DNA from: Promethearchaeota archaeon
GTDB taxonomy: Archaea > Asgardarchaeota > Lokiarchaeia > Sigyniarchaeales > SOKP01
Assembly: GCA_048940925.1 (NCBI GenBank)
Contig: JBHLOC010000001.1
Span: 128,001-192,000 of the forward strand
Direction of reading: 5' to 3'
DNA: 64,000 nucleotides
Position 1 is the first letter of the stretch. Every line of letters begins with the position of its first letter. Below are positions 1-64,000 of the stretch, piece by piece. The notes under the pieces were generated by a model. The model was not told the origin of the DNA and did not search any database. It worked only from the letters and a program-made list of their open reading frames with translations. Both the position numbers and the translations under genes were made by a program.

Positions 1-362
1 TCAGAGAAGTGATCTTCTATAAGATAGGCAGAATCAATACCTCTAATATCTGTATTAGGACCTCCATAGATTTCATGACCTGCTTTATCTAAGAAAATGG
101 CAGCCATCCTTTGTCCACATGAAGATATTCCAAGTAATCTTTCTAATTTTCCCCTTTTTAATACTTCTTTAATACCGCTATTAATTTTTTTCCATATACT
201 AGTCATATCAAATGATTTTGCAAATCCATCGATATCTTCATTAATTATTTCATAAGGATGAAATGAAGAGTTTTCTAATTCTAAATTTTCTGTAACCAAT
301 CCTACTTTTATATTGTTGGAAGATATATCAATTGTTAGGATTTTATTATCAGAATTCTCCAT
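1..362 (-). CDS. FGGY-family carbohydrate kinase, N-terminal part (runs off the window)
   Basis: Manual translation from ATG at 362: MENSDNKILTIDISSNNIKVGLV...GISSCGQRMAAIFLDKAG...TDIRG; FGGY_N-like motifs. Confidence 0.75.
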   Translation of the reverse strand, partial: MENSDNKILTIDISSNNIKVGLVTENLELENSSFHPYEIINEDIDGFAKSFDMTSIWKKINSGIKEVLKRGKLERLLGISSCGQRMAAIFLDKAGHEIYGGPNTDIRGIDSAYLIEDHFS

Positions 363-472
363 TTAATAGCTCTTCCTTATCTTCTCTTTACTCTATTTAT
401 CTAAATTAAATGATAAAATATTTTTTTAAAGATTATTAACTTCCTTTTCTTAAGAATAAGATTATGCTATTT

Positions 473-1102
473 TCATAAATATTTCCTAACTACTTCTCCT
501 CTTGGTGTCTTCTCTTCAAATAATATTGCTTGAAAAGAATAAATTCGAGTGTCTTTTTTTCTCCAAGCGTCTGGCGGTAACCAAGCTTTTGAGCATGTAT
601 GTGAAAGAAATGTTTCTACATCCCATTTTCTGTCATGATCAACAGGTACTTGGGGAAGAAGTAAACCTCTTCTCATTCCTCTCTCAGCTATAAGTCCATC
701 TCTCCCAATTACAATTTTATTAAGATACTCATTGGTATTTTCCACTTCAATTAATTTTGGTGGTGTTAATATCGATAATTCAATTACAATATTATCCATT
801 TCTTCTAGTGATACAGAGGGGAATCGAGGATCTTCTATTGCTGAGCTTATGGATACTCTATGTATAACTTCATACAAAGAATATATAGGTTCAATATATC
901 CAATACAACCTCTTAGAGGATTGCCAGTAACATTATTTTTATTTAAAGTGACAAATGCACCATATTTACCTTGAAATTTTTGTTTTATTTCTTCAGGTAT
1001 CGGAATTTTTCTATTGTTTTCAAGAAAGAATTCAATATTTTTTCGAGCAAAATCAATTAATAATTGACCGTCTTCTAAACTAAATTCATCACTTTCAATC
1101 AT
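473..1102 (-). CDS. AMMECR1/AmmeMemoRadiSam protein A family
   Basis: GAFVTL, LRGCIG, DPRF, GRDGL, GLLLPQV motifs. Confidence 0.93.
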   Translation of the reverse strand: MIESDEFSLEDGQLLIDFARKNIEFFLENNRKIPIPEEIKQKFQGKYGAFVTLNKNNVTGNPLRGCIGYIEPIYSLYEVIHRVSISSAIEDPRFPSVSLEEMDNIVIELSILTPPKLIEVENTNEYLNKIVIGRDGLIAERGMRRGLLLPQVPVDHDRKWDVETFLSHTCSKAWLPPDAWRKKDTRIYSFQAILFEEKTPRGEVVRKYL

Positions 1103-1162
1103 AATATAATTCTTATCTTACAGTTTTGTTATATATAATTATTTAGTCTTAGCATATATACT

Positions 1163-2557
1163 TTATAATTTTCTATATATTATTCGTCCATTTGGGTTAA
1201 TATTATCAGAATTAATTTCAATTCCCTTTAAAAATACTTTCCAAATCTGAACTATCGTTTTAAAATTTTCAAATGGAGAGAATTTTGCTCTCGTATTAAA
1301 TTTGTTAGATTTTATTTTATATTCCGATATTTTATCAACAATTAATAAATCTGCATCGTAACCTTTTTTGATAAATCCCTTGTTTTTTAAATTAAAAATT
1401 TTGGCAGGATTCTCAGATGAGGCTTTAACAAAATTCTCTAATGGAAGTTCGAAATTAAATACTTTATCGAGTAATAATAAGGGATATGTCTCAAAACCGG
1501 GGAAACCTGATGGTGCTTTAAGATATTCTACTGATTTTTCTTCTAATGTATGCGGTGAGTGGTCAGTGCCAATCAATTGTATTTTCCCTTCTTTCAACTC
1601 ATTAAATAAAAATTTAGGATGTTCTTCTGTTCTTAAGGGAGGTAATACTTTTCCATAATTATCATTTGTTAAATTAAGGTTATTTGACAATAGTAGATGA
1701 TGGGGGGTGACTTCAAAAGTTATCCTTAAGTTTTCATTTGAATTTAATGCTCTCTGGATATTTAAATAACTTTCTATACAACTTACATGACAAAAATGAA
1801 CAATTGGATATTTTTTTGTATTTAATTTCTTTATATTAATGATGTTCTCATAGTTTTGAATTATAAACGTAATATAATTTTCCTCAGTATGAACTGGATT
1901 TAATTGCTCATGTAATTCTAATATTGGTTGTTTTTGAGTTTTGAATTTTTCAAGAATATGCTCTCTTTCAGTAATAGAGAGAGGAAATGCAGCATGAATA
2001 AATATAGGGATTTGGTATTTAGAAGAAATTAAGAGGATTTTTTGAATATTAGCATTATCATTCCAATCAATGTCATTTAAAGGACTAAGGGGATAAATCT
2101 TAAATCCTATAACACCTAAATTAATAATTTTTTCGATTTCAGCTTCATCTATGTCTTTAGGGACTCCTGCTATAAATCCAACATCTATATAAATATTTTT
2201 TTTTGCTTTTATAATCCATAATTTTACTTGTTCTTCAGTAATAGCAGGTGGTTTGGTGTTTGGCATATTGAATACTGTTGTTATTCCTGAATTTGCTGCT
2301 GCCAATGTTCCAGTTAAAAATGTTTCTTTTTCTTTTTGGTCCATATCTCTCAAATGAGAATGAATATCAATTATACCTGGTAAGACTAATTTATTTAGAC
2401 AATCAATCTCTTTACCATCTTGGTTTTTTTTAACTAACTCTTTAAATTCTTGTGCGTTAGGCATAAATTTGATTTGATTTATAATACCATCATTGATGAG
2501 AATAGCTCCAATATGAATTAAACCCTTAGAATAAACTCTCGCATTTTTTAAAATCAT
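1163..2557 (-). CDS. pyrC: Dihydroorotase (amidohydrolase family)
   Basis: PGIIDIHSHLRD, MPNTKP, EVTPHHL, PPLR, GTDHSPH. Confidence 0.88.
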   Translation of the reverse strand: MILKNARVYSKGLIHIGAILINDGIINQIKFMPNAQEFKELVKKNQDGKEIDCLNKLVLPGIIDIHSHLRDMDQKEKETFLTGTLAAANSGITTVFNMPNTKPPAITEEQVKLWIIKAKKNIYIDVGFIAGVPKDIDEAEIEKIINLGVIGFKIYPLSPLNDIDWNDNANIQKILLISSKYQIPIFIHAAFPLSITEREHILEKFKTQKQPILELHEQLNPVHTEENYITFIIQNYENIINIKKLNTKKYPIVHFCHVSCIESYLNIQRALNSNENLRITFEVTPHHLLLSNNLNLTNDNYGKVLPPLRTEEHPKFLFNELKEGKIQLIGTDHSPHTLEEKSVEYLKAPSGFPGFETYPLLLLDKVFNFELPLENFVKASSENPAKIFNLKNKGFIKKGYDADLLIVDKISEYKIKSNKFNTRAKFSPFENFKTIVQIWKVFLKGIEINSDNINPNGRIIYRKL

Positions 2558-2566
2558 AGCTATGTT

Positions 2567-3229
2567 TTAATATTTTAGATTTGTTTGTTGGTCCTTATGA
2601 AAATTTAAATACAGAATTATGTTTTCTATTCTTTTCACTTTTGGAATGGATAATCTCCTTATATTTTTTAAGGTTGTGAATAATTCTAAAAATTCTGTAT
2701 TTTCATTTAAAAAATTATAAGTCGAAATTATATAAAAATCATTATCCAAAATGGCGAAGAAGTCCTTATCTAAAGAAATGATATCTAGTTTTTTATTGTT
2801 TTTTTTAAAATTATCTAAAAGAAGATAATACGTTCCCATATTATTGGAAAAAAAAGAATTCATAAACATGATATCATCAGAATATTTTTTTATATATATT
2901 CCAGGAGTTGACTTTTCCCATCTTTCATATTCTGGAGAGTTGATCTGTTTAGCTTTATTTAAGGCCTTACCTAAAAGTAATGCTTGAGATCTTTCATCAG
3001 GACCTAAATATCTTAATTCCTTTCCTTTAAATTTAATTATAATATGTTCTCTTTCAAAATATAAATATAGATTATTATCTTTTCTGATAGAATAAGATAA
3101 ACAGAAGGCTTCTCTAATACATGAACATAATTCGTAAATTAAAATAGGAATAGTTCCTTTATCAATTTCCTTTTTACTAAAGTAGGTAATCTTTTTTATT
3201 AGAAGGAGAAAATTAACCAATTTAATCAA
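2567..3229 (-). CDS. Divergent TrmY-like SPOUT protein (tRNA pseudouridine-54 methyltransferase-like)
   Basis: CIREAFCLSYSIRKD and LRYLGPDERS resemble TrmY/DUF358 motifs; C-terminal half divergent. Confidence 0.55.
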   Translation of the reverse strand: MIKLVNFLLLIKKITYFSKKEIDKGTIPILIYELCSCIREAFCLSYSIRKDNNLYLYFEREHIIIKFKGKELRYLGPDERSQALLLGKALNKAKQINSPEYERWEKSTPGIYIKKYSDDIMFMNSFFSNNMGTYYLLLDNFKKNNKKLDIISLDKDFFAILDNDFYIISTYNFLNENTEFLELFTTLKNIRRLSIPKVKRIENIILYLNFHKDQQTNLKY

Positions 3230-3251
3230 ATAATAGTTTCTAATTATTATT

Positions 3252-4625
3252 CTAAAATTTCCCCAATTTTTTCATAAAGTTTGCTGCCGCTTTTCCCCCA
3301 GGGAATCCCGGCAATCCTGGGACTATTTTCCCTTTTTTCTGCATTTGAAGGAATCTTCGCATAAATTTTTTCATTTGTGAATATTGTTCAAGCATCCGAT
3401 TAATTACTGCATATTCTGTCCCACTTCCAATAGCAATTCTTCTTTTTCGTGTTTTTTTAATGATTTTGGGGTTGATCTTCTCATCATGTGTCATCGAGTC
3501 TAGCACTATTCGCCATTTTTCTAGATTTCTCTCAGCATCTTCCTTTAAAACATCAGGGATATTACCACCCCCCATCATAGATAAAATCTGTTCGAATTTA
3601 CCAACTTTCTTTATGTTCTTAAGTTGTACATATAAATCTTCGAGAGTAAATTTCCCCATTATCATCCTTCTGACAGTTTCATCATCTGGAACGAGTTCTG
3701 CTTCTTGTACTTTTTGAACTAAACTTTCTATATCAGGTATACCAAGTAAAGTGCCTACAAATTTAGAGGATTCAAATTCTTCGAAATTTTCTATTTTTTC
3801 TCCTGTCCCTATAAAACGGATACCCACATTTGCTGCTGCGCAAGCCGATAAGGCACCACCACCTTTTGCAGTTCCATCTAATTTAGTGACGATGATTGAA
3901 CCTAAATTAGTAGTCTGAGCAAAAGCTTCTGCTTGTTTAAATGCTTGTTGACCTAAAGTGCCATCTATTACTAAAATGATTTCATTAGGTTTTAATTTTT
4001 CTTCAAGAATTGACATTTCTTTCATTAATTCTTTTTCTTCTTTATGTCTACCTGCAGTATCTGCGATAATTAGGTCATTTCCATCGTTTATTGCTCTTTT
4101 TGTTTCTTGAATAGCTATTTTAATAGCATTTTTTTCATTAGGATTACCATAACACTTTATTCCCACTTGCTCTGATAATTGAACAAGCTGTTCATAAGCT
4201 CCAGGACGCCAAGTATCAGTAGTTAGAGTAGCAACATTAAATCCTTTACTTCTATAAAATTTAGCTAATTTCGCAACTGTAGTTGTCTTACCTGAACCTT
4301 GAATGCCTACAAGTAGAATTACGTTCTTCTTACCTGGTTTAATACGTATAGGAGCTGGCTTCCCTCCTAAAAGTTTGATTAATTCATCATGTACTAATTT
4401 TATTACAAAATCTTTCCTTCTTGCTTTTTGAAGTTTTGTATTTGTGGCATCCTTTCTAATATTTTCTGTCATCTGGAAAACTAATTCCACTTTCACATCC
4501 GAACTAAGTAAACTTCGTTGTAAATCCTGAATAAGTACATTTATTGCATCCTTATCTACAATTGGAAGGCGTCTAATTTTTCGAATTGCATTATCCAAAG
4601 ATCTACCAAGTTGTGATAAAACCAT
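3252..4625 (-). CDS. srp54: Signal recognition particle protein SRP54
   Basis: GIQGSGKTTT, DTAGRH, TKLDGTAKGGG, M-domain RIAIGSGT. Confidence 0.97.
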   Translation of the reverse strand: MVLSQLGRSLDNAIRKIRRLPIVDKDAINVLIQDLQRSLLSSDVKVELVFQMTENIRKDATNTKLQKARRKDFVIKLVHDELIKLLGGKPAPIRIKPGKKNVILLVGIQGSGKTTTVAKLAKFYRSKGFNVATLTTDTWRPGAYEQLVQLSEQVGIKCYGNPNEKNAIKIAIQETKRAINDGNDLIIADTAGRHKEEKELMKEMSILEEKLKPNEIILVIDGTLGQQAFKQAEAFAQTTNLGSIIVTKLDGTAKGGGALSACAAANVGIRFIGTGEKIENFEEFESSKFVGTLLGIPDIESLVQKVQEAELVPDDETVRRMIMGKFTLEDLYVQLKNIKKVGKFEQILSMMGGGNIPDVLKEDAERNLEKWRIVLDSMTHDEKINPKIIKKTRKRRIAIGSGTEYAVINRMLEQYSQMKKFMRRFLQMQKKGKIVPGLPGFPGGKAAANFMKKLGKF

Positions 4626-4777
4626 TAAATTCCAGCTTAAGATGTAGTTAAAATATTTGAGATTATACTCAAAAACTAAAATTTTTTTTTAAATAAATAT
4701 ATTATATAATAAATTAAAAGAAATGTCAAAATTAAAAATATTTGGATAAAAATTGATAAACTAAGGTGGAAAAATAG

Positions 4778-5206
4778 GTGTCTATAAGAAGAACAGAGAT
4801 ACAAAAGTTGAAATCAGGGCAATATATTATGGTTGATGAAGAACCCTGCATTATTAAAAGTACTGAGCGTTCTAAGAGTGGAAAACATGGTCATGCGAAA
4901 GTAAGAGTTGTTTGTGTTGGTATGTTTGATAATAATAAAAGATCATTAACATTTCCTAGTGGTTCGATGGTAGAAATACCTGAAATTATCAAAGGAAATG
5001 CTCAAATTAATTTTATAGAAGATGCTTCGATCAATATAATGGATCTAGAATCTTATGAATCAATTGATGTTGATTGGCCCGCTGATGAGACACTAATGAG
5101 GAAATTAAAAGATCTTCAAACAAATCCTGATAAAATTTCAGCTACTCAAGTAGAATATTGGCAATTAGCTGGTAAAACACTTATTAATAGAGTTTTTACA
5201 AATTAG
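4778..5206 (+). CDS. eif5a: Translation factor aIF5A/eIF5A
   Basis: Hypusine loop SKSGKHGHAK. Confidence 0.96.
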   Translation: MSIRRTEIQKLKSGQYIMVDEEPCIIKSTERSKSGKHGHAKVRVVCVGMFDNNKRSLTFPSGSMVEIPEIIKGNAQINFIEDASINIMDLESYESIDVDWPADETLMRKLKDLQTNPDKISATQVEYWQLAGKTLINRVFTN

Positions 5207-5326
5207 GCACATATAAATTATATTACGGTTTCATAAGTCATTAAATTTATTTTTTAAACAATTATTTATTTTTGTTATAACTAATATTTAATTAGTTAGG
5301 ATCTTATTAAAGAATGGCATAAAACC

Positions 5327-6223
5327 ATGGAAAAAAAACCTATTGCTATAGCTTGCAGATTAGATTCTGAAAGAGCAATTAAAGTAGCAAAGAGAATATT
5401 TGAATTTTTAATTCAAAAAGGGGAAGTAGTTTATTTAGAAACGAGAATCGCTCCTAAAATATTCCCCCATAATGCTATGGATTTAGCAGAAATGACCACG
5501 GAGAATATTAAATTTATTGTTATAATAGGTGGTGATGGATCAATATTAAGAGTTGCAAGTGGCTTATCTCAAAAAGACCCACCGCCTATTTTGGGAGTTA
5601 ATGTTGGTTCGATAGGTTTTTTAGACGAATCTAATGAAAGAACTATATTTAGAGATTTAAAAGCCGCTTTAAATGGTGAATATGAGTGTGAAATATGCTC
5701 GAAAATTACAGCTTATATCCTAAAAAACTCTGAAGAAGTAAAACTTAGTAATGCATTGAATGAAGTATTAATTGTATCCTCTAAAAGCTCTAAGGTTTTG
5801 CAAGTCTCAATTATAATTAACGGTACCTTTTTAAATCGATCCTATTTAGATGGGATCATAATTTCTACTTCTACTGGCTCCACAGCCTATAATTTAAGTG
5901 CCGGAGGAGCAATAGTCAATCCAAATTTAGATATAATGCAAATAACTCCTTTAAATAGTTTTGCTAGATCCGGATTAAAACCAATAATAGTCCCAATAGA
6001 CTCTGAAATAGAGATCCAGCTTTTAAGACCACGTTTAAATGCTAAAATTGTCATAGATGGTCAAAGGACTTTTAAAAAAATTCCTCCTAATACTAAAATT
6101 AAAATCCGTAAATCAAACTCTCAAACAAAATTCATTCGATTTAATAGAAGTTATTATTCTCGTTTGAGGAAGAAAATTATAGGAACCTTGAGAGTACCTC
6201 TTGATGATTCACCTGAAGAATGA
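5327..6223 (+). CDS. nadK: NAD kinase
   Basis: GGDG, NE, DGIIISTSTGSTAYNLSAGG motifs. Confidence 0.95.
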   Translation: MEKKPIAIACRLDSERAIKVAKRIFEFLIQKGEVVYLETRIAPKIFPHNAMDLAEMTTENIKFIVIIGGDGSILRVASGLSQKDPPPILGVNVGSIGFLDESNERTIFRDLKAALNGEYECEICSKITAYILKNSEEVKLSNALNEVLIVSSKSSKVLQVSIIINGTFLNRSYLDGIIISTSTGSTAYNLSAGGAIVNPNLDIMQITPLNSFARSGLKPIIVPIDSEIEIQLLRPRLNAKIVIDGQRTFKKIPPNTKIKIRKSNSQTKFIRFNRSYYSRLRKKIIGTLRVPLDDSPEE

Positions 6224-6227
6224 TAAT

Positions 6228-6773
6228 ATGAAAGATGAATATTTAATAGCTGTTTTTGATACAAACATATTCCTTACGGGAATTGATTTTAATATATTCA
6301 AAAACATAATATATACTACTCCAAGTGTAATTGAAGAAGTAGAAGCTAGTAAATACATGGAAAAAAATAGAAGTATCTTAAATAGGATTTATGCTGCAAT
6401 TGAAAGTAAAAAATTACGTATAAAAACTCCTGATCTTAAATTTGTGCAAGATGTAAATAAAAAATCCAAAATAACAGGTGATTTAAATGCATTATCTAAA
6501 GTTGATAAAGAACTAATAGCCTTAACATTGGAGTTAATTGAGAATTATCCTCAACAAGTTAAGCTTTATACTAATGATTATTCAATTGAGAATGTATGTT
6601 CTGGATTTGAAATACCCTTTTCATCATTATATAAAGAAGGTATTGAGAAAAAGATAATATGGGAAGTTTTTTGTCCGAATTGTAGAACCATTTACAAAGC
6701 TGAAGATTTTAAAAAAGTTTGTGAAAATTGTGGTCTTAAACTAAAAAGACGTCCAAAAAATAAAATCATGTAA
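6228..6773 (+). CDS. nob1: Nob1 rRNA-processing endonuclease (PIN + Zn ribbon)
   Basis: VFDTN, LSKVD, TNDYSIEN, CPNC...CENCG; start placed at ATG 6228 after the nadK stop. Confidence 0.9.
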   Translation: MKDEYLIAVFDTNIFLTGIDFNIFKNIIYTTPSVIEEVEASKYMEKNRSILNRIYAAIESKKLRIKTPDLKFVQDVNKKSKITGDLNALSKVDKELIALTLELIENYPQQVKLYTNDYSIENVCSGFEIPFSSLYKEGIEKKIIWEVFCPNCRTIYKAEDFKKVCENCGLKLKRRPKNKIM

Positions 6774-6842
6774 TAGTGGAAGTTATATAAGTTGTATGAT
6801 ATAATATAATGGCTAAAGCAAAAAAAGGATATGTAAGAGAAA

Positions 6843-7898
6843 ATGGGTGTAAAAATCGGAGAACTAGTAAAGGAAGTTAAAAGAACCATCACATTTGAAA
6901 ATCTTTTTAAAAAAAATATAGCAATTGATGCATTTAATACGATTTATCAATTTTTAGCAATAATTCGCCAAAGAGATGGTACTCCATTGAAGGATTATCA
7001 AGGAAATATAACTTCTCACCTATCTGGTTTGTTCTATAGGAATATAAACTTCTTGGAGCATCACATTAAACCTATTTATGTATTTGATGGTGAACCTTCA
7101 GAATTAAAACTAGAAACAATAAGAGAACGGAAAAAAATTAAAGAAGATGCTACTAAAAAAATGATTGAAGCTCAAGATGCTGAAGATTTTGCCCAAGCTA
7201 AAAAATTTGCCCAATTTACTTCAAAATTAGATGCTGGAATGATTGAAGAGAGTAAGAAATTGATAAAACATATGGGAATTCCAATAGTACAAGCAAGCTC
7301 TGAAGGAGAAGCTCAGGCAGCTTACATGGTTGATCGAGGGGATGCTTGGGCATGTGCTTCTCAAGATTATGATACTTTATTATTTGGTGGTAAACGTTTA
7401 GTTCGTAATTTTGCCATTAGCAGGAGTAAAAAAGTAAAAGAAACTACTGTTACTTTAGATATTGAATATGTCTCGTTAGCCAAATTTCTGAAAAACCTTG
7501 ATATCACTCGAGAACAATTAATAGAGATGGGAGTGTTAATAGGTACAGATTTCTTCTCTGGTGTTAAAGGTATTGGTCAAAAAATAGCTTTAGATCTAAT
7601 AAAGAAACATGGCTCTATAGAAAATATTATGAAGAGTGAGGTTAAAGTTGGAGGGAAGGTGATTTCTTTAGATTTGGAGATAGTTGAAAGTATTAAAAAT
7701 ATCTTTCTACATCCTGATATTAGTAAGGATTATCATATAACAAAATCTAAAGGAATTGACTTAGAAAAAATAGAAGAATTATTAATAGAACAACACAATT
7801 TCTCAAAGCAGAGGGTAGAAAATGCTTTAGAAAGATTGAGGAAATTAAAAGATAGTAAAGTTCAAGTTTCATTGGATAATTATTTCAAAAGAAATTGA
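6843..7898 (+). CDS. fen: Flap endonuclease 1
   Basis: MGV start, YQFLAIIRQRDG, EGEAQAA, SQDYD, GTDF, C-terminal PIP box QVSLDNYF. Confidence 0.97.
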   Translation: MGVKIGELVKEVKRTITFENLFKKNIAIDAFNTIYQFLAIIRQRDGTPLKDYQGNITSHLSGLFYRNINFLEHHIKPIYVFDGEPSELKLETIRERKKIKEDATKKMIEAQDAEDFAQAKKFAQFTSKLDAGMIEESKKLIKHMGIPIVQASSEGEAQAAYMVDRGDAWACASQDYDTLLFGGKRLVRNFAISRSKKVKETTVTLDIEYVSLAKFLKNLDITREQLIEMGVLIGTDFFSGVKGIGQKIALDLIKKHGSIENIMKSEVKVGGKVISLDLEIVESIKNIFLHPDISKDYHITKSKGIDLEKIEELLIEQHNFSKQRVENALERLRKLKDSKVQVSLDNYFKRN

Positions 7899-7987
7899 AC
7901 TAGTATTAAAGAAAAAAAGCAAAAATTTTTACAAAATTAATTTTTTTAAATATTAAATAATGATAATTTGCAAATTACAGAATTAAT

Positions 7988-10231
7988 ATGTCAGTGAAGG
8001 ACAATAAAGATAAAGATTTTGATGATCAAGGCGACACTAATATCTCTAATGTAACCCTACGTGTTCAAAAAGCGAAGAAAAGAGATATTGGGCGAAATAT
8101 TATTCGAATTGATCCAAATACTATGGAAAAGTTAAATATTCAAACTGGTGACGTTATTGAAGTTATCGGTAAGAAACAAAGTGCTGGAATCGCTTGGCCA
8201 AGTTATCCTCAAGATAACGGTTTAGGGATAGTACGTGTAGATTCCAGATTGCAAAAAAATACTGGAACGCGGATTGATGATACCCTTGAAATTCGTAAAG
8301 TTAAAGCAGAAGTAGCTCAGAATGTTGTTCTCGCACCATCAAGTGTAAAAATACGAAATAATCCAAGATTTGAAAGTTTTGTTAAAAGAAAACTAAATAA
8401 TTATCCTATTACTGTTGATGATTATATTTTTATTTCTATAGGTATCAGTAGAGAAATTACTTTCAAAGTTATTAATGTGAGACCTAATGGAGTTTGTATT
8501 ATAAAACAAGAGACTGTGCTTAATATTAGTGATAAGGTTACTGAGGATATCGAAACAGGAGCAGATTATATAACTTATGAAGATGTTGGAGGATTAGATA
8601 GAGAAATTCAAAGAGTGAGGGAGATGGTCGAATTACCATTACGTCATCCATCTTTATTTAAACGTTTAGGTATTGATCCTCCAAAAGGTGTTCTATTAAG
8701 AGGGCCTCCTGGTTGTGGAAAAACATTATTGGCAAGAGCTGTAGCAAATGAAAGTGAAGCTCATTTTATTTCGATTAATGGGCCAGAAGTTATGAGTAAA
8801 TTTTATGGAGAATCCGAAAAAAAATTACGTAAGCTTTTTGTGGAGGCAGATGAAAAAAGCCCATCAATTATTTTCATAGATGAAATAGATGCAATTGCAC
8901 CAAAGAGAGAAACTGTTACAGGAGAAGTCGAACGTAGAGTTGTAGCTCAATTGTTAGCATTAATGGATGGGTTACATGGGAGAGGAAAAGTTATTGTTAT
9001 TGGTGCTACCAATCGACCAAACAGTTTAGATCCCGCTTTAAGAAGGCCTGGAAGGTTTGATCGTGAAATTGAGATAAAGGTTCCAAATGAGAAAGGAAGA
9101 TTAGAAATTTTTCAGATACATACTCGAAATATGCCACTTGATAAAAAAATATCCTTAAAGGAATACGCACAAATAACTCATGGATTTGTAGGAGCTGATA
9201 TTTCTGCTGTATGCCGAGAAGCTGCAATGTCTGCATTACGAAGATATTTGCCTAAAATAGATTTAGAGTCAGAAATTATTGATCCAGAATTACTTGAGCA
9301 AATTGAAGTGAATAAAAACGATTTTAACGAAGCATTAAAAGAAGTTTTACCTTCTGGAATAAGAGAAGTGTTTGTAGAAGTACCAAATGTGAAATGGGAT
9401 CAAGTAGGGGGATTAGATGAATTAAAACAGAAATTGATCGAAGCGGTAGAATGGCCATTATCTCATCCAACAATATTTAGTCGAATGGGAATAAGCCCTC
9501 CCAAAGGAATTTTGCTTTATGGACCTCCAGGATGCGGTAAAACTTTATTAGCAAGAGCAGTAGCAACTGAAAGTAAAGCTAATTTTATTTCAATAAAAGG
9601 ACCAGAACTTCTATCAAAGTGGGTAGGAGAAAGTGAAAAGGCAATAAGAGAAGTATTTCGTAAAGCCAAAATGGCAGCTCCTTGTATCATCTTTTTTGAT
9701 GAATTTGATTCAATAGCTCCAAGCAGAGGTCGTCATACTACAGATTCTGGAGTATCTGAAAAAGTACTTTCTCAATTCTTAACAGAGTTGGATGGATTAG
9801 AAATAAACAAGGATATTGTAGTAATTGCTGCAACAAATCGTCCCGATATTTTGGATCCAGCTTTAATACGACCCGGGAGGATTGATAGAATATTATTAGT
9901 TCCATCTCCCGATGAAAAAGGAAGATTAGAGATATTAAAAATATTTACAAAAAATATGCCTTTAGCTAATAATCTAAAATTAGAATCGTTGAAGGAGTTA
10001 ATAGAGGGCTTTTCTGGAGCAGATATTGAAACGCTATGTCGTGAAGCTGCTATGATTGCATTACGAGAGAATATTAGAGCTAGAAAAGTATCATTGGATC
10101 ACTTTAAAGAAGCTAGAGAACTAGTGTATCCTACTTTAAGCACAGAAATAATTAATTGGTATGAAAAATTTGGTGAAAAACTTAAAATTAGGAGAATAGA
10201 AGAATCAAAGGAAGATAGGTTGTTTGTATGA
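7988..10231 (+). CDS. cdc48: Cdc48/VCP AAA+ ATPase
   Basis: N-domain plus two AAA modules with GPPGCGKT. Confidence 0.97.
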
Positions 10232-10317
10232 AATCCAAAAGATTATTTAGAAATTAAAAATTTTATAGTTTAGTTAATCATTCTCTAATCCTTAATTGTC
10301 ATATTTGGTGAAGAAAT

Positions 10318-10590
10318 ATAGAATCCCATCGCTGGAATAAAAAACCCATAGTTAATTCAATAATCGATATACTTATTAAAAATAAGGGAGAAATTCTGGA
10401 TAAAAGACTTGAAGAACTATTAAAAAAGGAATTTCCTTTTGTTAACTCCTTGATTTTAGAAGAGATATTTATGAAATTAGAGAGTATGAATATTATTAAC
10501 GTTTTTCGAGTCTCAAAAAATAAGAATATGGTTGTTCTAAAAAAAAATAACCAATCCATCAGAAATGATGTGATAACTGATCTAACTTAA
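10318..10590 (+). CDS. Small winged-helix-like protein downstream of cdc48 (90 aa, apparent ATA start; absent from ORF track)
   Basis: Open frame IESHRWNKKPIVNSIIDILIKNKGEILD...LESMNIINVFRVSKNKNMVVL; GGTGA SD-like motif just upstream of ATA 10318; in-frame TGA three codons upstream. Confidence 0.7.
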   Translation: MESHRWNKKPIVNSIIDILIKNKGEILDKRLEELLKKEFPFVNSLILEEIFMKLESMNIINVFRVSKNKNMVVLKKNNQSIRNDVITDLT

Positions 10591-12099
10591 AGTCTTTTTC
10601 TGCCAATCAATACAGACTTGGGCCAAAGAAAGTTCTTCGGTATTTGATCGAAATTTCCTTTCTCTTATATCTATAAATACAGGATAATTTACCACAGCTC
10701 CCATCAATAACATTTCTCCAACACCCAAACTAGATATCATACTAGCATATTCTTTCGTTATAGATTCAGAACTATCCATAAGATGTTTCAAATCATATGG
10801 ATTTTTTATGTTTAAAATCATCTTAGAATTACACTGGGATAGAGCTGTTGTGCTTAATCTTTTTGGTCTTTGACTTATTAAGCATAAACAAGCCATGAAT
10901 TTTCTTCCTTCTCTTGCTACCATTTCAATAATTGGTTTAGAAATAGCCTTAGATTGAGCTGTTTCAGGACAGAATTGGTGTGCCTCTTCGATAATTAACA
11001 AAAATGGTGGAATTTTATTTAATCTCCGTAGGTTAAATAAACGATTACTTATATAATCTAAAATAATTTGTTTTTTTCTAATACTAATTTCTTTTTGGAG
11101 ATTGAAGATGGTTATCTCTTGGTTAGTTATAATCTTATCTAATTCAGGATTTTCTTGACACCCAAATAAAGTTAAGCGCTCCAACTCTGATATCCAGCCT
11201 ATTAAGGCTTGTTTTGTATTTTTATTTCCGTCAGGTTCATTTTCAATTGACTCAATAATATCATTTAAAGTATAATGATTCTTTTTCTCCTTTTTTAATC
11301 TTTTGATATATTTTGTCAATTCCCTTACTTGAACATTTGAGATTAGATCTTGATATTTTTTATATGAATAAGGAGAGATTTTTGGCACAGCTATCTGCAA
11401 ATATGAGACATCATATATCTTAACTTTATTCTTTAATGTCGGTATATTCTGCAGATAAGAATATTCTCCATGAACATCAAATAATATTATAGCGGGTGTT
11501 CCACATTCTTCTTTTCTTGTAAGCAATTCCTCAATAAGAATTGAAGTGAGATAACTTTTTCCACCTCCTGAAATTGAAAGTATTGCAAAATGTTTGTTTA
11601 GCAAACGATTCATATTAATTTTAGCTTCTGCATTAATCACCTTAACTGTCCCTAAATTTAATCCAAATTCCGTGTCAAACCCAATAAATTTATTTAAAAC
11701 ATCTTCATCAACAACATATACCTCTCTCCCAGGACTAGCGGGATAGGTCATTCTTTTAATTTTTTCAAGTTCAATTTTATTTTTATCCTTGAATATTATA
11801 ACGCCCAAGCATTTTACAATAGCTATAGCAAATTCAAAATCATCGCTTGGAAAAAGTCCTTTTAAAATATTAGGATTACTTTTATTATAGGCTTTTATTG
11901 TCAAAGCATCAGTAAAATATTCATTTAGTAGTAGTATTTTTTCAATAATTCCAATCAAATATCCTTCAATAGAGTTTGTGTAAACAAATAAACCTTTTTG
12001 CACGAACGTTCCTTCTTTTCTTCTATTAATAACAAAAGGAAAATGTGATACATCAGGTAATTGTAAGTAATTAAATATAGTTCCTACTTTAGTTGCCAT
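10582..12099 (-). CDS. HerA-like/DUF87 ATPase
   Basis: KHFAILSISGGGKS, DVHGEY, IIEEAH, AREGRKF, SQRP. Confidence 0.9.
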   Translation of the reverse strand: MATKVGTIFNYLQLPDVSHFPFVINRRKEGTFVQKGLFVYTNSIEGYLIGIIEKILLLNEYFTDALTIKAYNKSNPNILKGLFPSDDFEFAIAIVKCLGVIIFKDKNKIELEKIKRMTYPASPGREVYVVDEDVLNKFIGFDTEFGLNLGTVKVINAEAKINMNRLLNKHFAILSISGGGKSYLTSILIEELLTRKEECGTPAIILFDVHGEYSYLQNIPTLKNKVKIYDVSYLQIAVPKISPYSYKKYQDLISNVQVRELTKYIKRLKKEKKNHYTLNDIIESIENEPDGNKNTKQALIGWISELERLTLFGCQENPELDKIITNQEITIFNLQKEISIRKKQIILDYISNRLFNLRRLNKIPPFLLIIEEAHQFCPETAQSKAISKPIIEMVAREGRKFMACLCLISQRPKRLSTTALSQCNSKMILNIKNPYDLKHLMDSSESITKEYASMISSLGVGEMLLMGAVVNYPVFIDIRERKFRSNTEELSLAQVCIDWQKKTLS

Positions 12100-12235
12100 A
12101 AAATTAAATCAGTAAAAAAAATTGATTAAATATCTAATTTGAATTTATTAAACGATAGATTTACATAAAAAAAGAATAAGAGCACAAAATTTCTAATTTA
12201 ATCAAAAAATTCGAAGATATTGTTAAAGTTGCTAA

Positions 12236-12871
12236 TTAATATGTTTTTTTCTGTTCCTCTTGATCAATTTTCTCTATCGCTCCTATTAGCCTCAAGAGTA
12301 AATAATATCCATTCTTCCAGAAATATATAAAGAACAACGAAGTTAAGACTACAATGAAAAGAGAAATGCCGACAAATAATACCCAAGGTCCTGTACTTCC
12401 AAATATTTCTGCCAAAGACGAGGACCCACCTGAAGAAACAGTAACAACATCTTGTACAATTGCAAATATGACTCCTATAATAATTGCAATTAAACTGATT
12501 AGTAAACCTCCTGCAGCAATTTTTACATCAGTACGATTTTTATACTTTTCCTCAAGTTCTCGTTTTTTATATATAAACTTAATTAAAGATCGTGTGGATT
12601 TCTTAAATAATCCAAAGAAGAAAATCAACAAGAAAAATAAACCGGCTAAAAGCCCTGCTATAATGGCTATTTGATATCCTAAACTAAGATTCAAAAATTG
12701 TTCTAATTTACCAGTACGCCCAATAAAAAGGTCTGCAAATGTCCATACAATTCCTCCTAAGCTTACTATACTAGCAATGACAATCAAAATGTAAAAGATT
12801 GATGCTATTAGTTTTTGAATTTTACTATACTCTCTATCTATAATTGAAGAATTATTTTCCATTTTTTTCAC
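12236..12871 (-). CDS. Hypothetical membrane protein (about 4 TM, two-repeat architecture)
   Basis: Four hydrophobic segments in two similar hairpins. Confidence 0.7.
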   Translation of the reverse strand: MKKMENNSSIIDREYSKIQKLIASIFYILIVIASIVSLGGIVWTFADLFIGRTGKLEQFLNLSLGYQIAIIAGLLAGLFFLLIFFFGLFKKSTRSLIKFIYKKRELEEKYKNRTDVKIAAGGLLISLIAIIIGVIFAIVQDVVTVSSGGSSSLAEIFGSTGPWVLFVGISLFIVVLTSLFFIYFWKNGYYLLLRLIGAIEKIDQEEQKKTY

Positions 12872-13041
12872 ATTTAATATTTTTATTGTATTATGTTGAT
12901 TTGTACTATTTCTGTGTTCTTCTCTGTTGTTTTCAGTATTATAAAAGGAATTTTCCTCCCTATAATACCAAGTAATTTTAATTATGGAAAAAATAACATT
13001 TAAAATATATAAAATTGCGTATTATGAGGAAAATTCTAATA

Positions 13042-14577
13042 TTATTCAGATTTTGTATGTAAGATCATATCATCAAATTTCTTATATAAACTTTTATTGT
13101 TCAAACAATTATACATTTCATAAGAGAATTTATAGAATTTCTCATATATTTTGTGACGATCACTGTTAGGAAGCCATTTTTTTTCGATTTTGCATAAACT
13201 TTTAGCAGCTTTTCCGATATCTGAAAAAATTCCTGCTCCTGATGCCGCTAAAATTGCAGCTCCTAATGAAGTTGATTCTTCTACGACATTTCGAACACAT
13301 GTAATTCCTAATACATCAGCATAAATCTGATTCCAAAAATCAGAGCGAGACCCTCCACCAGTTAGCATTAATTCTTTTGGTTCAATTCCCAATTCTTTAA
13401 AAACTTCAAAATTTTTTCTTATTTCATAGGCTACTCCCTCAAATACAGCCCTATATAGATCCTTACGCTCATGACCTAACGCTAAACCAAAAATAGTACC
13501 TTTTGCATGGGGATTCCAATGAGGTGCTCCAGCACCAACAAAATGGGGTATAAGGAGCAATCCATTTGCTCCAATAGGCGATTTTTCTGCTTCAGCGGAG
13601 ATTAAATCATAAGGATCTTGACCCTCTTGAGCAGCAATGCATTCTGCATATCCTAATTGATCTCGAAACCACCTAAGTACAGCTCCTGTTGTAAAAATGC
13701 TAGCCTCTTGTACCCAAGTCCCTGGAACTGCATGACAACTGCATAAGACTCGTAATTCTGGATCAAATTTCGGTTGGGACAGATATGCTAAAATAAAACT
13801 GCCAGTTCCCGTAGTGCACTTTAATTCTCCAGGAGACACAACTCCCACACCTAAGGCTGCAGATTGCTGATCTCCTGCTCCAGTTATAACTAATGTCTTT
13901 TTATCGAATAGAGTTTCCTCAGTTACTATTTCACCTATATCAACTCCGCTTTCTAGAATACCTGGCATTTTATCCAAATCAATTTCCAATTCAGATGCAA
14001 TTTCCTCAGAATATGCTAATTTATTAATATCAAATAACATCGTTCTACTCAAATTACTATGATCACTCACAAATTTTCCCGTTAGTTTATAAAGAATATA
14101 ATCTGATACTAACAAAAATTTATGAGTCTTCTGGTAGATGTCTGGCTTTTTATCTTTGAACCAAAGAATTTTAGGTGCCGAAAAATATGGGTCAATTGTT
14201 AAGCCTGTTGTGTTGTATATTTTATCCACACCTACTTGTTTCTTAATAAAGTCGACTTGCTCCGTAGTTCGACGATCTTGCCAGACGAGCGCATTATACA
14301 GTGGATTTCCTTGATGATCTACAGGTACAATAGTCTCTCGCTGATTAGTAACAGAAAGGCTCACAATCTCTGTCTTATCAATTCCACTCTTTTTAATTGC
14401 TCTTTCTATTGTTATTTTAAGTGAATTCCACCATATATTTGCATCCTGCTCGACATATGACGGTGAAGGATAAAAGCTTTGCCACTCTTGGTAATCACTG
14501 GCAATTATTGTACCAGTTAAATCAAAAATAAATGTCCTACAACCAGTAGTTCCTAAATCTAAAGCAGCAACAAACAT
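13042..14577 (-). CDS. FGGY-family sugar kinase (xylulokinase/glycerol kinase-like)
   Basis: DLGTTG, NQRET, WQDRR, GDQQSA, GGGSRS. Confidence 0.93.
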   Translation of the reverse strand: MFVAALDLGTTGCRTFIFDLTGTIIASDYQEWQSFYPSPSYVEQDANIWWNSLKITIERAIKKSGIDKTEIVSLSVTNQRETIVPVDHQGNPLYNALVWQDRRTTEQVDFIKKQVGVDKIYNTTGLTIDPYFSAPKILWFKDKKPDIYQKTHKFLLVSDYILYKLTGKFVSDHSNLSRTMLFDINKLAYSEEIASELEIDLDKMPGILESGVDIGEIVTEETLFDKKTLVITGAGDQQSAALGVGVVSPGELKCTTGTGSFILAYLSQPKFDPELRVLCSCHAVPGTWVQEASIFTTGAVLRWFRDQLGYAECIAAQEGQDPYDLISAEAEKSPIGANGLLLIPHFVGAGAPHWNPHAKGTIFGLALGHERKDLYRAVFEGVAYEIRKNFEVFKELGIEPKELMLTGGGSRSDFWNQIYADVLGITCVRNVVEESTSLGAAILAASGAGIFSDIGKAAKSLCKIEKKWLPNSDRHKIYEKFYKFSYEMYNCLNNKSLYKKFDDMILHTKSE

Positions 14578-14661
14578 TTCTATTTAATCTCTTAATAATT
14601 GAATTCGATATTAAAATTAAGGTTATAAGTCTTAATAAAGTTCATCGTTCATAATTAAAGA

Positions 14662-15342
14662 TTATTTATTCTTTTTATAGCCACAACGCGGACATACTAA
14701 TTGCCCAAAGCCAACTCTAAAATCTAACCCTGATAGGTCCATTAATAATTCATTACAAATTGGACACCTAGGTTCATAATTGGGAAACCAATTTCCTGAA
14801 ATATTAGGTTGCGTTTTTAACATCTCAATAAATTTAATTCTATCATATTGGTCTTTGCTTAATTGGAAAAGCTGTTGTTCTTGGGCTATAGATTTCCCTT
14901 TAGGAGTAAGTATCATTAAAAATTTTATTTTTGATGGATTATTTAACAAAGTGAGTGTTCTTAGTATTGCTTCTTTACCATGCTCCGAAAATAATTTAGC
15001 TAATTCTGGTGGGGCAATACCAACCAATATTCCTTGCTCTTTTTCTTTTTGAAATAAAAACTGAAACATTCGATTTTGAACATCAAAAGCCCATAAGAAG
15101 TTCCAATTTTGAATATCATAATCATTATTAGAGGGACCCACTATTCTTTTTATGCTCTGAATCCAAGAGTAATGATGATTTTTATTTACATTTGAACTAA
15201 GGTCGTCAAAAAAGATGGGTTCTATAACAGGATACGTTTTAAAAATACTCTTCATTGACATAACTCGTATTTTAGTTAATTCACCTGTTTTAAGATTATC
15301 CCAAGTATCAGTTAATGCGAATATAGTAAAAAAATCAGTCAT
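14662..15342 (-). CDS. Hypothetical protein with C-terminal Zn ribbon
   Basis: CPIC...CPRCG at the C terminus. Confidence 0.7.
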   Translation of the reverse strand: MTDFFTIFALTDTWDNLKTGELTKIRVMSMKSIFKTYPVIEPIFFDDLSSNVNKNHHYSWIQSIKRIVGPSNNDYDIQNWNFLWAFDVQNRMFQFLFQKEKEQGILVGIAPPELAKLFSEHGKEAILRTLTLLNNPSKIKFLMILTPKGKSIAQEQQLFQLSKDQYDRIKFIEMLKTQPNISGNWFPNYEPRCPICNELLMDLSGLDFRVGFGQLVCPRCGYKKNK

Positions 15343-15429
15343 ATAATACCTATAGAGTCAATTAATAAAAAATCTCTTATTATGTATAATTGAAAATATT
15401 TAAAGTCAGCATTAAATATTATATTTGGT

Positions 15430-16581
15430 ATGAATACAATTTGGGATACTAAAGCTGATGCCGTCAATAAAGGAGACAAATTAAGAAATGTTTATCCTAT
15501 ACATGATAAGACTGAAGTGGATGAATTCGGTTTTACGCATTATGTATTCAGTAAGAACTTGTTTAATAATCCCTGGTATAATATCCCTGAAAACGACTTA
15601 GAATTGTTTAAAAAATTTTTGGAGGGAGGATCAAGAGCATATCCTTCCGATGGCAAAATTCCGTGTGATATTGTTGCAGGAGAGGCAAGGAAAATAATTA
15701 ATAGAATAGTTGATATTTCGAAAGAACCTAGTAATGTGTATTATAATGATGCTTGTGAAACACTAAAGGATGGAAAATTTGGGTTAGTTCGTGGAACTCT
15801 GAAATTATATTTAGCAAAATATACGACTAGAGATTGGAGAAGAAAGAGATTCACTGATGATATCGATTTTTGGACTTTTCAAATTCATTTATTAGACCAT
15901 GTATTAAGAAAACTGGGGTGGATTAAGAATAAAGAAACGGGGGAATGGGAGAAGAAAGTGGAATGGACTAATCCCGATACTGGTGAAGTAAGACATGAAG
16001 CACTTTGTGCGGCAAATAATTTGAATCAATTACTCGATTTTGGAGCTGGTAGTTACTTAGAGGGAACAAAGCTAGGAGAGATTTTTAATAAAAAAATAAA
16101 AAGAGGTCACGATGTAGATCTAAGTGATATAATTAATGTAGCCTTGCATAATGATGGTTTATCAGGTAAAAATGTGGAAGAATGGAATGATGCTTGGGTT
16201 TCTTTTGATGCAGCGACTAATACTAGGAGCACTAGAATTACTTCAAACCTAATTAGTCTGTGTAGATATTCATTAGGTATTGCTGATCATTTAGAAAAAG
16301 TTAGTAATGCTATAAGTAAATATCATGAGAGAATCCTTGATATAAATGAGTATCCTGATGAGAGTTTAGAAAAAATATGTAAAATGTCAATTCATTGGAT
16401 GAAATATTTGAAAAAAAATGGTCCTAATGAAACAAGAAATATGATACATGAATTTTTAGTTGAGCAGAAAGATGAAAAGAAACTACATGCCAAGAATCTA
16501 AGGAAATTTACAGATAAAGTTTTAAATTTACTAAATTCAAAATACGAATATCTTAAAGTTAAATTTGAAATTGAATCCTAG
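15430..16581 (+). CDS. Hypothetical protein, possible nucleotidyltransferase fold
   Basis: 383-aa ORF; RFTDDIDF and KIKRGHDVDLSD motifs. Confidence 0.6.
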   Translation: MNTIWDTKADAVNKGDKLRNVYPIHDKTEVDEFGFTHYVFSKNLFNNPWYNIPENDLELFKKFLEGGSRAYPSDGKIPCDIVAGEARKIINRIVDISKEPSNVYYNDACETLKDGKFGLVRGTLKLYLAKYTTRDWRRKRFTDDIDFWTFQIHLLDHVLRKLGWIKNKETGEWEKKVEWTNPDTGEVRHEALCAANNLNQLLDFGAGSYLEGTKLGEIFNKKIKRGHDVDLSDIINVALHNDGLSGKNVEEWNDAWVSFDAATNTRSTRITSNLISLCRYSLGIADHLEKVSNAISKYHERILDINEYPDESLEKICKMSIHWMKYLKKNGPNETRNMIHEFLVEQKDEKKLHAKNLRKFTDKVLNLLNSKYEYLKVKFEIES

Positions 16582-16617
16582 AAACAAAGTATTATTAATT
16601 AAAAAAGAAAAAAAGTT

Positions 16618-17889
16618 CTATTTAGTTGGAATTTCTTGCTTGATCTCACGTAATTCTTCAAGATTGGACTCTTTTATTTTTAAAAACCGAGTTTGAGTAA
16701 CTCCATGAAGTAGCCAAAATCCAATCATAGCAATAAAACACAAAATTCCAGCAAAATACCATACCCAATTAGGACCTATATTATCTAATACTAATCCAGC
16801 GAGATAAACTCCAAATAAATTTGGAATTGCCCAATGGAAACCATAAGCAGCCATATACCGCCCTCGTTTATCTTCTGGTGCAAAACGTGCTGCTGTAGTC
16901 TGTCCAGTAGGCATGGCAATCATTTCACCTATGGTGATAATTACCATAGCAACGAAGAATAAGTATGGTTCAGAGATAAAGCCATACATCCCAAAACCAA
17001 TCATATAAAAGAATGTTCCAAGAGTTATCATTTTTAAAGGATTATACTTTGAAATCCTTCTACTTATCCAGAATTGAAAGCACACCACCATTGCTGCATT
17101 CATACTCAACAATAGAGCATAACCCTGTGCTGGAAACCCATGGAATGTCCATAAGAATACTGATAATGTTGTATTCATTTGCATGTATACTAATACTGTT
17201 AGCGCTGAAACTGAGAGGAATAATACGTATACCCAATCCTTTAATACATCTTTATATCCAATTATAGATTTCATCATTGTTTCTTCTGGTTCATTATCCT
17301 GCTTTTGAGGCTTAGTCTCAGGAATAGTAATAAATACTATAATAGCTGTAATTATACTACTGATAGCATCTGCAATAAATACCAACATGTAGGATTGTTC
17401 TACTAAAAAACCACCAAGTAAAGGTCCAATCGTTGCTGAAAGATTAACAGCCACTCGTAGTATTCCAAATCCTTCTGCTCGTTTTTCAGGGGGAAGTAAG
17501 TCTGCTACCATAGCTTGTCTTGCTGGACCTCCAAAATTACCAAATGTACCTAAAAATGCAGCGATAATGTAGAAGAGAATAAGATCATTAACTAATCCCA
17601 TTATTACACTTCCCATACCACTTATTACTAAACCTATCAGGGCAATTGTTCGACGACCAAATTTATCCGCAAATGCTCCTCCGACAATCCCTCCAATTAT
17701 ATTTCCCGCCGAGAATATTGAAAATAATATTCCAACTTCGGTCATCCCGACGCCAAAATGAATAGTAATATATAACGAGAAAAAAGGAAATAATAAAAAA
17801 CCTCCCAAACGATCAATAAAAGTAGCTAATGTCAATACTTTAAATGTATTAGGAAATTCCCTATATGTTCGTTTAATTTTTGTGAACAT
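16618..17889 (-). CDS. MFS transporter (tandem paralog 1)
   Basis: About 12 TM; motif A GAFADKFGRR. Confidence 0.93.
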   Translation of the reverse strand: MFTKIKRTYREFPNTFKVLTLATFIDRLGGFLLFPFFSLYITIHFGVGMTEVGILFSIFSAGNIIGGIVGGAFADKFGRRTIALIGLVISGMGSVIMGLVNDLILFYIIAAFLGTFGNFGGPARQAMVADLLPPEKRAEGFGILRVAVNLSATIGPLLGGFLVEQSYMLVFIADAISSIITAIIVFITIPETKPQKQDNEPEETMMKSIIGYKDVLKDWVYVLFLSVSALTVLVYMQMNTTLSVFLWTFHGFPAQGYALLLSMNAAMVVCFQFWISRRISKYNPLKMITLGTFFYMIGFGMYGFISEPYLFFVAMVIITIGEMIAMPTGQTTAARFAPEDKRGRYMAAYGFHWAIPNLFGVYLAGLVLDNIGPNWVWYFAGILCFIAMIGFWLLHGVTQTRFLKIKESNLEELREIKQEIPTK

Positions 17890-17967
17890 GATTAGATGCT
17901 TTAATTGAGAGTTAATTATAATTTAATATTACTATAAAATTACTTTAATGAGTCTAAAATGTTAATG

Positions 17968-18005
17968 ATATTTATAGTTATGAATGTTGAAATACATTTG
18001 AACCT
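17968..18005 (-). promoter_or_regulatory. Conserved promoter block upstream of MFS paralog 1
   Basis: 30/38 identical to 19538-19575; contains TATAAATA on the minus strand. Confidence 0.6.
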
Positions 18006-18061
18006 ATTTTTAATTTTTCCTAATAAAGTAATTTTAGTAACTTTAATTTTTAAGAAATTCT

Positions 18062-18083
18062 TCGTGAAAGATGCGTTTCACGA
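18062..18083. terminator. Inverted repeat between the MFS paralogs
   Basis: TCGTGAAA-gatgcg-TTTCACGA, 8-bp perfect stem. Confidence 0.4.
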
Positions 18084-18150
18084 TCATGGATGAATTGTTT
18101 TATTCTAAAATTATGTATTAATTAACGATGAGAAAAAAAAGTAAAAGTTC

Positions 18151-19419
18151 TTATTCGATAGAAGGAATAGCCATTTCGACCAATTCTTCTTTGAAAGGTT
18201 CTTTTTCTTTCGAAAACCGATCTTTAGTAATCCAAAAAAGTAACCAAAACCCAATAATTGAAATCAGAGATAGAAATCCAGCGAAATACCATACCCAGTT
18301 TGGTCCAATATACTCCATAACTATTCCTGCAACTAAAACTCCAAACAGATTTGGAATCATCCACTGAAAAGCATACATAGCCATATACCTTCCGCGTTTA
18401 TCTTCTGAAGCAAATGTTGCTGCGACACTTTGACCAAGAGGGAATACAATACATTCACCTACTGTGATAATGCCCATAGCAACAAAAAACAGATATGGCT
18501 CAGAAATAAAACCATACATCCCAAAACCAATCATAAGAAAAATCGTTCCAAAAGCCATCATTTTCATCGGACTATATTTTGAAATCTTCCTAGTTATCCA
18601 GAATTGAAAAATCACTACTATTAGCGCATTCATACTTAGCAATAGGGCAAATCCTTGTACGGGGAACCCATGAACATCTCTTAAGAATACTGAAAGTGTA
18701 CTATTCATTTGCATATACACTAAAACCGTTATAGCTGACACTATAATAAATATCATAAATTTCCAGTCCTTTATTACTTCTTTATATCCTATTAGGGTTT
18801 TCATGACCGTTTCTTTTGAGGTGTCATCCTGAGTTTGAGGCTTGGTCTCTGGAATAACAATGAACACAATAATAGCTGTAATAATACTGCTTACTGCATC
18901 TGAAATAAATAATAAAAAATAGGATCTGGTTGCTATAAATCCACCTAAAAGAGGACCAATCACGGCTGAGAGATTAAAAGCTACTCGTAGGATTCCAAAT
19001 CCTTCGGTTTGTTTTTCTTTTGGAAGTAAATCCGCCACCATTGCTTGTCGTGCAGGACCTCCAAAATTGCCTATCAAACCTAGAAATGCTGCAAGTAGAT
19101 AAAAAGTATTTAAATTATTAGCTAATCCCATTAAGATACTTCCTATCCCGCTTACAATTAAACCAATTAATACCATTGCACGACGCCCATATTTATCAGC
19201 TAAGGCTCCTCCAATTATACCACCACATATATTTCCCATAGAGAAGATTGAAAATAGGTATCCTACTTCAATCATTCCTACACCAAAACGTTCAGTTATA
19301 TACAATGCATAAAAAGGATATAATAAGAAGCTTCCTAACATATCAATGAAAGTAGCAAGAGTTAGCACCTTAAATGTCGTAGGATATTCATTATATACCT
19401 TTTTAATTTTACTGAACAT
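18151..19419 (-). CDS. MFS transporter (tandem paralog 2)
   Basis: Highly similar to 16618..17889; GALADKYGRR. Confidence 0.93.
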   Translation of the reverse strand: MFSKIKKVYNEYPTTFKVLTLATFIDMLGSFLLYPFYALYITERFGVGMIEVGYLFSIFSMGNICGGIIGGALADKYGRRAMVLIGLIVSGIGSILMGLANNLNTFYLLAAFLGLIGNFGGPARQAMVADLLPKEKQTEGFGILRVAFNLSAVIGPLLGGFIATRSYFLLFISDAVSSIITAIIVFIVIPETKPQTQDDTSKETVMKTLIGYKEVIKDWKFMIFIIVSAITVLVYMQMNSTLSVFLRDVHGFPVQGFALLLSMNALIVVIFQFWITRKISKYSPMKMMAFGTIFLMIGFGMYGFISEPYLFFVAMGIITVGECIVFPLGQSVAATFASEDKRGRYMAMYAFQWMIPNLFGVLVAGIVMEYIGPNWVWYFAGFLSLISIIGFWLLFWITKDRFSKEKEPFKEELVEMAIPSIE

Positions 19420-19537
19420 AGTTAAGTCATCTGTTTAATAATTCAAGATCGTAAAACATAGAATGTTATTTTTAAAACATTTTCCAAAATATTAACAATA
19501 AAATCTACTATATGGTGGGTAAAATAAGTAAATTTGA

Positions 19538-19575
19538 ATATTTATAGTTTAAAAAGTTGAACTTCATAGGAACCT
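19538..19575 (-). promoter_or_regulatory. Conserved promoter block upstream of MFS paralog 2
   Basis: Copy of 17968-18005. Confidence 0.6.
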
Positions 19576-19674
19576 TTGAACTATAAAAAAAGAAAGAATA
19601 ATAAAATTAAAACAAATTAGTATTTTTATTAAATTTATGATGAATTAATCCTTTAATAAACTAAAAAGTGAATT

Positions 19675-20925
19675 TTGAAAATGTATGATTATTTGTTAAC
19701 CCAGGAAAATCAAACTTTTAGAGAAGAAGTTCGCGAGTTTGTAAAAAATTCAGTTCCACCTTCTTTGTTGAAGAAAATGGATAAAGATGAGATTCAGTAT
19801 CCCTCAGATTGGTTGAAAGCTTTAGCGAAACAAAATCTAATTGGGATTAGATTCCCCAAAGAATATGGCGGTAGAGGTTTGAATTGGGAAAGTGAAATCA
19901 TTGCTCAAGAAGAAATAGGAGTATTAGGGAGCTCCCTTGCATGCTTGTTTTCATTACCAAGTATTTGTGGAGAAGCTCTAAACATGTTTGGCACAGAAAA
20001 CCAAAAGCAGAAATACCTTAAACCTATGTGTGAAGGAAAGAAATTTACGGCTGAAGCTTTAACAGAACCAAGAGGAGGATCAGATTTCTTTGGAGCAACG
20101 TGTACAGCAACTAAAGATGGAAATTATTATATTTTAAATGGAGAAAAACGATTTGTTGTTGGTGCGGAAGGTGCTGATTTCTTCTTAGTTTATGCTAAGA
20201 CTAATTTAGATCCTAAAGCAGATCCTCATAAAGCTTTAAGCTTATTTATAGTCGATAGAACAGAAGGTGTTAATACAGAATATTTATATAATTTACTTGG
20301 TACTAGAGGTGGTGGGGCCGGGAGAATTAGATTTGTTGATGTTAAAGTTCCAAAAGAAAATGTAGTTCTTGAGGAAGGTGCTGGTGGAAAAATCTTTTAT
20401 CAAATGATGGTTCCTGAGCGATTAACTACTGCATCAGGTTTTATAGGGCTTGCTCGTGCTTGTTTACGAATAGCGACAAAATATAGTACAAAAAGAAAAG
20501 CATTTGGACAACCGATCAGAAATTTTCAAGGAGTTAGCTTTTTAATAACTGATAGTATCACACTTTTAGACGCAGTAAGAGCTATTGTTTATAATACTGC
20601 TAGAAGTATCGATGCAGGAGCTCCAGCTGCGCTTCAAAGGCGATTAGTATCTGAATCAAAGAGGTTTTCAACGAAATCGTGTTGGAAAATAATAAATAAT
20701 TCGATGCAAGTTTTGGGAGGTATTGGTTATACAACAGTTTATCCAATAGAAAGATTACTCCGCGATGCCAGAATAGGTGAAATTTGGACGGGAACAACGG
20801 AAATAATGAATTTAATAATCCAACATGAGTATTATAAGGAAATTGTAAGTGATAAATGGCTTGGTCGTGATGTAGAAAGAGATGGTATTGATGCTAACCA
20901 TGAAGAAGAAAAACATTATGGTTAA
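19675..20925 (+). CDS. Acyl-CoA dehydrogenase
   Basis: ALTEPRGGSD, LNGEKRF, RKAFGQPI, QVLGGIGY, RDARIGEIWTGT. Confidence 0.95.
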   Translation: MKMYDYLLTQENQTFREEVREFVKNSVPPSLLKKMDKDEIQYPSDWLKALAKQNLIGIRFPKEYGGRGLNWESEIIAQEEIGVLGSSLACLFSLPSICGEALNMFGTENQKQKYLKPMCEGKKFTAEALTEPRGGSDFFGATCTATKDGNYYILNGEKRFVVGAEGADFFLVYAKTNLDPKADPHKALSLFIVDRTEGVNTEYLYNLLGTRGGGAGRIRFVDVKVPKENVVLEEGAGGKIFYQMMVPERLTTASGFIGLARACLRIATKYSTKRKAFGQPIRNFQGVSFLITDSITLLDAVRAIVYNTARSIDAGAPAALQRRLVSESKRFSTKSCWKIINNSMQVLGGIGYTTVYPIERLLRDARIGEIWTGTTEIMNLIIQHEYYKEIVSDKWLGRDVERDGIDANHEEEKHYG

Positions 20926-21003
20926 ATTGTCATAATGAAATTAAAGAAAAAATTTTTTTATTAAAATTTTATTTAGAACATATTCACCATAAAGAGAGTC
21001 CTA

Positions 21004-22224
21004 ATGAATAGAGATATTATAACCACTTTAAATCTTTCGGTTGTCACGTTTCTTGTATTATTAGGATTGAGTATTATCGCTCCAATATTACCTTATTATG
21101 CCGAGTCTTTTAATGTGAATTACACACTAGTTGGACTTGTTGTGGCGGCATTTGGGATAGCTCGTATGTTTATTGATTTACCTGCAGGATTTTTGGCTCA
21201 AAGATATAAAAAAAAGAGCTTAATGCTTTTTGGATTGATACTTGTATCCTTTTCCTCAATCATGGCAGGACTAGCCCAAAATTATTGGATCTTACTAATT
21301 GCTCGGTTTATTGAAGGATTTGGTTCTGCAATTTATGTAACAACTGCTACTATATTTATTGCATTGGTAGCTAGCCCAGAGAGACGAGGATTTTTAATGA
21401 GTATTTATTCCGGATTTTTATTATTAGGAGCAATTTTTGGACCGAGTTTTGGTGGTTTTATAGCGAATTCTTATGGTATTAATGTCCCATTTTTTGTCTA
21501 CGCTATTATATCTGCTAGTGGGATTATCCCAACTCTCATTTTACCTAATGTAAATAATTCGAATGATGATGGAAATATCAAGATACAGGAACTTTATCAA
21601 CAAGCATGGTATAGTTTAAAAGATCCAAAATTTATACCAGTACTTCCATCAATTTTTTCATTGTTCTTTATACGAACGGGAGTGAGAAGTACACTTGTAC
21701 CTCTTTTTTCCGAAAATGATCTTGGTTTAAATGAATTCCATATTGGCATACTACTAACTTTAGCGGGTATTGCAACCGCTATTACAATGGTACTTATAGG
21801 TTTAGTTTCAGATAAAATAGGACGCCGTACACCATTACTACTATCTCTTATTATTTCTGCTCCAATAACTCTATGGCTTGCTTTTACAACAAATTTTATT
21901 TATATTTCATTAGTTATGTTTATTTATGGAGCTATAATTGGATTATCGGGTCCAATTGCAGCTTACGTTACAGATATTGCTCCTAAAGATAAGCTTGAGA
22001 TTTATATGGGAGTGTATAGGACGATTGGAGACATAGGTTTCGTAATTGGACCATTGTTAATGGGATTTGTCGTAGATCTTACTATGTTTACTACTATGAG
22101 GGGAGGATCTCTTATAGAAGTGGTAGGATGGCCACCTTTCGCGGTAGCCGCTTGTATAATGCTTTTAACAGGATTAATTCTTCTTAAAGCACCTGATCTT
22201 AGGCAGAAGGATTTAATTACTTAA
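21004..22224 (+). CDS. MFS transporter
   Basis: About 12 TM; SDKIGRR. Confidence 0.9.
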   Translation: MNRDIITTLNLSVVTFLVLLGLSIIAPILPYYAESFNVNYTLVGLVVAAFGIARMFIDLPAGFLAQRYKKKSLMLFGLILVSFSSIMAGLAQNYWILLIARFIEGFGSAIYVTTATIFIALVASPERRGFLMSIYSGFLLLGAIFGPSFGGFIANSYGINVPFFVYAIISASGIIPTLILPNVNNSNDDGNIKIQELYQQAWYSLKDPKFIPVLPSIFSLFFIRTGVRSTLVPLFSENDLGLNEFHIGILLTLAGIATAITMVLIGLVSDKIGRRTPLLLSLIISAPITLWLAFTTNFIYISLVMFIYGAIIGLSGPIAAYVTDIAPKDKLEIYMGVYRTIGDIGFVIGPLLMGFVVDLTMFTTMRGGSLIEVVGWPPFAVAACIMLLTGLILLKAPDLRQKDLIT

Positions 22225-22444
22225 TTTTTTTCTTTCATCATAAAATATTCTTATGATTCATATTTGAATCCGAGGGCAAATGATCCAAAATTTTCTCTTA
22301 CCTTTTTTTCGCTTTGTTTATATAATCTTATTTCCAGCTCAATATACACTATTTTATAGCTTTTAAAATTAATCTTTAATTTCGGTAAATTTTTGGTAGG
22401 AAATCACGTTTTATGCAATATATTTCGATTTTGATTTGATAACT

Positions 22445-22653
22445 AGCGAATATTTACTAATAAATCCAATCCATTTTAAATTTTAATAGAAGACATTAGG
22501 ATAAGTGAAAATTAGACTAACCCAAGGGAAATAAGGGATTTAATAACCCAATATGAACATTATAAGGAATTTTAAAGGAAGAAATGGTAAGGACAAGATA
22601 TTCAAAATGAAGCTATCGATAGTGAGGCAAAAATAGAAAAACATTACGGATAA
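22445..22653 (+). pseudogene. Degraded 3' remnant of an acyl-CoA dehydrogenase paralog
   Basis: IRISEN*TNPREIRDLITQYEHYKEF*RKKW*GQDIQNEAIDSEAKIEKHYG* aligns to the C terminus of 19675..20925 (ARIGEIWTGTTEIMNLIIQHEYYKEIVSDKWLGRDVERDGIDANHEEEKHYG); left boundary approximate. Confidence 0.8.
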
Positions 22654-22711
22654 AGAATAATTGATATATAAAATAAAAAAAAGGTATAAAGGATTTTTTG
22701 GCTAATATTTA

Positions 22712-23959
22712 TTATTTGAACGAAGATATTATTCCTAAGTTTGAATCTAATAAATTTCCTAAACAAAAATAAATATTGCTTTTACTATCAATAAAAAATG
22801 AACCGACGGTTCCTACTTCCATTGGGTCTCCTGTTGTAAAACTTCTTGAAATTTGTGTATCTGTGTAAATTTTGAATAATTCCTCAATATCTATATTTCC
22901 ATCTTGACAATAATTAAGACATAATTCAGAAACTCTATAATATCGTTCTAAATATTTCAAAGGATAAATCATAAACGTTCTGAATGACTCATTTTCGTAG
23001 ATGTTTGCATCAAAAGTATAGCTTCCTCTTTTAATTCTCTCCAACGAATATGAATTAGGAATTGCTTCTATTGCTAACATAGTTCTTCTATTTCTTATAA
23101 TATAATTCCATCCTAATGTAAAGTTATTAGAAATAATAATGTCTTTTGCTTGTTTAACAAATTTAGTGTTTTCTAATGCATTTCTGTATATAATTGAGAG
23201 AGGGACACCTGAACATCCATAATTAAAGACTTCAATTAAATTTACAGAAATAGAAAGTCCCCATTTATTTATTCCACCCATAGCCAACATACTACCCATT
23301 CTAAATGAGAAAACTTTTTTGTTATTCATCTTCGTATAAACCCACGATACCGTAGGCATCATTAAGAGAGTAAGGTCAATTGTTTGTCCAAAAATTGTTT
23401 TCTTATTAGTATGAGATCCTATTGCAGTACAACCTCCCGCAATTAATGATGATTGTGGATAACCTGAAAGTGTTGGGATAATTTTTCCGTAGTAAATATC
23501 CCAAAAACAATTTTGGACTAGGACATCAATAAAATCAATTGAAATTTCGTAAATTTCACCCATAAATGGAATATTTACAACATCTATAGCATCAGCTATT
23601 CCATGCATTTCATATAGATATTCTTCAGGTATATATGGGAGATAATCCATTGTATAATACAACGCTAGATCATATGAAAGTCCTATTTCCTGAGCTTGGA
23701 GTATTATCATAAGTTTCATCCAAGCGATATGAAAAGCCAGGTTTTTACCTTCTAAAAATCCAAGGGTATAATAATTATCTGCTTCCACATATAAATAAGG
23801 TTGATTATTAGAAAATCTCCATTCAGCATAATTACTTTCAATATCATCTTTTGTACAGGCGTTAGCAAACGTTACAAATTCTGAACAAAAAGTTATTCCC
23901 AGAATGAATAGTAATAGAACTGATTTTTTTTTTGATTGCATTATTCTTATACCTAACAA
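22712..23959 (-). CDS. Secreted Ntn-hydrolase, peptidase C45-like
   Basis: N-terminal signal peptide; GG|CTA autocleavage Cys; GQTIDL; GINKWGL. Confidence 0.75.
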   Translation of the reverse strand: MLGIRIMQSKKKSVLLLFILGITFCSEFVTFANACTKDDIESNYAEWRFSNNQPYLYVEADNYYTLGFLEGKNLAFHIAWMKLMIILQAQEIGLSYDLALYYTMDYLPYIPEEYLYEMHGIADAIDVVNIPFMGEIYEISIDFIDVLVQNCFWDIYYGKIIPTLSGYPQSSLIAGGCTAIGSHTNKKTIFGQTIDLTLLMMPTVSWVYTKMNNKKVFSFRMGSMLAMGGINKWGLSISVNLIEVFNYGCSGVPLSIIYRNALENTKFVKQAKDIIISNNFTLGWNYIIRNRRTMLAIEAIPNSYSLERIKRGSYTFDANIYENESFRTFMIYPLKYLERYYRVSELCLNYCQDGNIDIEELFKIYTDTQISRSFTTGDPMEVGTVGSFFIDSKSNIYFCLGNLLDSNLGIISSFK

Positions 23960-24044
23960 AATGATTTGTAATAATATTTCTTAATTAAGAGATTTAAATC
24001 CCATGTATTCTCTTCTTATCAATTAAGAATAACTTATAAAAGAT

Positions 24045-24305
24045 TTATTTTAAAGCCTTCACTTTGAAATAATCAATAGTAATAGTATGCTTTGTCTCAA
24101 TAATATCTCCAATTATCAACACTTTTTGATTTAAAAAATTATGCAATACAGGATCTTTTTCCCACATATGGGTCTTTTTTCTTACAAGGACTTCTGTCCA
24201 TCTGCTTTTGTAATCATCCAATGGTGTAATGAAATATTCGGGTCCTTCCGATCTTGTACCCTTTCCTTTTATCACGGCATAAAGAGTTCCTCTAATCTCA
24301 TTCAT
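24045..24305 (-). CDS. Hypothetical protein
   Basis: 86-aa ORF with normal composition (GTRSEGPEY). Confidence 0.7.
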   Translation of the reverse strand: MNEIRGTLYAVIKGKGTRSEGPEYFITPLDDYKSRWTEVLVRKKTHMWEKDPVLHNFLNQKVLIIGDIIETKHTITIDYFKVKALK

Positions 24306-24404
24306 GGTTTAAATAATTATTTTATATATGTATTAATGATAATATAACAGAAAGTTTAAGGAAAATAACTAACCTCAACATTCTATGTAATTAATTATTA
24401 TGTT

Positions 24405-25559
24405 TTATTTTTGTTTAGATAAATAGCGGATTTTTACTAAAAGATCTCTTAATTCCATTTTATCATTCTCTGGAGTTAAATATTTCTTTTTAACTCCTTC
24501 TGATAGTGGAACTGTTTTAATTTTATTTCCTTGTAAAGATACCATATTCCCAAATTTACCTTCCAATACTAGTTTCATCGCTGCTAAGCCAAATCTTAAA
24601 CCAAGTATTCTATCGAAAGAGTTGGGATGTCCAGCACGCATGGTATGTCCAAGAACTACACTACGACATTCGAAATCGATATCATTTTTTTTAAATTCTT
24701 CTTTTAAGTCATCTCTTAAATTTAATTCCTCAACAATTATTTGAGATATTCCTAATTTAGCTAATAATGGATTCCCAAATACATCTTTAGGTAATTTATC
24801 AATTGTATCTTTCGATATTGTCTTAAAATCTCGATTTAAAGACTCAAAGCTTGGATAAGCGCCTTCTGATGTAGCAATTATATGATACTTATAACCCGCT
24901 TTAACTCTTTTTTTCAAAATCTCTATTACATCTCTGTCTAAATCAAAAGGAGTTTCAGGAATTAAAACTATATCAGCACCAGCTGAAATTCCACTATACA
25001 TTGTTAGAAAACCAGCATCTCTTCCCATAATCTCTACTATAAACACTCTTTGATGAGAATGTGCTGTAGTTGTTAAATTATCAAGTGTATCTGAGGCTAA
25101 TTGAACAGCACTCCAAAAACCAAATGTATAATGCGTTCCTGCCAGGTCATTATCTATAGTTTTTGGGACACCAACTACATTAGCTTTAGTAAATTTATAC
25201 ATAGAATCTGCGACTCCTAGAGTATCATCCCCTCCAATAACTATTAGGGCTTCAATTCCTAATTTTTCATATTGCTTGGTTAATTCTTTTGCCTTTTCTT
25301 CCTTTGAACTTACTCCCTTAAATGGGTTAGTCCTACTAGTATATAGGATAGTTCCACCGACTGTATGTAAGTCATCATGTTGTGCTATATCAAGTGGAAT
25401 TGTTTGATTTTCTATAAATCCTTTCCAACCTTTTAATATTCCAACACAATCAATCTCTGCATCATAAGCTTTAAGCATTATCCCATATATAACTGAATTC
25501 AAACCTGGACAATCTCCCCCTCCTGTTAAAATTCCAACTTTTTTTATTCGATTTACCAT
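24405..25559 (-). CDS. PfkA-family 6-phosphofructokinase, probably PPi-dependent
   Basis: TGGGDCPG, GGDD, PKTIDND, MGR; the GGDD+PKT pair is the PPi-type signature. Confidence 0.9.
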   Translation of the reverse strand: MVNRIKKVGILTGGGDCPGLNSVIYGIMLKAYDAEIDCVGILKGWKGFIENQTIPLDIAQHDDLHTVGGTILYTSRTNPFKGVSSKEEKAKELTKQYEKLGIEALIVIGGDDTLGVADSMYKFTKANVVGVPKTIDNDLAGTHYTFGFWSAVQLASDTLDNLTTTAHSHQRVFIVEIMGRDAGFLTMYSGISAGADIVLIPETPFDLDRDVIEILKKRVKAGYKYHIIATSEGAYPSFESLNRDFKTISKDTIDKLPKDVFGNPLLAKLGISQIIVEELNLRDDLKEEFKKNDIDFECRSVVLGHTMRAGHPNSFDRILGLRFGLAAMKLVLEGKFGNMVSLQGNKIKTVPLSEGVKKKYLTPENDKMELRDLLVKIRYLSKQK

Positions 25560-25639
25560 ATTAATTTACACTTTAAATCTCATGAAGTAATAACAAGTTA
25601 TTTTATAATTAAGAATCATAATTATTTTATATTTTATAT

Positions 25640-26209
25640 TTAATCTATTTTCGTTTCCTTAATTTTCTCAAATCTATATTTTGACTCTTCCCAGGGAATG
25701 ATATAACTTCCTCCTTGGGTGTCTGTTATTTTTAAACTAAATTTAAATTTACCATCAATAGCTAGCTTTAAATTACGAATTAGATCGTCAATTTCACTCT
25801 TTTCTGGATCATTTTCTTCAAGATTATTTCTATAAATTAAAAGCGCATTTTCAAATCGGAGTAATATACCTTCTACATTTGTATAATAAAAATCTGCTCT
25901 CGGACCAGGTTGGACTGTTAATTCTAATTCTGGAATTTCTAATTTACCCATTGGTGAACGATAGACTTTAGATTTAAGATCATCTTCATTTGTTATTTGT
26001 AAAGTCATAATCCCTGGTTTCATGTTTGTTGTTAGAGGGATAATATCATTTTTATGAAAATTACAAGCGTTACATTCAAATTTTAATATAAGCATTTTAT
26101 CCCCATCTGGAAGTTTATAAATACTCTTTATAATATCTATGGTTCCATCTTTACATGAAGGACATTTATAAGAATAAATTACTTCACTAATTCTGTTATC
26201 ATTAGACAT
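25640..26209 (-). CDS. ZPR1 zinc-finger protein
   Basis: CPSC...CNAC, IPELEL, TNVEG, D..GGS. Confidence 0.92.
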   Translation of the reverse strand: MSNDNRISEVIYSYKCPSCKDGTIDIIKSIYKLPDGDKMLILKFECNACNFHKNDIIPLTTNMKPGIMTLQITNEDDLKSKVYRSPMGKLEIPELELTVQPGPRADFYYTNVEGILLRFENALLIYRNNLEENDPEKSEIDDLIRNLKLAIDGKFKFSLKITDTQGGSYIIPWEESKYRFEKIKETKID

Positions 26210-26441
26210 ATAAATATTTCCTATTTTTTTTAAACAAAATAAATATAGAATTATTGTATTATTTCTTAAAATTGGTCTGAAATAATATTTCCTTGAAAAT
26301 AAATTAATTATTATAACAATTATTAATATAAATTCTATATTACTGTTTCATATTGCAGTTAAATAAGTAAAATCAATAGAACTTTTATTCATTGTGCCTT
26401 TATTGGACATATTGCATTCAATACAAATTAAGTATAGATAG

Positions 26442-27029
26442 TTGAATAAATTGTCAGACAACCAAAAGATTGTAGAAATAGCTATGCATTGTAGGGGGGG
26501 TCAAACCTGTATTACAGCAAGCCAATTATTGGCGGAAATGGCATTTGAAGAGGGATTCCAAGACACAATAGCTATCCCTATAATAGGAGCTGAACGAAGA
26601 GGTGCTCCAATACAGGCTTTTACGAAAATTTCTAAGAGTAAGGCTATTAAAACATATGATAGTGTAATTGATCCAGATTATATATTTATATTTGATAAGT
26701 CTTTATTAGAAATACCCCAGATAAAGGCTACAATAAAGGAGGGTGTAAATTTATTAATTAATAGTGCAGATCCAATTGATTCAAGTGATTTCCCGAATAA
26801 TTTGAAGATCTTTAATGTAGATGCTACTGGTATTTGTATTAAACATGATTTTATGCATGCAAGTGGGCCAATTTTGAATATTCCGATGTTAGGAGCCTTT
26901 GGTAAGATAACAGGGTATTATAACCTTAAAACAATGGAAAAAGTCATTAAAAAAGAATTTGGAGAAAATAGATTAGAAAAAAATATGAGCGTAGCAAGAG
27001 ACGCTTATGAATCTGTAAGAGAGATGTAG
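26442..27029 (+). CDS. porC: Pyruvate/2-oxoacid:ferredoxin oxidoreductase gamma subunit
   Basis: RGGQ, GAERRGAP, N.PMLGA. Confidence 0.9.
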   Translation: MNKLSDNQKIVEIAMHCRGGQTCITASQLLAEMAFEEGFQDTIAIPIIGAERRGAPIQAFTKISKSKAIKTYDSVIDPDYIFIFDKSLLEIPQIKATIKEGVNLLINSADPIDSSDFPNNLKIFNVDATGICIKHDFMHASGPILNIPMLGAFGKITGYYNLKTMEKVIKKEFGENRLEKNMSVARDAYESVREM

Positions 27030-27031
27030 TT

Positions 27032-27379
27032 ATGTCTGAATCAGAAAAATGGAAAAAAATTAATAAATCTGTTAAAGAACGTCCTAAAGTTCAAGAATAC
27101 AAGAATTGGAAAGAATTACCGCCTATTCCAATTTCATTACCTATTGATGGAAATATTGGTGAAACAGGTGATTGGAGAACTTTTAGACCAATTATTAAAG
27201 AAGGATGTAATAAATGTGGTATATGTTGGATGTATTGTCCAGAAGGTGTAATCCAAAGGAAAGAAAATGGAGAATTTGAGATTGATTTATTATATTGTAA
27301 AGGTTGTGGTATATGTGCTAAGGAATGTCCAACAAATAATATAGAAATGGTTAGAGAGAGTGATATAAAAGATGGTTGA
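27032..27379 (+). CDS. porD: 2-oxoacid:ferredoxin oxidoreductase delta subunit
   Basis: TGDWRTFRP; two 4Fe-4S motifs. Confidence 0.92.
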   Translation: MSESEKWKKINKSVKERPKVQEYKNWKELPPIPISLPIDGNIGETGDWRTFRPIIKEGCNKCGICWMYCPEGVIQRKENGEFEIDLLYCKGCGICAKECPTNNIEMVRESDIKDG

Positions 27380-28628
27380 AATTCAGGAAAATTTTATACA
27401 AAAGAGAGAAACTATCATAATAAAAGGAAATGTAGCAGCTGCATATGCTGCAAAATCAGCACGAGTTCAGGTCATTAGTGCATATCCAATAACTCCACAA
27501 ACTACAGTAGTTGAAAAACTTTCTGAATTTGTGGATAATGGAGAAATGCCTGGCACAGAATATATAAAAATGGAATCTGAACATAGCGTTTTTGCTGCTG
27601 TAGTTGGTGCTAGTAAAGCAGGAACTCGAACTTTTACTGCTACCTCAGGTCAAGGTATTTTTTATGCTCATGAAATGATTCACTGGGCTGCAGGAGCAAG
27701 ATTACCAATAATAGTTGCTATAGCATCTCGAGGTCCTGCCCCTCCCTGGAATATTTGGGCTGATTTCACTGATGTGATAAGTCAACGTGATACTGGATGG
27801 ATGAATTGTTTTTGCGCAGAACATCAAGAAATATATGACGAAATTTTAATGTCATATAAACTATGTGAAGATCCTAATATTCTTCTACCTAAGTTTGTAT
27901 CTTATGGAGGCTTTATTCTTTCCCATACCTCAAAACCAGTGATTCTCGAAGATCAAGATCTTGTAGATAAATTTTTGCCACCATTACCAAGTGAGGAAGG
28001 TTGGCCACATATCTGGATGGATCCAAAGAGACCAATGATGTTTGGTAATCTTATCATGCCTTCAAGTTTTTATTATGAATTTAGATTAAAAATTCATGAC
28101 GCATTGATACGAGCAAAAGAAAAAATTAAAAAGGTTGCTAAAGAATTTGAGAAAACTTTTGGGAGGAGTTATGGTAATGGATTAATTCAACAACATGAAA
28201 TGGATGATGCGGATGTAGGGGTAATTATTTATGGAGATTTAGCTTTACAAATGGAACAAGCAATAGATGATTTAAGAGAAGAAGGATATAAAGTTGGAAT
28301 GGTAAAATTAAGACATTTCAGACCCTTTCCAACAGAAGATATTATTGAAGTTGCAAAAAAAGTAAAGCTTCTTGGAGTAATTGATAGGGCAACTGCATTT
28401 GGTAGTCAGACTGGAGGTCCTGTAAGTTGTGAAGTTAAAGGAGTATTGCACGAAACCAAGGGAACAGCAACTGTATTACCGATTATTAATGGTTTAGGGG
28501 GTAGGGAAGTTTCACTTGAACAACAAAAAAATCAAATTATAAATTTGGTAAAATATGCTGAAACTGGAGAACTTCCAAAAGATGTGATTCATGGAACTCT
28601 CTGGGATGGTTTATTGGAGGTTGAATAA
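27372..28628 (+). CDS. porA: 2-oxoacid:ferredoxin oxidoreductase alpha subunit
   Basis: AYPITPQT, ESEHS, RPFP, GLGGR. Confidence 0.93.
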   Translation: MVEIQENFIQKRETIIIKGNVAAAYAAKSARVQVISAYPITPQTTVVEKLSEFVDNGEMPGTEYIKMESEHSVFAAVVGASKAGTRTFTATSGQGIFYAHEMIHWAAGARLPIIVAIASRGPAPPWNIWADFTDVISQRDTGWMNCFCAEHQEIYDEILMSYKLCEDPNILLPKFVSYGGFILSHTSKPVILEDQDLVDKFLPPLPSEEGWPHIWMDPKRPMMFGNLIMPSSFYYEFRLKIHDALIRAKEKIKKVAKEFEKTFGRSYGNGLIQQHEMDDADVGVIIYGDLALQMEQAIDDLREEGYKVGMVKLRHFRPFPTEDIIEVAKKVKLLGVIDRATAFGSQTGGPVSCEVKGVLHETKGTATVLPIINGLGGREVSLEQQKNQIINLVKYAETGELPKDVIHGTLWDGLLEVE

Positions 28629-28632
28629 AGAA

Positions 28633-29574
28633 ATGGTAAAATTAAAAGAAGCTATAGAATCTTACCAGGAAGAATATTTTCTTCCAGGGAATTCTTGTTG
28701 TGCAGGATGCGGTTTGGAAATAGCTCTCCGATGGGCAATGAAGGCGCTGGGACCTAATACTGCTCTTATAACTCCAGCTTCTTGCTTAAATGTCGTAGTA
28801 GGATTATGGCCTAAGACAGCACCAAATTTTCCATTTACAAATATGGCTTTTGCAGCGGGTGCGGCTGCCGCAACCGGTATGTCTGCTGCTTTTAAAGCAA
28901 AAGCATATAGATTTCCTGGTAAAGGTTGGGATGAGATGACGACAATTACATTCGCAGGAGATGGTGGTACTGCTGATATTGGAATTCAAGGTTTAAGTGG
29001 AGCAGCAGAAAGAAATTCTGATCAAATTTATGTGTGTTATGACAATGAAGCATATATGAATACAGGAATTCAAAGATCTTCAAGTACACCACATGGAGCA
29101 TGGACAAGTACAACCACTAAGGGGAAAGATCGCTTTAAGAAGAATCTCCCTGCAATTATGGTCGCTCACGATATGCCTTATGTAGCAACTTGTTCTATTA
29201 GTGAGCCACTTGATTTATTTGATAAATTCAAAAAAGCTAAATCGATTAAAGGTTGTAGATATATCCATATTATGGCTCCTTGTTGTACAGGATGGGGATT
29301 TAATTCTGAAGATACAATAGAAATAGCTCGATTAGCTGTGAAAACAGGATCATGGATTTTATATGAAGTAGAAAATGGAATAATGACATTGTCAAAAGCG
29401 AGTAAATCATTAAAAAACCCTTCTAAAAGAACTCCACTAATAGATTATCTTTCAAAACAGAAAAGATTTGCAAATATTTCAGAAAAAGATTTAATTGAAC
29501 TTCAAGAATATCTGGATCATACATGGAAACGCCTTGAAGCTGATTTAAGTTGTCAAGAACAATATCCAAAATAG
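28633..29574 (+). CDS. porB: 2-oxoacid:ferredoxin oxidoreductase beta subunit
   Basis: CAGCG, GDGG, YDNEAYMNTGIQRS; start placed at ATG 28633 after the porA stop. Confidence 0.93.
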   Translation: MVKLKEAIESYQEEYFLPGNSCCAGCGLEIALRWAMKALGPNTALITPASCLNVVVGLWPKTAPNFPFTNMAFAAGAAAATGMSAAFKAKAYRFPGKGWDEMTTITFAGDGGTADIGIQGLSGAAERNSDQIYVCYDNEAYMNTGIQRSSSTPHGAWTSTTTKGKDRFKKNLPAIMVAHDMPYVATCSISEPLDLFDKFKKAKSIKGCRYIHIMAPCCTGWGFNSEDTIEIARLAVKTGSWILYEVENGIMTLSKASKSLKNPSKRTPLIDYLSKQKRFANISEKDLIELQEYLDHTWKRLEADLSCQEQYPK

Positions 29575-29931
29575 TTTACAAATCCATTCATACTGTACTT
29601 TTTATGGTTAATATTTCCAGTTCAAAATTAACTTGTTTTCATAAATATTCCTAAAGAGAAAGAGAAAAAGGAGAATTAAATATAGAATAATTAAAAAAAA
29701 TATTATCTCTTAAAAATTTGAAATTTAGTTGGATAAAATTTTGCTTATAAAAAGGTATTAAGTTCCCAATAAAATAGTTACGAAGATATAAAAATTGATA
29801 AAACAACATTATAAACACGAGTAAGTATAAAAATTTGTATTATTTTTCTAATAAATACATTTAATTTTTAAATGAAAAAATAACGAAAAAAAATCTTATT
29901 TTATAATAAGCAAAAAAAAAAATTTTTATTC

Positions 29932-30591
29932 ATGGGATTTTTAGTTAAACTGGCAGGAAAACAATTAAAAGATATTAAAACTTATTTACAAATTGCTGTT
30001 GATTTTATAATTCAAGGAAAAGTAATTAGTTTCCCCACTGACAGTGTGTATGGAATAGGAGGGGATCCTCAAAATTTAGATTTAATAAACAGAATCTATA
30101 ATATTAAATTTCGTGAGAGATCAAAGGCATTATTACTTTTGGTTTCAGACTTCGATGAAGCTATAAAAATTGCTGAATTCAATAATACAGCGAAAAAACT
30201 GGCGAATCATTATTGGCCAGGGCAATTAACCTTAATACTAAAAAAAAAAGACCCATGTATTATTCCTCCAGAAGTAACTGCCTTTCAAAACACGATAGGC
30301 CTACGAGTTCCTGAAAATGAAATAATTTTGCATATATTAAAACTTTTAAAAACAAAAGGACATTTTGGAGGGATTATAGGTACTTCAGCTAATTATGCCG
30401 GAGAACCACCATCTATAAGTGGAGAAGAAGTAACAAAAAAGATATTAAGTCCCATAGATTTAATTATTGATAGTGGAAAATCAAAATCAAGACTTCCAAC
30501 TACGATCGTTGATTGCACTTCTGATGCAATTAAGTTTTTACGAATTGGAAAGATTTCAGAAGAAGAGATTATCGATTTTTTATCAAAGTGA
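29932..30591 (+). CDS. tsaC: Threonylcarbamoyl-AMP synthase Sua5/TsaC
   Basis: FPTDSVYG, WPGQLT, GLRVP, TSAN, TTIVD. Confidence 0.93.
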   Translation: MGFLVKLAGKQLKDIKTYLQIAVDFIIQGKVISFPTDSVYGIGGDPQNLDLINRIYNIKFRERSKALLLLVSDFDEAIKIAEFNNTAKKLANHYWPGQLTLILKKKDPCIIPPEVTAFQNTIGLRVPENEIILHILKLLKTKGHFGGIIGTSANYAGEPPSISGEEVTKKILSPIDLIIDSGKSKSRLPTTIVDCTSDAIKFLRIGKISEEEIIDFLSK

Positions 30592-30605
30592 AAAAGAGGG
30601 CATAA

Positions 30606-31121
30606 ATGAAGAATTTTAATCTACTAATCTCAACTTCTCGATATAATGAAACAAACGCAAAATCAGAATTGTGGTTTATTTTATTAATATGCGGGGATAA
30701 TTATCCAATAATATCAAGATTAACTCATTCAGGTTTAATAGCAGCATTAACTAATTTTAATGCTAAAAATATTATAAGAAAAATAAAAAAAATAAAAGAA
30801 AATGATCCTAATTTTTTCCAATTTATTCTTAAAGTAGTGCCTATTGATTTTGTATGCGAAAGTAATACTAAATTTATAGTTAAGCTAATACAGGAAAATT
30901 ATAAAGATTTCATTAAAGATGAAGAAACATATAAGATAGTATTAAAACGGAGGAAACACGAGAAAATAGAAAGAAATCATCTTATTGAGCAAATAGCTGG
31001 GAAATTAAGTAATAAAGTAGTGCTTGAAAATCCTGATAAAATTATTAGAATAGAAATATTAGGAAATTTTAGTGGTATCTCTTTTATTGAAAAGGATGGA
31101 ATTTTTAAGGTAAATAATTAA
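30606..31121 (+). CDS. THUMP domain protein
   Basis: LKVVPID, VVLENPDKIIRIEIL. Confidence 0.85.
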   Translation: MKNFNLLISTSRYNETNAKSELWFILLICGDNYPIISRLTHSGLIAALTNFNAKNIIRKIKKIKENDPNFFQFILKVVPIDFVCESNTKFIVKLIQENYKDFIKDEETYKIVLKRRKHEKIERNHLIEQIAGKLSNKVVLENPDKIIRIEILGNFSGISFIEKDGIFKVNN

Positions 31122-31132
31122 AATACTTATGC

Positions 31133-31837
31133 TTATCTAATTTTTATTTTTTCTATATTCAAAAGAGCCATCTTTTCACATATTAAGTCGTATAAAGCTA
31201 AAGCTGTTGAACCTAAATCAATATTTGTGTTTTTTTTTTCACCTAATTTAATTCCATAAGAGTTTAGAATAGAAAAAAATTGTTTATCAGAAATATCATA
31301 AAATTCTTTGATTGCAATTAGCTTTTCATGAGACAATGAGTTTACCGCAAGGTCAATTTCTTTTACTTTAAGTAGACTTATTATTTCAGAATTTATTTTT
31401 TCAATATTATTAGATTGTGAAATAATACAAAATAATAAATCTCCCTTTCTCAAATCCTTAATATTTATCCCAAAAGTCTCAATTCCTTTAATAATTTGAC
31501 GATTTGCTGATAAATATAATAAAATTTCAATATTTTTTTTATTTGAAATATTAGTATTATAATAGAAAGCCTTTTGCATATAATAACAGGCTGTGAAAAG
31601 ATGATTCTCATTTAAAAGATACTCATTTTTAACAAATTGGATTATTGAACCTTTATAAGTATTTTGGAGTGATTGTGTTAGTTCAAATAGATGGTATAAG
31701 GCATCTTCTTCATTATCTATTCTAAAAAATGTTAAGAATTGACTCAAATTGAAATTAATTTGATTAATTCCTACAAAATAGCTTAAATTGATTTCTTTGA
31801 TGTTAAATCTCTTTGTTATCACACTGGTAGTCTCCAA
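31133..31837 (-). CDS. cgi121: KEOPS subunit Cgi121-like
   Basis: EILLYLSANRQI...GI; EKMALL. Confidence 0.8.
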   Translation of the reverse strand: METTSVITKRFNIKEINLSYFVGINQINFNLSQFLTFFRIDNEEDALYHLFELTQSLQNTYKGSIIQFVKNEYLLNENHLFTACYYMQKAFYYNTNISNKKNIEILLYLSANRQIIKGIETFGINIKDLRKGDLLFCIISQSNNIEKINSEIISLLKVKEIDLAVNSLSHEKLIAIKEFYDISDKQFFSILNSYGIKLGEKKNTNIDLGSTALALYDLICEKMALLNIEKIKIR

Positions 31838-32586
31838 TTTAAAAATTCAGGTAAATTGGCGAAATACACTTTGAATAAAATTAAAAATATTAAAAATAAT
31901 AACAAGTATATTGTAAATAACCAATCTCTAAGTGAATAATTAATAGAATAATAATAGGAACGTTGTTTTTCGCTACCAAATGCTCTGGATTCGAGTGCTT
32001 CTGCTACATTAAAAGCTCTTTTAATCGAACAGATTATTAGCGGAATTAATAAAGGAAAAAGGTTTTTAATTTGCTTAATTATACCTTTTTTTTGCATCTC
32101 ATAGCCTCTACTTTGCTGGGCATCAATAATATTTTGGGCTTCTAATGCTATTGTAGGTACAAATCGAAAAGCTAATGAAAAAGCAAAAGCAAACTCATAA
32201 CGAATTTTCATTGAAATCAAAGAAAGTGCTAAATCATTAGGATCTACAGTTAGGAAAAATATTGAAAAGGCAGAAACCATAATACATATGCGTATTGCCA
32301 TTGCTACTGCGAAAGATAAGGATAAAAACAGAGTATTTAAAATAATTATAAAAAGAATTAAAAATGATAAACCACGTATGCTTTTAATCCATTCCTTAAA
32401 CAATTTTCCAATTAATACTATAGGAATTAAACTCAATAAGATAAAAAGTAATGGAATAATTTTATTGAATAACAATGCACTGATAGTATATATAATTGCT
32501 AATATTAATTTAGTTCTGGGATCAACTTTATGAAGAAAAGACTGTTTTTTCATAAATTTAAATGCATTAAGGAATTCTAAGGACAA
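31819..32586 (-). CDS. ecfT: ECF transporter T component
   Basis: DPRTK, RFVP, QSRG, ESRAF. Confidence 0.92.
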   Translation of the reverse strand: MSLEFLNAFKFMKKQSFLHKVDPRTKLILAIIYTISALLFNKIIPLLFILLSLIPIVLIGKLFKEWIKSIRGLSFLILFIIILNTLFLSLSFAVAMAIRICIMVSAFSIFFLTVDPNDLALSLISMKIRYEFAFAFSLAFRFVPTIALEAQNIIDAQQSRGYEMQKKGIIKQIKNLFPLLIPLIICSIKRAFNVAEALESRAFGSEKQRSYYYSINYSLRDWLFTIYLLLFLIFLILFKVYFANLPEFLNWRLPV

Positions 32587-32601
32587 TTGTTTTTAGTCAC
32601 C

Positions 32602-33465
32602 CTAAATTGTTATAGATTTCTCTTTTATAAATTTCTTTAAATAATCAATAATTTCATTCTCTGAAATCTCATTTTTCATATCTTGAGTAATTATTTGTTG
32701 TAAAGCTCTATAAAATTGATGTATTTGGGGTAAAATTAATGACGCTTTCTCAACAAGAAATTCACTACTTAGTAATTTTTTCGTGTGTCCATCAGCGATA
32801 ATTTCCCCTTCGGCCATTAATATTGTTCTTGGTATATATTTAAAAGCAAACTCAATATTATGAGTTATAATTATTATTGTTTTTCCTTCTTTCCTTTCAT
32901 TATTGATTAAATTAATAAAAAACTCAATTTCTTTAGCATCTTGACCAAGAGTTGGTTCATCAAATATTAAGATACTCGGATCTCGGCATATTATTGATGC
33001 TATTGCCAATTTTTTTGATTCTCCTCCTGATAAATTTAGGGGCGATCTTTCTCGATATTTCTCAAGATCAAAGTTTTTTAAAACCTCATTTACTTTTGCT
33101 TCGATTTCATCTTTACTGAGGTTTAGGCTTTTCAAAGAAAATCTAATTTCTTCTTCTACTGAATTTGCAAAAAGTTGATGGTAAGGATTTTGAAAAATAA
33201 TGCCTACATTTTTAGATAGTGTTGCAATACTACTTGAATTAATATTCTTATTATCAATATAGATATTTCCTCGTTTTGGTCTTATTAATCCATTCAAGGT
33301 ACGAATGAGAGTAGTCTTACCCGCTCCATTTTTTCCCATTATTGCTAATGATTCCCCTCTTCTAATATTTATATTAATTTTTTTTAAAGCTTTAGTACCA
33401 TCAGGATAAGCATAGGATAAATCTTTAATAATAATTAAGGGTAAGCTTTCTAACACTTTATTCAC
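32602..33465 (-). CDS. ecfA2: ECF transporter ATPase
   Basis: GKNGAGKT, FQNP, LSGGE, DEPT. Confidence 0.92.
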   Translation of the reverse strand: MNKVLESLPLIIIKDLSYAYPDGTKALKKININIRRGESLAIMGKNGAGKTTLIRTLNGLIRPKRGNIYIDNKNINSSSIATLSKNVGIIFQNPYHQLFANSVEEEIRFSLKSLNLSKDEIEAKVNEVLKNFDLEKYRERSPLNLSGGESKKLAIASIICRDPSILIFDEPTLGQDAKEIEFFINLINNERKEGKTIIIITHNIEFAFKYIPRTILMAEGEIIADGHTKKLLSSEFLVEKASLILPQIHQFYRALQQIITQDMKNEISENEIIDYLKKFIKEKSITI

Positions 33466-34306
33466 CCGATGTTATTTGTTTTAAAGAGTTTATTGCATCT
33501 GGAATAGAGGCAGGTATTTTCCCCATGAATATGCCATCTATTTTTAATTTGTTAAATATGCTATAAATGATAGGTTTATTCAAATTAAGACTTTTAAAAT
33601 TTATTCCGTTGAGAACTTTATCACGAATATTATACTCAATTACATGGCCTCCTTTCATTAAAATCATATGATCTGTAAAAGGGAGAATTAAATCTAATCG
33701 ATGTTCACTAATTAAAATTGTTATCTTTTTTTCTAACTTTATTTCAGTTAATAAATTAATAATTTTTTTTGCCATATAAGGGTCTAATAAAGCTGTAGGT
33801 TCATCCAATATTAGTAATTTAGGTTCTAATACTAAGATTGATGCTATCGCAACACGTTGTTGTTCACCTCCGCTCAATTCGAAGGGTGCTTTATCCATAA
33901 TATTTTCAATTTCGGTTAAAGATGCACTTTCTTTTATTCTTCGAGAAATTTCATTAGGTTGTATTCCTAAATTTTCTAATCCAAATGCTATTTCATGTTC
34001 TACATTCATGGCAATTAATTGATTTTCCGGATTCTGAAATACAATACCAACATCTGTTGATATATTTGCTATTGAAGTTTTAGATGTGTCTTTACCATTA
34101 ATTTTAACTTTGCCTTTATAAAAACCAGAATAAAATTGTGGGATCAAACCATTCATGCATCTAATTAATGTTGTTTTGCCTGATCCTGTTTCTCCGCAAA
34201 GTAGTATAAATTTATTATCTTCTATTTTTAAATTAATATTATTTAAAGCATAATCTTCATTTCCTTTATACCGGAAAAAAAAGTTTTCGAATTTTATTAA
34301 ATCCAT
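33458..34306 (-). CDS. ecfA1: ECF transporter ATPase
   Basis: GETGSGKT, FQNPENQ, LSGGEQQR. Confidence 0.92.
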   Translation of the reverse strand: MDLIKFENFFFRYKGNEDYALNNINLKIEDNKFILLCGETGSGKTTLIRCMNGLIPQFYSGFYKGKVKINGKDTSKTSIANISTDVGIVFQNPENQLIAMNVEHEIAFGLENLGIQPNEISRRIKESASLTEIENIMDKAPFELSGGEQQRVAIASILVLEPKLLILDEPTALLDPYMAKKIINLLTEIKLEKKITILISEHRLDLILPFTDHMILMKGGHVIEYNIRDKVLNGINFKSLNLNKPIIYSIFNKLKIDGIFMGKIPASIPDAINSLKQITSGE

Positions 34307-34357
34307 GTTTAATTATTTCTAGTAATACGCTACTGCTTTATTATAATCTTTAATTAT

Positions 34358-35371
34358 TTAAAACTTAGGTGATAAAAATTCCCTTATTTTTTTAATAATT
34401 TTTTCAAGGATTATATCGAATTCAGCATTACAAGATATGTGAGCTGCTCCATCGTGTCCACCACCCTCGCAGTTATCAGATATCTCTCTTAAGATTTGTC
34501 CTAAATGAATTCCAGTTTGCAAACAGACTACTTTTTTAGCTCTAGCATTAATCCTAAATCCTGTATTATTCTTTGAGTAGACTAAACTTATATCAACTCC
34601 GCAAGTTATTAACATAGATGCCACACTTGCTCCAAAACTACTAACATTACTAATTCCAATTAAATAGTTACTTTCACGTATTAATTTTACACGTTGTAAG
34701 CCTTTTATTTTAGCAATTTTTTCTGAAATGTCGATATCTTCTTTAAGTAATATCTGAATTTCTCGAATATCTATATCTTCATCTAAGAGTTCACTTACAT
34801 TATTAATAGTTTCATTGGCTCCATATTTAAAAAATCCAGAATCAGTTAAAATTGCTGCAATAATTAAAAATTTATAAGGGAGAGTTAGGTCTTGCTGATA
34901 AGATTTAAATAGTGTCAGTATAATTTCTACTGTGGAAGTAAAATTATCAAATATTAAATTAAATGATTCTAAATTTTGAGTATCAAGTTTTAGGTTTGGA
35001 TAATGATGGTCTATAAAAATATAGGGAATTTCAAGCGGGATACTATTTAAATCGTTTTTAAATTTTACATGATTAACATTATTTGTGTCTAATATAAGAC
35101 AGATATCGAAATTAGAAAAACTTAAAGGAACTTCATTTTTAAAAGTAAATTTAGGGAATTTTTCACAAAATTTTTTTTTGAAATTTTTAGTTGATTTTAG
35201 TAGTTCTGGAAGATAAACTGAAGTATTTATATTTTTATTATACTGAGTTAGGAAAAATTTTAAAGCAAAACAAGAAACAAATCCATCAATATCTACTAGA
35301 TCATGGGTTGTAATTAAAATTCTTTTATTCTTTAAAAAAGATAATAAATTTTTAATTTTAGTTTTTAACAT
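34358..35371 (-). CDS. DHH-family phosphoesterase
   Basis: DID, DT, IDHH, TDSG, GGGH. Confidence 0.9.
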   Translation of the reverse strand: MLKTKIKNLLSFLKNKRILITTHDLVDIDGFVSCFALKFFLTQYNKNINTSVYLPELLKSTKNFKKKFCEKFPKFTFKNEVPLSFSNFDICLILDTNNVNHVKFKNDLNSIPLEIPYIFIDHHYPNLKLDTQNLESFNLIFDNFTSTVEIILTLFKSYQQDLTLPYKFLIIAAILTDSGFFKYGANETINNVSELLDEDIDIREIQILLKEDIDISEKIAKIKGLQRVKLIRESNYLIGISNVSSFGASVASMLITCGVDISLVYSKNNTGFRINARAKKVVCLQTGIHLGQILREISDNCEGGGHDGAAHISCNAEFDIILEKIIKKIREFLSPKF

Positions 35372-35379
35372 AAACCTGA

Positions 35380-35742
35380 TTATAGATTCTTATTTTGTAA
35401 ATCAGCTTGTATCGAATTTCGCAATGTAGTAATTTGATTTTCTACTCTCGTTTTCTTTTGGTCTAAAGTTTTTAATCGCATTTCTAACGTCACTTTTAAA
35501 CTCTTTTTTTCATCCAATAATTTGTTCTTTTCACTTTTAACAAGTATTCCTCCAATACTCTTATAAACTGTATTGTCTGGATTTATTTTTTCTAACTCAT
35601 CTATAGCTAATTCTGTTTCTCTAAGTGTAGATTCCAATTGTAATTTTTGAGTCGTTATAAATTCATATGTTTGCTGAAGATTTTGGAGATTTAATATTTT
35701 CTTTTTCTGCTCCTCGTCTAAATCGTCTAGATTTATTGTCAT
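35380..35742 (-). CDS. pfdB: Prefoldin beta subunit
   Basis: Coiled coils flanking VYKSIGGILV. Confidence 0.93.
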   Translation of the reverse strand: MTINLDDLDEEQKKKILNLQNLQQTYEFITTQKLQLESTLRETELAIDELEKINPDNTVYKSIGGILVKSEKNKLLDEKKSLKVTLEMRLKTLDQKKTRVENQITTLRNSIQADLQNKNL

Positions 35743-35801
35743 GATTACCTTCCTTTACTTTTCTATATTTTATTTTATGTATTAAATAATAAATCTTTTT
35801 C

Positions 35802-36074
35802 CTATGTTTTTTTTGTTATTTGCAATGTATTTTCAATTATTTTCCCAAAATTAATAATTTCATTTATAGAAGCTCTAAATGCCGTAATATCTTTACTTTC
35901 GATCTTAAAAAATATAGAATTATTATTTTTTTTTTCGATTAAAAGATTTGAACGTTTGGTTTGTAATTTCTTAATTTCTGGGATGAATGAGTTATATGAT
36001 ATATCTCTATTTGAGGGATTATTAAATATTAGTTCTATTGTTGATTTTATAAAAAATAAGATTTTTTGATTCAT
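35802..36074 (-). CDS. pcc1: KEOPS subunit Pcc1
   Basis: SKDITAFRASIN; position between rpl37ae and pfdB. Confidence 0.85.
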   Translation of the reverse strand: MNQKILFFIKSTIELIFNNPSNRDISYNSFIPEIKKLQTKRSNLLIEKKNNNSIFFKIESKDITAFRASINEIINFGKIIENTLQITKKT

Positions 36075-36076
36075 TA

Positions 36077-36361
36077 TTATTCATTAATGTCTGATTCTCT
36101 TTGTTTACGTTTTGCAACTCTAAAAGATTCTGCTCCACGAGCAGTTTCTTTAAAGTAAGCACCACCAGTAAATCGTGCGTTACATTTTCTACAATACCAA
36201 ATACCACTTGATACCCGATGAACAGATCCATTAGTTTCACAATTAGGACATTTAATTTTTCCCTTCATTTTTTCTAAAATTAATCGAGTTCTCTTACGTA
36301 ATGTACTTCCATAACGTGCACCATATGTGCCAGTAACTCCTACTTTCTTAGTTTTACCCAT
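36077..36361 (-). CDS. rpl37ae: 50S ribosomal protein L37Ae (eL43)
   Basis: GARYGSTLRK, CPNC, GIWYCRKC, FTGGAY; start placed at ATG 36361. Confidence 0.96.
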   Translation of the reverse strand: MGKTKKVGVTGTYGARYGSTLRKRTRLILEKMKGKIKCPNCETNGSVHRVSSGIWYCRKCNARFTGGAYFKETARGAESFRVAKRKQRESDINE

Positions 36362-36444
36362 TTTAATCAAAAAAAGTAATGAATTTATTAATGTTTTATA
36401 AAAACCTATTATAAACTATAAATTTTTCTAAATTAGAAAACAAT

Positions 36445-36739
36445 ATGAGTTTTTCTTTTAACTGATTTAAGAGCCAAATAAGAGAATTTTTAAATTCCTT
36501 TAAGGAATATTACTATTGTTGATCAAAAATTTAGAAAAGATGGTGTTCTTCTAATAAGCTCAGAATTATCTATAATTGATGATATAGGTGATAATCATTC
36601 ATTAATAGCTAAAGTAGAACTAGTCATTCCTGTTCCTTTTACAATTAAGGAAGGAAATCGATCAACTTTGTTTTAATCAATAGGACATATTGAATTGGAC
36701 GGAAATAAAGATGATTCTGGAGTATTTGGAATCTCTTAG
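36445..36739 (+). pseudogene. Probable degraded gene fragment inserted antisense within the exosome operon
   Basis: Protein-like frame ...TIVDQKFRKDGVLLISSELSIIDDIGDNHSLIAKVELVIPVPFTIKEGNRSTLF*SIGHIELDGNKDDSGVFGIS* with stops and no usable start. Confidence 0.45.
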
Positions 36740-36832
36740 AAGAATTAAAGACTAATATTTCTACTAAATTATGATTTTTACTGGATTTATAAAATCAAAA
36801 TAAAAAAAGTTAAAAAAACAATTCAATAAAAT

Positions 36833-37660
36833 TTATTCTGTTTTACTTAAATATTGGAAAAAATCTAGATTATTTCTTAATTTCTTACCTATATCAATTG
36901 ATTGTTTTCCAAGCATTTTGATTTCTTCTATTGAAAATGTAGCAGCCCCACTTTTTTGAATAGATGTAATTTTATCTTTTGTGACAGATATTGATATCTT
37001 ACCATCACTAACTAATTCTTCAGCTAAGTTAGGGTCCAAAAATATAATATCATCTATTTTACCATAAGTTAATACTAATGGTAATTCTTTAACTATTGTT
37101 TCTCCTGTTATATACTTTCCTGTCCATTCAAGTCCATCTCCTCCAATTTTACCTTCAGGAATATGAGCAGAAATTAAAGTTGTTAAAGCACTCACACCTC
37201 CGGCATCAATTAAGTTTCCGTCATAATTAATTACATACATATCAACAAACAATATATATACTGCTTCATTTTCTTTTATACAAAGCTTTTTAGTTTGAAC
37301 ACAGTCTGCATGACGAATTCCACGATCTACCACTCTTGCTAATTCAATTGATTGTTCATCTGGAGGACCTCTTTCAAATAAAGGAGAAGCTACAGGAAGT
37401 AATTCAGCCATGATGGTACAAACACCCTCATTTGGTAGATCTGGGAATGGTTCACCGATCTCATATTTCAATCCTGTAATAATCCTAGTATCTCCTAATG
37501 AAACATCTGCAGAACCTTCTGCAGATGAAATGATATCACTTTTTATATTAAATTCACGATGTTCCCAAATATCTCTTCCATCTATTCTTTCTCCTTTTTT
37601 CAAATTAGAGGTTATATAGTCTTTTTCAATCTTGGAGATTATCCTTTTAACATCCATCAT
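36833..37660 (-). CDS. rrp42: Exosome complex component Rrp42
   Basis: RIDGR, AEGSA, ELARVVDRGIR, DGNLID. Confidence 0.95.
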   Translation of the reverse strand: MMDVKRIISKIEKDYITSNLKKGERIDGRDIWEHREFNIKSDIISSAEGSADVSLGDTRIITGLKYEIGEPFPDLPNEGVCTIMAELLPVASPLFERGPPDEQSIELARVVDRGIRHADCVQTKKLCIKENEAVYILFVDMYVINYDGNLIDAGGVSALTTLISAHIPEGKIGGDGLEWTGKYITGETIVKELPLVLTYGKIDDIIFLDPNLAEELVSDGKISISVTKDKITSIQKSGAATFSIEEIKMLGKQSIDIGKKLRNNLDFFQYLSKTE

Positions 37661-37683
37661 TTTTATTTATCACCTTCCTTAGA

Positions 37684-38448
37684 TTATTCCTCTGTTTCTT
37701 TACTTACATCTTCTTTTAAATTAATATATTTACTTTTTAAAGCATTCAATTGCATTTGATGTATTTGTTTTAATGATTCTGTAGCTAATTCCATAAATTC
37801 ATTCATCTCCTCTAAATCCATATCGCCATCAAACTGGAGCAGTGAAATTTCTTCGTTATACCAAGTTATAGCACATGGTAAATCTGCTTCTCCCGCTTTA
37901 TCTTCAATTCCAGAAAGATCAACTACTATTTTTCCATCAATCTTTCCTACAGCTACTGCAGATACTAAACTTTTCATTGGAACTCCAGCATCAGCTAATG
38001 CTAAAGCTGCAACTGTCGTGCTAGCACATCTAGTTCCGCCATCAGCATCCATTACTTCAATAAAAACCTCAAAACTCGTACCAGGATATAACTCAAGAAA
38101 TAAAACAGGTTCAAGGCAATCTGCCACTATCATTGATATTTCTTTTTCCCGACGTCCAGGAGCAGGTCTTTTTCTATCGAAAACAGAAAATGTAGCCATC
38201 CTATAAAACACTCTTAAAACACCGCGATCAGGCTTAGCTAAATGATGAGGGTGAACCTCCCTTGGTCCATAAACAGCTGCAAAAATCTTATTATTACCCC
38301 ATTCTAGAAAAGCTGACCCATCCGCATTTTTTATAACTCCCACTTCCATTTTTATAGGCCTTAACTCATGTATATCACGACCATCTAAGCGTTTTCCATC
38401 TTCACGAAATAATTTTTCTGGATACTCATCTTTAATGATTAATGGCAT
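37684..38448 (-). CDS. rrp41: Exosome complex component Rrp41
   Basis: RLDGR, ADGSA, YGPRE, ADGGTR, EDKAGEAD. Confidence 0.96.
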   Translation of the reverse strand: MPLIIKDEYPEKLFREDGKRLDGRDIHELRPIKMEVGVIKNADGSAFLEWGNNKIFAAVYGPREVHPHHLAKPDRGVLRVFYRMATFSVFDRKRPAPGRREKEISMIVADCLEPVLFLELYPGTSFEVFIEVMDADGGTRCASTTVAALALADAGVPMKSLVSAVAVGKIDGKIVVDLSGIEDKAGEADLPCAITWYNEEISLLQFDGDMDLEEMNEFMELATESLKQIHQMQLNALKSKYINLKEDVSKETEE

Positions 38449-39228
38449 TTATGCTATACCTCTATTCTTTTTTTCATTGGTAATGAATTCATGCATCCGA
38501 TCAGTTAAACCTACGGTATGTGCCTCAGAAGCTATCTTTTTAATTGATTCTATAAGTAATCGTTCATGAGCAATATCATCACCTTTTAACCAAATTCTTC
38601 CATTTTGAGTAACAAAGATATTACAGTTGGTTAAGTTTTTTAGCATTTTTATCATAGAACCATTTCGCCCGATTACTCTTGGTATTTTTGGAGGATCTAT
38701 AGAAATTACAATTCCACCAATTTTTTTTCCAAGATATTTTCCTACCGTAGTTAATTCAGGTTTATTTAAACGATCAGCTGAAAGAATTTTTACAACAAGA
38801 ATATCCCCGATATCAAATTTCTCAATAGTTGCTTGTTCTTGGGAATAACTAGATCCTCTAAATCCTTTTATCTTTCCTCTCTTAATTGTGTTTTTTGGTT
38901 TTAATGTCCCAAAATCTTTAGCATTTATATCACATTTATACTTTACGGGATTCTTGTCTACGATTAATGCTATCACCTTATCTCCCGGTTTCGGAGTATA
39001 AAACCCTCTTAAAGGAATCACATTTATATAGTTTTTTGTGATTTGTTTTAATCCAATATTAAGTGATACTATTTTAGTTTTATCTTTATTGTATATCGTA
39101 CCCCTTCCAGGTAAGAAATTTTTTACATCACCAGTTATAACCTCTCCAGGAATAACTAGATCTCTTGTGGATTCTTCTTCTTCAAAATCTTCGAACTCCT
39201 CAGTCTCATTTTCGTCTTCTTCTTCCAT
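38449..39228 (-). CDS. rrp4: Exosome complex component Rrp4
   Basis: VIPGE, S1 domain, KH PRVIGRNGSM, QNGRIW. Confidence 0.95.
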   Translation of the reverse strand: MEEEDENETEEFEDFEEEESTRDLVIPGEVITGDVKNFLPGRGTIYNKDKTKIVSLNIGLKQITKNYINVIPLRGFYTPKPGDKVIALIVDKNPVKYKCDINAKDFGTLKPKNTIKRGKIKGFRGSSYSQEQATIEKFDIGDILVVKILSADRLNKPELTTVGKYLGKKIGGIVISIDPPKIPRVIGRNGSMIKMLKNLTNCNIFVTQNGRIWLKGDDIAHERLLIESIKKIASEAHTVGLTDRMHEFITNEKKNRGIA

Positions 39229-39319
39229 TTTAGATATTCACTTCTTTTTTTAAAACTATTTTTTTCTCCTATTAGCTAAAAAACAATATAAATGAGAATT
39301 TAATTAAAAAACTATTAGC

Positions 39320-40123
39320 CTAGGATTTTAACAGTTTTGTTTGAACCCTGCCGTGAGTCAATTTATTCAATTTATCAATTAATTCTAGTTGCAGTCCTGC
39401 TGGTAAACTTACAACTGAAACCCATGAACCATCAGATTGCCACTCTTCTTTCTTAATTTGTGAATATTGAGCAACAATATTATAACCCTTTGCTGTAAAC
39501 ACTGAAGGAATTTTAACTGCCATTTCTACTTGCTCCATTCGAATAGGAATAATCGCTCGTATATTTTTAACTATATCATCAACTTGTTCTTCTGCACTTT
39601 TCATTAAATCAATTTTAACATTTGCTTCCTCAATTGCTTTTTCTATTCTCTGGTACGGATGAGGTTTTTTATTCTGAGGATTTATGGCATTTTTACTAAT
39701 AATTGTTATAATTTGTTTTAATTTCTTATTTTTCTCTTCTTCTCTTTGTGCTTTTGTCCATTGTATATCTCCTTCAAGTAAAATATATGCAGCAATTCTC
39801 ACACCGTCAGTAGTTTCAAATATAGCTTCCATGTCACCATCAGTCGCCTTTTTACCTCTCCTTAAATCTTCAAATACCATAAAGCTTTCAAAAATTAGCT
39901 CAAGATCTATCTTATTATTATGAATAATTTCATCAATCGAAAGTCTTGATTTTTCCTTACCATTTTTCAAACGTTTGTTGATCTCATCTCGAATTAACTT
40001 TTTTGCATCCCAAGCTTTCTCTGGATCCATTAACATCTCGAAAATTCTTCCTGATTTTTCAATCCGTCCTATTATAAAATCACCTAAATCAATTCTGGCT
40101 CTGTCAGTCGGTCTGTCACTCAT
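39320..40123 (-). CDS. Ribosome maturation protein SBDS/Sdo1
   Basis: INPQNKKPHP, IRAIIPI, EEWQSDGS. Confidence 0.94.
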   Translation of the reverse strand: MSDRPTDRARIDLGDFIIGRIEKSGRIFEMLMDPEKAWDAKKLIRDEINKRLKNGKEKSRLSIDEIIHNNKIDLELIFESFMVFEDLRRGKKATDGDMEAIFETTDGVRIAAYILLEGDIQWTKAQREEEKNKKLKQIITIISKNAINPQNKKPHPYQRIEKAIEEANVKIDLMKSAEEQVDDIVKNIRAIIPIRMEQVEMAVKIPSVFTAKGYNIVAQYSQIKKEEWQSDGSWVSVVSLPAGLQLELIDKLNKLTHGRVQTKLLKS

Positions 40124-40255
40124 AATATCACTTCTTTATTTTATGAATTGGATTCCCTTGACTTCTATCCTTCCTAATTTTTTGTCTTTGCGTTAATTGA
40201 TAAATATAAAGGGCTGAAACCTTGATAGTTTATAATTTATATTAGTTTAGGGTGA

Positions 40256-40975
40256 TTATATTTTACCTAACAATTCTTCTTTCTCTTCTAAACTTAAAAG
40301 CTTAAAAGTTCTATCTTCTTTCAATATAAAAGCAACATCACATGTATCTTTATTTAAGTTGTCACCCATCAACTCTTTTAACACTTTTAATGGTAATAAT
40401 TTCAAATCTTCATCACTCATATCCTCACTATAATGTTCTTCAAGGTACGCCCTTGCTTCAGTTGCATTGGAGCCAATTGCGAAGGCAAGATAACCCCACA
40501 TAGCTCCACTGGGATCTGTAAGATATAAAGAAGGCTTACCATTAGCATCAATTCCAGCAATTAAGAAGCTTACACCAAACGGCCTTACCCCTGCATTCTG
40601 GGTAAATACCTGTTTATATTCGCATATATTTAAGGTACTATCCTTTACTGAAATTTTTTCATCATAATTTAATAAGTTAACTTGTGCTTGAACACGGGCT
40701 CTATCAATCAAAACCCGAGCATCAGCAGTAAGGCCGGCTATTGCGACTCCGATATGATCATCAATTTTAAATATTTTCTCTGAACCAATAGTTTGTTCTT
40801 GAAGTTCAGATGCTTTTTTTTCTACTGCAAAAACAACGGAGTTCTTATTCTTACATACAATTGCCGTTGTACCTCTTCGGACGGCTTCAATAGCATATTC
40901 AACTTGAAATAACCGTCCCTCAGGACTAAATTGGGTTATTGCCATATCGTAGCCCCTTCCAGCTTGTTGGAACAT
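40256..40975 (-). CDS. psmA: Proteasome alpha subunit
   Basis: YDMAITQFSPEGRLFQVEYA, RPFGVS. Confidence 0.97.
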   Translation of the reverse strand: MFQQAGRGYDMAITQFSPEGRLFQVEYAIEAVRRGTTAIVCKNKNSVVFAVEKKASELQEQTIGSEKIFKIDDHIGVAIAGLTADARVLIDRARVQAQVNLLNYDEKISVKDSTLNICEYKQVFTQNAGVRPFGVSFLIAGIDANGKPSLYLTDPSGAMWGYLAFAIGSNATEARAYLEEHYSEDMSDEDLKLLPLKVLKELMGDNLNKDTCDVAFILKEDRTFKLLSLEEKEELLGKI

Positions 40976-41283
40976 TTTTGATAGCCTCCTTAACTTTAAA
41001 TTTTCAACTAATTCTTTTATTTATATTATTTTTTAGTTTTTTTGATATACTTAATTATCTTGTAGTAATAAATACTGAAATAAATATTTTGTTTAAATAA
41101 ATTAAAAAAATAAAAAAAATCAAGTATAAGATATCATTTTGCTAAGAATCTTCTCAAAATTGAGATTTTATTGATGTTTTCCACCGAGTTTTCAAATGAT
41201 GTGTTAATAAGAGTCATCAAATTTTGAATAGAATAAATATTTAAATTTAAAAAAATAGATATCAAAAAATAAAAAATACCTTA

Positions 41284-41303
41284 TAATGTCCCGAGAGACA
41301 TTA
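41284..41303 (-). terminator. Hairpin plus U-tract after micropeptide copy 1
   Basis: TAATGTCTC-TC-GGGACATTA on the minus strand, followed by T runs. Confidence 0.6.
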
Positions 41304-41309
41304 AATACT

Positions 41310-41342
41310 TTATGGCTTTGGACCAGTATCTCCCTTCCACAT
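41310..41342 (-). CDS. Putative 10-aa micropeptide MWKGDTGPKP (copy 1)
   Basis: Paralogous to 45137..45169 with synonymous and conservative changes; TTATATAA 25 nt upstream of ATG; hairpin 6 nt after the stop. Confidence 0.6.
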   Translation of the reverse strand: MWKGDTGPKP

Positions 41343-41443
41343 ATTATTATTTTTTTATTTATGTATTTATATAACACCAAAAATTAGTTGAATTTTTATA
41401 GAATAACATATTGTTTAACAAAATAAGATAAAAATCAATCAAA

Positions 41444-42250
41444 TTGTCTATTCTCTCTCATTACCTATTCCGATTATTTTGGGTGCTTTCGAGATATAAG
41501 TCCTATTTTGAGAACTTATTTAGAGTGCTTCCATTCTTCACTTCACGACCTACTTACCGTTCAATGAAAATGTTTGCAGATGCAATAGAAGATTATTATT
41601 CATATAACTTAAAAAGTTCATTTGTATTTTATAAACATTGTTTACAGAAGAAATATAATGGAATAAAAATAATATATGATTTAGGAATTTATTTTAGAAG
41701 CTGGGATAAACTCGATCGATTAGAGAAAAAAATCATCAATTTATCATATGGAAATATTCTGGATATAGGATCATGCACGGGGTATTATATTCCCTATTTG
41801 ATGAATAAAGGACCAACAACAGGAATAGAACTCTCATCTAAAATTAACAATATAGCGCGAAAAAAAGGTCTTGATAATTGTATTTCAGGTGATTTTTTAA
41901 AATATAAGTTCAATAAGACATTCGACACAATTACTCTCTTTGGAAACGATATTGCGCTTTCAGGTTCCTTATTTAACTTAAAAAAAATATTGAAGAAATT
42001 CAAAAAGTTACTTAACCATGACGGTCAAGTATTATTAATCATAAGCCATATTCGAACATTAAAATATTGGCATGTTATATTTACCCCTAAGTATGAGGGT
42101 CATTTTGGAATTCCTTTTAAATTACTTTTCTTTAATACCCACTTTTTTAATAAATTTGCTGCTAAATACGGTTTTTATTCCAGCATTCTTGGAAAAAGTG
42201 AAATGCTCGGAGACCTTTCATATTTAGTTAGATTAGTTAAATTATCATAA
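41444..42250 (+). CDS. Class I SAM-dependent methyltransferase
   Basis: ILDIGSCTG, GIELS, GDF, FDTITL. Confidence 0.85.
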   Translation: MSILSHYLFRLFWVLSRYKSYFENLFRVLPFFTSRPTYRSMKMFADAIEDYYSYNLKSSFVFYKHCLQKKYNGIKIIYDLGIYFRSWDKLDRLEKKIINLSYGNILDIGSCTGYYIPYLMNKGPTTGIELSSKINNIARKKGLDNCISGDFLKYKFNKTFDTITLFGNDIALSGSLFNLKKILKKFKKLLNHDGQVLLIISHIRTLKYWHVIFTPKYEGHFGIPFKLLFFNTHFFNKFAAKYGFYSSILGKSEMLGDLSYLVRLVKLS

Positions 42251-42303
42251 AATTTTAAATGGAACCATTTTATTTATACAAATTGATTTTAATCTAAACT
42301 TAA

Positions 42304-42675
42304 CTAAGACCATGCTACTTTATTGATAAAAATCGACCATTCTAATAAAATCATACCTTCATCGCTAGTATGAGCAATAAGATAATTTCCATTTTTCGTA
42401 ATAGACCCAACGATATTTCCCTTTCCGCCAGTAATATTTTTAGCTGCTAATTGGATTTCATCATTTTTTAAAATAGCAAATCGATAATTCTGAAACATAA
42501 GAGATGATTCTTTTGTTTTCCATGCACTTAATATGGCTTTAGCTTCTTCATTTGATAAAGGAAATTCACCAGATTTAAAAATAATATCTCCTTCTTTATT
42601 TAAAAGAAAAACTTCCTCAACCCCTTCTTGTCTTTTAAGTGAATCGACAAGACTATCAAATCTTTGTTCTTCTAT
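42304..42675 (-). CDS. Profilin-like protein (123 aa, apparent ATA start; ORF track shows only the last 64 aa)
   Basis: Open frame IEEQRFDSLVDSL...VFLLNKEGDIIFKSGEFPLSNEEAKAILSAW...LMFQNYRFAILKND...KNITGGKGNIVG...YLIAH; GGTGAT SD 5 nt upstream. Confidence 0.7.
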   Translation of the reverse strand: MEEQRFDSLVDSLKRQEGVEEVFLLNKEGDIIFKSGEFPLSNEEAKAILSAWKTKESSLMFQNYRFAILKNDEIQLAAKNITGGKGNIVGSITKNGNYLIAHTSDEGMILLEWSIFINKVAWS

Positions 42676-42850
42676 AATTTATCACCTTACATAAAAAAAC
42701 TGCTTTTAGGTTTATTGAAAGATAAAAATTTTGTAATTTAAATCTTTTTACACTTTAAATTGATTTTGATTAAAATTGAGAAAAATTTTTTACATTATAG
42801 GGATTATGATAATTACATTTTAATTGTTTTTAGCTCATCTTGATCTTCTG

Positions 42851-43645
42851 ATGGTAGAAAAGCTAATATTGTTTGATAAGATTTATAATATATCGAATAA
42901 AGGAAGGAAAGAAGATATTTATTTAAGATATCTTAAATACTTGAAAGAACATGTTAAGGGCTTTTCAGATACTTCAATTAATATTAAAAAATTAAGAAAG
43001 TTTGACAAAAGATTTGAAGTGAGCATTAGTGGTCCGGAAGAGCGTTTTATTTTTAACCTATTAAAAAAAGAGATAGGATCTATCCATGAATTCAAAGATA
43101 TTAAAGTGGGGAAGGAATTCAAAGGATCACTTGTAGATGTGGGAAAAGTTGGATTTGGTCTATTCGTCGATTGTGCTATTCTTAATCCACGTGCTGATGT
43201 GCTTATAAATCTACACACTTTACGCTCCCAATTGTGTGGTGGAAGAGAAAGATCTCTAAAAGAAATCATTGAAGCATATGATTTCATTGATCATTTTCCA
43301 GTATTGGTTAAAATTACTGAGATAGATATTGTAAAAAATAAATTATTAGGAGAATTAGCACCACATACTATAAACTTCTTTCAAAAAATTGTGGAAGAAA
43401 ATATCGAGGGTGTGTTTTTAAGCGGAGAAACTAAAGGACAGTTCAAAAAAGTAATCAATAAAAAAGGACATTTCCGAGATATTATTACTTTTAAACGTTT
43501 TGGTTTTTTAGAAAATTTTGTTTTATTAAAAGAGGGATCTGATGCTCCTGGAATCATTTCTCATATTGGCAATGAACTGGAGAATTGTAAATTAAGCGCT
43601 ATACGTCCTGGAAAAATACGAAGATTAGGTATGAGGATGGAGTAA
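42851..43645 (+). CDS. DUF2110-like conserved archaeal protein
   Basis: LVDVGKVGFGLFVD, GFLE..V.LKEGSDAPGII. Confidence 0.75.
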   Translation: MVEKLILFDKIYNISNKGRKEDIYLRYLKYLKEHVKGFSDTSINIKKLRKFDKRFEVSISGPEERFIFNLLKKEIGSIHEFKDIKVGKEFKGSLVDVGKVGFGLFVDCAILNPRADVLINLHTLRSQLCGGRERSLKEIIEAYDFIDHFPVLVKITEIDIVKNKLLGELAPHTINFFQKIVEENIEGVFLSGETKGQFKKVINKKGHFRDIITFKRFGFLENFVLLKEGSDAPGIISHIGNELENCKLSAIRPGKIRRLGMRME

Positions 43646-43695
43646 ATAATGAATTTTTAAAAAAACTCTAAAAGAAACCAACATTCAAGGAAAAT

Positions 43696-43797
43696 CGGGC
43701 TATGAGGGATTTGAACCCCCGACCTGCCGGTATCCGCTACGAATTTTGTAATAGTCGCTTAAGAGCCGGTTGCGCTACCTGCCTGCGCCAATAGCCC
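43696..43797 (-). tRNA. tRNA-Lys(CTT) with 28-nt intron at 37/38 (43732..43759)
   Basis: Acceptor GGGCTAT/ATAGCCC, T-loop GGTTCAAATCC, anticodon loop CT-CTT-A^A. Confidence 0.9.
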
Positions 43798-43835
43798 TTT
43801 CATATAAATTTATAAAATTGTCAATATATACTTAG

Positions 43836-43945
43836 CGCAGACGGAGGGACTCGAACCCCCGAGCGCTTATGCGCACCGGCTCTCAATGTTATGATCTTCA
43901 TTATAGCACTCAAGGCCGGCGTCTTACCAACTAGGCTACGTCTGC
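43836..43945 (-). tRNA. tRNA-Ser(TGA) with 27-nt anticodon-loop intron (about 43882..43908)
   Basis: Acceptor GCAGACG/CGTCTGC, G73, long variable arm, CCGGC/GCCGG stem; exact junction ambiguous because TTGAG is repeated. Confidence 0.85.
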
Positions 43946-44133
43946 ACAATATATTTGATTTTAAGATTCTTAGCTATTAATTTAGATTATATTAAATATA
44001 ATAAATTTTTTTTTATTCTAAATTTGTTCATAGGGAATAAATTATATCTTTTGAAAGCTAGATTTTATAATAAAATATTAAAATTTTGAAATGTTATATT
44101 GAAATTGTACAATATCAAAAATTTGTCAAACAT

Positions 44134-44216
44134 GCAATCGTCGCTTAGCCTGGTAGAGCGCCGGTCTGCTAAACCGGTGTCCAACGGATTCGTGGGTTCA
44201 AATCCCACCGATTGCG
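44134..44216 (+). tRNA. tRNA-Ser(GCT), no intron
   Basis: GCAATCG/CGATTGC, CCGGT-CTGCTAA-ACCGG, long variable arm. Confidence 0.93.
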
Positions 44217-44225
44217 TTTAGCTAT

Positions 44226-44331
44226 GGGCCAGTGGTCTAGTGGTTATGACGTCTCGCTTACACCGAGAAGGTCGGGAGTTCAATAGGAAAAAATATCTCA
44301 TCTTTTCTTGGAAACCTCTCCTGGCCCACCA
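44226..44331 (+). tRNA. tRNA-Val(TAC) with 30-nt non-canonical T-loop intron at 59/60 (44285..44314); CCA encoded
   Basis: TCTCG-CTTACAC-CGAGA anticodon arm; BHB with UUCA/UGGA helix and AU^A, AA^C bulges. Confidence 0.92.
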
Positions 44332-44495
44332 TTTTATCATTCCCGATATCAATATGGAAAGAAGAAGATAATAATAACAGATTAATAGATTCAGACGTCT
44401 ACAGAAACATATTATTCTCTTACTTTATTGATTTTAATATAATTTCCTATATGATTTTCTTACTAAAATAGGTAAAATATAAATTTTATACTACA

Positions 44496-44993
44496 TTGTC
44501 CTATAATAATATGAGTGGGGTAAAAGATTTCCGTTACTTGATTCCTGAGAGTTTATTTAAGGAAATCACACAAAAAGCTGCAGAAGAATATCCTAATATA
44601 ATTCATGGATGGCTTTTTGCTGATCGTAAGGAGAATTTCGGCATATGTACACAATTTATAATGAATCCAGATTTAAGAAAAACGAAAGTTCATGTAAAGC
44701 CGCGGAGTTGGATGAGATATAAAAAATCGAAAATCTATAATATGCGAAAGTTTAAACAGGAGCTAGGAGTCGACATTGTATGGCAATGGCACTCTCATCC
44801 AACAGGTCAAGAGAAACTTCACGCTATTGACAAGAGAATATTGAAATATTTGTCCAACGGTGTGATGATAATTGTTGTGCCCCCTGTAGAAGAGAAAGAT
44901 CAAAAAGCGCATCTCGTAGGCTGGTATTACGACAAACGGTATACTAAAAAGCCAATCATAGAAAAAATGGTTTTTGAAATAATCTCCGAATAA
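44496..44993 (+). CDS. JAB/MPN (JAMM) domain protein
   Basis: WHSHP-x9-D (HxH-x10-D spacing). Confidence 0.8.
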   Translation: MSYNNMSGVKDFRYLIPESLFKEITQKAAEEYPNIIHGWLFADRKENFGICTQFIMNPDLRKTKVHVKPRSWMRYKKSKIYNMRKFKQELGVDIVWQWHSHPTGQEKLHAIDKRILKYLSNGVMIIVVPPVEEKDQKAHLVGWYYDKRYTKKPIIEKMVFEIISE

Positions 44994-45110
44994 AATAGGT
45001 TCTCTAATTGAAAAATATTTTTTACTTTTATTCTGTTGATGTTTGAGTAATTTCTTATTGAATTATTAATGTTTATTCCAGTTTATTTTAAAAAAAATAA
45101 AATAGGATGC

Positions 45111-45130
45111 TAATGTCTCAAGAGACATTA
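45111..45130 (-). terminator. Hairpin plus U-tract after micropeptide copy 2
   Basis: Perfect TAATGTCTC-aa-GAGACATTA inverted repeat. Confidence 0.6.
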
Positions 45131-45136
45131 TATGAC

Positions 45137-45169
45137 TTATGGTATAGGTCCTCTATCTCCACGAAACAT
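45137..45169 (-). CDS. Putative 10-aa micropeptide MFRGDRGPIP (copy 2)
   Basis: Same length, motif, stop-hairpin spacing and upstream element as 41310..41342. Confidence 0.6.
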   Translation of the reverse strand: MFRGDRGPIP

Positions 45170-45309
45170 AATATATTTTTTTTTCTAATATATTTGTTTA
45201 GCACTAAAAAATTTGATTGAATTTTTAAGCAATTTTATATTGATACACTAAAGAAGATAAAAATAGATAATGTTGTGGTTTATTCTCAAACCACATATTC
45301 CTTATAAAA

Positions 45310-46203
45310 TTAGTTTAAATATTGAAATACAATTTCGAAATCTGAAAAGTCAAATGGTTTTAAGATAAACCCATCTGCTTTAATTTCGACCATTTTCTTT
45401 TCAACTTCGGAACTAGGAATAGCAGTCAATAAATACACAGGTATGGATTTATATGATTTATGATCTTTTATCAATTTGCAGATCTCATAACCAGAAATAT
45501 CTGGAAGAATGATATCCAGTAAGATTAATTTTGGTAATCCACCACGTAATTCTTCTATTCCTTTTGTGCCACTAACTACACCTTTACACTTATAACCTTT
45601 ACTCTCGAAATAGCTTGTAAGCAATTTAATGGTCGCAAGGTCATCTTCAATGAGGAGAATATCGTATTGAGATTCAGTTTCTTCCACTTTAATGTTGTCC
45701 AAAATATTGATAATTTTACTTTCAAGAAGTAAACTTTGGTCAAAGATGTTTTTTATTGTGGATAGTACTTCCTCATCTAAGTCGTCCTTATAATTTTCTA
45801 AAAGAAGTTGGCTAAAGCCTTTAATAGTTGTTAGTGGTTCTTTTAGCGCATGAGAAATAGTTGAGATGGTTTTTTCATCAATTCTACTTAAACCTCCTCC
45901 CAATATATTAGATTTTTGTTCTATGTAATAATCAACACTGTCTCTAATCAATGCAGAGATTGTAGAATAATCATGGGTTTCTTTAAATTTTTGCCATTCA
46001 GATTTGGTTTCGTCTGATACATAGAGAGATATACGCTCTTTATCTCGGTCATAAATTTTTTCACCCTTTAACCATTTTTTAAATCCTTCAGTAATGGTAC
46101 CACGCCATATAGCATATTTGTCAGTCTGTTCCTCGTATTCTTTCATTAAGTTTTTTGCTTTTTTACTTTCCAAATCTAAATTAGCTATTTCCTCATCTGT
46201 CAT
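45310..46203 (-). CDS. Response regulator: RHH-like + HisKA-like + receiver (paralog 1; frame open upstream to ATA 46302)
   Basis: RISLYVSDETK..W....ISALIRDSV; ISHALKEPLTTIKG; LLIEDD, LLDIILPD, KPF. Confidence 0.85.
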   Translation of the reverse strand: MTDEEIANLDLESKKAKNLMKEYEEQTDKYAIWRGTITEGFKKWLKGEKIYDRDKERISLYVSDETKSEWQKFKETHDYSTISALIRDSVDYYIEQKSNILGGGLSRIDEKTISTISHALKEPLTTIKGFSQLLLENYKDDLDEEVLSTIKNIFDQSLLLESKIINILDNIKVEETESQYDILLIEDDLATIKLLTSYFESKGYKCKGVVSGTKGIEELRGGLPKLILLDIILPDISGYEICKLIKDHKSYKSIPVYLLTAIPSSEVEKKMVEIKADGFILKPFDFSDFEIVFQYLN

Positions 46204-46568
46204 ACTCGGTCTATCATCATTATTTTCTATAACTTTTTCAGTTTTATTCTTGTCTTTTTTCTCTTCGTCCGGAATTTCTTCTACATCTCTCTTTTGCTTT
46301 ATTTAGACTATTCAAAATTCTTTCAAATTAAATCTAATACTATTTTTGTATACTCTTGTATAAAATTGAACACTATTAATTGTATTTCTATTTTTTTTTA
46401 TAAAAATAATTATTTGTTTACAATTATTGATAATTTTTTATCAATTAATAAATCTTTTTTATTATAAAGTTAATGTGATATCGTAATTATTTCCAATTCA
46501 ATGCAAAAAGAGCTTTTTAGAGGTAATGAAAAGATGATGATAATACTATTAAAAGAATAAGTTTTTTA

Positions 46569-47495
46569 TTAATTCTTCTCACTTTTTAAAATATCAAAAA
46601 TAACTTCAAAATCAGAAAAATTAAAAGGTTTTAGAATATACCCATTAGCTTTTGTTTCTTCAAGGTTTTTTTCAACTTCAGAACCTGCTATAGCAGTTAA
46701 GAAGTACACAGGAATATTCGACCATTCTTTATCTGATTTTATAGTTTTACAAATATCATAACCACTTAAATCAGGCAAAATTATATCTAATAATATTAAT
46801 TTAGGAATAGCATGGCCTAATTCTTCTAAACCTTTAGATCCGCTAACAATACCCTTACATTTATAGCCTTTACTGTCAAAGTAACTCGTGATTAAGCGAA
46901 TTGTTGCTAGATCATCCTCAACCAATAACACATCATATTCAGACTCTACCTTAATATTATCTAGGATATTGATTATTTTTGTCTCAAGAAGAACACTTTG
47001 TTCGAAAATATTTTTTACGGTGTCTAATATGTGATCATTCAATTTTTCTTTGTAATTTTCAAGAAGTAATTGTGAATATCCTTTTATTGAAGTTAATGGT
47101 TCTTTTAAAGTATGAGAAATATTAGAAATCGTCTGTTTATTTAATTCCTTCAGAGTGTAATTATTTTCCATTGATTTACTTTGGATGAAGGCTTCCACTG
47201 ATTGCCTTATTAATTTAGAAATCGTCAAAGAACCATTATTTTTAGTAAAATTTAGCCATTTAGTTTTAGTATCTTCAGAAACATATAAAGAGATTCGTTC
47301 TTTGTCTCGATGGTATATTTTCTCTCCTTTTTGCCATTTTTTATAACCTTCTGTCACTACGCCTCGCCATACTGAATATCTTCCGGTTTCTTTTTCATAT
47401 TTTTTCATTTCTTCAGATTTTTCAATGGAACTATTATCAATTTTGATTAGTTCTTTATCATCTGAGTCTTCTTCGCTATCCTTTGATTTTTCCAC
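46569..47495 (-). CDS. Response regulator: RHH-like + HisKA-like + receiver (paralog 2)
   Basis: Same architecture: RISLYVSED, ISHTLKEPL, LVEDD, LLDIILPD, KPF. Confidence 0.85.
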   Translation of the reverse strand: MEKSKDSEEDSDDKELIKIDNSSIEKSEEMKKYEKETGRYSVWRGVVTEGYKKWQKGEKIYHRDKERISLYVSEDTKTKWLNFTKNNGSLTISKLIRQSVEAFIQSKSMENNYTLKELNKQTISNISHTLKEPLTSIKGYSQLLLENYKEKLNDHILDTVKNIFEQSVLLETKIINILDNIKVESEYDVLLVEDDLATIRLITSYFDSKGYKCKGIVSGSKGLEELGHAIPKLILLDIILPDLSGYDICKTIKSDKEWSNIPVYFLTAIAGSEVEKNLEETKANGYILKPFNFSDFEVIFDILKSEKN

Positions 47496-48136
47496 AGATT
47501 TTTTTGGAGTAGGTATTTTTTGACCACTAATTTTAGATCTAAATTTTTTGTAAAAAAATAATATAAGTATTACTATTTAACGTTTTTTTATTATACAAAT
47601 TTTGAGGGATGACCATAAGAAAAATATTTTAGTTCAAAAAAGTCGTTTATAACATTATGAAAATACTTTTTGTACACAAAATTATTATGAGGGGAATATA
47701 AAATTTAGTAAAAAATTATTTGTCCCTAATTTTAGACCTTTTTGTAGAGTGATTTTTATTTTAAACTGAATAGTATTTTAATTTCGACAAAAGTAAGATA
47801 CAATTAAGAATTTTTACAACAATTTATATAATGTCTATATTATATGATTTCAATAATGAGTCTTCAATAAATTTTTACAATAAAACTTATAACAAAAAAT
47901 TGTATTTCAAAAAAAACGGATAACAAATTGATTTTATCTAGATGTTTTTTTATACAAAAAGCAACATTTATATATCTGAGTCACCTATTTTGTTATAACG
48001 AAGAGACTTTTTTCACACAAATATCTGATGGTTCAAAAAAAAGATAAATTTGTGTGTAAAAAATTAAGCAAAAATATGGAATTCTTGTATGTAAATCAAG
48101 AATTATAATATAAGATTTGGGATAAGGTAAGGGTTA

Positions 48137-49027
48137 ATGGTTGTAGAAATAACACCTCATACAAGTTTTTGTCCAGAATGCGGGGGAGGCACTCTCTCTA
48201 TTGAACAGAGAGGAGAAACAGTTTGTAAGCAATGTGGCTTGGTTTTAAACGAAAAACAAGTAGATATTTCTCATAGTGGAATAAGAGCGTATTCAAAGCA
48301 AGAAAAAGATAAGAAAGAGAGGACTGGATGTCCTATTTCTATTTTAATGCCTGATATTGGATTAAGTACGATTATTGATCGAACAAAAATTAAGAATCCT
48401 GATTTAAGGAGAGCAGCAAAGTGGAATACGCATTTATCGTGGGAAAAGCGAAATATGCTTATAGCAATTACGGAGTTAAAACGAATTGGAGGCAATTTAA
48501 ATTTTCCTGAACGTGTTAAGAAATCGGCTGTTCGATTATATAAGGAAGTATTTAAAAAGAACCTATTAAGAGGTAGATCTATAAATGGTATGATAGCAGC
48601 TTGTGCATATTATGTGTGTAAACAAGAAAGGGTTCCAATAACACTTCAGGAGATTTTAAATGAAGCTTCTATTAATGATAACATTGTAAAGAAGTGCTAT
48701 AAAATCTTGGTAAGAGAATTAAATTTAAAATCTCAACATATAGATCCTGTTTCCCTAATTCCTCGATATTGTGCTGATTTAGAGTTGAATATAAATATAG
48801 AAAAGGAAGCTATTAAAATATTAAAGAATTTCATTCAAAATACATCTATTTGTGGCAAAGATCCAAAAGGGTTGTGTGCAGGTGCTATATATTTAGTATC
48901 GAAGCTAAAAAACCAAAAAGTAAGTCAAAAAGATATATCACGAGTGATAGGAGTTACAGAGGTGACCTTACGCTCAAGGTATAAGGAATTTTTGCAAAAT
49001 CTCACGTTTAAATTTCAAACCAATTAG
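48137..49027 (+). CDS. tfb: Transcription initiation factor IIB paralog
   Basis: CPEC...CKQCG Zn ribbon, RGRS, GKDPKG, VTEVTLRSRYKE. Confidence 0.95.
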   Translation: MVVEITPHTSFCPECGGGTLSIEQRGETVCKQCGLVLNEKQVDISHSGIRAYSKQEKDKKERTGCPISILMPDIGLSTIIDRTKIKNPDLRRAAKWNTHLSWEKRNMLIAITELKRIGGNLNFPERVKKSAVRLYKEVFKKNLLRGRSINGMIAACAYYVCKQERVPITLQEILNEASINDNIVKKCYKILVRELNLKSQHIDPVSLIPRYCADLELNINIEKEAIKILKNFIQNTSICGKDPKGLCAGAIYLVSKLKNQKVSQKDISRVIGVTEVTLRSRYKEFLQNLTFKFQTN

Positions 49028-49459
49028 GTTTTTTTTCTTTTCCTTTTTTTTTTAAACAAGGTAAAAGGTGGGGGAGACAAATCTCTTAAATTCTATTTCG
49101 AATTATTAATTAAACCCATTAAAAATCTAGAATTCGATAAAAATTCAATTTTTTTGTGGATTATAAATATATACATTCAAAATATTTAATATGTTGCGTG
49201 GAGAACCACCTATACCTTAAATTATGGAATGTTTCTAAAGATATTACAGATTATTTTATTTTTTTGATTAAACTAAACCTTTTTTTTAAATTAATAGATT
49301 TTTATCTAATTGAAAAAATTATTCTTGGTTTCTGCAATAAATGAAAAATTTCCTATTTAAAACTTACTTTTGAAGCAAAATTATGATTTTTTTTGTTTAC
49401 TGTCTTTAAGATAATGCCTTTTATTTATTGAGAATAAGAAAATTTATAATAGGCAATTT

Positions 49460-50188
49460 TTAGTTCTGATGCCCAGTTCTTCTTGCTGCTATTTGCCCAA
49501 CTTTCCTCCCTGGTGGCCGATTTCTATTGGTTGTGGTAGATTTATGAGGAGATTGCTTTGCTCCTCCTCCATATGGATGAGATACAGCATTCATGGCAAC
49601 TCCTCTATTCACAGGCCACTTTTTTGCTTTAGATTTTTTATAATGGAATTTATTTCCTGCTTTAAGGAAAGGTTTATCCGTTCTGCCCCCTCCAGCTACT
49701 ACACCAACAGTAGCTAAGCAAGTTTCATTTATCCACTTAGTTTTTTTAGAACGGAATAAAAGTTCTACTTTATTGCCCGATTTATTCCTAACAATGGCAG
49801 ATACGCCAGATGCTCGAGCAAATTTGCCTCCATCCTGTGGAGTTGCTTCAACATTAAATACTATAGTCCCTAAAGGCATTTTTTTTAATGGTAAAATATT
49901 TCCGACTTTTACTTGTTGACCATATCCAGTTTTAGATTGGATAAATTCTTCACCTTCAAAAATTCCTTCTGGGGGAAGCCAAAGTCGTTTTTCACCATCA
50001 TCATATTGAATTTGAGCTACTGGAGCCCCTCTTCCTGGTGAATGGAGGAGATCTATTACCTTAAATTTTAATAACTTTTCATCTTTTTTGAATGGACGAT
50101 ATTTAATTTGCCCTATGTGACGATGTGAGGGTGATCGAAAAGGTAATGACCCTCTACCTTTCCGTTGAGCAAGAATCCGTTTTCCCAT
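49460..50188 (-). CDS. rpl2: 50S ribosomal protein L2 (uL2)
   Basis: MGKRILAQRKGRG, RGVAMNAVSHPYGGG. Confidence 0.97.
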   Translation of the reverse strand: MGKRILAQRKGRGSLPFRSPSHRHIGQIKYRPFKKDEKLLKFKVIDLLHSPGRGAPVAQIQYDDGEKRLWLPPEGIFEGEEFIQSKTGYGQQVKVGNILPLKKMPLGTIVFNVEATPQDGGKFARASGVSAIVRNKSGNKVELLFRSKKTKWINETCLATVGVVAGGGRTDKPFLKAGNKFHYKKSKAKKWPVNRGVAMNAVSHPYGGGAKQSPHKSTTTNRNRPPGRKVGQIAARRTGHQN

Positions 50189-50316
50189 TTATCTCACATA
50201 AATTTTTAGATACTTATTAAAATTATATTAAACTTAAATTTTTTTTTATTTTCGATAGGATTTAGAATTGGGATAAATTTCTTAATTCTTTAATAAAGTG
50301 CAAAAAAATTATTGAA

Positions 50317-51675
50317 TTAGAGCTTATTATTTTTTAACAAATTATCAATATTATAATTGAATGCAATTGGTATTTCTCTTTCTAGAAATTCACCTGCAAT
50401 ATTTTCTAGTAAAAGAGATTTAATTTCTTCAGGATTATTTGTTTGTCCTAATACCCAACCAAGTTTGACAAGGGCTACTTCAGGCAATAAATTTTTTCCT
50501 GGAATCACGCCTAAATTTTGTAATTCTCTACCAGTTGAATATACATTCATTCCCACAAATCCATGTAATGTTTGTGTAGTCATAAGAAGAGTCATACCTT
50601 CTTGGATAGCTCTTTCAATTGGGTTATAAAGAGTGGTAGGTAAATGTCCTAATCCGGTTCCAGCAAAAACAATTCCCTTATACCCTTTATCAATATAAAA
50701 TTCAACCAATTCACTATCAATTTCAGGATATGAATAGATTAGAGCAATTTTTTTCTCAAAGCTTATCATTGCTTTAGTAACTGATTTTGATCGTTTTCTA
50801 TAATCCTGAGTAAACATTTTGATATTTCTATCTCTTACCATTCCGAGAGGAATACTATTTATAGTTCTAAAAGTATCTCTAACAGAAGAATGCATTTTTC
50901 TTACTAGAGTTCCTCGATGGATTAAACCATATTCATGAGAAGTGGATCCAAGCATTGATACAACCACTTCAGCGATATTAGAACTTGCCACGACTGCAGC
51001 ATTAATTAAATTTAAAGCAGCATCAGATGAGGGTCTATCAGAGCTTCTTTGACTTCCAACCAATACTACAGGGATACTTAGATCCCTTAACATGAAGGAT
51101 AAAGCAGCACTGGTAAAAGACATCGTATCAGTTCCATGCCCTATCATTACCCCATCAATCCCTGAGTTTGCTGCTTCTTCAATTTTCTTAGCTAACTTTT
51201 GCCAGTATTCATGCTTCATGTTTTCTGATAGTATTTCAAAAACCATTTCGCATTCAAGATTACAAATTTCTGCTAATTCGGGAACTGCGCTAAATAATTC
51301 TCCTGGAGTAAAAGAAGGTATTACTGCTCCAGTAGTATAATCTAATCTTGAAGCAACTGTTCCACCTGTACCTAATAGTATGACATTAGGAAGTTTTTTA
51401 TTTTTTGGAAATTCTTTCTCAGGAATTTTATAGGAAACTTCTCTTTTTCCAATTTTTATTATTTCTTTAATTTCAGATACTTTTATACCAATATTGTAAT
51501 TATTGCTTAACTTAAGGTTAATAAAATTAGGTGCGGAATACTCACTTCTAGGCAAAATAATTCCTTCATAATTTGTTTTTGTGGTTTTAATTTGAACTAT
51601 ATCCCAAATTTCTATATTATTCTCTTCTAGAATTTTTTTTCCTTCTAACTTATAACCCCTTAAACTTTTGGTCAA
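50317..51675 (-). CDS. gatD: Glu-tRNA(Gln) amidotransferase subunit D
   Basis: GTGGTVASRLDY, HGTDT, SQRSSDRPSSD, RKMHSS. Confidence 0.96.
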   Translation of the reverse strand: MTKSLRGYKLEGKKILEENNIEIWDIVQIKTTKTNYEGIILPRSEYSAPNFINLKLSNNYNIGIKVSEIKEIIKIGKREVSYKIPEKEFPKNKKLPNVILLGTGGTVASRLDYTTGAVIPSFTPGELFSAVPELAEICNLECEMVFEILSENMKHEYWQKLAKKIEEAANSGIDGVMIGHGTDTMSFTSAALSFMLRDLSIPVVLVGSQRSSDRPSSDAALNLINAAVVASSNIAEVVVSMLGSTSHEYGLIHRGTLVRKMHSSVRDTFRTINSIPLGMVRDRNIKMFTQDYRKRSKSVTKAMISFEKKIALIYSYPEIDSELVEFYIDKGYKGIVFAGTGLGHLPTTLYNPIERAIQEGMTLLMTTQTLHGFVGMNVYSTGRELQNLGVIPGKNLLPEVALVKLGWVLGQTNNPEEIKSLLLENIAGEFLEREIPIAFNYNIDNLLKNNKL

Positions 51676-53595
51676 TTATTTCAACTCCTTTAATTTTTCT
51701 TTAATAGTGCTTTCTAGTTCTTTAGAAACAATAGCCCCATCTATTTTTCCTCTGACTTTTTTCATTACTTCTCCCATTAAGGGTCCTTTCGCTCTCATTT
51801 CTTTTTCTTTTATCATTTTAGTGTTTTTATCTACAATCTCAACTATTATATTTTTTAAATTTTCTAAAGAAATAGTCTCAATTTTTAATTTTTTCCTGAT
51901 CTGATTAATTGAGAGTTCTGGAAATTCTGCTTTAAGGCTCATGACTTGCTCAATTGCTTCTTTACTAATTTGCTTTTTTTTTAGTAGAGCAAAAATTTCA
52001 AGAAAATCATTGTCAGTTATGTTTTCTATAACTTTCCCTTCCCTTCTAAGGGCAGTTGTGGTTTCTAATAAAGTTGTAAAAACTAAAGAGGGATTATCAG
52101 GATAAATTTCAATTAAATCATCGAATAACTGGAGTTTTCCTGTAAAAATAAGATCTTTTATCAATCTATCTTCTGTTTTGTATTTTTTAGAATATTGTTT
52201 TATAGTTACCCAAGGATATTCTGGTAAATCTTTCCTTATTTCGTTAATTTCTTCTTCTGAATTAAATATAGCTTCTGTATCCGTATCAGGATATAATCTT
52301 GCACCCCCGTGAAGTTCTCTTAAGAATTCTGTATTTCCAGATTCAAGGGCCCTTCTTGTTTCAGGAGGAACTCCTTTAAATGTAAACTTCACACGATTAA
52401 TAATAACATTCATCACTTTATCCACTTCTTTCTTAGAACCTAAAACTAAAACAAAACAATCGTCTTCTTTAGATTCAAGTTTTTCTCTGATTTTCTTGAT
52501 ATCTTCATTTGAAAGATCGTAATTATTTAAGTTTTCATCAGAGTGAATTATTCCTTTTAATCCAGATAGAACTTTTACTTTACTACTAACTTCCGTTCCA
52601 AATCTATAATCTTTCATTAATTCTTTTCCAAAAATACCCTTAAATCCACTAAAATTAATTCCAAATAATTTCTTTCCAGATTTAATACCCTTAGATATAA
52701 ATTTAGAATTAGTTTTTGCTAAAACTCCAGATAAGTCTATAAAGTTCTCTTGAACATTATTTTCGTTCAATTTCTTGTTCTCAAGTTCTTCTTTTATTTC
52801 AATGAGTTTTATTTGTCGTGAAATTTCATGATTGATTAAAACGGGAATCCAGCTTAATTTTTGCACACCCTTTATCTCGATTCGCGTTCCTGCTTCAATG
52901 CTTACATTGATATCTTGTCTAATTGACCCAATAACTTTTTTTACTTTTGTTGACCATAATAATAATCCAATTCTTTCTGCGCATTCACGACATTCATAAG
53001 GATCGGTAATATCAGGTTTAGTTGTAACTTCCACTAATGGAATTCCTAAGCGATCTAATCGAAAATAATTTATTTTGTTTTCGGTTTTAATTTTTCGTGC
53101 AGCTTCTTCCTCTAAACTCAATATATCTATTCGGATTTTTTTATCATTTTCTAATATAATGAAACCATCTGTCCCAAGTATCATCGTGCGTTGGAAGCCA
53201 CATGGAACGCTTCCATCTAAGTAATTTTTTCTACAGACATGCATTTCTTCGATAATATTAGCATTAAGGAGCATCGCAATTTGTAGGGCTATTTGTTTGG
53301 CTTCATTACTACAGGAAAAAGGTGGTGTATCATCCAATTCATAAGTACAAACTACATCATTATAGCCTTCATAGGTAATTGCCATTCCTTTCTTGTATTC
53401 AGTAAGCATCGCCTTATCATAAACACCCAGCTCCCCCAAAACAGGACGCATTCTTCGATATATTGTAAAATCTGGAATTCGAGTCCCTTGAAGTTTAGCA
53501 GGACATCTACAGAATAATTTTTTCTCAGTGTCAAACTGTTGGTGAATCTCTAAGCCGCATTTAAGACCCAATTTTTCATAATTAAATTCTTCCAT
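51676..53595 (-). CDS. gatE: Glu-tRNA(Gln) amidotransferase subunit E
   Basis: GLEIHQQ, KLFCRCP, GFQRT, DRLGIPL, IRQDIN, RLYPDTD; start placed at ATG 53595. Confidence 0.96.
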   Translation of the reverse strand: MEEFNYEKLGLKCGLEIHQQFDTEKKLFCRCPAKLQGTRIPDFTIYRRMRPVLGELGVYDKAMLTEYKKGMAITYEGYNDVVCTYELDDTPPFSCSNEAKQIALQIAMLLNANIIEEMHVCRKNYLDGSVPCGFQRTMILGTDGFIILENDKKIRIDILSLEEEAARKIKTENKINYFRLDRLGIPLVEVTTKPDITDPYECRECAERIGLLLWSTKVKKVIGSIRQDINVSIEAGTRIEIKGVQKLSWIPVLINHEISRQIKLIEIKEELENKKLNENNVQENFIDLSGVLAKTNSKFISKGIKSGKKLFGINFSGFKGIFGKELMKDYRFGTEVSSKVKVLSGLKGIIHSDENLNNYDLSNEDIKKIREKLESKEDDCFVLVLGSKKEVDKVMNVIINRVKFTFKGVPPETRRALESGNTEFLRELHGGARLYPDTDTEAIFNSEEEINEIRKDLPEYPWVTIKQYSKKYKTEDRLIKDLIFTGKLQLFDDLIEIYPDNPSLVFTTLLETTTALRREGKVIENITDNDFLEIFALLKKKQISKEAIEQVMSLKAEFPELSINQIRKKLKIETISLENLKNIIVEIVDKNTKMIKEKEMRAKGPLMGEVMKKVRGKIDGAIVSKELESTIKEKLKELK

Positions 53596-53947
53596 TTTTA
53601 ATCGAAAATTACTTTTTAACTGATAATCAAATACAATCACTAGTCAAGTAATAAATCTTATAATTATTTTCAAAAAAGTTTTAGGATATGATAAAAAGGT
53701 TATTCTAAAAAGTAATTTCTGTGTTTAGTTTAGTTTACCAATATTTAATTTAATTATTTTAAACAATTTCAGAATTGTTCCTTCAAAGCAGAGGAGATAG
53801 TTATTGTCTGTTGGGTTATTTTCCTTTTTGATTAAGGTCTATTTGATAATATTTTAAATCATTATTTAAAATATTTGTCAAAAATATACATAATATGCTA
53901 TATAAAAAGCTATAATTAAGATTAATTCTTTTAAATATGAGTAAATC

Positions 53948-55613
53948 TCAATGATTTAGAGTTTTAGAGACATATACACCATCTATTTTATATCCCATTT
54001 CATAGAACCAATCTCTTGCTCCAATACCACTTATTACTACTAGTTTTTTTGCTCCAAATTCTTCAAATGAGGTTTTTTCAGCATTTTCCATTAATAATTT
54101 TCCATATCCTCTATGTTGTATTTGAATAAGTCGCTTGGGTTTCAAGTCTTTTGGAACCATTTCTCCAACTACCTTGATTTCCCTTACGATTAATGTTTTT
54201 CCATCATTTATTTCAGGTCTGTGGGCAAATTCAGAAGGCTTTCTTAAGCGTAAATATCCAATTAAATAATTTTCGATTTTATTCTCATAGGATAAGAATA
54301 TTTCTTTTCCCTGAGAAGCATCATAATCAAAACGATATAGTTTTATTTTATCAAAGGATTTCTCATCAATAAGTTCCTCTTTCTTACTAATCCCATATTC
54401 TCTACATCTAATACATTTGCAAGTTTCATCCCAACTTTTTAGTCTCTCTTGGACTAACTGTCTTAAATTGCTATTTTTACAACCTGCTTTGATTAATGTC
54501 GCAGGTATATCTCTCATTATTCTTTGAATTCTCACATAGGATGGAAGGTTTTTTTTAGCCATTGCAATTAATTCAATTAAGTCTTCATCCGAGTATGGTA
54601 AGTAATTTCCATTTTTCCACCAATTATGCAATTCAGTACCATCTATCACGAGAGTAGGATAAATTTTTAACATATCAGGTCGATAATCTGGATTAGAAAA
54701 TAAGCTATCAAATAATTTTAAATCTTTTTGAATAGTTGAACCGGGTAAATTTGGCATTACATGTGCATTGATTTTTAATCCTGCATCTTTAGCAATCCTT
54801 ATCGATTCAATGCTATCAGCAGTTGTATGCCCTCTTTTCACTAGATCATAGATTTCATTATAGACTGTTTGAATACCAATTTCGACTCGCGTTGTTCCAA
54901 AATTTAACATATTATCTACATGTGTCTCTTTACAATAATCTGGTCTTGTCTCAACGGTAATACCTATAACCCTTCTTTTAGATTTTTCTGCTAATAGCTT
55001 AGCTTCTTCCAAACTGCCTGTTTTTTGTTTTATTATTCCCTCTAATGCCCCTTTAACGAAATGTGTTTGATAATCTGGATCAGTTGATAAGAAAGTCCCA
55101 CCCATTATAATAAGTTCAATCTTTTATGGTGGCAAACAATTAAGCGTATACCATGTCCACTTTATGCCCAATGGCTTCTAAATCTTTTATTCGAGATTGA
55201 ACTTGCTTATAAGGATCATAATTGTTATGGATTGATCTCATCGCCGCTGGTTCTCTTCCTGTATATGATTGGGCAACTTTTTCCCCTGGTTGGGAGTTTA
55301 CTCCAGGACAGTATATACATGTTCCGGGACAAGGAAGAGGTTTAGTCATAATTGCTATTACTGAAACTCCTGAAATTGTTCTTGTTGTTCTTCTCTTCAA
55401 AAATTTATTGATAATCTCTTTTTCTTCATTTGTTGCATGGTGTATAATACTGGCATTTTTTATAACTCGATTATAATTATACTTTTTTCCAATTTGTCCT
55501 TTAAGGTTTGTTATTTTTCTGCGAGAAGTTTTAGGATTTTCTAAAAGATACTCAATTATTTCTCTTGCTATTTTCTTTACTATACTTGAGTTTATATTAT
55601 CTGATTGTTCCAT
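53948..55613 (-). CDS. elp3: tRNA U34 acetyltransferase Elp3, two exons (55155..55613 + 53948..55123), 544 aa after splicing
   Basis: Radical-SAM CPGTCIYC and QSYTGREP in exon 1; MGGTF, ETRPD, KIYPT, QHRGYG, ISGIGAR in exon 2; junction restores GHKVD|KIELIIMGGTF. Confidence 0.93.
55124..55154 (-). other. 31-nt BHB-type intron in elp3 mRNA
   Basis: GUGG/CCAU central helix, bulges AC^A and AA^A, inner stem UGGUAUACG/UGUUUGCCA; insert carries a stop and a frameshift. Confidence 0.85.
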
Positions 55614-56395
55614 TCTTAAATTAATTAATTTGATAGAAAGATTTAAATCTTCATGAAAATTATACTTTTCGATTTATCTTTTAATACAAATCTCAAGCAA
55701 TATGATTTCTATTTCAAAATAAAGGAAGAAAAAATAAGATACACTAAAAGATGGTTTCTATATCAGAAAAAGTACAAGTCAAAAAATTTATCTCCTTAAC
55801 ATCTATTATCAAATTTATCAAGCTTTTCAAAATATTCTAAACTCTAATCTAAACCTTTCATTTGCAATAAATTCTTTAAAGATGTATAATTGTTAATCCC
55901 AAATTTTCCTACAATTCTTTTTATTTTTATAATTAAACCTTGTTTATGCCATACTTGATATTTTTGATGCAAATCTGACCCAAATTCTGAATTAAGGATA
56001 TCAATAAAAAACTCCCGAATAGAAGGATCTCTAAATGTGCTTTATCCCTCAGGTTTATCTAAATATTTGAAGATTTCGTTAACATCTCTATCTATAAGAA
56101 AATATTATGCTAACTTGTAGGTAGTTATCTCAAAATATCCTAAAGTTTCTGAAATTAGTCTATTAAGTGTCATATGAGTTTTGATATCATACTTTTTAAA
56201 AAATTTTTGTAAGAAATTTTTTTGTTCTCTTGTATTTTGTTCAAATCATTAAGAATTGTAGATTCTAAATATTAGATTTAAATTTAAAGTTTCGAAAAAA
56301 TATTTTTTTGAAATTGTTTCATAAATATTTAAATATGGAATGTTACATATAGATTATAGTATGAAAAAATTTAACTTTAAGGTGATATATACAAA

Positions 56396-57922
56396 TTGTC
56401 GGGAGGTTTGAAAAACATTATCGCTACAGTTACAACTACAATTGAAGAAAAAGTTAATTTCAGTCAATTGGCAAGTAAATATTCCGAACTATTATATAAT
56501 CCCGAGAAGTTTCCTGGATTGATCATGCAGATAGAAAAACCGAAAGCAACGGTTGTGTTATTTTCCACTGGAAAAATGGTTATAACAGGACTTCAGCAAA
56601 CCTCAGATGTTGAAAAAGTAATGGAAAAAGTAATTGAGTTTTTTAGAGCTGAGGGAATAGAATTAAAAAATCTGGAAATTTCAATGGAAAGAGTAAAGCC
56701 AAAAAGAATAAAAATATGCCTATTAGGGGAAAAAGGTGTTGGAAAATCTACTTTAATGGACACAGTATTAAAATCTTCAGAGAAAGTTACAACTAAAAAA
56801 CAAAAAGATATTATCGGAGTAGATTTTTTTAATGTAAAAGTTAGAGATATTGATGGTAAGGACGTTATTCTACAATTATGGAATATAATTGACGAAGAAC
56901 GTTTTAAACAAATTCAGCAAAATTATTATGTGGGCGCTGATGGAGGGATTATATTCTATGATATCACAAATAAATCCAGTTTTGAAAATCTTGATAATTA
57001 TGTTTCAGCATTTAGAAAATCAAAAAGAAATCGAAACATCCCTATTATTTTGGTTGGAAATAAATTCGATCTTCGAGAAAATAGAGAAGTCTCGCAAACT
57101 GAAGCTTCCAAGGTAGTGGTTACTCGTAAAATGGTAGGTTATCTTGAATTTTCTGCGCTAGATAGTCAAAATGTAATTAAATTATTTGAATCAATTTGCC
57201 GAATTATAATACGGAAAAAAAACTTAATCTCTATTTCTGAAGCTTTGGAAAATGATCTTAATTTAAGAATTTTGATGAATTTACAAATATTTAAAGAATT
57301 AAGTTTGGTAGAGATCTCGAAAAGAGTTGTTAAAAGTAAAGCCACTATTTCTCGTCATACTCGAAATTTAATTAAGCTAGGTCTAATTGAATCTCATGTT
57401 AAAGAGATAGAACCGCAAACAGGTACGATTAAGCGAAAATATTATACATTAAGTAAAGATTTGAGCTATCATATAGAAAAAAGAGATTTTAATTTTTCTC
57501 AATTGAAATCAAGAATAAAATGGAAGATATTTTCAGAGTTTTATCTAAAAAAACTATATAATTTCAAAACAGTTAATCTCTTATCAAAAAGATTAAATAA
57601 TATGCTAGAAGATTTTAATAATCATATTTTTGGTGGTTTTCCGGCACTCATAAAGCAATATGGAAAATATATTGAAAATTTACCTATAAATTTTCAATTT
57701 TTAAATGAAAAGCAAAATCAAAAAGTTCAGTCTCTATTACTAAAATTTGATTCAAAATTAAGAGATATATTAGCAGATGATGATGGTTCAGAGAAGTCTT
57801 ATTTATTTTTGAATATGACGCTTCCAACAGTGGATTTAATAAATCTCTTTGAAAAACCTGAACTGTTTAACCATATAATTCTAAATCGAGAGATTAAAAA
57901 AGAGAAAAAAGGTTTTGAATAA
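56396..57922 (+). CDS. Fusion protein: single TBP-like repeat + Rab-like small GTPase + ArsR-type winged HTH + C-terminal domain
   Basis: NIIAT...YNPEKFPGLI...LFSTGKMVITG; GEKGVGKS, IGVDF, NKFD, EFSA; LSLVEISKRVVKSKATISRHTRNLIKLGLI. Confidence 0.85.
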   Translation: MSGGLKNIIATVTTTIEEKVNFSQLASKYSELLYNPEKFPGLIMQIEKPKATVVLFSTGKMVITGLQQTSDVEKVMEKVIEFFRAEGIELKNLEISMERVKPKRIKICLLGEKGVGKSTLMDTVLKSSEKVTTKKQKDIIGVDFFNVKVRDIDGKDVILQLWNIIDEERFKQIQQNYYVGADGGIIFYDITNKSSFENLDNYVSAFRKSKRNRNIPIILVGNKFDLRENREVSQTEASKVVVTRKMVGYLEFSALDSQNVIKLFESICRIIIRKKNLISISEALENDLNLRILMNLQIFKELSLVEISKRVVKSKATISRHTRNLIKLGLIESHVKEIEPQTGTIKRKYYTLSKDLSYHIEKRDFNFSQLKSRIKWKIFSEFYLKKLYNFKTVNLLSKRLNNMLEDFNNHIFGGFPALIKQYGKYIENLPINFQFLNEKQNQKVQSLLLKFDSKLRDILADDDGSEKSYLFLNMTLPTVDLINLFEKPELFNHIILNREIKKEKKGFE

Positions 57923-58122
57923 TAATTATAAAGTAATTTTCTTTCTTGCAAAATCTCTTTTATATTTGCCAAATTTCTCTTTACTCAATTATAACTATTT
58001 TACCCCGAAAAGGTTCTTTAAAAATTACCAAAATTTTGAATTTTTTTGTGAAATTTTAAAAGTGCATTTAATAATGAGTTGGGGTGATCTCCAGTGTTGC
58101 ATAATATTATAAAAAACTCAAG

Positions 58123-58467
58123 ATGATTTCAGACTATATAAATAATTATTTAGAAGCGACAGAGAGTCATCTCTTGACATCTGTAGCTATGGGAGAAATA
58201 CCAATGATAGAGATAATTAATGTACTTATGGAAGCACTCGAGAAGAACTTGATACACTATCAGTTTATATCTGAGGACCAATACAAGAAGGTTAAGGCAT
58301 TAAGCCTTGAGTCTCATTCTAAATTAGCTGAGATTCTAAAAAAGGATGAAAATCCTGTGAAGCCTTATTTATTCTTTGATATCTTGCTTAAAATGCTAGG
58401 TGTTGTTAAGATTGGTAATAAAACAAGCGAAGCTATATTAGGGCTTCGACAGACAATAAAGACTTAA
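58123..58467 (+). pseudogene. Stand-alone or remnant copy of the C-terminal domain of the upstream fusion protein
   Basis: IHYQFISEDQYKKV...SKLAEIL..DE...KPYLF aligns with INFQFLNEKQNQKV...SKLRDIL..DD...KSYLF. Confidence 0.55.
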
Positions 58468-58470
58468 AAA

Positions 58471-59316
58471 TTACTCTAATAATATCTTCTTACCAGTAAA
58501 ATCTCTTTTATACTTCCCAAAATCTTGAATTTTTTTGAGAGTTTCCGAATTAAAAATTGGTCCATCTTTACAAACCAGTAAACCTAATGGATCTAGAACG
58601 CATAATCCGCATAATCCGCACCCACACCTCATTATCCTTTCTAGACTTGCATAGAACTCAAGGTGATATTCTTGACATAACTGAAATAATTCAAACAACA
58701 TAATTTCTGGACCACAAGAATAGACAATACTATTAGACTGGTCTTTTTTATTAAATTTTCCAATTATCTCTTTAAAGACATCAGGAATTAATCCCTCTGT
58801 TCCATAACTTCCGTTGTCAGTACAATAATATACTTCAGTTTTAATTTTTTTAAAATAGTCAATATAAATTAATTCATTATCTATCTTAGCACCTTCAATT
58901 ACATAGTGTTTTATTTTATTTTCTGAAAGTTCTTTTGATAAGAATTTTAGAGGAGCCATACCTATCCCTCCACCAACTAAGAAAATATTTTTAGAACTAT
59001 CCGTTGGAATTTTAAAATGATTACCTACAGGCCCCCTTACTCCAATAAAATCTCCAATCTTTAAGTTATACATAGCATTTGTACATTCTCCAACGTTTTT
59101 TATTGTAATTGACCAATTTCCATCATTATCGCATCCAGAGAGGGACATTGGAACTTCATCTATGCCGGGTACCCATACCAAAACAAATTGGCCTGGTTTA
59201 GGAATAATGGAATTTTTATTTTTACTTGATTTCATGTTAAAAACAAGCGTTTTAATATCTTTACATTCATCAATAATATTCTTTATTTTCACTGTTTTAA
59301 TTGTATTTTCAGTCAA
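58471..59316 (-). CDS. pyrK: Dihydroorotate dehydrogenase electron transfer subunit
   Basis: PGQF, RGPVG, GGGIG, CGP, MRCGCGLCGLC, CKDGP. Confidence 0.94.
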   Translation of the reverse strand: MTENTIKTVKIKNIIDECKDIKTLVFNMKSSKNKNSIIPKPGQFVLVWVPGIDEVPMSLSGCDNDGNWSITIKNVGECTNAMYNLKIGDFIGVRGPVGNHFKIPTDSSKNIFLVGGGIGMAPLKFLSKELSENKIKHYVIEGAKIDNELIYIDYFKKIKTEVYYCTDNGSYGTEGLIPDVFKEIIGKFNKKDQSNSIVYSCGPEIMLFELFQLCQEYHLEFYASLERIMRCGCGLCGLCVLDPLGLLVCKDGPIFNSETLKKIQDFGKYKRDFTGKKILLE

Positions 59317-60235
59317 AATCGGGTACCTCCTGAGTTGTAAACTGATGAGAAAATCCTTTTAATTCATTAATAGATTTAAATTTATTTTCTTTTAGATATT
59401 GAGTTATTCCATGATTTATTTCAGTTATAATTTCGGTTGTTTTATATAATGCTGTACCGATTTGCACTGCTGAAGCCCCAGCTAAAAAGAATTCTATTAC
59501 GTCTTGCCATGAATCTATTCCTCCACATCCTATAATTGGGATTTTTAAAACTTTATATAGATCATATACTTTCTTTATAGCTATAGGATGAATAGCTTTT
59601 CCAGAAAGCCCACCACTTCCATGAGATAAAATGGGTCTTTTAGTATTTACATCTATTATCATTGCTGATAAAGTATTTATAGCAACCAGTCCATCAGCGC
59701 CACCTTTCTCAGCTGCTAAGGCGATTTCTACTATATTTGTTACATTGGGATTCAATTTTACAAAAAGTGGGATTAATAATTTTTTTTTTAGAAATTTAAT
59801 GATTTCATAAGTTAATTCTTTATCAATGCCTATAGAAGATACTTCGGCATGTGGACATGAGATATTTATTTCAATTGCATCAGCACCGGCTTTTTCAGCT
59901 TTAATTGCCACATCAAGATATGTCTCATTTGTATCTCCAAAAACACTTACGATTAGAGGAATGTTATTTTTTTTCACTTCTTTTATTTCTGGTATAAAAT
60001 TATCAATACCAGGATTGCCTAGACCTACTGCGTTCAAGAAAGAGCCAGAATAAATTTCAATTATTGATGGATTTTTGTATCCTTTTCGTGGTTTTGGTCC
60101 AATAGATTTTGTAGTTACAGCACCGGCTCCAGCATCGATAACCCTTTTCATCGAAGAGTAAGAAACTCCTAAGATACCAGATGCTAATATAATTGGGGAT
60201 TTTAATTTTAACCCTGAAAGATTAATTTCTAGCAT
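59309..60235 (-). CDS. pyrD: Dihydroorotate dehydrogenase B catalytic subunit
   Basis: ASG, TTKS, NISCPH, INT, GGLSG, GASAVQIGT. Confidence 0.96.
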   Translation of the reverse strand: MLEINLSGLKLKSPIILASGILGVSYSSMKRVIDAGAGAVTTKSIGPKPRKGYKNPSIIEIYSGSFLNAVGLGNPGIDNFIPEIKEVKKNNIPLIVSVFGDTNETYLDVAIKAEKAGADAIEINISCPHAEVSSIGIDKELTYEIIKFLKKKLLIPLFVKLNPNVTNIVEIALAAEKGGADGLVAINTLSAMIIDVNTKRPILSHGSGGLSGKAIHPIAIKKVYDLYKVLKIPIIGCGGIDSWQDVIEFFLAGASAVQIGTALYKTTEIITEINHGITQYLKENKFKSINELKGFSHQFTTQEVPDFD

Positions 60236-60313
60236 TTTTTAAAAGAAAATAATGATTATGATCTTATAAATCATTTTTAATAGAGTTATAATAATTTAGA
60301 ACAGTTCAAAAAA

Positions 60314-61519
60314 ATGAAGTGCTACATCATTGATACTTTGGTCGGTGTATTTGCTCTTGATGAGATAGGAAATACTATAAATTTTATTGATTTTAATAGA
60401 GATAATGAAAGAGTTATAGAATTTTATACAACTTTAGATACAGAACAAATTTTAAATGAATTTAAAGAATTTATTTCAGATTTGAAAAATTCTGGTTTTA
60501 ATATATTTATTTTTGATAATAAGAAAATGGAAAGATTAACTTCTCAGAAGTTAGAAGTATCTACTAAATTAAATTTAACTTCATTGGAATTTAAAAATTA
60601 TAGATTAAATCTAATTGAACAGCTTAAAAAAGTTGGAATAAGTGTATCAAAAGACGAACTCTTGAGTAGATATAAGAAAATTAATGAAGAGTTAATTAAA
60701 AAGAAGGTAAGTGAAGTTGGGGGGCAAAAAGACATAATTATTATTCAAACTAATGAAACATTAGACATTATTAAGAAATCTCTTAGTTTATTCATAGCAC
60801 GACTTAGAGAATGGTATGGATTACATTTCCCAGAATTAACTGATAAAGTTATTGATGATAATATTCTAATCACAAAATTAATCTCAAGTTTAGGGCATAG
60901 AGATAATTATACTATCGATAATCTTAAACAAAACTTTGATTTTAAAGAAAAAAGAATTCAGAATTTACATAGCCAAGCAATTAATTCGATGGGTGCTGAA
61001 ATTGATCTTGAGATTGTCAAGGCTTATGCAAATCAGATACTATCCTTAAATTCTTATATTGAGGAATTAGAGAGTTATTTAGAGGATTTGATGGAAAAAA
61101 CAGCACCTAATCTTAGAGCTATTGTCGGTTCTTTAATAGGAGCTAAACTAATTTCAAAAGCTGGTGGATTAAAAAAGTTAGCTTACATGCCAGCTTCAAG
61201 AATCCAATTATTAGGTGCTGAAAAAGCATTATATCGTTTTTTGAGAACTGGTGAAAAAAGACCTAAGCATGGATTAATATTTCAATGGAATCAAATTAGA
61301 TCAGCTAAACCTTATCACAGGGGAAAAATAGCCCGAATTGTCGCAGGTAAGTTAGGACTTTCTGCTAAAGTTGATTTTTTTTCAGGAGAATTTATTGGGG
61401 ATAGATTGTCACGAGAAATTGAAGAAAAAATAAAGGAAGTTGAAGAAAAATATCCAAATCCTCCCAAAAAGGTAGATAAAGTGAAAAATAAGAAAAAAAG
61501 ATCAAAAAAAAGAAAGTGA
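60314..61519 (+). CDS. nop5: C/D box RNP protein Nop5 (Nop56/58)
   Basis: REWYGLHFPEL, APNL, IQLLGAEKAL, PKHG. Confidence 0.96.
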   Translation: MKCYIIDTLVGVFALDEIGNTINFIDFNRDNERVIEFYTTLDTEQILNEFKEFISDLKNSGFNIFIFDNKKMERLTSQKLEVSTKLNLTSLEFKNYRLNLIEQLKKVGISVSKDELLSRYKKINEELIKKKVSEVGGQKDIIIIQTNETLDIIKKSLSLFIARLREWYGLHFPELTDKVIDDNILITKLISSLGHRDNYTIDNLKQNFDFKEKRIQNLHSQAINSMGAEIDLEIVKAYANQILSLNSYIEELESYLEDLMEKTAPNLRAIVGSLIGAKLISKAGGLKKLAYMPASRIQLLGAEKALYRFLRTGEKRPKHGLIFQWNQIRSAKPYHRGKIARIVAGKLGLSAKVDFFSGEFIGDRLSREIEEKIKEVEEKYPNPPKKVDKVKNKKKRSKKRK

Positions 61520-61536
61520 GGTAAATAAATAGAAAA

Positions 61537-62235
61537 ATGACAAAAACTGAGATTAGAAATCATCCAAAATTTTCTAATGTTTTTATATCCGGCCCTCGAG
61601 AAAAATTAACACTGTATACTAAAAACCTAGATCAAGGTTTTAAGGTTTATGGTGAGAAATTAATAGAATATAAAGGAGAGGAATATAGAGAATGGGATCC
61701 ATTTAGGAGTAAACTAGCAGCTCTAATCTTAGAAAACCCTACTAGAAATTTCTTATCTATTGATTTTAATTGTTTGTATTTGGGTGCATCATCAGGGACA
61801 ACAATCTCCCACCTTTCAGATATCATACCCACAGGAATTATATATGGTGTTGAATTTTCTGAAAGAAGCATCAGACAATTAATTCAGAACACATCAAATA
61901 GAAAGAATATTATTCCAATATTAGGAGATGCTAGAAATCCTGAAAGTTATGCAAAATCAATTTTTACTAAAGTTGATTTAATTTACCAAGATGTTGCTCA
62001 ACCTAATCAAACCGAGATAGCAATTCGTAATTGTAATTATTATTTAAAAGATGGTGGAATATTAATTCTTGCTATAAAATCCCAATCTATAGATAGTATT
62101 CAAAAATCTGAACTTGTTTATGCTAAAGAACAATCTACTCTCAAAAAAGCAGATTATAATCTCATAGAAAGTGTAAATATACATAAATTTGCCGCTAATC
62201 ATATTATATTGATTGCAGAAAAAACATTCACTTAA
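61537..62235 (+). CDS. flpA: Fibrillarin-like rRNA/tRNA 2'-O-methyltransferase
   Basis: VYGE, WDPFRSKLAA, LYLGASSGTT, QDVAQP. Confidence 0.96.
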   Translation: MTKTEIRNHPKFSNVFISGPREKLTLYTKNLDQGFKVYGEKLIEYKGEEYREWDPFRSKLAALILENPTRNFLSIDFNCLYLGASSGTTISHLSDIIPTGIIYGVEFSERSIRQLIQNTSNRKNIIPILGDARNPESYAKSIFTKVDLIYQDVAQPNQTEIAIRNCNYYLKDGGILILAIKSQSIDSIQKSELVYAKEQSTLKKADYNLIESVNIHKFAANHIILIAEKTFT

Positions 62236-62927
62236 AAGAATTCAGTTATTTTTCTATTTGCCACCTCTTCATTTAATATATTTTTAGTTGTATCCCATGA
62301 TTTCCTTGCAATTTGTGGTGCTTTTTTATGTTTTTTTACCCATACTCGAAGAAATTCTATAGTTGTTACATCAGAGGGATATCCCGATCCAAATTCTCCA
62401 TACTTTTTTTTTAATTCGTCTATTGAGGTGTCTCTTTTATTTTTTGCAATTATAGATCCAGCTGAAACTATTGGATAAATATCATCAGCTTTATGTTTCG
62501 AAATTATTCTTTTAGGTTTGTAATTTAGTAATTTTTTGATTGACCGACCAAATCTTTCTTCATTTACATCAGCAGCATCAACATATATGATGTCTGGTTT
62601 TAAAATATTAATAATTTCAGCCATTTTTAATTCTTCAAGTCGATTCATCGTAATATTCTTTTCCTTTCTCTGATCTATCTCTTCAGGATCTACTATGATA
62701 ATTTTATAGGAATAACAATTGTTTTTGATAAGTTTAGATAATTGACTCCTCCTTTTGGTTGATAATTTTTTTGAATCTTTAACCCCAATTTCAGATAAAA
62801 ATTCTAATTTATGATTAGTAAAACAGACGCCACAAATAACCATAGGACCTAAGACAGAGCCTTTTAACATATAATTCGATCTGAATTATTTTCTGCCAGC
62901 CTCGTCTATACCACAAATTACTTCCAA
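62232..62927 (-). CDS. rnhB: Ribonuclease HII, two exons (62893..62927 + 62232..62862), 221 aa after splicing
   Basis: Exon 1 from TTG gives LEVICGIDEAG; junction restores DEAGR|GSVLGPMV; exon 2 has DSKKL, HKAD, VSAGSIIAK, GSGYPSD. Confidence 0.93.
62863..62892 (-). other. 30-nt BHB intron in rnhB mRNA
   Basis: UGGC/GUUA central helix, bulges AG^A and AA^A, inner stem AAAUAAUUC/GAAUUAUAU, outer GAGGC/GGCUC; in-frame UAA inside. Confidence 0.87.
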
Positions 62928-62934
62928 CTTTTCA

Positions 62935-63933
62935 TCAAGATTCTTGTATGAGTTCAATGAATTCTTCCTCATCATCAATTTTTTCTAAATTCTTTATTTT
63001 AACAATATGTATATCATCTTTTTTTATTAAGGCTGGAATTTTTACATGGTTATTGACAATAAATAGAGCTGTTTTATGGAATAACTCATTAAACATCTTT
63101 AAACATCGAAAATTCATTTGATTTATATTTTTCTGCTCCTCAGAGATAGCTGAAAACAGAGGATAAAAGCCCTCTTCAGTTTTTTCAATCGAAGAAAACA
63201 ATGATAATTTAAAGGGTATTGAGCCTTTCTTATACCAATATGCGGACAATCCTATATCGTCTATTATTGAATTTACACGTGATTCAAAATCACTTAACTC
63301 TTTTTCTTCTTGATTTTCAATATCTCTTTGATGAGAATTAATTTTCCATTTAAAGATATTAATCTTTTTGAAAATTTCATTATTATCTAGTATATTTAAT
63401 ATTTTTATGGCAATTTGATCTGAGGGTCGCATACTTTCGTTTTCATAAGCACTTATTGTCCTCTTAGTAACGCCTAGTTTTTCAGATAATTCCTTTCTTG
63501 TTATTAATTGTTTTTCTCTTATTGTTTTCATCAATATACCGTCTAAAAAGACTACACCGCCACCTCTTCTTGCTAAAATATAGGGGTATATATTTTTATT
63601 TAGAATTTTCTCAAAAGTATTTAATGTTATAAAAGGCAAACCTTCTCTTACATATATTGTATTATCCTCTAAGTTTTGGTATCGATTCTTGATGCCAATC
63701 AATAATGGTTTTGATTTTAATATAAATGATAATTGTTTAATATCTCGGATGAGGTCAGGATTTAAATTATCTATATTAGGAAAGACTTTAAGGCTAAAAA
63801 CTTGATCATTCTTTTTTACTAATAAATCAAAACAAAATTTTGTCTTTTTGCTAGCAAAATTTCCTATATTTAAGGTTTCAAAGTTCGCCTTCTTCAGTAA
63901 ATCATCAATCTTCTCTATGACTGTACTTATCAT
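62935..63933 (-). CDS. Archaeal HTH transcriptional regulator (COG1395-like)
   Basis: CFDLL, KVFPNID, ARRGG, Cro/C1 HTH LSEKLGVTKRTISAYE. Confidence 0.85.
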   Translation of the reverse strand: MISTVIEKIDDLLKKANFETLNIGNFASKKTKFCFDLLVKKNDQVFSLKVFPNIDNLNPDLIRDIKQLSFILKSKPLLIGIKNRYQNLEDNTIYVREGLPFITLNTFEKILNKNIYPYILARRGGGVVFLDGILMKTIREKQLITRKELSEKLGVTKRTISAYENESMRPSDQIAIKILNILDNNEIFKKINIFKWKINSHQRDIENQEEKELSDFESRVNSIIDDIGLSAYWYKKGSIPFKLSLFSSIEKTEEGFYPLFSAISEEQKNINQMNFRCLKMFNELFHKTALFIVNNHVKIPALIKKDDIHIVKIKNLEKIDDEEEFIELIQES

Positions 63934-64000
63934 CGATTACTAGTACTTTATTTATATAAAAAAAAATAATTTCTTTTAAGATTATAATATTTTGAAACTT

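Follow-up and report, generated by a model that had tools for sequence, protein, structure and literature searches.

Diverged repeats in a Lokiarchaeal genome very probably encode ten-residue peptides of a large family linked to a giant protein

Two diverged repeats of about 160 bp lie in the same orientation within a 64,000-nucleotide stretch of a Promethearchaeota archaeon genome (JBHLOC010000001.1:128001-192000; the whole stretch is called the window here), raising the question of whether such short units are genes and, if so, what their products do. A preliminary description had proposed that each encodes a peptide of the pattern M-[WF]-[KR]-G-D-x-G-P-x-P, the first (copy 1) on a leaderless transcript. 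Both 10-codon ORFs (MWKGDTGPKP and MFRGDRGPIP) are present with those translations, and the first description also holds for the hairpins, the U-tracts, the common upstream element and the changes between copies 1 and 2, some synonymous and some conservative (Table 1). The distance of the copy 1 TATA box from the ATG implies a leaderless mRNA, as had been claimed for the unit, but copy 2 has no canonical TATA box. The duplication is likewise real, but the window holds one more copy that had been overlooked, with 9 codons, a TATA box and the upstream element of the other two. A strict codon pattern gave 2 matches in the window against 0 in 100 shuffles, and in the 4.8-Mb genome (G000) the strict motif matched copies 1 and 2 only. 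The stability of the hairpins of these two copies was not unusual (z -1.2 and -1.7).

Table 1. Positions of the peptide genes, their signals and the divergent methyltransferase gene in the window
Feature	Position	Strand	Comment
Copy 1 peptide ORF, 10 codons, Met-Trp-Lys-Gly ... Pro-stop	41310-41342	-	Translation matches the preliminary description
Copy 1 3' hairpin	41284-41303	-	Probable terminator or stabiliser; U-tracts next, ~41255-41277
Copy 1 TATA box TATATAAA	41366-41373	-	-31..-24 from ATG (23 nt before ATG)
Copy 1 shared upstream element	41374-41401	.	Aligned in 10 copies
Copy 2 peptide ORF, 10 codons, Met-Phe-Arg-Gly ... Pro-stop	45137-45169	-	Orphan; TATA box degenerate
Copy 2 3' hairpin	45111-45130	-	U-tracts next, ~45085-45103
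Copy 2 shared upstream element	45190-45226	.	No gene behind
Copy 3 peptide ORF, 9 codons, Met-Leu-Arg-Gly ... Pro-stop	49191-49220	+	Between TFB and uL2 genes; then weak hairpin and U-tract
Copy 3 shared upstream element and TATA box (-29)	49139-49167	+	
Class I SAM-dependent methyltransferase, 268 aa, TTG start	41444-42250	+	Peptide-associated clade; PF13649, PF08241

Read on the plus strand, the shared upstream element of copy 1 continues into TTTTATA, which is likely the TATA box of the divergent methyltransferase gene, and the element may also act as an operator. It persists at the orphan copies 2 and 3.

The comparison with related genomes revealed about 95 distinct peptides of 8-12 residues, Gly/Pro-rich and mostly Pro-ending, in one Lokiarchaeia family. 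Genes for Gly/Pro peptides of this kind are too short for annotation. The family is far wider than the proposed motif, whose strict form occurs in one other genome of 153 and, with a mismatch, in one more of 399; only the Gly/Pro pattern and the final Pro are conserved, and D, RGD and GDxGP are not. We rejected RGD and collagen readings since many orthologues at the same locus lack Asp, in line with the early suspicion that the RGD/KGD and collagen-like GDxGP motifs were coincidental. Precursors comprise leaderless short peptides, forms with signal-like leaders and forms with three tandem cores.

Several features of the relatives point to coding. ORF lengths vary by whole codons (9, 10, 11), with TAA/TAG, ATG/TTG and third-position variation, and in the subclass beginning Met-Pro-Gly pN/pS was 0.71 in frame versus 1.17 and 1.12 off frame. 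A TATA box stands at -25..-31 in 20 of 22 copies of the window-type subclass, where 2.4 are expected and 2000 shuffles never gave more than 9. Of 42 Met-Pro-Gly copies, 25 have an SD-like site 5-6 nt upstream. Most ORFs are followed by a hairpin, differing in sequence, and a U-tract, which probably act as terminator or stabiliser. A search with the family pattern returned 51 matches, 5 of them chance hits inside a gene that were discarded, against 1 for the reversed control; many matches in another peptide-pattern listing lay inside long genes and were dropped. At no locus examined had a homologue lost the ATG, the stop or the frame. Together, these results make it very probable that both repeats are genuine genes, each encoding a 10-amino-acid peptide of a large, undescribed Loki-type Asgard family, and they strongly support each repeat as a stand-alone leaderless mini-gene for a 9-10-residue peptide. 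The idea of an unannotated small-peptide family with leaderless mini-transcripts is thereby supported.

The window methyltransferase has an intact SAM-binding motif and an amphipathic N-terminal extension of ~40 aa. Its nearest solved relative, the putative Bacteroides methyltransferase 5bp9 (E 3e-28), belongs to the same class I family, but the window enzyme falls in a peptide-linked clade of its own, apart from ordinary 5bp9-like archaeal homologues. A family-type peptide adjoins 16 of the 17 members of this clade, and a family-type ORF was found beside none of 26 distant relatives. Judged from these neighbourhoods, the divergent methyltransferase is a real partner of the peptide, and the same linkage makes the peptide its putative substrate. 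The other neighbours first listed, the JAB protein and the response regulators, proved incidental; they were rejected as partners along with proteasome alpha and TFB, all being a fixed chromosomal backdrop while the cassette moves. Aspartimide (PIMT-like) chemistry was also discarded as the general role, as Asp-free peptides retain the methyltransferase. An orthologue of the copy 1 ORF occupies the same site in genome G082, where the methyltransferase is absent, and at the JAB-adjacent site of copy 2 peptide and methyltransferase are both present in genome G053 and in metagenome loci L276 and L278.

The sole constant partner of the peptides is a giant cytoplasmic protein of ~1200 residues with a His-less zincin-like domain and Lrp/AsnC-like units. 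It is found in 117 of 134 genomes of the Lokiarchaeia family and in no other family of that class; G000 has two copies, both outside the window and at least 80 kb from the window peptides; a giant-protein gene of G000 lies at C40:256227-259859. Strict peptide matches were seen at 41 of 76 giant-protein loci, in 57 kb of flank, compared with 49 matches in 587 kb of G000 intergenic DNA; looser rules placed a peptide at 58 of 75 loci, and about a quarter showed none. Both G000 giant-protein genes have an adjoining peptide gene. Peptide type follows the giant-protein tree, window-type peptides going with the clade of both G000 copies. Across these gene neighbourhoods the linkage of giant protein and peptide is established, and we regard the three copies in the window as satellites of a family-wide peptide/giant-protein system.

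For structural comparison we used an alignment-based model of the giant protein (pLDDT 89.6, pTM 0.91), the single-sequence fold having reached a pLDDT of 33. NirDL was the best match (Z 12.5), followed by Lrp/AsnC regulators (Z ~6, whole chains including the HTH). The NirDL/AhbAB siroheme decarboxylases and these regulators resemble the modelled giant protein in their HTH-plus-RAM units, in tandem in one chain, but identity is ~11% and the giant protein, at 1200 aa, has extra zincin-like and helical domains. Residues 3-140 matched SprT/minigluzincin (Z 6-7), with R-E-x-Y where HExxH is expected. Pfam gave no match to the giant protein, sequence profiles of two of its units found no Lrp in the PDB, profile searches of PDB sequences returned nothing meaningful, and Atlas HTH leads scored under 0.9. 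A predicted complex of residues 1-945 of one giant protein with its own three-core precursor scored 0.01, which carries no weight either way. Because NirDL is an enzyme built of Lrp-like units, the modelled fold is no proof of a DNA-binding receptor.

Other partners vary: ThiF, YcaO, B12-radical-SAM, methyltransferase and GNAT genes come and go among loci, and at many loci a tailoring enzyme is missing altogether. A ThiF whose N-terminal extension measures 110 aa occurs in 16 of 161 genomes (MccB/PaaA matches, E ~1e-17) and is absent from the window loci; peptides adjoining it end in Pro or Gly-Gly. YcaO adjoins three-core, Cys-containing precursors whose repeated cores end Cys-Pro. MFS genes lie near 30 of 42 short peptides against 2 of 13 signal-bearing ones, a split drawn from related genomes with clipped flanks and including one wrong 'signal' label (L134). 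Signal-bearing peptides occur at five or more places on the giant-protein tree. No MFS gene lies beside the window copies, and the MFS relative in G000 (C23, 35%) has no adjoining peptide. Family-5 solute-binding matches in G000 numbered 14; peptide importers are expected in any peptide-fermenting archaeon.

We favour, at a probability of about one half, a reading in which the peptide is a signal that is exported, in some cases after modification, and sensed by the giant protein; such a system may serve cell-to-cell signalling. The peptide would be produced in quantity from a short hairpin-ended mRNA and could then be modified, in the window through methylation by the divergent enzyme, most plausibly at the N-terminal amine or at Arg/Lys in position 2-3. 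Leaderless peptides would leave through the MFS transporter and those with signal-like leaders by the Sec route, and the exported peptide would re-enter through oligopeptide ABC importers. On binding it, the giant protein would alter transcription of the peptide, enzyme and transporter genes, which would amount to signalling of the quorum type, through peptides that vary from strain to strain. Copies 2 and 3 would have lost, or never had, a methyltransferase of their own and would be served in trans, copy 2 perhaps being weakly expressed. More tentatively, this could be the first Asgard peptide-pheromone (quorum-type) system. In it, Pro-ending octa- to decapeptides would form a diversified code, written by interchangeable RiPP-type enzymes (in the window the dedicated methyltransferase), exported by two alternative routes and read by a receptor of new architecture, which would join a dead metallopeptidase fold to a single-chain Lrp oligomer and be related neither to RRNPP nor to two-component receptors.

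The main rival, which we consider less likely, casts the peptides as ribosomally made precursors of modified natural products of a new class (antimicrobials, metal binders or other effectors), tailored by the methyltransferase, ThiF, YcaO and radical-SAM enzymes and exported by the MFS protein, with GNAT and a DUF885-like metallopeptidase for processing or immunity and the giant protein as pathway regulator or class-defining maturase (an Lrp-fold enzyme like NirDL, e.g. a cyclase). The variable partners are indeed all RiPP-type enzymes (ThiF, YcaO, B12-radical SAM, GNAT), the order peptide, hairpin, ThiF, methyltransferase, MFS at one locus (L084) resembles mccA-terminator-mccB-mccC (PMC4231749, PMC12596934), and tandem cores with up to 11 gene copies per genome suggest bulk production. 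However, the giant protein alone is constant while many loci have no enzyme, the peptides lack the C-terminal Asn needed by MccB chemistry, and signal-like leaders without a nearby enzyme (e.g. at L177, L180 and L199) better fit a secreted signal. The two readings overlap, a modified pheromone being both.

In an improbable alternative the peptides never leave the cell or its membrane and serve as small regulatory subunits or as internal reporters (e.g. of translation, Pro/Gly supply or proteolysis) that bind the giant protein or inhibit a neighbouring enzyme (the methyltransferase or the DUF885-like peptidase). Lrp/AsnC-type domains sense amino acids inside the cell, Pro-stop endings slow translation termination, no transporter adjoins the window copies, and the DUF885-like gene, whose product has no PDB match and falls below the Pfam cut-off, co-expands with the peptides in genus g12. 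Yet the alternation of MFS neighbours and signal-like leaders would be purposeless if nothing were exported, and a single core type is common to unrelated partner enzymes; nor did we find anything to support the enzyme-inhibitor role suggested at the outset. Many copies, among them 2 and 3 of the window and the majority in g12, point into convergent genes and are therefore not cis leaders; with the methyltransferase divergent as well, a leader-peptide attenuator or uORF was rejected. That the repeats are non-coding elements (a small RNA, a terminator/promoter module or a mobile-element end) with incidental ORFs is largely refuted and very improbable. Promoter and hairpin are conserved in close copies, and in related genomes the cassette stands near a tRNA cluster at differing sites and in differing orientations, but the hairpins differ freely in sequence and length, unlike the start, frame, final Pro and stop, which persist, and the same core is found behind signal-like leaders and within three-core polyproteins. 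The 3' hairpins do not align with one another, so RNAalifold gave no consensus structure, and Rfam covariance models, applied to copies 1 and 2 with E up to 5, had no match.

The favoured signal reading resembles the RRNPP cassettes of Bacillota (Rgg/SHP, leaderless LCP, PlcR/PapR, Rap/Phr, ComR/ComS), in which a tiny, usually unannotated peptide gene adjoins, and is often divergent from, a cytoplasmic regulator-like gene, the mature part, of ~8 residues, either forms the C-terminus of a hydrophobic precursor or is made without a leader, and variable peptides follow the partner's tree. The adjacency of a cognate peptide to its partner is found here under strict and loose rules alike and at both G000 giant-protein genes, and RiPP enzymes are linked to RRNPP cassettes as well (PMC13361665). 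In contrast to RRNPP, the partner here has no TPR array but a zincin-like domain and Lrp/AsnC-like units in the predicted model, predicted export is by MFS or Sec rather than PptAB, cores are Gly/Pro-rich and Pro-ending, and the host is archaeal.

Microcin C-type clusters (mccA, MccB, MccC; MccB-methyltransferase fusions of Bacillus and Yersinia) share the very short precursor, often with a Met-Arg start, the hairpin, ThiF with an N-terminal extension, a methyltransferase-fold gene, MFS and sometimes GNAT. In MccB-type ThiF the N-terminal part is an RRE/peptide clamp. A hairpin terminator follows mccA (PMC4231749), as a hairpin and U-tract follow most copies here. But the microcin C precursor must end in Asn (PMC12596934), whereas precursors here end in Pro or Gly-Gly and never in Asn. 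ThiF is only an optional partner here, and mcc clusters contain no equivalent of the giant protein. Repeated cores ending Cys-Pro beside YcaO recall YcaO/azoline and multi-core RiPPs (cyanobactins, LAPs), and in ThiF-cyclised RiPPs (GrcB, EnfB, IndF) ThiF can activate the C-terminal carboxylate for ring closure (PMC12596934). Unlike in those systems, no PatA/PatG-type protease was found in the loci, most precursors are leaderless and the YcaO and ThiF enzymes occur in a minority of loci; as in RiPPs generally, the precursor gene clusters with modifying-enzyme families at some loci (the methyltransferase in the window), though with none at many. Type I toxin peptides (Ibs, Ldr, Fst), which are hydrophobic membrane helices of 18-35 aa paired with an antisense RNA, were rejected, as the window peptides are 9-10 aa, polar and Gly/Pro-rich.

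In the literature covered, which was incomplete, we found no account of Asgard peptide signalling or of short-peptide natural products of such a kind. If the peptides are natural-product precursors, they would represent a new class of RiPPs, in which ThiF, YcaO, radical-SAM and methyltransferase enzymes would act on cores that end in Pro. The Lokiarchaeia family is a major one, and while its peptide genes escape annotation, 117 of the 134 genomes carry the giant partner. If the peptides are signals, they would show that members of a lineage close to eukaryotes communicate socially, and they might aid the culturing of these slow growers.

The preliminary description had reported two repeats, each with a micropeptide ORF, a spacer, a hairpin, and U-tracts, and all of these elements were confirmed, with a 6-7-nt spacer and a 20-nt hairpin between ORF and U-tracts; a third copy had been overlooked. 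Homologues of a linked protein bear the names Lokiarchaeota or Promethearchaeota, which identifies the host as an Asgard archaeon of the Loki type. The codon pattern matched twice in the window versus 0 times in 100 shuffles, and no Rfam family matched copies 1 and 2. In copies 1 and 3 the ATG is preceded at about 29 nt by a TATA box; copy 2 has none at that position. The predicted fold of copy 2 (45086-45169, minus strand) pairs the ORF start with the 3′ hairpin arm as an alternative to the terminator hairpin, recalling ribosome-controlled termination at mccA; this pairing is absent from the predicted fold of copy 1. An inverted repeat at 45270-45300, just past a response-regulator-like gene and separating it from copy 2, is probably the terminator of that gene.

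Coordinates of the features (window positions unless a contig or fetched locus is named; G000 is the window's own genome)
Feature	Location	Strand	Remarks
Copy 1 ORF	41310-41342	minus	10 codons; translated from the window sequence
Copy 2 ORF	45137-45169	minus	10 codons; translated from the window sequence
Copy 3 ORF	49191-49220	plus	9 codons; between TFB and uL2 genes; upstream element as in copies 1 and 2
123-codon gene	42304-42675	minus	ATG start in G091 orthologue; here ATA after an AAGGTGA site
tRNA gene	43696-43797	minus	Rfam; ARAGORN negative
tRNA gene	43836-43945	minus	Rfam; ARAGORN negative
Paralogous protein	45310-46203	minus	HisKA-like helix pair and receiver domain
Paralogous protein	46569-47495	minus	HisKA-like helix pair and receiver domain
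Giant-protein gene 1	G000 C40:256227-259859		window-type peptides adjoining
Giant-protein gene 2	G000 C31:5126-8770		window-type peptides adjoining
275-aa family	L163 18439-19269		
275-aa family	L189 8193-9020		
275-aa family	L123 7766-8605		

A strict motif search matched one further genome, G091. When relatives were fetched via the adjacent methyltransferase, with no reference to the peptide, a same-type ORF adjoined every close homologue whose flank was intact, which bears out the earlier proposal of an unannotated small-peptide family. The 22 distinct copies of the Arg/Lys/His-Gly subclass have 9, 10, or 11 codons and end in TAA or TAG. Their final Pro was a filter criterion; third-base variation, present in the last Pro codon, and TATA spacing were not. 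The TATA box starts at −25 to −31 in 20 of 22 copies (shuffled mean 2.4, maximum 9; 2000 shuffles), in line with the leaderless mRNA suggested before for copy 1. The sister subclass M-P-G-x-x-G-x-x-P gave 51 matches in 22 of 154 genomes, up to 11 in one genome, versus 1 for the reversed control; 5 of the 51 are chance matches, antisense inside a long gene. In 42 intergenic elements whose sole anchors were start-Pro-Gly and a U-tract further downstream, the stop follows exactly nine codons, at Pro, in 36 and 10-11 codons in the other 6; an SD-like site lies 5-6 nt upstream in 25. Their pN/pS at codons 4-9 was 0.71 in frame versus 1.17 and 1.12 out of frame, a test only partly independent since many loci were originally fetched by the peptide pattern. 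The 3′ hairpin differs in sequence and length among copies, and a rough census counts 98 distinct short peptides, a few probably chance. From this conservation, the ORFs are very likely translated, and it is highly improbable that the repeats are non-coding.

The window methyltransferase, which belongs to class I and keeps its SAM-binding motif intact, is a true partner of the peptides; its closest PDB entry (5bp9) is itself uncharacterised. Its close homologues form one clade (17 rows, two identical; support 100), in which a peptide ORF directly adjoins 15 and lies one gene off, across a ThiF, in another; the last begins at a contig edge. The pairing recurs on metagenome contigs, including a second pair at L277 not used in finding that locus, and no family-type ORF occurred at 26 loci of distant homologues. 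Because the pair sits at varying sites and orientations in the proteasome-tRNA-JAB region across genomes, the JAB, response-regulator-like, and proteasome genes are backdrop; of the neighbours first put forward, only the methyltransferase therefore stands. The JAB-adjacent site holds peptide and enzyme in G053, L276, and L278, and the peptide alone (copy 2) in G000. In the related genome G082, where an orphan peptide occupies the copy 1 site, no close relative of the enzyme was found; the peptide can therefore persist without it. Since all methyltransferase-linked peptides, unlike most others, lack Pro at position 2 and have Arg, Lys, His, or Asn ahead of their first Gly, methylation might be guessed to fall on the N-terminus or a side chain. 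At L262 (G053:C69), a broken methyltransferase homologue lies downstream of an MFS relative, with no family peptide flagged nearby.

Elsewhere in the window, a tRNA-Val(UAC)-like gene (44226-44331, plus strand), matched in part by Rfam and not called by ARAGORN, has its T-loop region interrupted by an insertion of ~31 nt, which forms a hairpin and is probably a non-canonical intron; the G091 version (L002, about 366-439) is uninterrupted. Both minus-strand tRNA genes exceed normal length and probably contain introns. The 123-codon gene is presumably profilin-like. The two paralogues, whose DNA shows about 71-74% similarity in places, gave no kinase ATPase match.

Deeper-branching members of the peptide-linked methyltransferase clade occur in gene clusters that also encode a 1200-aa giant protein. 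Of the 134 genomes in this Lokiarchaeia family, 117 have this protein, and it was seen in none of the class's other families; its C-terminal part matches only 217 clusters among 1.84 billion representatives. Strict peptide matches occurred at 41 of 76 giant-protein loci (57 kb flank), against a background of 49 in the intergenic DNA of G000 (587 kb), of which seven are family members; looser rules gave 58 of 75. G000 has six or seven peptide genes altogether, and one of its two giant-protein loci carries a second methyltransferase, the other a ThiF. Peptide types track clades of the giant-protein tree, the window type going with the clade of both G000 copies. A 70-codon truncated duplicate of the giant-protein N-terminus between two peptide genes (L081 8017-8230; G000:C40 ~260017-260230) is a trace of local duplication. 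In genus g2 (L127, L128, L195), the giant protein adjoins a GNAT or GNAT-ThiF fusion, and no peptide gene was found nearby.

The giant-protein model, from a 76-sequence alignment, was confident (pLDDT 89.6, pTM 0.91). In the model, residues 3-140 align with peptidases of the SprT and minigluzincin types (Z 6-7); because the metal motif reads R-E-x-Y, the protein is probably no zinc peptidase. For the rest of the chain, the structural matches are NirDL (Z 12.5, Foldseek E 5e-4) and regulators of the Lrp/AsnC type (Z about 6); searches with sequence profiles gave no Lrp.

Other partners come and go: ThiF with a 110-aa N-terminal extension, B12-radical SAM, GNAT, YcaO, MFS, and a DUF885-like protein whose HExxxxHH...E motif is intact and whose gene multiplies with the peptides in genus g12. 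At L131 (G099:C2), three identical peptide genes stand beside a frameshifted ThiF, a B12-radical SAM, and an MFS; their Gly-Gly end is ubiquitin-like, as for an E1-like enzyme. A recurring 275-aa family without Pfam or NCBIfam match adjoins MFS/giant-protein clusters and one DUF885-like gene, and is possibly a further component. Three precursor designs share one core: leaderless 8-12-mers; forms of 35-45 aa, classed as signal-like by eye, in which a basic N-terminus and a hydrophobic stretch precede a C-terminal Gly/Pro-rich core; and forms of 46 aa that repeat a Pro-x6-Pro core three times in tandem, both examples of which adjoin a YcaO. Signal-like forms occupy five or more places on the giant-protein tree. 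An MFS lies within three genes of short forms at 30 of 42 loci versus 2 of 13 for signal-like forms (Fisher p = 7e-4, overstated given related genomes, clipped flanks, and one wrong label).

This is a real micropeptide family with a dedicated methyltransferase. Beyond the observed linkage, anatomy, coding-type conservation, and folds, we favour, at a probability of about one half, a signalling system: peptides would be made from short leaderless mRNAs, methylated in cis for copy 1 and in trans for copies 2 and 3, exported, re-imported, and sensed by the giant protein. The system would work like RRNPP cassettes (PMC13361665), but the giant protein lacks the TPR domain of their receptors. G000 has 14 family-5 solute-binding matches, an unspecific sign of re-import. 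Export is hinted at mainly because MFS genes neighbour the short forms while signal-like leaders largely go without; a role as intracellular regulators seems unlikely. That the peptides are natural-product precursors is a more serious, if still doubtful, alternative: some loci resemble microcin C clusters (PMC12596934, PMC4231749), although the peptides lack the C-terminal Asn expected there. The modelled giant-protein fold would fit a DNA regulator that binds a ligand; NirDL, however, is an enzyme, and the protein may instead be a maturase.

An archaeal RiPP survey (PMC12144867) mentions Asgard only in passing and names neither Lokiarchaeia nor ThiF, and our literature search found no paper describing these micropeptides. 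The family is undescribed in the literature searched, and would join a peptide-signal or RiPP logic to a new partner fold.

What the first reader, a model, noticed from the sequence alone, without database searches (positions are those of the whole stretch)
55124..62892. tRNA-type (BHB) splicing of mRNAs: two intron-interrupted protein genes within 8 kb of an Asgard-like genome
Seen: elp3 and rnhB each carry a short structured insert inside a conserved motif, and the same window has three intron-containing tRNAs. All five introns are 27-31 nt. The two mRNA introns and the tRNA-Val intron share bulge patterns (5' bulge AN^A, 3' bulge AA^N). Established: the archaeal splicing endonuclease EndA cuts BHB motifs after the second bulge nucleotide and RtcB ligates; the classic mRNA example is crenarchaeal cbf5. 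Inference: this lineage uses the tRNA splicing machinery on several mRNAs, both here encoding nucleic-acid processing or modifying enzymes. That could tie their expression to endonuclease activity and would make annotation pipelines miscall them as pseudogenes. I cannot confirm from here whether it is already described for this lineage.
Basis: partly seen in the sequence, partly recalled or inferred. Interest (0 to 1): 0.95.

Follow-up and report, generated by a model that had tools for sequence, protein, structure and literature searches.

The report
tRNA-type mini-introns in two Asgard genes
Two healthy, single-copy genes (elp3 and rnhB) of an Asgard archaeon are each interrupted by a 30-31-base insert shaped like the introns that the tRNA-splicing enzymes cut out, so their messenger RNAs almost certainly have to be cut and rejoined before they can be translated, which the papers I could search document for only two other archaeal genes.

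Summary
Observation confirmed.

- **elp3 (minus strand):** a 31-nt insert at 55124-55154.
- **rnhB (minus strand):** a 30-nt insert at 62863-62892.
- **Predicted cuts:** each insert lies in a bulge-helix-bulge fold. Cutting after the second nucleotide of each bulge restores the conserved motifs exactly (GHKVD|KIELIIMGGTF and GIDEAGR|GSVLGP).
- **Real DNA:** independent read assemblies from two studies carry both inserts without differences.
- **rnhB distribution:** the insert sits at the same codon in at least 48 genomes from 8 genera of one Promethearchaeota family, and its helices covary strongly.
- **elp3 distribution:** the insert occurs in 5 of 118 family genomes plus 7 metagenome contigs, and its hairpin also covaries.
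- **Gene health:** both genes are single-copy and under purifying selection (dN/dS 0.09-0.23).
- **Machinery:** the genome encodes a catalytic and a non-catalytic EndA subunit and RtcB.
- **tRNAs:** three of the four tRNA genes in the window carry 27-30-nt introns. One is a tRNA-Val T-loop intron that ARAGORN and Rfam both missed.

Not supported: a special link to nucleic-acid enzymes. I confirmed similar inserts in purA and aIF2-gamma of the same genome.

This scan had already reported the same phenomenon on other pieces of this genome. I found no paper describing it for Asgard archaea.

The parts
55155..55613 (-). elp3 exon 1 (ATG 55613 to the last exon base C 55155). Encodes ELP3_N and the radical-SAM CxxxCxxC motif and ends ...AIGHKVD.
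55124..55154 (-). elp3 intron, 31 nt. The 5' bulge is AC^A (55156-55154). The central 4-bp helix is GUGG (55160-55157) with CCAU (55129-55126). The 3' bulge is AA^A (55125-55123). The intron forms a hairpin of about 9 bp.
   Evidence: Exact 31-nt insertion against intron-less orthologues. The unconstrained fold of 122 nt gives this motif.
53948..55123 (-). elp3 exon 2 (AAG 55123 to the stop at 53948-53950). Starts KIELIIMGGTF and carries the rest of Radical_SAM plus Radical_SAM_C.
55194..55204 (-). Possible 5' strand (AAGUUCAAUCU) of a long-range outer helix. It pairs with 55112-55122 (AGAUUGAACUU, exon 2) and closes the 3' bulge.
   Evidence: MFE fold. 87.9% paired in 12 intron-bearing sequences but with no compensatory change. 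Intron-less alleles pair at only 6-8 of 11 positions. Unproven.
62893..62927 (-). rnhB exon 1, minimal version from TTG 62927. An in-frame ATG at 62975 or 62972 is the alternative start. Ends ...ICGIDEAG + AG of the Arg codon.
62863..62892 (-). rnhB intron, 30 nt, with an in-frame TAA. Full hBHBh' motif: outer helix GACGAGGC with GGCUCUGUC, 3' bulge AA^A (62864-62862), central helix UGGC (62898-62895) with GUUA (62868-62865), 5' bulge AG^A (62894-62892), and a 7-9-bp intron hairpin.
62232..62862 (-). rnhB exon 2. It starts with the A that completes AGA (Arg), then GSVLGPMV..., and matches RNase_HII profile positions 8-199.
43696..43797 (-). tRNA-Lys(CUU) with a 28-nt anticodon-loop intron
43835..43945 (-). 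tRNA-Ser(UGA) with a 27-nt anticodon-loop intron
44226..44328 (+). tRNA-Val(UAC) with a 30-nt intron in the T-loop (44285-44314, between positions 59 and 60). Central helix UUCA with UGGA; bulges AU^A and AA^C.
   Evidence: ARAGORN and Rfam did not call it on the unspliced DNA.

Best explanation
Both inserts are archaeal bulge-helix-bulge (BHB) introns inside coding sequence.

**Proposed mechanism**
1. The pre-mRNA folds so that two 3-nt bulges lie on opposite strands, 4 bp apart. The central helix pairs the last exon-1 bases before the 5' bulge with the last intron bases before the 3' bulge, as in a pre-tRNA.
2. The heteromeric splicing endonuclease cuts after the second nucleotide of each bulge.
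3. RtcB joins the exons and probably circularises the 30-31-nt intron.
4. Only the ligated mRNA encodes full-length Elp3 or RNase HII. Unspliced RNA ends in a stop codon 2-4 codons into the intron.

**Shown here**
- The inserts are real DNA.
- The fold geometry predicts the exact junctions.
- The helices covary.
- The genes are under purifying selection.
- The enzymes are encoded in the genome.

**Inferred**
- Cleavage and ligation in vivo.
For: **1. Geometry**
- With the rule 'cut after bulge nucleotide 2', the hand-drawn BHB gives GAC|AAG (elp3) and AG|A-GGC (rnhB). These are exactly the junctions found in intron-less orthologues.
- The same rule gives a normal 7-nt T-loop for tRNA-Val.
- An unconstrained fold of 122 nt around the elp3 insert returns the motif.

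**2. rnhB covariation** (44 sequences, 8 genera)
- 87.5% of cells are paired, against 25-45% when partners are slid by 1-3 columns.
- 11 pairs change on both sides, and 0 of 500 shuffles reach the covariation score.
- The central-helix pair at columns 16/43 occurs as UG, GC, CG and UA.

**3. elp3 covariation** (12 sequences)
- 91% paired against 29-42% slid.
- 5 hairpin pairs change on both sides.
- The BHB core is invariant.

**4. Frozen synonymous exon sites in intron-bearing rnhB alleles**
- The Glu codon of DEAGR is GAG in 44 of 44 intron-bearing alleles. It is GAA in about half of the roughly 20 intron-less alleles.

**5. Purifying selection between intron-bearing genomes**
- dN/dS is 0.09-0.17 for elp3 and 0.10-0.23 for rnhB.

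**6. Single copy in this genome**

**7. Machinery**
- Two EndA-domain ORFs. By my reading of the sequences, one has the Tyr, His and Lys catalytic residues and one lacks them.
- One RtcB on the same contig.
- PMC5829648 assigns Asgard archaea an (alpha-beta)2 EndA with the L1 loop, the type that accepts relaxed motifs.

**8. Real DNA**
- Contigs from two studies carry the inserts unchanged.
Against: - There is no RNA evidence. No RNA run holds this DNA, so no exon-exon junction or circular intron has been seen.
- The elp3 motif is relaxed. No helix lies directly against the 3' bulge on the 5' side; the only candidate closes across a 33-nt loop and shows no covariation.
- Several rnhB central-helix pairs are G-U, and ViennaRNA does not predict that helix in the MFE fold.
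- My structure-plus-ORF scans of the whole genome showed no excess over offset controls, so the motif alone is not a specific predictor.
Confidence: 0.88

Rival explanations
1. Programmed translational bypass (ribosome hopping, as in phage T4 gene 60). The ribosome takes off before the stop, skips the hairpin and lands downstream.
For: In this genome rnhB reads AGA-AAA-UAA, then a hairpin, then UUA-AAA-GGC. A Lys codon could therefore serve as both take-off and landing site, with a stop and a hairpin between them.
Against: - The matching codons are not conserved. Most relatives read AGA-AUA-UAA or AGA-AUU-UAA, with no matching landing codon before GGC.
- elp3 has no matching pair of codons either.
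- What is conserved and covaries is the BHB geometry, including a helix between exon 1 and the 3' end of the insert. Bypass does not need that helix.
Confidence: 0.03
2. Split genes: each piece is translated separately and the halves assemble, or only the larger piece is used.
For: - Gene callers find start codons for the second pieces: an ATG inside the rnhB insert and the ATG of IIMGGTF in elp3.
- Split genes exist in some archaea.
Against: - The ATG inside the rnhB insert is not conserved; many relatives have ACC, CCU or CCC there.
- rnhB exon 1 is only 12-28 codons. From what is known of RNase HII, it carries the first Asp and Glu of the catalytic DEDD set, and these codons stay invariant in all intron-bearing genomes.
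- The elp3 break lies inside the radical-SAM barrel, with no room for a promoter or ribosome-binding site in 31 nt.
- Separate translation does not explain the covarying helices.
Confidence: 0.04
3. Decaying pseudogenes or an assembly error.
For: A stop codon or frameshift interrupts each gene.
Against: - There are no other lesions.
- dN/dS is 0.09-0.23.
- The same insert sits at the same codon in dozens of genomes.
- No second copy exists in the genome.
- Independent contigs agree with the window.
Confidence: 0.02

Closest known systems
BHB intron in the cbf5 pre-mRNA of Crenarchaeota (Desulfurococcales and Sulfolobales; Watanabe 2002, Yoshinari 2006, Yokobori 2009 = PMC2738675)
   Same: - A short intron inside the coding sequence of an RNA-related enzyme.
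- A relaxed BHB motif.
- A host with a heteromeric (alpha-beta)2 endonuclease.
- Patchy gain and loss among relatives.
   Different: - Other genes (elp3, rnhB) and another phylum (Promethearchaeota, Asgard).
- At least four interrupted protein genes that I checked in one genome, rather than one.
- The rnhB intron is kept at one codon across 8 genera.
- cbf5 splicing was shown experimentally; splicing here was not.
EndA-dependent splicing of HVO_1309 mRNA in Haloferax volcanii (PMC7714728; summarised in PMC10485636)
   Same: An mRNA substrate of the tRNA splicing endonuclease. The 2023 review counts it with cbf5 as the 'at least two archaeal genes' spliced this way.
   Different: - A euryarchaeon with a homodimeric enzyme.
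- I did not read whether that intron interrupts a conserved coding motif.
Non-canonical tRNA introns of Asgard and TACK archaea (PMC5829648; bioRxiv 10.64898/2026.10.13.758758)
   Same: - The same motif, the same size range and the same presumed enzymes.
- The tRNA-Val T-loop intron in this window has the same bulge pattern as the two mRNA introns.
   Different: - The host RNA is an mRNA.
- The exon strands of the helices are coding sequence, so codon choice is constrained by the fold.
HAC1/XBP1 unconventional mRNA splicing in eukaryotes (Ire1 cut, RtcB or Trl1 ligation)
   Same: A spliceosome-independent cut-and-ligate removal of a short intron that changes the reading frame. RtcB is the ligase in animals.
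   Different: - The endonuclease is Ire1, not EndA/TSEN.
- The cut sites lie in stem-loops, not a BHB.
- It is regulated by stress. No regulation is shown here.

Membership tests
Archaeal BHB intron (EndA substrate) | Two 3-nt bulges on opposite strands separated by a 4-bp helix | tested here: met
   - rnhB: UGGC with GUUA, between AG^A and AA^A.
- elp3: GUGG with CCAU, between AC^A and AA^A.
(pair counts)
Archaeal BHB intron (EndA substrate) | Flanking helices on both sides (strict hBHBh' form) | tested here: inconclusive
   - rnhB: both are present. The outer helix is 84.6% paired and the hairpin 88.4%.
- elp3: the hairpin is present. The outer helix exists only as a long-range pairing without covariation, so this is the relaxed form.
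Archaeal BHB intron (EndA substrate) | Cuts after bulge nucleotide 2 give a functional mature RNA | tested here: met
   The predicted junctions equal those of intron-less orthologues to the base.
Archaeal BHB intron (EndA substrate) | Structure maintained by compensatory change | tested here: met
   - rnhB: 11 pairs changed on both sides, 0 of 500 shuffles.
- elp3: 5 pairs, 2 of 500 shuffles.
Archaeal BHB intron (EndA substrate) | Host encodes the splicing endonuclease and RtcB ligase | tested here: met
   PF01974 matches twice (catalytic-like and non-catalytic-like) and PF01139 once.
Archaeal BHB intron (EndA substrate) | Cleavage by EndA, ligated exons and a circular intron observed | not testable with these tools
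   No RNA run holds the locus.
Elp3 (radical-SAM / acetyltransferase tRNA modifier) | ELP3_N, Radical_SAM with CxxxCxxC, Radical_SAM_C, and full-length collinearity with orthologues | tested here: met
   Pfam matches on both exons. The codon alignment with 10 orthologues is gap-free at the junction.
RNase HII (rnhB) | RNase_HII domain including the N-terminal DEAGRG motif | tested here: met
   Exon 2 matches profile positions 8-199. Exon 1 supplies GIDEAGR.

The most novel reading that the evidence does not exclude
In this Asgard family, tRNA-type mini-introns may behave as a population of elements that colonise conserved motifs of many protein genes and spread between genera by recombination together with flanking exon sequence.

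**Evidence in hand**
- The elp3 intron travels with a whole exon-1 allele. That allele is 76-92% identical among intron-bearing genomes of different genera, but only 48-80% identical to same-genus intron-less genomes. A breakpoint lies just after the intron.
- Exon codon choice appears to co-evolve with the splice motif. Examples are Ser TCT instead of AGT/AGC in elp3 and the frozen GAG in rnhB.

**What it would mean**
- The closest prokaryotic relatives of eukaryotes would then carry a dynamic, multi-gene system of interrupted protein genes that depends on RNA splicing.
Probability: 0.35. Interest if true: 0.85.

Novelty: new member of a known kind. Interest (0 to 1): 0.74.

Why it matters
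- **How rare this is in the literature.** The papers I could search document protein-gene introns removed by the tRNA-splicing enzymes for cbf5 in Crenarchaeota and one Haloferax mRNA. A 2023 review expects more to be found.
- **What is added here.** Two more genes carry such introns, and I confirmed at least two further ones in the same genome. One of the introns has been kept for a long evolutionary time across a family of Asgard archaea, the lineage closest to eukaryotes.
- **Bearing on open questions.** This touches the debate on how interrupted genes and RNA splicing relate to eukaryote origins, and it recalls RtcB-dependent XBP1 splicing.
- **Testable substrates.** It gives concrete substrates for testing the specificity of the Asgard endonuclease.
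- **Annotation.** Public gene calls for these loci are truncated or split. Gene content, completeness and pseudogene counts for such genomes are therefore skewed.

Tried and rejected
- **RNA evidence.** The look-up of sequencing runs listed no RNA holder for 54900-63000, so expression and splicing could not be examined.
- **Whole-genome counts of such introns from structure plus reading-frame continuity.**
  - I ran three scans: loose, strict hairpin with bulge motif, and with codon-usage filters.
  - None gave an excess over controls in which the structure test was offset by 7-15 nt.
  - The scans recover elp3 and rnhB at the exact coordinates, and a likely EF-2 paralogue intron.
  - Most other hits are gene starts or intergenic noise. 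The motif alone cannot count introns in a 30% G+C genome.
- **Repeat family.** blastn-short of the introns against the genome found only themselves, so they are not repeats.
- **First ViennaRNA folds.** Short windows gave weak z-scores (-0.1 to -1.8) and missed the G-U-rich central helix of rnhB. Comparative counts were needed.
- **Long-range outer helix of elp3.** It is well paired but shows no compensatory change, so I do not claim it.
- **Literature.** Six searches and five papers read gave nothing on mRNA introns in Asgard archaea. Subscription-only papers were not searched.
Full report
**What is there.** The window has 29.7% G+C. It is G000:C40:128001-192000 of a 4.8-Mb, 90-contig genome. 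Close relatives in the public collection are titled Promethearchaeota archaeon.

On the minus strand, an ORF at 55140-55613 carries ELP3_N and the radical-SAM CxxxCxxC motif. It stops four codons after ...AIGHKVD. The next ORF, 53948-55105, carries Radical_SAM from profile position 73 and Radical_SAM_C.

ORF 62232-62870 matches RNase_HII from profile position 8. The missing GIDEAGR codons lie just upstream, followed by AAA-TAA.

**Exact limits.** Among the first 20 same-genus genomes in which I read the elp3 junction, 19 have an uninterrupted elp3 and one (G024) has the insert. Aligned to them, this genome has exactly 31 extra bases between GAC (Asp) and AAG (Lys), at window 55124-55154. For rnhB, intron-less orthologues read ...GAxGAxGCxGGxAGA-GGx...; here 30 bases (62863-62892) are inserted.

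**Fold.** A BHB motif has two 3-nt bulges on opposite strands, 4 bp apart, and is cut after the second nucleotide of each bulge (established knowledge; described in PMC5829648).

- **rnhB:**
  - The outer helix pairs GACGAGGC with GGCUCUGUC.
  - The 3' bulge is AA^A.
  - The central helix pairs UGGC (exon 1) with GUUA (the intron's 3' end).
  - The 5' bulge is AG^A.
  - A 7-9-bp hairpin follows.
  - The cuts give AG|A-GGC, that is GIDEAGR|GSVLGP.
- **elp3:**
  - The central helix pairs GUGG with CCAU.
  - The 5' bulge is AC^A and the 3' bulge is AA^A.
  - The hairpin is about 9 bp.
  - The cuts give GAC|AAG, that is GHKVD|KIELIIMGGTF.
  - An unconstrained fold of 122 nt returns this motif. It adds an 11-bp long-range helix (55194-55204 with 55112-55122) that closes the 3' bulge.

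Short-window folds alone were unimpressive.

**Comparative test, rnhB.**
- All 23 same-genus genomes whose rnhB junction I could read have the insert (29 nt in G024, 30 nt in the others).
- Three other families of the same order lack it.
- A survey of the whole family covered 135 genomes in 13 genera, and I fetched 40 further junctions.
- The insert sits at the same codon in genera g1, g13, g15, g16, g17, g21, g22 and g23.
- Intron-less alleles are interspersed, including one in genus g1.
- On 44 gap-free sequences the proposed structure is 87.5% paired, against 25-45% when partners are slid. It has 11 pairs changed on both sides and a covariation score of 0.316 against at most 0.10. No shuffle of 500 reached it.
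- The central-helix pair formed by the third base of the Gly codon occurs as UG, GC, CG and UA.
- The exon bases that pair are frozen. The Glu codon is GAG in all 44 intron-bearing alleles but GAA in about half of the roughly 20 intron-less ones.

**Comparative test, elp3.**
- The insert is rare. It occurs in 5 of 118 family genomes with the gene: G000 and G024 in g1, G063 and G064 in g21, and G058 in g17.
- Seven metagenome contigs also carry it.
- On 12 sequences the structure is 91% paired against 29-42% slid. Five hairpin pairs change on both sides, and the BHB core is invariant.
- The long-range helix is 87.9% paired but shows no compensatory change. Intron-less alleles pair at 6-8 of 11 positions there. 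I leave it as possible.

**Are the genes alive?**
- Each gene is single-copy in this genome.
- Between intron-bearing genomes, dN/dS is 0.09-0.17 for elp3 and 0.10-0.23 for rnhB.
- Logan contigs from two studies cover the elp3 insert unchanged. One of them also covers the rnhB insert. No deletion variant was listed.

**Machinery.** The genome has two ORFs with the EndA catalytic-domain fold. By my reading of the sequences, the 198-aa ORF keeps Tyr, His and Lys at the expected places, and the 200-aa ORF has lost Tyr and His. This is what an (alpha-beta)2 enzyme looks like. RtcB lies about 28 kb beyond the window's end on the same contig. PMC5829648 reports that Asgard archaea have the (alpha-beta)2 type with the L1 loop, the kind that accepts relaxed motifs.

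**tRNAs.** The window has four tRNA genes at 43696-44331. Lys(CUU) and Ser(UGA) have 28- and 27-nt anticodon-loop introns. Ser(GCU) has none. tRNA-Val(UAC) has a 30-nt intron between positions 59 and 60 of the T-loop (44285-44314), with central helix UUCA/UGGA and bulges AU^A / AA^C. It is invisible to ARAGORN and Rfam until the insert is removed.

**Beyond these two genes.**
- purA in this genome has a 31-nt insert in WGD|EGKGK, with central helix GGGG/CCCC and bulges AG^U / AU^A.
- aIF2-gamma has a 30-nt insert with three stops in GHVDHG|KTTL.
- My scan also recovered a likely insert in an EF-2 paralogue.
- Earlier notes of this scan list these and more on other pieces of the same genome; I treated them as leads.
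- The targets are therefore not specifically nucleic-acid enzymes, and the AN^A / AA^N bulge pattern is not general.
- A shared trait is that the inserts sit inside the most conserved motifs. That is also typical of elements that spread by recombination, but this link is my inference.

**History of the elp3 intron.**
- The gene in this genome is a mosaic.
- Throughout exon 1 it is 86-93% identical to G024 and 68-87% identical to G064. Both carry the intron, and G064 belongs to another genus.
- In the same region it is only 48-81% identical to the same-genus intron-less genome G023.
- From about 40 nt after the junction, G023 and G015 become the closest (mostly 80-92% over the next 450 nt).
- The last 250 nt are closest to G018 (90-94%).
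- All intron-bearing alleles share a TCT Ser codon about 40 nt upstream, where 24 intron-less alleles have AGT or AGC.
- The simplest reading is that the intron moves between species and genera as part of a recombining exon-1 allele.
- The TCT codon also adds three base pairs to the possible outer helix, so selection on structure may contribute.

**Rivals.**
- Translational bypass fits one feature of rnhB in this genome only (matching AAA codons). It is not conserved.
- Separate translation of the pieces is contradicted in three ways. The internal ATG is not conserved, exon 1 of rnhB is tiny yet invariant, and the helices covary.
- Pseudogene and artefact readings are contradicted by selection, distribution and independent contigs.

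**Known or new.** The searchable literature documents endonuclease-dependent mRNA splicing for cbf5 (PMC2738675) and HVO_1309. [quoted passage not shown] Papers on Asgard tRNA introns and endonucleases do not mention mRNA introns. The mechanism is therefore of a known kind, while the genes, the lineage and the breadth are new.

Public gene calls show the practical cost. They give a 212-aa rnhB that starts inside the intron, and a 157-165-aa 'hypothetical protein' for elp3 exon 1.

**Verdict.** The missing piece is RNA or biochemical proof.

Noticed in passing
window 56396-57922 (+): One 508-aa ORF joins three parts: a single TBP-type repeat (residues 6-82), a Ras/Rab-like small GTPase (106-271) and an ArsR/MarR-type HTH (about 289-333). 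This is an unusual fusion of a transcription-factor fold with a small GTPase.
   Followed up: no
window 53948-55613 (-), against L002, L003, L005, L011, L069: elp3 is a recombinant mosaic. Exon 1 is closest to intron-bearing genomes, including one of another genus. The first 450 nt of exon 2 are closest to G023 and G015. The last 250 nt are closest to G018.
   Followed up: partly
window 44226-44331 (+): tRNA-Val(UAC) with a 30-nt T-loop intron is missed by ARAGORN (even with -i) and by Rfam at gathering and E<=1 thresholds. tRNA counts for such genomes will be too low.
   Followed up: yes
window 62893-62975 (-) and 62935-63933 (-): The rnhB exon-1 frame stays open back to ATG codons at 62975 and 62972, which overlap the 3' end of the upstream HTH_3 gene. 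This ATG is conserved in most same-genus genomes. Two genomes (G013, G004) can only start 10 codons before the junction, so the true start is unclear.
   Followed up: partly
L044 (G024) and L111 (G148): The rnhB insert is 29 nt in G024 and 28 nt in G148, instead of 30. In G024 the unspliced frame stays open (232 aa), so the frame test alone would miss it.
   Followed up: no
window about 62865: Logan contigs of two runs (X1, X6) end at 62865, inside the rnhB intron, and a contig of X12 ends at 62877. This may reflect strain variation in the intron that breaks the assembly graph.
   Followed up: no
G000 C41 near 44580 (-); C68:44680-45936 (-); C32:27895-27924 (-): purA (31 nt), aIF2-gamma (30 nt, three stops) and an EF-2 paralogue (30 nt) carry similar inserts inside conserved motifs.
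   Followed up: partly
window 60314-62235 (+): A Nop5/Nop56 and fibrillarin gene pair (the box C/D RNP core) converges on rnhB, so the neighbourhood is rich in RNA-processing genes.
   Followed up: no

What the first reader, a model, noticed from the sequence alone, without database searches (positions are those of the whole stretch)
55124..55154. 31-nt BHB-like intron explains the apparent frameshift in elp3
The two ORFs (157 aa and 385 aa) join to a 544-aa Elp3 if 31 nt are removed. Fold: GUGG-AC^A-UGGUAUACG-CUUAAU-UGUUUGCCA-CCAU-AA^A-AG. Structure-predicted cuts give GUG GAC|AAG AUU GAA (VD|KIE), restoring GHKVDKIELIIMGGTF. The outer exon-exon helix is weak, so the motif is a relaxed bulge-helix-loop form, implying a broad-specificity endonuclease (inference). 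A tRNA-modifying enzyme whose mRNA needs the tRNA splicing enzyme suggests feedback coupling (speculative).
Basis: partly seen in the sequence, partly recalled or inferred. Interest (0 to 1): 0.88.

Follow-up and report, generated by a model that had tools for sequence, protein, structure and literature searches.

The report
tRNA-type mini-intron in Asgard elp3
The only gene for the tRNA-modifying enzyme Elp3 in this Asgard (Loki-type) archaeon is broken by a 31-base insert shaped like a tRNA intron. Nineteen independent assemblies keep the insert while both gene halves stay under selection, so the mRNA is almost certainly cut and rejoined by the tRNA-splicing enzymes, although no spliced RNA could be examined.

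Summary
On the minus strand, elp3 is interrupted at 55154-55124 by 31 nt, exactly between codons D153 and K. Removing them gives a 544-aa Elp3 that aligns without a gap to solved Elp3 structures.

The insert folds as a relaxed bulge-helix-bulge (HBh') motif: a 4-bp helix GUGG/CCAU, 3-nt bulges ACA and AAA, and a 9-bp inner stem. The standard cut rule gives exactly the alignment-defined junction.

I found the same 31-nt insert at the same site in 19 alleles: 5 reference genomes of three genera and 14 metagenome contigs. The inner stem shows compensatory changes, and dN/dS is about 0.1 on both exons. About 135 other Lokiarchaeia genomes have an uninterrupted elp3. Stop codons in both frames rule out a simple frameshift.

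[quoted passage not shown] At least five other genes of this genome carry 30-31-nt inserts of the same geometry inside a single Pfam domain. This argues against an Elp3-specific feedback loop.

New here: the intron-bearing exon 1 forms one clade while exon 2 follows the host lineages, so the intron moves by recombination patches.

No RNA evidence was obtainable. This scan has flagged the same elp3 intron, and the class, on other Asgard DNA before.

The parts
55155..55613 (-). elp3 exon 1 (153 codons: ELP3_N domain and the radical-SAM Cys cluster CPGTCIYC; ends GHKVD)
   Evidence: Pfam ELP3_N; aligns to PDB 6ia8 residues 11-133.
55124..55154 (-). 31-nt intron. It has TAA in the exon-1 frame at nt 13-15 and TAA in the exon-2 frame at nt 29-31.
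   Evidence: absent from 42 compared intronless orthologues at exactly this point; present with the same length in 19 alleles.
53948..55123 (-). elp3 exon 2 (391 codons plus stop; rest of the radical-SAM domain, Radical_SAM_C and the GNAT part)
   Evidence: aligns to PDB 6ia8 from residue 134 to the end, E 6.6e-115.
55157..55160 (-). central helix H, 5' strand GUGG (exon 1: Val codon GUG plus the G of the Asp codon)
   Evidence: pairs with CCAU in 18/18 distinct alleles. The Val codon is GTG in all 19 intron-bearing alleles, but in only 3 of 42 intronless ones.
55154..55156 (-). 5' bulge ACA; predicted cut after the second nt (between 55155 and 55154)
   Evidence: The bulge is ACA, AUA or ACU in other alleles.
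55145..55153 (-). inner helix h', 5' strand (9 nt)
   Evidence: 90% of cells paired; 5 of 9 pairs changed on both sides.
55139..55144 (-). 6-nt loop of the intron hairpin
   Evidence: sequence varies, length is constant.
55130..55138 (-). inner helix h', 3' strand (9 nt)
55126..55129 (-). central helix H, 3' strand CCAU (intron)
   Evidence: invariant.
55123..55125 (-). 3' bulge AAA; predicted cut after the second nt (between 55124 and 55123)
   Evidence: invariant in all 19 alleles.
55194..55204 (-). exon-1 segment complementary to 55122-55112; possible distal outer helix, unproven
   Evidence: 11/11 pairs here and 10-11/11 in 13 of 18 alleles that could be scored; only 7-8/11 in the other five, with no compensating changes.
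55112..55122 (-). exon-2 segment directly 3' of the 3' bulge; partner of 55204-55194

Best explanation
The 31 nt at 55154-55124 are an archaeal bulge-helix-bulge (relaxed HBh') intron inside the elp3 coding sequence. In the pre-mRNA, the last bases of exon 1 (GUGG) pair with CCAU near the 3' end of the intron. This sets up two 3-nt bulges on opposite strands, next to a 9-bp intron hairpin. The two-subunit splicing endonuclease EndA, whose alpha subunit has the Crenarchaea-type specificity loop, cuts after the second base of each bulge. RtcB then joins the exons to read ..GTG GAC|AAG ATT.., giving a 544-aa Elp3, and probably circularises the intron. Shown here: the anatomy, the conservation and covariation, the selection on both exons, the presence of the enzymes, and the same insert type in other genes of this genome. 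Inferred: the cleavage and ligation themselves. At the DNA level the intron is inherited and exchanged between lineages on recombination patches that include exon 1.
For: (1) The junction is gapless against solved Elp3 structures and against 42 intronless orthologues.
(2) The geometry H(4 bp)-B(3)-h'(9 bp)-loop-h'-H-B(3) is the MFE fold. It has the same strand order and cut rule as canonical tRNA introns, and as two tRNA introns of this genome. The background frequency of such geometry is 7.3e-5 per position.
(3) There are 19 alleles from independent assemblies, all 31 nt and all at the same site. 93.2% of pair cells are paired against at most 57% with slid partners. Five pairs changed on both sides, and 0 of 500 shuffles reach the covariation score.
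(4) Selection: G000 against G024 gives dN/dS 0.136 at dS 0.68, within or just above the range of intronless pairs, 0.063-0.133. Over 78 pairs of 13 full-length intron alleles the median is 0.107 for exon 1 and 0.093 for exon 2, and no allele has an extra stop.
(5) The four codons KIEL lie between the in-frame TAA and the first ATG of exon 2. They vary only at third positions, synonymously, so they are translated in this frame.
(6) TAA in frame 0 (intron nt 13-15) and TAA in the exon-2 frame (nt 29-31) leave no overlap for a frameshift.
(7) This is the only elp3 in a genome estimated 100% complete.
(8) The EndA alpha subunit (198 aa, Tyr/His/Lys present) aligns end to end with A. pernix alpha, including Lys44 of the specificity loop. 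The beta subunit (200 aa) lacks the Tyr and His. RtcB is present. Asgard (alpha-beta)2 EndA with the L1 loop is described in PMC5829648.
(9) 30-31-nt inserts of the same geometry split single Pfam domains in at least four other genes of this genome (EF-2-like GTPase, methylmalonyl-CoA mutase, Ras-family GTPase, RNase HII), with GH38 and an AIR-synthase-like gene as partly supported candidates.
Against: There is no adjacent outer exon-exon helix, so the motif is not a strict hBHBh'. The distal complement shows no covariation. The H helix and the bulges never vary, so they carry no covariation signal. Part of that invariance is imposed by coding (Val and Asp codons), and for 7 of the 19 alleles by my DNA search pattern. 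In a 150-nt context the MFE of two alleles uses competing pairings. Exon 2 has an ATG six codons in, so two separate polypeptides cannot be strictly excluded. The alleles are related, so counts over them are not independent.
Confidence: 0.85

Rival explanations
1. The gene is split and makes two polypeptides that assemble into an active Elp3: a 157-aa N-terminal piece, and a 383-385-aa piece starting at the ATG of MGGTF. The insert is merely a spacer.
For: Both ORFs are intact. Exon 2 has an in-frame ATG six codons after the junction in all alleles.
Against: The split would fall inside the radical-SAM domain. The six codons KIELII upstream of that ATG would go untranslated, yet KIEL varies only synonymously across 19 alleles. 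The C-terminal tail added to exon 1 differs between alleles, for example MVYA* here and a 12-residue tail in G024. A spacer would not need a constant 31-nt length, an invariant H helix and a co-varying stem.
Confidence: 0.05
2. The insert is an inactivating insertion and elp3 is a pseudogene in these lineages.
For: The raw frame is broken, and gene callers report two fragments.
Against: The insert has persisted through dS of about 0.7 to over 2 between alleles without one further stop or indel. dN/dS is about 0.1 on both exons. It is the only elp3 copy in a genome estimated 100% complete.
Confidence: 0.03
3. The full-length protein is made by translational recoding, either a +1 frameshift or ribosome hopping over the insert, not by RNA splicing.
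For: 31 nt is one more than a multiple of three. In G024 frame 0 stays open through the insert.
Against: In this genome frame 0 closes at intron nt 13-15, and in all alleles the exon-2 frame is closed by TAA up to the junction, so the frames do not overlap. There are no matching take-off and landing codons around the gap. A stem that co-varies and exact BHB geometry are not features of known frameshift sites.
Confidence: 0.02
4. The insert is removed from the RNA, but by an enzyme other than EndA/RtcB.
For: Cleavage was not tested. The outer helix is missing, so the substrate is not canonical.
Against: The cuts required by the protein alignment are exactly those of the EndA rule. The genome has the broad-specificity EndA type and RtcB. 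The cbf5 precedent uses EndA on relaxed motifs (PMC2738675).
Confidence: 0.05

Closest known systems
cbf5 pre-mRNA intron of Crenarchaeota (Aeropyrum, Sulfolobales, Desulfurococcales; PMC2738675 and the work cited there)
   Same: A short BHB-type intron inside a protein-coding gene for an RNA-modification enzyme. It often has a relaxed motif, in hosts with a heterotetrameric EndA that carries the Crenarchaea-specific loop. Its phylogenetic distribution is patchy and was read as gain and loss.
   Different: The host gene (elp3, not cbf5), the phylum (Lokiarchaeia/Promethearchaeota, Asgard) and the intron sequence all differ. Splicing of cbf5 was shown experimentally; here it was not. Here the intron-bearing exon 1 forms its own clade across genera, which points to transfer on recombination patches.
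[quoted passage not shown]
   Same: The 4-bp helix, 3-nt bulges, cut positions and size range are the same. tRNA introns of this genome have H helices followed by the bulge AC^A, like elp3. The enzymes are presumably the same.
   Different: [quoted passage not shown] There is no tRNA body to help recognition. The papers I could search do not mention mRNA introns in Asgard archaea.
HAC1/XBP1 unconventional mRNA splicing in eukaryotes (Ire1 plus tRNA ligase)
   Same: A small intron is cut out of an mRNA by a structure-specific endonuclease, the exons are joined by the tRNA ligase (RtcB in animals), and excision changes the reading frame.
   Different: The nuclease (Ire1) and the motif (paired stem-loops) are different, and the splicing is regulated by stress. 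This comparison rests on my own knowledge and was not tested here.

Membership tests
Archaeal BHB intron (EndA substrate) | [quoted passage not shown] | tested here: met
   GUGG-ACA ... CCAU-AAA in the MFE fold; present in 18/18 distinct alleles.
Archaeal BHB intron (EndA substrate) | Inner helix h' directly adjoining H | tested here: met
   9-bp stem with 90% of cells paired, 5 pairs with changes on both sides, slid controls at most 57%.
Archaeal BHB intron (EndA substrate) | Outer exon-exon helix h adjoining H (strict hBHBh') | tested here: not met
   The adjacent positions are A.A, A.G and A.A mismatches. Only a distal 11-nt complement exists, without covariation. The motif is therefore the relaxed HBh' form, which broad-specificity EndAs are reported to cut (PMC5829648).
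Archaeal BHB intron (EndA substrate) | Cutting after the second nt of each bulge gives the functional product | tested here: met
   It gives VD|KIE, gapless against PDB Elp3 and against 42 intronless orthologues.
Archaeal BHB intron (EndA substrate) | Host encodes an EndA able to cut relaxed motifs, and an RNA ligase | tested here: met
   An alpha subunit with the specificity loop and Tyr/His/Lys, plus a non-catalytic beta subunit; RtcB.
Archaeal BHB intron (EndA substrate) | Spliced RNA (exon-exon junction, excised or circular intron) exists | not testable with these tools
No spliced contig was found.
Pseudogene | Relaxed selection and further disabling mutations after the break | tested here: not met
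   dN/dS about 0.1 on both exons; no extra stops in 13 full-length alleles.
Programmed frameshift / bypass | An overlap of the two open frames, or matched take-off and landing codons | tested here: not met
   TAA closes frame 0 at intron nt 13-15, and TAA closes the exon-2 frame at nt 29-31.

The most novel reading that the evidence does not exclude
The elp3 insert is one member of a genome-wide set of EndA-spliced mRNA mini-introns in Lokiarchaeia. These introns are mobile at the DNA level without any intron-encoded protein: they pass between genera on 0.5-1.3-kb homologous-recombination patches that carry the flanking exon. The closest prokaryotic relatives of eukaryotes would then hold a spreading population of protein-gene introns that depend on a host RNA-splicing machine.
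Probability: 0.45. Interest if true: 0.8.

Novelty: new member of a known kind. Interest (0 to 1): 0.66.

Why it matters
In the papers I could search, splicing of an archaeal coding sequence by the tRNA endonuclease is documented for one gene only, cbf5 in Crenarchaeota. An essential-looking tRNA-modification gene in Asgard archaea that can be read only after such splicing extends the phenomenon to the lineage closest to eukaryotes, together with at least five further genes in the same genome. It offers a simple, testable substrate: a 31-nt intron with defined mutations in the H helix. It also shows how such introns spread and persist, and it warns annotators that two-piece genes in these genomes are not pseudogenes.

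Tried and rejected
Things tried that gave no positive result:
- Search for a spliced transcript among full-length proteins with an intron-type exon 1: the best hit (P0123, a Logan contig) has the intronless-type junction GTTGAT|AAA and AGT AGA codons, so it is an ordinary intronless mosaic allele.
- Other copies of the intron in this genome: blastn-short found only chance 11-14-nt matches.
- Rfam with permissive thresholds on 53000-57000: no match.
The extra DNA in G103 encodes a small membrane-like ORF with no family.
- Internal stops reported in the elp3 of G065 and G154: one is a TGA in place of a Gly codon nine residues from the end, the other is the natural stop. Neither is an intron.
- Genome-wide scan by geometry and open frames alone: 6698 and then 642 candidates, mostly adjacent genes. 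It was usable only after a length filter and Pfam checks.
- Distal outer helix: conserved in one sub-lineage, no compensating change.
- Frameshift, hopping, split protein and pseudogene: considered and rejected, as set out under the rivals.
- ARAGORN intron positions were too imprecise to compare most tRNA introns; only two could be matched to the geometry.

Full report
**What is there.** The window is AT-rich (about 30% G+C). It belongs to a 4.8-Mb, 90-contig genome with completeness estimated at 100%. Database names for its nearest Elp3 proteins and for matching contigs read 'Promethearchaeota archaeon' or 'Candidatus Lokiarchaeota', that is, Asgard of the Loki type.

On the minus strand, elp3 is in two frames:
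- Exon 1 is 55613-55155: 153 codons, ending GHKVD.
- Exon 2 is 55123-53948: 391 codons, beginning KIELIIMGGTF.
- 31 nt lie between them (55154-55124).

Pfam finds ELP3_N in the first piece, and Radical_SAM plus Radical_SAM_C in the second. Against the solved Elp3 structure 6ia8, exon 1 ends at chain residue 133 and exon 2 starts at residue 134. Deleting exactly these 31 nt therefore restores a gapless 544-aa protein. The genome has no second elp3.

**Not a frameshift site.** Read in the exon-1 frame, the insert has TAA at its nt 13-15. Read in the exon-2 frame, its last three bases are TAA. The two open frames never overlap, so no single ribosomal frameshift can join them. No matching take-off and landing codons exist for hopping.

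**The RNA shape.**
GUGG (the end of exon 1) pairs with CCAU (intron nt 26-29).
- On the 5' strand, GUGG is followed by the 3-nt bulge ACA and a 9-nt stem arm. On the 3' strand, the other stem arm runs straight into CCAU and is followed by the 3-nt bulge AAA.
- This is the strand order of the canonical tRNA BHB, where each helix strand is followed 3' by its bulge (established knowledge of the motif; see also 10.64898/2026.10.13.758758).
- Cutting after the second base of each bulge gives GAC|AAG, the junction the protein alignment requires.
- The folding energy by itself is unremarkable (z = -0.74). The geometry at a fixed place is not: over both strands of this genome, a 4-bp H helix plus at least 8 of 9 inner pairs at spacing 31 occurs at 7.3e-5 of positions.
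- The adjacent outer exon-exon helix is absent, so this is the relaxed HBh' form.
- An 11-nt stretch of exon 1 (55204-55194) is perfectly complementary to the 11 nt that follow the 3' bulge, and it enters the MFE fold of the longer context. Of the 18 alleles that could be scored (one contig is truncated), it is kept at 10-11 of 11 pairs in 13. The other five fall to 7-8 pairs with no compensation. I leave it as a possibility.

**Comparative evidence.**
- A protein search of 161 Lokiarchaeia genomes found elp3 in 140. Five carry a break at this point: this genome and G024 (same genus), G102 and G103 (a second genus), and G097 (a third). The others have open frames of about 540-570 aa, or are cut by contig ends.
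- A DNA pattern scan added seven metagenome contigs.
- Look-ups of seven exon-2-only proteins from the protein search added seven more contigs. These seven were found without any constraint on the intron sequence.
- All 19 alleles have a 31-nt insert at the same codon boundary.
- On their alignment, the H helix and both bulges are present in every allele. 93.2% of pair cells are standard pairs, against 19-57% when partners are slid. Five of the nine inner-stem pairs show changes on both sides, for example G-C to A-U, C-G to G-C and U-A to C-G. No shuffle out of 500 reaches the observed covariation score.
- H never varies, so it carries no covariation signal. For seven alleles its invariance was imposed by my pattern; for the other twelve it was not.
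- All 19 intron-bearing alleles use GTG for the valine whose third base pairs in H. Only 3 of 42 intronless ones do.

**Selection.**
- Between this genome and G024, NG86 dN/dS is 0.136 at dS 0.68. By exon it is 0.118 for exon 1 and 0.131 for exon 2. Intronless pairs give 0.063-0.133.
- Thirteen full-length intron alleles have both exons intact. Over their 78 pairs (which are not independent), median dN/dS is 0.107 for exon 1 and 0.093 for exon 2.
- The codons KIEL lie after the TAA and before the first ATG of exon 2. They vary only at third positions, and only synonymously.

Together these results reject a pseudogene. They argue strongly against two separately translated pieces.

**The machinery.**
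- The genome has two EndA homologues.
- One (198 aa) aligns end to end with the catalytic alpha subunit of Aeropyrum pernix EndA (3p1z_B, E 4e-33). The alignment includes the stretch with Lys44 of the Crenarchaea-specific loop and the catalytic Tyr, His and Lys.
- The other (200 aa) has the Tyr and His replaced, as in structural beta subunits.
- This matches the published picture of Asgard (alpha-beta)2 EndA with the L1 loop, the type that cuts relaxed motifs (PMC5829648).
- RtcB is present once, 28 kb beyond the window.
- ARAGORN finds only 34 tRNA genes and places introns in 22 of them. This fits the heavily interrupted Asgard tRNA genes reported in PMC11291895.
- Two tRNA introns whose borders I could match have 4-bp H helices followed by AC^A, as in elp3.

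**Not special to elp3.**
- In the same window, rnhB carries a 30-nt insert with an in-frame TAA between the codons of DEAGR|G. It has a UGGC/GUUA helix, AGA and AAA bulges and a 7-9-bp stem. Its exon 2 starts at position 9 of the RNase_HII profile.
- A geometry-first scan of the genome, followed by Pfam, showed 30-31-nt inserts of the same form splitting single domains in three genes:
  - an EF-2-like GTPase;
  - methylmalonyl-CoA mutase (profile 2-54 | 58-449);
  - a Ras-family GTPase (1-58 | 60-157).
- A GH38 gene and an AIR-synthase-like gene are partly supported by the same scan.
- The hosts are functionally unrelated, so the proposed feedback between Elp3 and tRNA splicing has no support.
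- Earlier notes of this scan list the same class in this genome and others, and the same elp3 intron in at least three other genomes. I used them as leads only.

**How it spreads.**
- On the whole gene, and on distal exon 2, the intron-bearing alleles sit in three separate places, each next to intronless relatives. Holding them together on distal exon 2 is rejected (p-AU 2.5e-40).
- On exon 1 alone, the four usable alleles form one clade: support 93/95, present in 94% of bootstrap trees.
- Exon 1 rejects the exon-2 groupings for G103+G104 (p-AU 0.024) and for this genome's group (0.013). It does not reject them for G097+G098 (0.10). These groups were named after seeing the trees.
- G103 (intron) and G104 (no intron) are 93-99% identical over 7 kb of synteny. 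The exception is a patch of about 1.3 kb that runs from an upstream indel through exon 1 and the intron to about 100-130 nt into exon 2. There, identity falls to 67-81%.
- Eighteen of the 19 intron alleles use TCT for a serine 40 nt upstream, where all intronless ones have AGY. One allele (L075) has the intron with AGT.
- The simplest reading is that the intron is gained or lost by homologous replacement of a gene segment, not by a dedicated mobility enzyme. The direction of each event is not resolved.
- The intron has no other copy in the genome.

**What is missing.** There is no RNA evidence. The only full-length protein with an exon 1 close to the intron type is an ordinary intronless allele.

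**Novelty.** Full-text searches found cbf5 of Crenarchaeota as the documented case of a BHB intron inside an archaeal coding sequence (PMC2738675), and found papers on Asgard tRNA introns. They found nothing on Asgard mRNA introns or on elp3. Subscription journals are not covered. I file this as a new member of a known kind, with about 0.85 confidence in the mechanism.

Noticed in passing
window 62863-62892 (minus strand): rnhB (RNase HII) carries a 30-nt insert with an in-frame TAA inside the catalytic DEAGRG motif. It has helix UGGC/GUUA, bulges AGA and AAA, and an inner stem of 7-9 bp. Exon 2 starts at position 9 of the RNase_HII profile.
   Followed up: partly
L077, L078, L079, L080, L081 (G000 contigs C32, C71, C78, C43, C30): 30-31-nt inserts of the same HBh' geometry split an EF-2-like GTPase, methylmalonyl-CoA mutase and a Ras-family GTPase inside one Pfam domain. 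A GH38 gene and an AIR-synthase-like gene are partly supported candidates.
   Followed up: partly
G000 contig C62, minus strand, near + coordinate 7990 (region C62:6759-8239): The RNA polymerase A'-like motif ..CMGHFG is followed by a candidate 32-nt insert. The frame after it reads 11 unexpected residues before IKLARPVIH, so the true intron may be longer or placed differently.
   Followed up: no
window 55614-56395: A 780-nt stretch upstream of elp3 holds only broken minus-strand frames and has no Pfam match. In G103 against G104, the divergent recombination patch also includes a roughly 750-nt upstream indel with a small membrane-like ORF.
   Followed up: partly
whole genome (G000); window 43696-43945: ARAGORN finds only 34 tRNA genes and places introns in 22 of them. 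These include tRNA-Lys(CTT) and tRNA-Ser(TGA) in this window, with 27-28-nt introns. Many tRNA genes are probably too interrupted to be detected.
   Followed up: partly
L036 (G065 elp3): TGA stands in place of a conserved Gly codon nine residues before the C-terminus of an otherwise intact elp3. This is a truncation or a sequencing error, not an intron.
   Followed up: partly
L082 (Logan contig SRR30652694_12772): An intronless elp3 whose exon 1 is 83-87% identical to the intron-type exon 1 over most of its length, but whose last 80 nt or so are of the intronless type. This is another mosaic, consistent with short-patch conversion around the intron site.
   Followed up: partly

Follow-up and report, generated by a model that had tools for sequence, protein, structure and literature searches.

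An Asgard archaeal fusion of a single TBP repeat, a degenerate Rab-like G domain and a Phr-like regulator is a probable gene-specific transcription factor

[quoted passage not shown] The fusion protein is a probable gene-specific transcription factor of a design so far undescribed; no TBP/small-GTPase fusion was found described in the literature searched, which lay outside most subscription journals. Taken as a whole, the protein is best explained as a real, selected, lineage-specific one-component transcription regulator that was assembled stepwise, a reading to which we give about even chances.

The gene was found in a 64,000-nucleotide stretch of genomic DNA, here called the window, where it occupies positions 56396..57922 of the forward (+) strand and consists of 508 codons and a stop. 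An earlier note, made from the letters of the window, had described an uninterrupted 508-aa frame containing a TBP repeat, a Rab/Ras-like G domain and an ArsR-like HTH. The frame indeed has no internal stops, and a Pfam scan recovered all three parts. The start codon is a TTG that aligns with the ATG of the orthologues, and a Shine-Dalgarno (SD)-like AGGTGAT stands 9 nt 5' of it (56380..56386, +), conserved as GGTGAT or AATGAT at the orthologous loci. An AF2 model of the full-length protein was of moderate quality only (pLDDT 71, pTM 0.60). A wide VIA fold search with this 508-residue model returned G-domain matches only and is thus uninformative on the TBP and C-terminal parts.

The N-terminal 104 residues comprise the TBP half and a linker. 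The single repeat (aa 6-88; 56411..56659, +) was recognized by TBP matches in both Pfam and the PDB. The TBP model PF00352 matched residues 6-82 in one stretch only (E 1.6e-18, 66.8 bits against a cut-off of 22.9), and a PDB sequence search returned the S. acidocaldarius TBP 1mp9 with an E value of 1.9e-29, both repeats of which align onto the one repeat of the fusion. Full-length TBP models from NCBIfam scored 43-71 bits against cut-offs of 181-347. In comparison to archaeal and eukaryotic TBPs (PF00352), residues 6-88 qualify as a genuine TBP repeat, but the fusion has one repeat where TBP has two, and the tandem pair that makes up an intramolecular saddle is not found in it. The earlier note had likewise called a single repeat and had named the lack of a significant TBP profile match as a refutation; the strong PF00352 match leaves no room for the latter.

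The repeat is closer to the N repeat (49% identity) than to the C repeat (29%) of the TBP that the genome itself encodes, and, judged by these identities, it derives from the N-terminal repeat. Residues N7, F39, F56, K60, V62 and T64 match the N repeat of TBP1. The DNA-face set among them, i.e., the strand-1 Asn (N7), the two intercalating Phe (F39, F56) and the strand-5 Thr (T64), is identical to that of the genome's own TBP1 N repeat; we take these positions to contact DNA as in established TBP-DNA structures. In one sub-clade (P0010-P0012) the DNA face has drifted, with N7 replaced by E or Q, F56 by Y and T64 by A, while the F39 position stays F.

The repeat is followed by a linker (aa 89-104; 56660..56707, +) homologous to the inter-repeat linker of TBP and to the beginning of strand S1' in repeat 2, its KNLEISMERV aligning with ANPEITIQNI in the TBP1 N-repeat alignment. 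By this homology the fusion point falls within the linker. AF2 predicted a strand at residues 90-99, and, in the model, this S1'-like strand might cap the sheet edge that a half-saddle dimer needs. A C-type TBP repeat is not present in the fusion. In TBP, the C-terminal repeat bears the stirrup that binds TFB/TFIIB; with this repeat absent, the TFB-binding stirrup is missing from the fusion.

A word-based search with residues 1-100 met the TBP half in orthologues of the fusion and in no other architecture. Brindefalk et al. (2013) described monopartite TBP-domain proteins in archaea, namely halobacterial TbpA and a Pyrococcus group (PMC3597702), with which the fusion shares a single TBP domain outside the two-repeat TBP. 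These proteins are stand-alone, single-domain and mostly very divergent from TBP (PMC3597702), whereas the repeat of the fusion is close to TBP itself and is joined to a G domain and, beyond it, to a wHTH regulator. Neither the word GTPase nor the word Lrp occurs in the text of PMC3597702.

It is possible, if rather doubtful, that the TBP half does not bind DNA at all and acts as a protein-protein or structural module, leaving DNA specificity to the wHTH alone. Such a module could sequester a TBP partner by pairing or mimicry, pack on the G domain as a stand-in for repeat 2, or serve as a decoy. TBP-fold domains with non-TATA roles are known from RNase HIII, DNA glycosylases and adaptin/COPG appendages (PMC3597702), and in the model the S1'-like strand together with the directly attached G domain may take the place of repeat 2. 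Of all parts of the protein, moreover, the TBP half is the least constrained, and the drift of its DNA face in one sub-clade points in the same direction. In addition, a Rab-like GTPase gene adjoins the canonical TBP gene in 9 of the 12 sampled relatives, which hints at GTPase-TBP contacts; however, the G domain of the fusion is not specifically related to this TBP-adjacent GTPase, which ranks 15th of 64 against it with 34% identity. Furthermore, the residues with which the parent repeat contacts DNA, both intercalating Phe among them, are retained in most members, and a domain that only binds proteins would have no need of them.

The Rab-like G domain (aa 105-272; 56708..57211, +) was delimited by Pfam, by its fold and by its motifs. 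The Ras model PF00071 covers residues 106-271 (E 1.4e-35), comparison with the Rab fold in VIA gave a Z score of 21.8 at an rmsd of 1.8 Å over 156 aligned residues, and the PDB sequence search returned Ypt31/Rab11 (E ~1e-27) and the Thorarchaeota Rab 7ezb (E 2e-26), so that Rab-family proteins are the best matches in both sequence and fold. The motifs G1 (GEKGVGKS, 111-118), G4 (NKFD, 222-225) and G5 (SAL, 253-255) are all intact, as the earlier note had reported, and are conserved across all TBP-fused members. The same note had called G3 aberrant, and in switch II WNIIDEERF (aa 162-170; 56879..56905, +) does stand where WDTAGQERF is expected. All 11 fused proteins follow the pattern W-[ND]-I-I-D-[EDN]-E-[RK]-[FY], the catalytic Gln being replaced by E, D or N in every one of them, and the Ras G12 position is occupied by Lys in the fusion. 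The loss of the G2 threonine had been overlooked: in the Ypt31 alignment, SKSTIGVEF lies opposite QKDIIGVDF of the fusion, placing I139 (codon 56810..56812, +) at the switch I threonine position (Ras T35). This position holds I, K or L in 11 of 11 fused proteins and T in the TBP-less paralogues P0016-P0019, which keep both the switch I Thr and the DxxG Gly. The switch loss is uniform across the TBP-fused clade.

In the universal switch mechanism, the switch I Thr and the DxxG Gly sense the gamma-phosphate. Since both residues and the catalytic Gln are missing, a classical GTP/GDP switch is unlikely in the fusion. The guanine- and phosphate-binding motifs are kept, so the G domain probably binds nucleotide. 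A G fold that has lost its catalytic and switch residues answers to the description of a pseudoGTPase, and the earlier caveat of a poor binder or pseudo-GTPase was well placed. The fusion shares this fold with degenerate catalytic and switch motifs with pseudoGTPases such as the AAGAB psGD (PMC12490416) and the p190RhoGAP pseudoGTPase domains (PMC5593906), which serve as scaffolds. Class i pseudoGTPases have also lost nucleotide binding, whereas binding is expected for the fusion from its intact G1, G4 and G5. Besides the lost switch I Thr, DxxG Gly and catalytic Gln, the fusion differs from Rab-family GTPases in having no C-terminal prenylation tail and in a G domain that is embedded in a predicted DNA-binding protein.

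A working eukaryote-like small-GTPase cycle, with GEFs and GAPs and with GTP and GDP states turning DNA binding on and off, appears quite improbable against this background. In its favor stand the intact G1, G4 and G5, the Rab-like fold and at least 64 small-GTPase-like loci in the genome. The switch I Thr and DxxG Gly kept by P0016-P0019 suggest, moreover, that the fusion of GTPase and wHTH may at first, in the ancestor, have worked as a true switch. In the TBP-fused proteins, however, the Thr is replaced throughout, G3 reads N/D-I-I-D and not D-x-x-G, the catalytic Gln has given way to E, D or N, Lys sits at the Ras G12 position, and the conserved new G3 motif points to a changed, not a retained, function. 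The proposal in the earlier note that the regulator is directly gated by a eukaryote-like small GTPase thus fails on residues that all 11 fused proteins have lost.

Residues 276-508 are, by profile and predicted fold, a complete Phr/PH1932-like regulator composed of a wHTH and a helical domain. The ArsR-type wHTH (aa 287-352; 57254..57451, +) was matched by the Pfam models HTH_5 and MarR_2 and is the most constrained part of the protein. HTH_5 (ArsR) aligned to residues 290-333 with an E value of 2.7e-5 and 24.4 bits (cut-off 22), and the recognition-helix block K-A-T-x-S-R-x-T is invariant. The helical C-terminal domain (aa 353-508; 57452..57919, +) completes the module; it is conserved and no mere tail, which had escaped the earlier note. 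A profile of residues 276-508 matched the PDB entries 2p4w (E 4.3e-11) and 1uly (E 1.5e-10) across the wHTH and the helices, with profile positions 9-184 of 224 corresponding to residues 3-182 of 2p4w. AF2 modeled the 233-residue C-terminal fragment with a pLDDT of 89.8 and helices at 98-136, 141-152, 163-185 and 203-232, and Foldseek listed 4g6q, 2p4w and 1uly as best matches of the C-terminal half. Stand-alone homologues of the module comprise about 50 representative Asgard proteins of ~215-250 aa, some of them named ArsR-family regulators, with HTH_5 scores of up to 44 bits. Phr (PF1790, the Pyrococcus furiosus heat-shock regulator, 2p4w) and PH1932 (1uly/2cwe) show the same layout of a wHTH followed by long helices. 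They are stand-alone proteins of ~200 aa, whereas the module of the fusion carries ~275 extra N-terminal residues (half TBP and G domain) and is only ~19% identical to them in sequence. Phr is a negative regulator of transcription that binds a palindrome (PMC10746257).

Ten further full-length relatives (505-510 aa, 52-84% identity) were retrieved from NCBI, JGI, ENA and Logan assemblies. Among 134 species genomes of one family the fusion was found in five, this genome and four others, a narrow and patchy distribution. Its gene always lies between elp3 and pyrK, with conserved synteny. The dN/dS ratios of 0.34-0.40 for the TBP half, 0.20-0.30 for the G domain, 0.12-0.16 for the wHTH and 0.13-0.21 for the C-terminal domain indicate purifying selection on every domain, strongest on the wHTH. 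In the tree, the fused proteins form one group (support 100/98) nested among TBP-less forms, which argues for a single gain of TBP onto an older GTPase-wHTH gene. An origin from the adjacent GTPase-TBP gene pair was rejected on the rank of that GTPase given above. The earlier note had called for a search of other Asgard genomes and had named a chimeric assembly as its second refutation; the architecture recurs in at least ten independent assemblies with conserved synteny, so the fusion is no chimera. An artefact or decaying gene, be it a chimera of a TBP fragment with a GTPase-regulator gene or a pseudogene, retains next to no probability and is effectively refuted already: the assembly does comprise 90 contigs with 8.4% estimated contamination, and a truncated paralogue relic directly 3' shows that the locus has been rearranged, but the same architecture and length are found in 10 other proteins and 4 other species genomes between elp3 and pyrK, the frame is free of internal stops, dN/dS is far below 1 in all domains, and the putative promoter and the SD are conserved.

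By tblastn, the relic (58108..58467, +) is what is left of a P0018-type GTPase-wHTH gene without TBP, namely its 3' third: identity is 58-62% to residues 305-422 of P0018/P0019 (E 3e-44) and only 30% to the C-terminus of the fusion encoded here (P0001). The relic persists as a 114-codon ORF (58123-58467). In another genome, P0018 sits in the same syntenic slot. The relic is not present at the three orthologous loci examined; a 145-aa ORF downstream at the P0010 locus was rejected as its counterpart, being unrelated. On the other side of the gene, the elp3-to-gene spacer has ~500 bp extra and contains no relic of the macro-domain gene that locus L022 has there.

Upstream of the gene lies a conserved block (56317..56351, +) with two palindromes, for which promoter and operator roles are proposed. 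The perfect, TATA-like palindrome ATATTTAAATAT (56325-56336, +) is directly followed by the imperfect palindrome TGGAATGTTACA (56336-56347, +), a candidate operator that shares position 56336 with it. The block is almost invariant at orthologous loci where the proteins are only 57-82% identical, and the remaining spacer cannot be aligned. AT-rich palindromes come easily in a genome of 28% GC. A similar block also precedes the TBP-less positional homologue, and the block therefore provides no specific argument for the TBP half. A search of the genome for a second good copy of the 24-nt promoter block yielded none, one match with 3 mismatches (C45:11093) aside, so that no regulon is defined.

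Two normal two-repeat TBPs are encoded elsewhere in the genome; hence, the fusion is not the basal factor. A genome-wide Pfam scan also detected an Lrp-TBP-Lrp fusion on contig C7 (L005, 907-2235), whose one N-type TBP repeat is 41% identical to the TBP1 N repeat. By these matches, acquisition of a TBP N-type repeat has also occurred in another regulator family of this genome, Lrp/AsnC. Within one archaeal family, both fusions join such a repeat to a transcription regulator, but the host is a tandem Lrp/AsnC protein without a G domain in one case and a Phr-like regulator with a G domain in the other. Lrp-TBP-Lrp is the more widespread, with at least 28 full-length matches (62-83% identity) among the 134 species genomes versus 4 for the GTPase fusion.

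In the stepwise reading that we prefer, the core of the protein would be a Phr/PH1932-type ArsR-family regulator (wHTH plus long-helix domain), which we infer, by analogy to Phr, to dimerise and to bind a palindromic operator at a promoter. The first addition would have been a Rab-derived G domain at the N-terminus of this regulator. As the catalytic Gln is gone together with both "loaded-spring" anchors, the Thr of switch I and the Gly of switch II, this domain would more likely act as a constitutive or occupancy-sensing nucleotide module, or as a docking surface, than as a cycling GTP/GDP switch. The second addition, made once in a sub-clade, would have been one TBP N-terminal repeat whose face for DNA contact is intact. 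Within the dimer, both wHTHs would read the operator, while the TBP half, or two halves as a symmetric saddle, would contact the neighbouring TATA element and occupy the TATA box without recruiting TFB. As the TFB-binding C repeat is absent, the most likely output would be promoter-specific repression or competition with TBP, with autoregulation at the conserved palindromic TATA/operator block 5' of the gene probably part of it. The suggestion in the earlier note that a TBP saddle may arise through dimerising draws indirect support from the long-helix domain of the Phr/PH1932-type C-terminal half and from the DNA-face residues that the TBP half has kept. In the boldest form of this reading, which we consider unlikely, the Phr-like helical domain would hold two copies together and the TBP half-repeats would pair as a symmetric, homodimeric TATA saddle, a pairing that would depend on whether the degenerate Rab domain is occupied by guanine nucleotide.

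If the proposed mechanism is true, a natural single TBP repeat, recently derived from TBP, would be at work outside the basal factor. The origin of TBP from a homodimer of proteins with one repeat each is an old idea, and a native protein would then allow it to be tested directly. The small-GTPase repertoire of Asgard archaea is hugely expanded and its function is an open question; here, in the archaea most closely related to eukaryotes, a Ras-superfamily domain would be coupled straight to a regulator that binds DNA. The narrow distribution of this predicted regulator weighs against its significance. Its history would be one of stepwise accretion, from regulator to GTPase-regulator to TBP-GTPase-regulator, in the course of which switch residues were lost and one locus underwent allele-like replacement, and the fusion is a concrete example of the "domain shuffling" noted earlier for Asgard archaea (10.1101/2020.10.19.343400). 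Should the homodimeric-saddle reading be true, the protein would amount to a "split TBP" specific to certain genes and would present, in living form, a model of the homodimer from which TBP has long been postulated to descend. Together with Lrp-TBP-Lrp, it would mean that TBP halves serve this Asgard family as portable modules for targeting promoters.

The fusion gene occupies positions 56396-57922 (+) of the window, and its frame is open over 508 codons, as the earlier note had described. Its start codon is TTG, which is preceded by AGGTGAT and aligned with ATG in orthologues. Pfam detected the three parts that had been read from the sequence alone: one single TBP repeat at residues 6-82 (E 1.6e-18), a G domain of the Ras family at residues 106-271 (E 1.4e-35) and an ArsR-type HTH at residues 290-333 (E 2.7e-5). 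NCBIfam agreed with these domains; its full-length TBP models scored far under threshold, as expected when only half a TBP is present. The closest solved structures to the N-terminus are archaeal TBPs (E 1.9e-29), both repeats of which align onto the one repeat of the fusion protein, and those closest to the G domain are Rab11/Ypt31 and an Asgard Rab. The AF2 model of the full-length protein was moderate (pLDDT 71, pTM 0.60), and its G domain superposes on Rabs with a Z-score of 21.8 and an rmsd of 1.8 A.

The fusion protein is real and conserved and not an artefact. NCBI, JGI, ENA and Logan assemblies yielded ten further proteins that share its architecture, are 505-510 aa long and have 52-84% identity to it. 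When 400 species genomes of the phylum were searched, five had the full fusion, namely the window's own and four more, in two of which contig ends interrupt the gene. All five genomes belong to one family (3 of 53 species in the window's genus and 2 of 6 in a second genus). In every locus examined, the gene is flanked by gatD-gatE-elp3 (minus) and pyrK-pyrD (minus), followed by nop5-fibrillarin. In pairwise comparisons, all four parts are under purifying selection: dN/dS was lowest, and constraint thus strongest, in the wHTH (0.12-0.16), followed by the C-terminal domain (0.13-0.21) and the G domain (0.20-0.30), and it was highest, with the weakest constraint, in the TBP half (0.34-0.40). The recurrent architecture, constant synteny and dN/dS of 0.12-0.40 rule out a chimeric assembly, which the earlier note had named as a possible refutation.

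In an exhaustive HMMER search, residues 276-508 of the C-terminal half matched 76 representative proteins. About 50 of these stand alone, at ~215-250 aa, and can be aligned with residues 276-508 over the full length; in Pfam they give ArsR/MarR-type HTH matches and no others, and those that carry a name are 'ArsR family' regulators of Heimdall-, Hod- or Promethearchaeota. A profile built from 58 sequences of the stand-alone-type matches hit Phr, the heat-shock regulator of Pyrococcus furiosus (2p4w, E 4.3e-11), and PH1932 (1uly, E 1.5e-10), in both cases across the wHTH and the following helices. Using that alignment, residues 276-508 fold confidently (pLDDT 89.8). Foldseek ranked 4g6q, 2p4w and 1uly at the top for this model, with low TM-scores because the long helices are packed otherwise in the monomer model. 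The C-terminal half is thus a complete regulator of a known, Phr/PH1932-like kind. Phr dimerises via its helical domain, as seen in its crystal structure, and PDB entry 2p4w contains two chains. Phr acts as a negative regulator and has a palindromic recognition sequence (PMC10746257).

In the fused G domain, G1 (GEKGVGKS), G4 (NKFD) and G5 (SAL) are intact, and the aberrant G3 noted earlier was also recovered. Alignment to Ypt31 places NIIDE where Ypt31 has DTAGQ, Ile139 at the position of the switch I Thr and a Lys at the position of Ras G12. The pattern W-[ND]-I-I-D-[EDN]-E-[RK]-[FY] is present in 11/11 fused proteins and also in P0013 and P0015, the nearest TBP-less relatives; the more distant TBP-less paralogues P0016-P0019 retain both Thr and Gly. 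In the 'loaded spring' mechanism, the gamma-phosphate is sensed by the switch I Thr and the DxxG Gly. With both of these and the catalytic Gln lost, neither a classical GTP/GDP switch nor canonical hydrolysis is likely, which disfavours the proposal of a regulator directly gated by a eukaryote-like small GTPase. The intact base- and phosphate-binding motifs argue that nucleotide is still bound, and the two acidic residues at the would-be gamma-phosphate site might favour GDP.

The window's own genome encodes two ordinary two-repeat TBPs, one on contig C8 and one on C58. The fused repeat shares 49% and 42% identity with the N-terminal repeats of these TBPs but 29% with their C-terminal ones. 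Its similarity to TBP continues through the inter-repeat linker into the beginning of strand S1' in repeat 2; therefore, the G domain replaced repeat 2 almost exactly from its start. N7, F39, F56 and T64, which we take from established TBP-DNA structures to be the minor-groove Asn and Thr and the two intercalating Phe, are the same in the fused repeat and the genome's own TBP, as are K60 and V62. In the divergent sub-clade P0010-P0012, the four positions read E/Q, F, Y and A. The C-terminal stirrup of TBP binds TFB, and the fusion protein, whose only repeat is N-type, lacks a counterpart of it.

A second fusion in the same genome, of 442 aa (contig C7; locus L005, 907-2235, +), carries an N-type TBP repeat between two Lrp/AsnC parts. 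Within the family, it has full-length matches of 62-83% identity in at least 28 further species genomes, and many of the remaining genomes encode Lrp-Lrp in tandem, in frames of ~310-350 aa, with the middle TBP part missing. A TBP half was thus recruited to two unrelated regulator families in this lineage. On contig C8 (locus L001), a gene for a Rab-like GTPase of 175 aa whose switch motifs are intact (378-905, +) directly precedes the canonical TBP gene (1144-1806, +), which is followed by a gene for a protein with a wHTH-like segment at its C-terminal end (2603-3241, -). The GTPase-TBP pair is retained in 9 of 12 sampled relatives from three genera. Searching the 4.8-Mb genome by tblastn with the fusion G domain gave 64 small-GTPase-like loci, and a G-domain comparison across the genome rejected the TBP-adjacent GTPase as the source of the fused domain.

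In a maximum-likelihood tree of the G-wHTH-C part, all TBP-fused proteins fall on a single branch (support 100/98), nested within TBP-less forms under midpoint rooting. In P0014, a metagenomic sister form of 572 aa, the position of the fusion's TBP half is taken by a second complete G domain; the N-terminus of this regulator family therefore accretes differing modules. The TBP-less P0018 (430 aa) lies in exactly the same syntenic slot of another genome. Immediately downstream of the fusion gene lies a relic (58108-58467, +) with a 114-codon ORF; its positions 58108-58461 encode 118 residues, which share 58-62% identity with the last third of P0018/P0019 (residues 305-422) and only 30% with the fusion's own C-terminus. 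No sequence upstream of this 3' third survives, and three orthologous loci lack the relic. On the simplest reading, a P0018-type gene once stood at this locus and was largely displaced by a TBP-fused gene, with the relic as its remnant; the patchy occurrence in the genus fits a spread through recombination between related species. The relic ORF is preserved well enough that a protein consisting of the helical domain alone might still be made from it.

Upstream of AGGTGAT lies a strongly conserved AT-rich block (56317-56351) holding a perfect 12-nt TATA-like palindrome, with an imperfect palindrome between the latter and the expected start site. This block is an obvious candidate autoregulatory site. 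A similar block precedes the TBP-less P0018, so such a block is not confined to genes with a TBP half. Between elp3 and the fusion gene, the spacer (55614-56395) measures ~780 bp here, compared with ~260 bp at orthologous loci; the additional ~500 bp contain no ORF of at least 60 aa and show no similarity to the macro-domain gene in that place in locus L022. Here, elp3 (radical SAM / acetyltransferase) is two ORFs (53948-55105 and 55140-55613, -), and in related loci one gene of 542-544 aa.

A search of the available literature found no description of the half-TBP / G domain / Phr-type architecture. The fusion combines known kinds, namely single-TBP-domain proteins, Asgard GTPase fusions and Phr-type regulators, and its mechanism is interesting though hypothetical. 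In the best-supported reading, its core would be a dimeric, Phr-like, gene-specific regulator, to which a nucleotide-binding yet switch-defective Rab module and a DNA-competent half TBP were added. Such a protein would most likely target or occlude a TATA element beside its operator.
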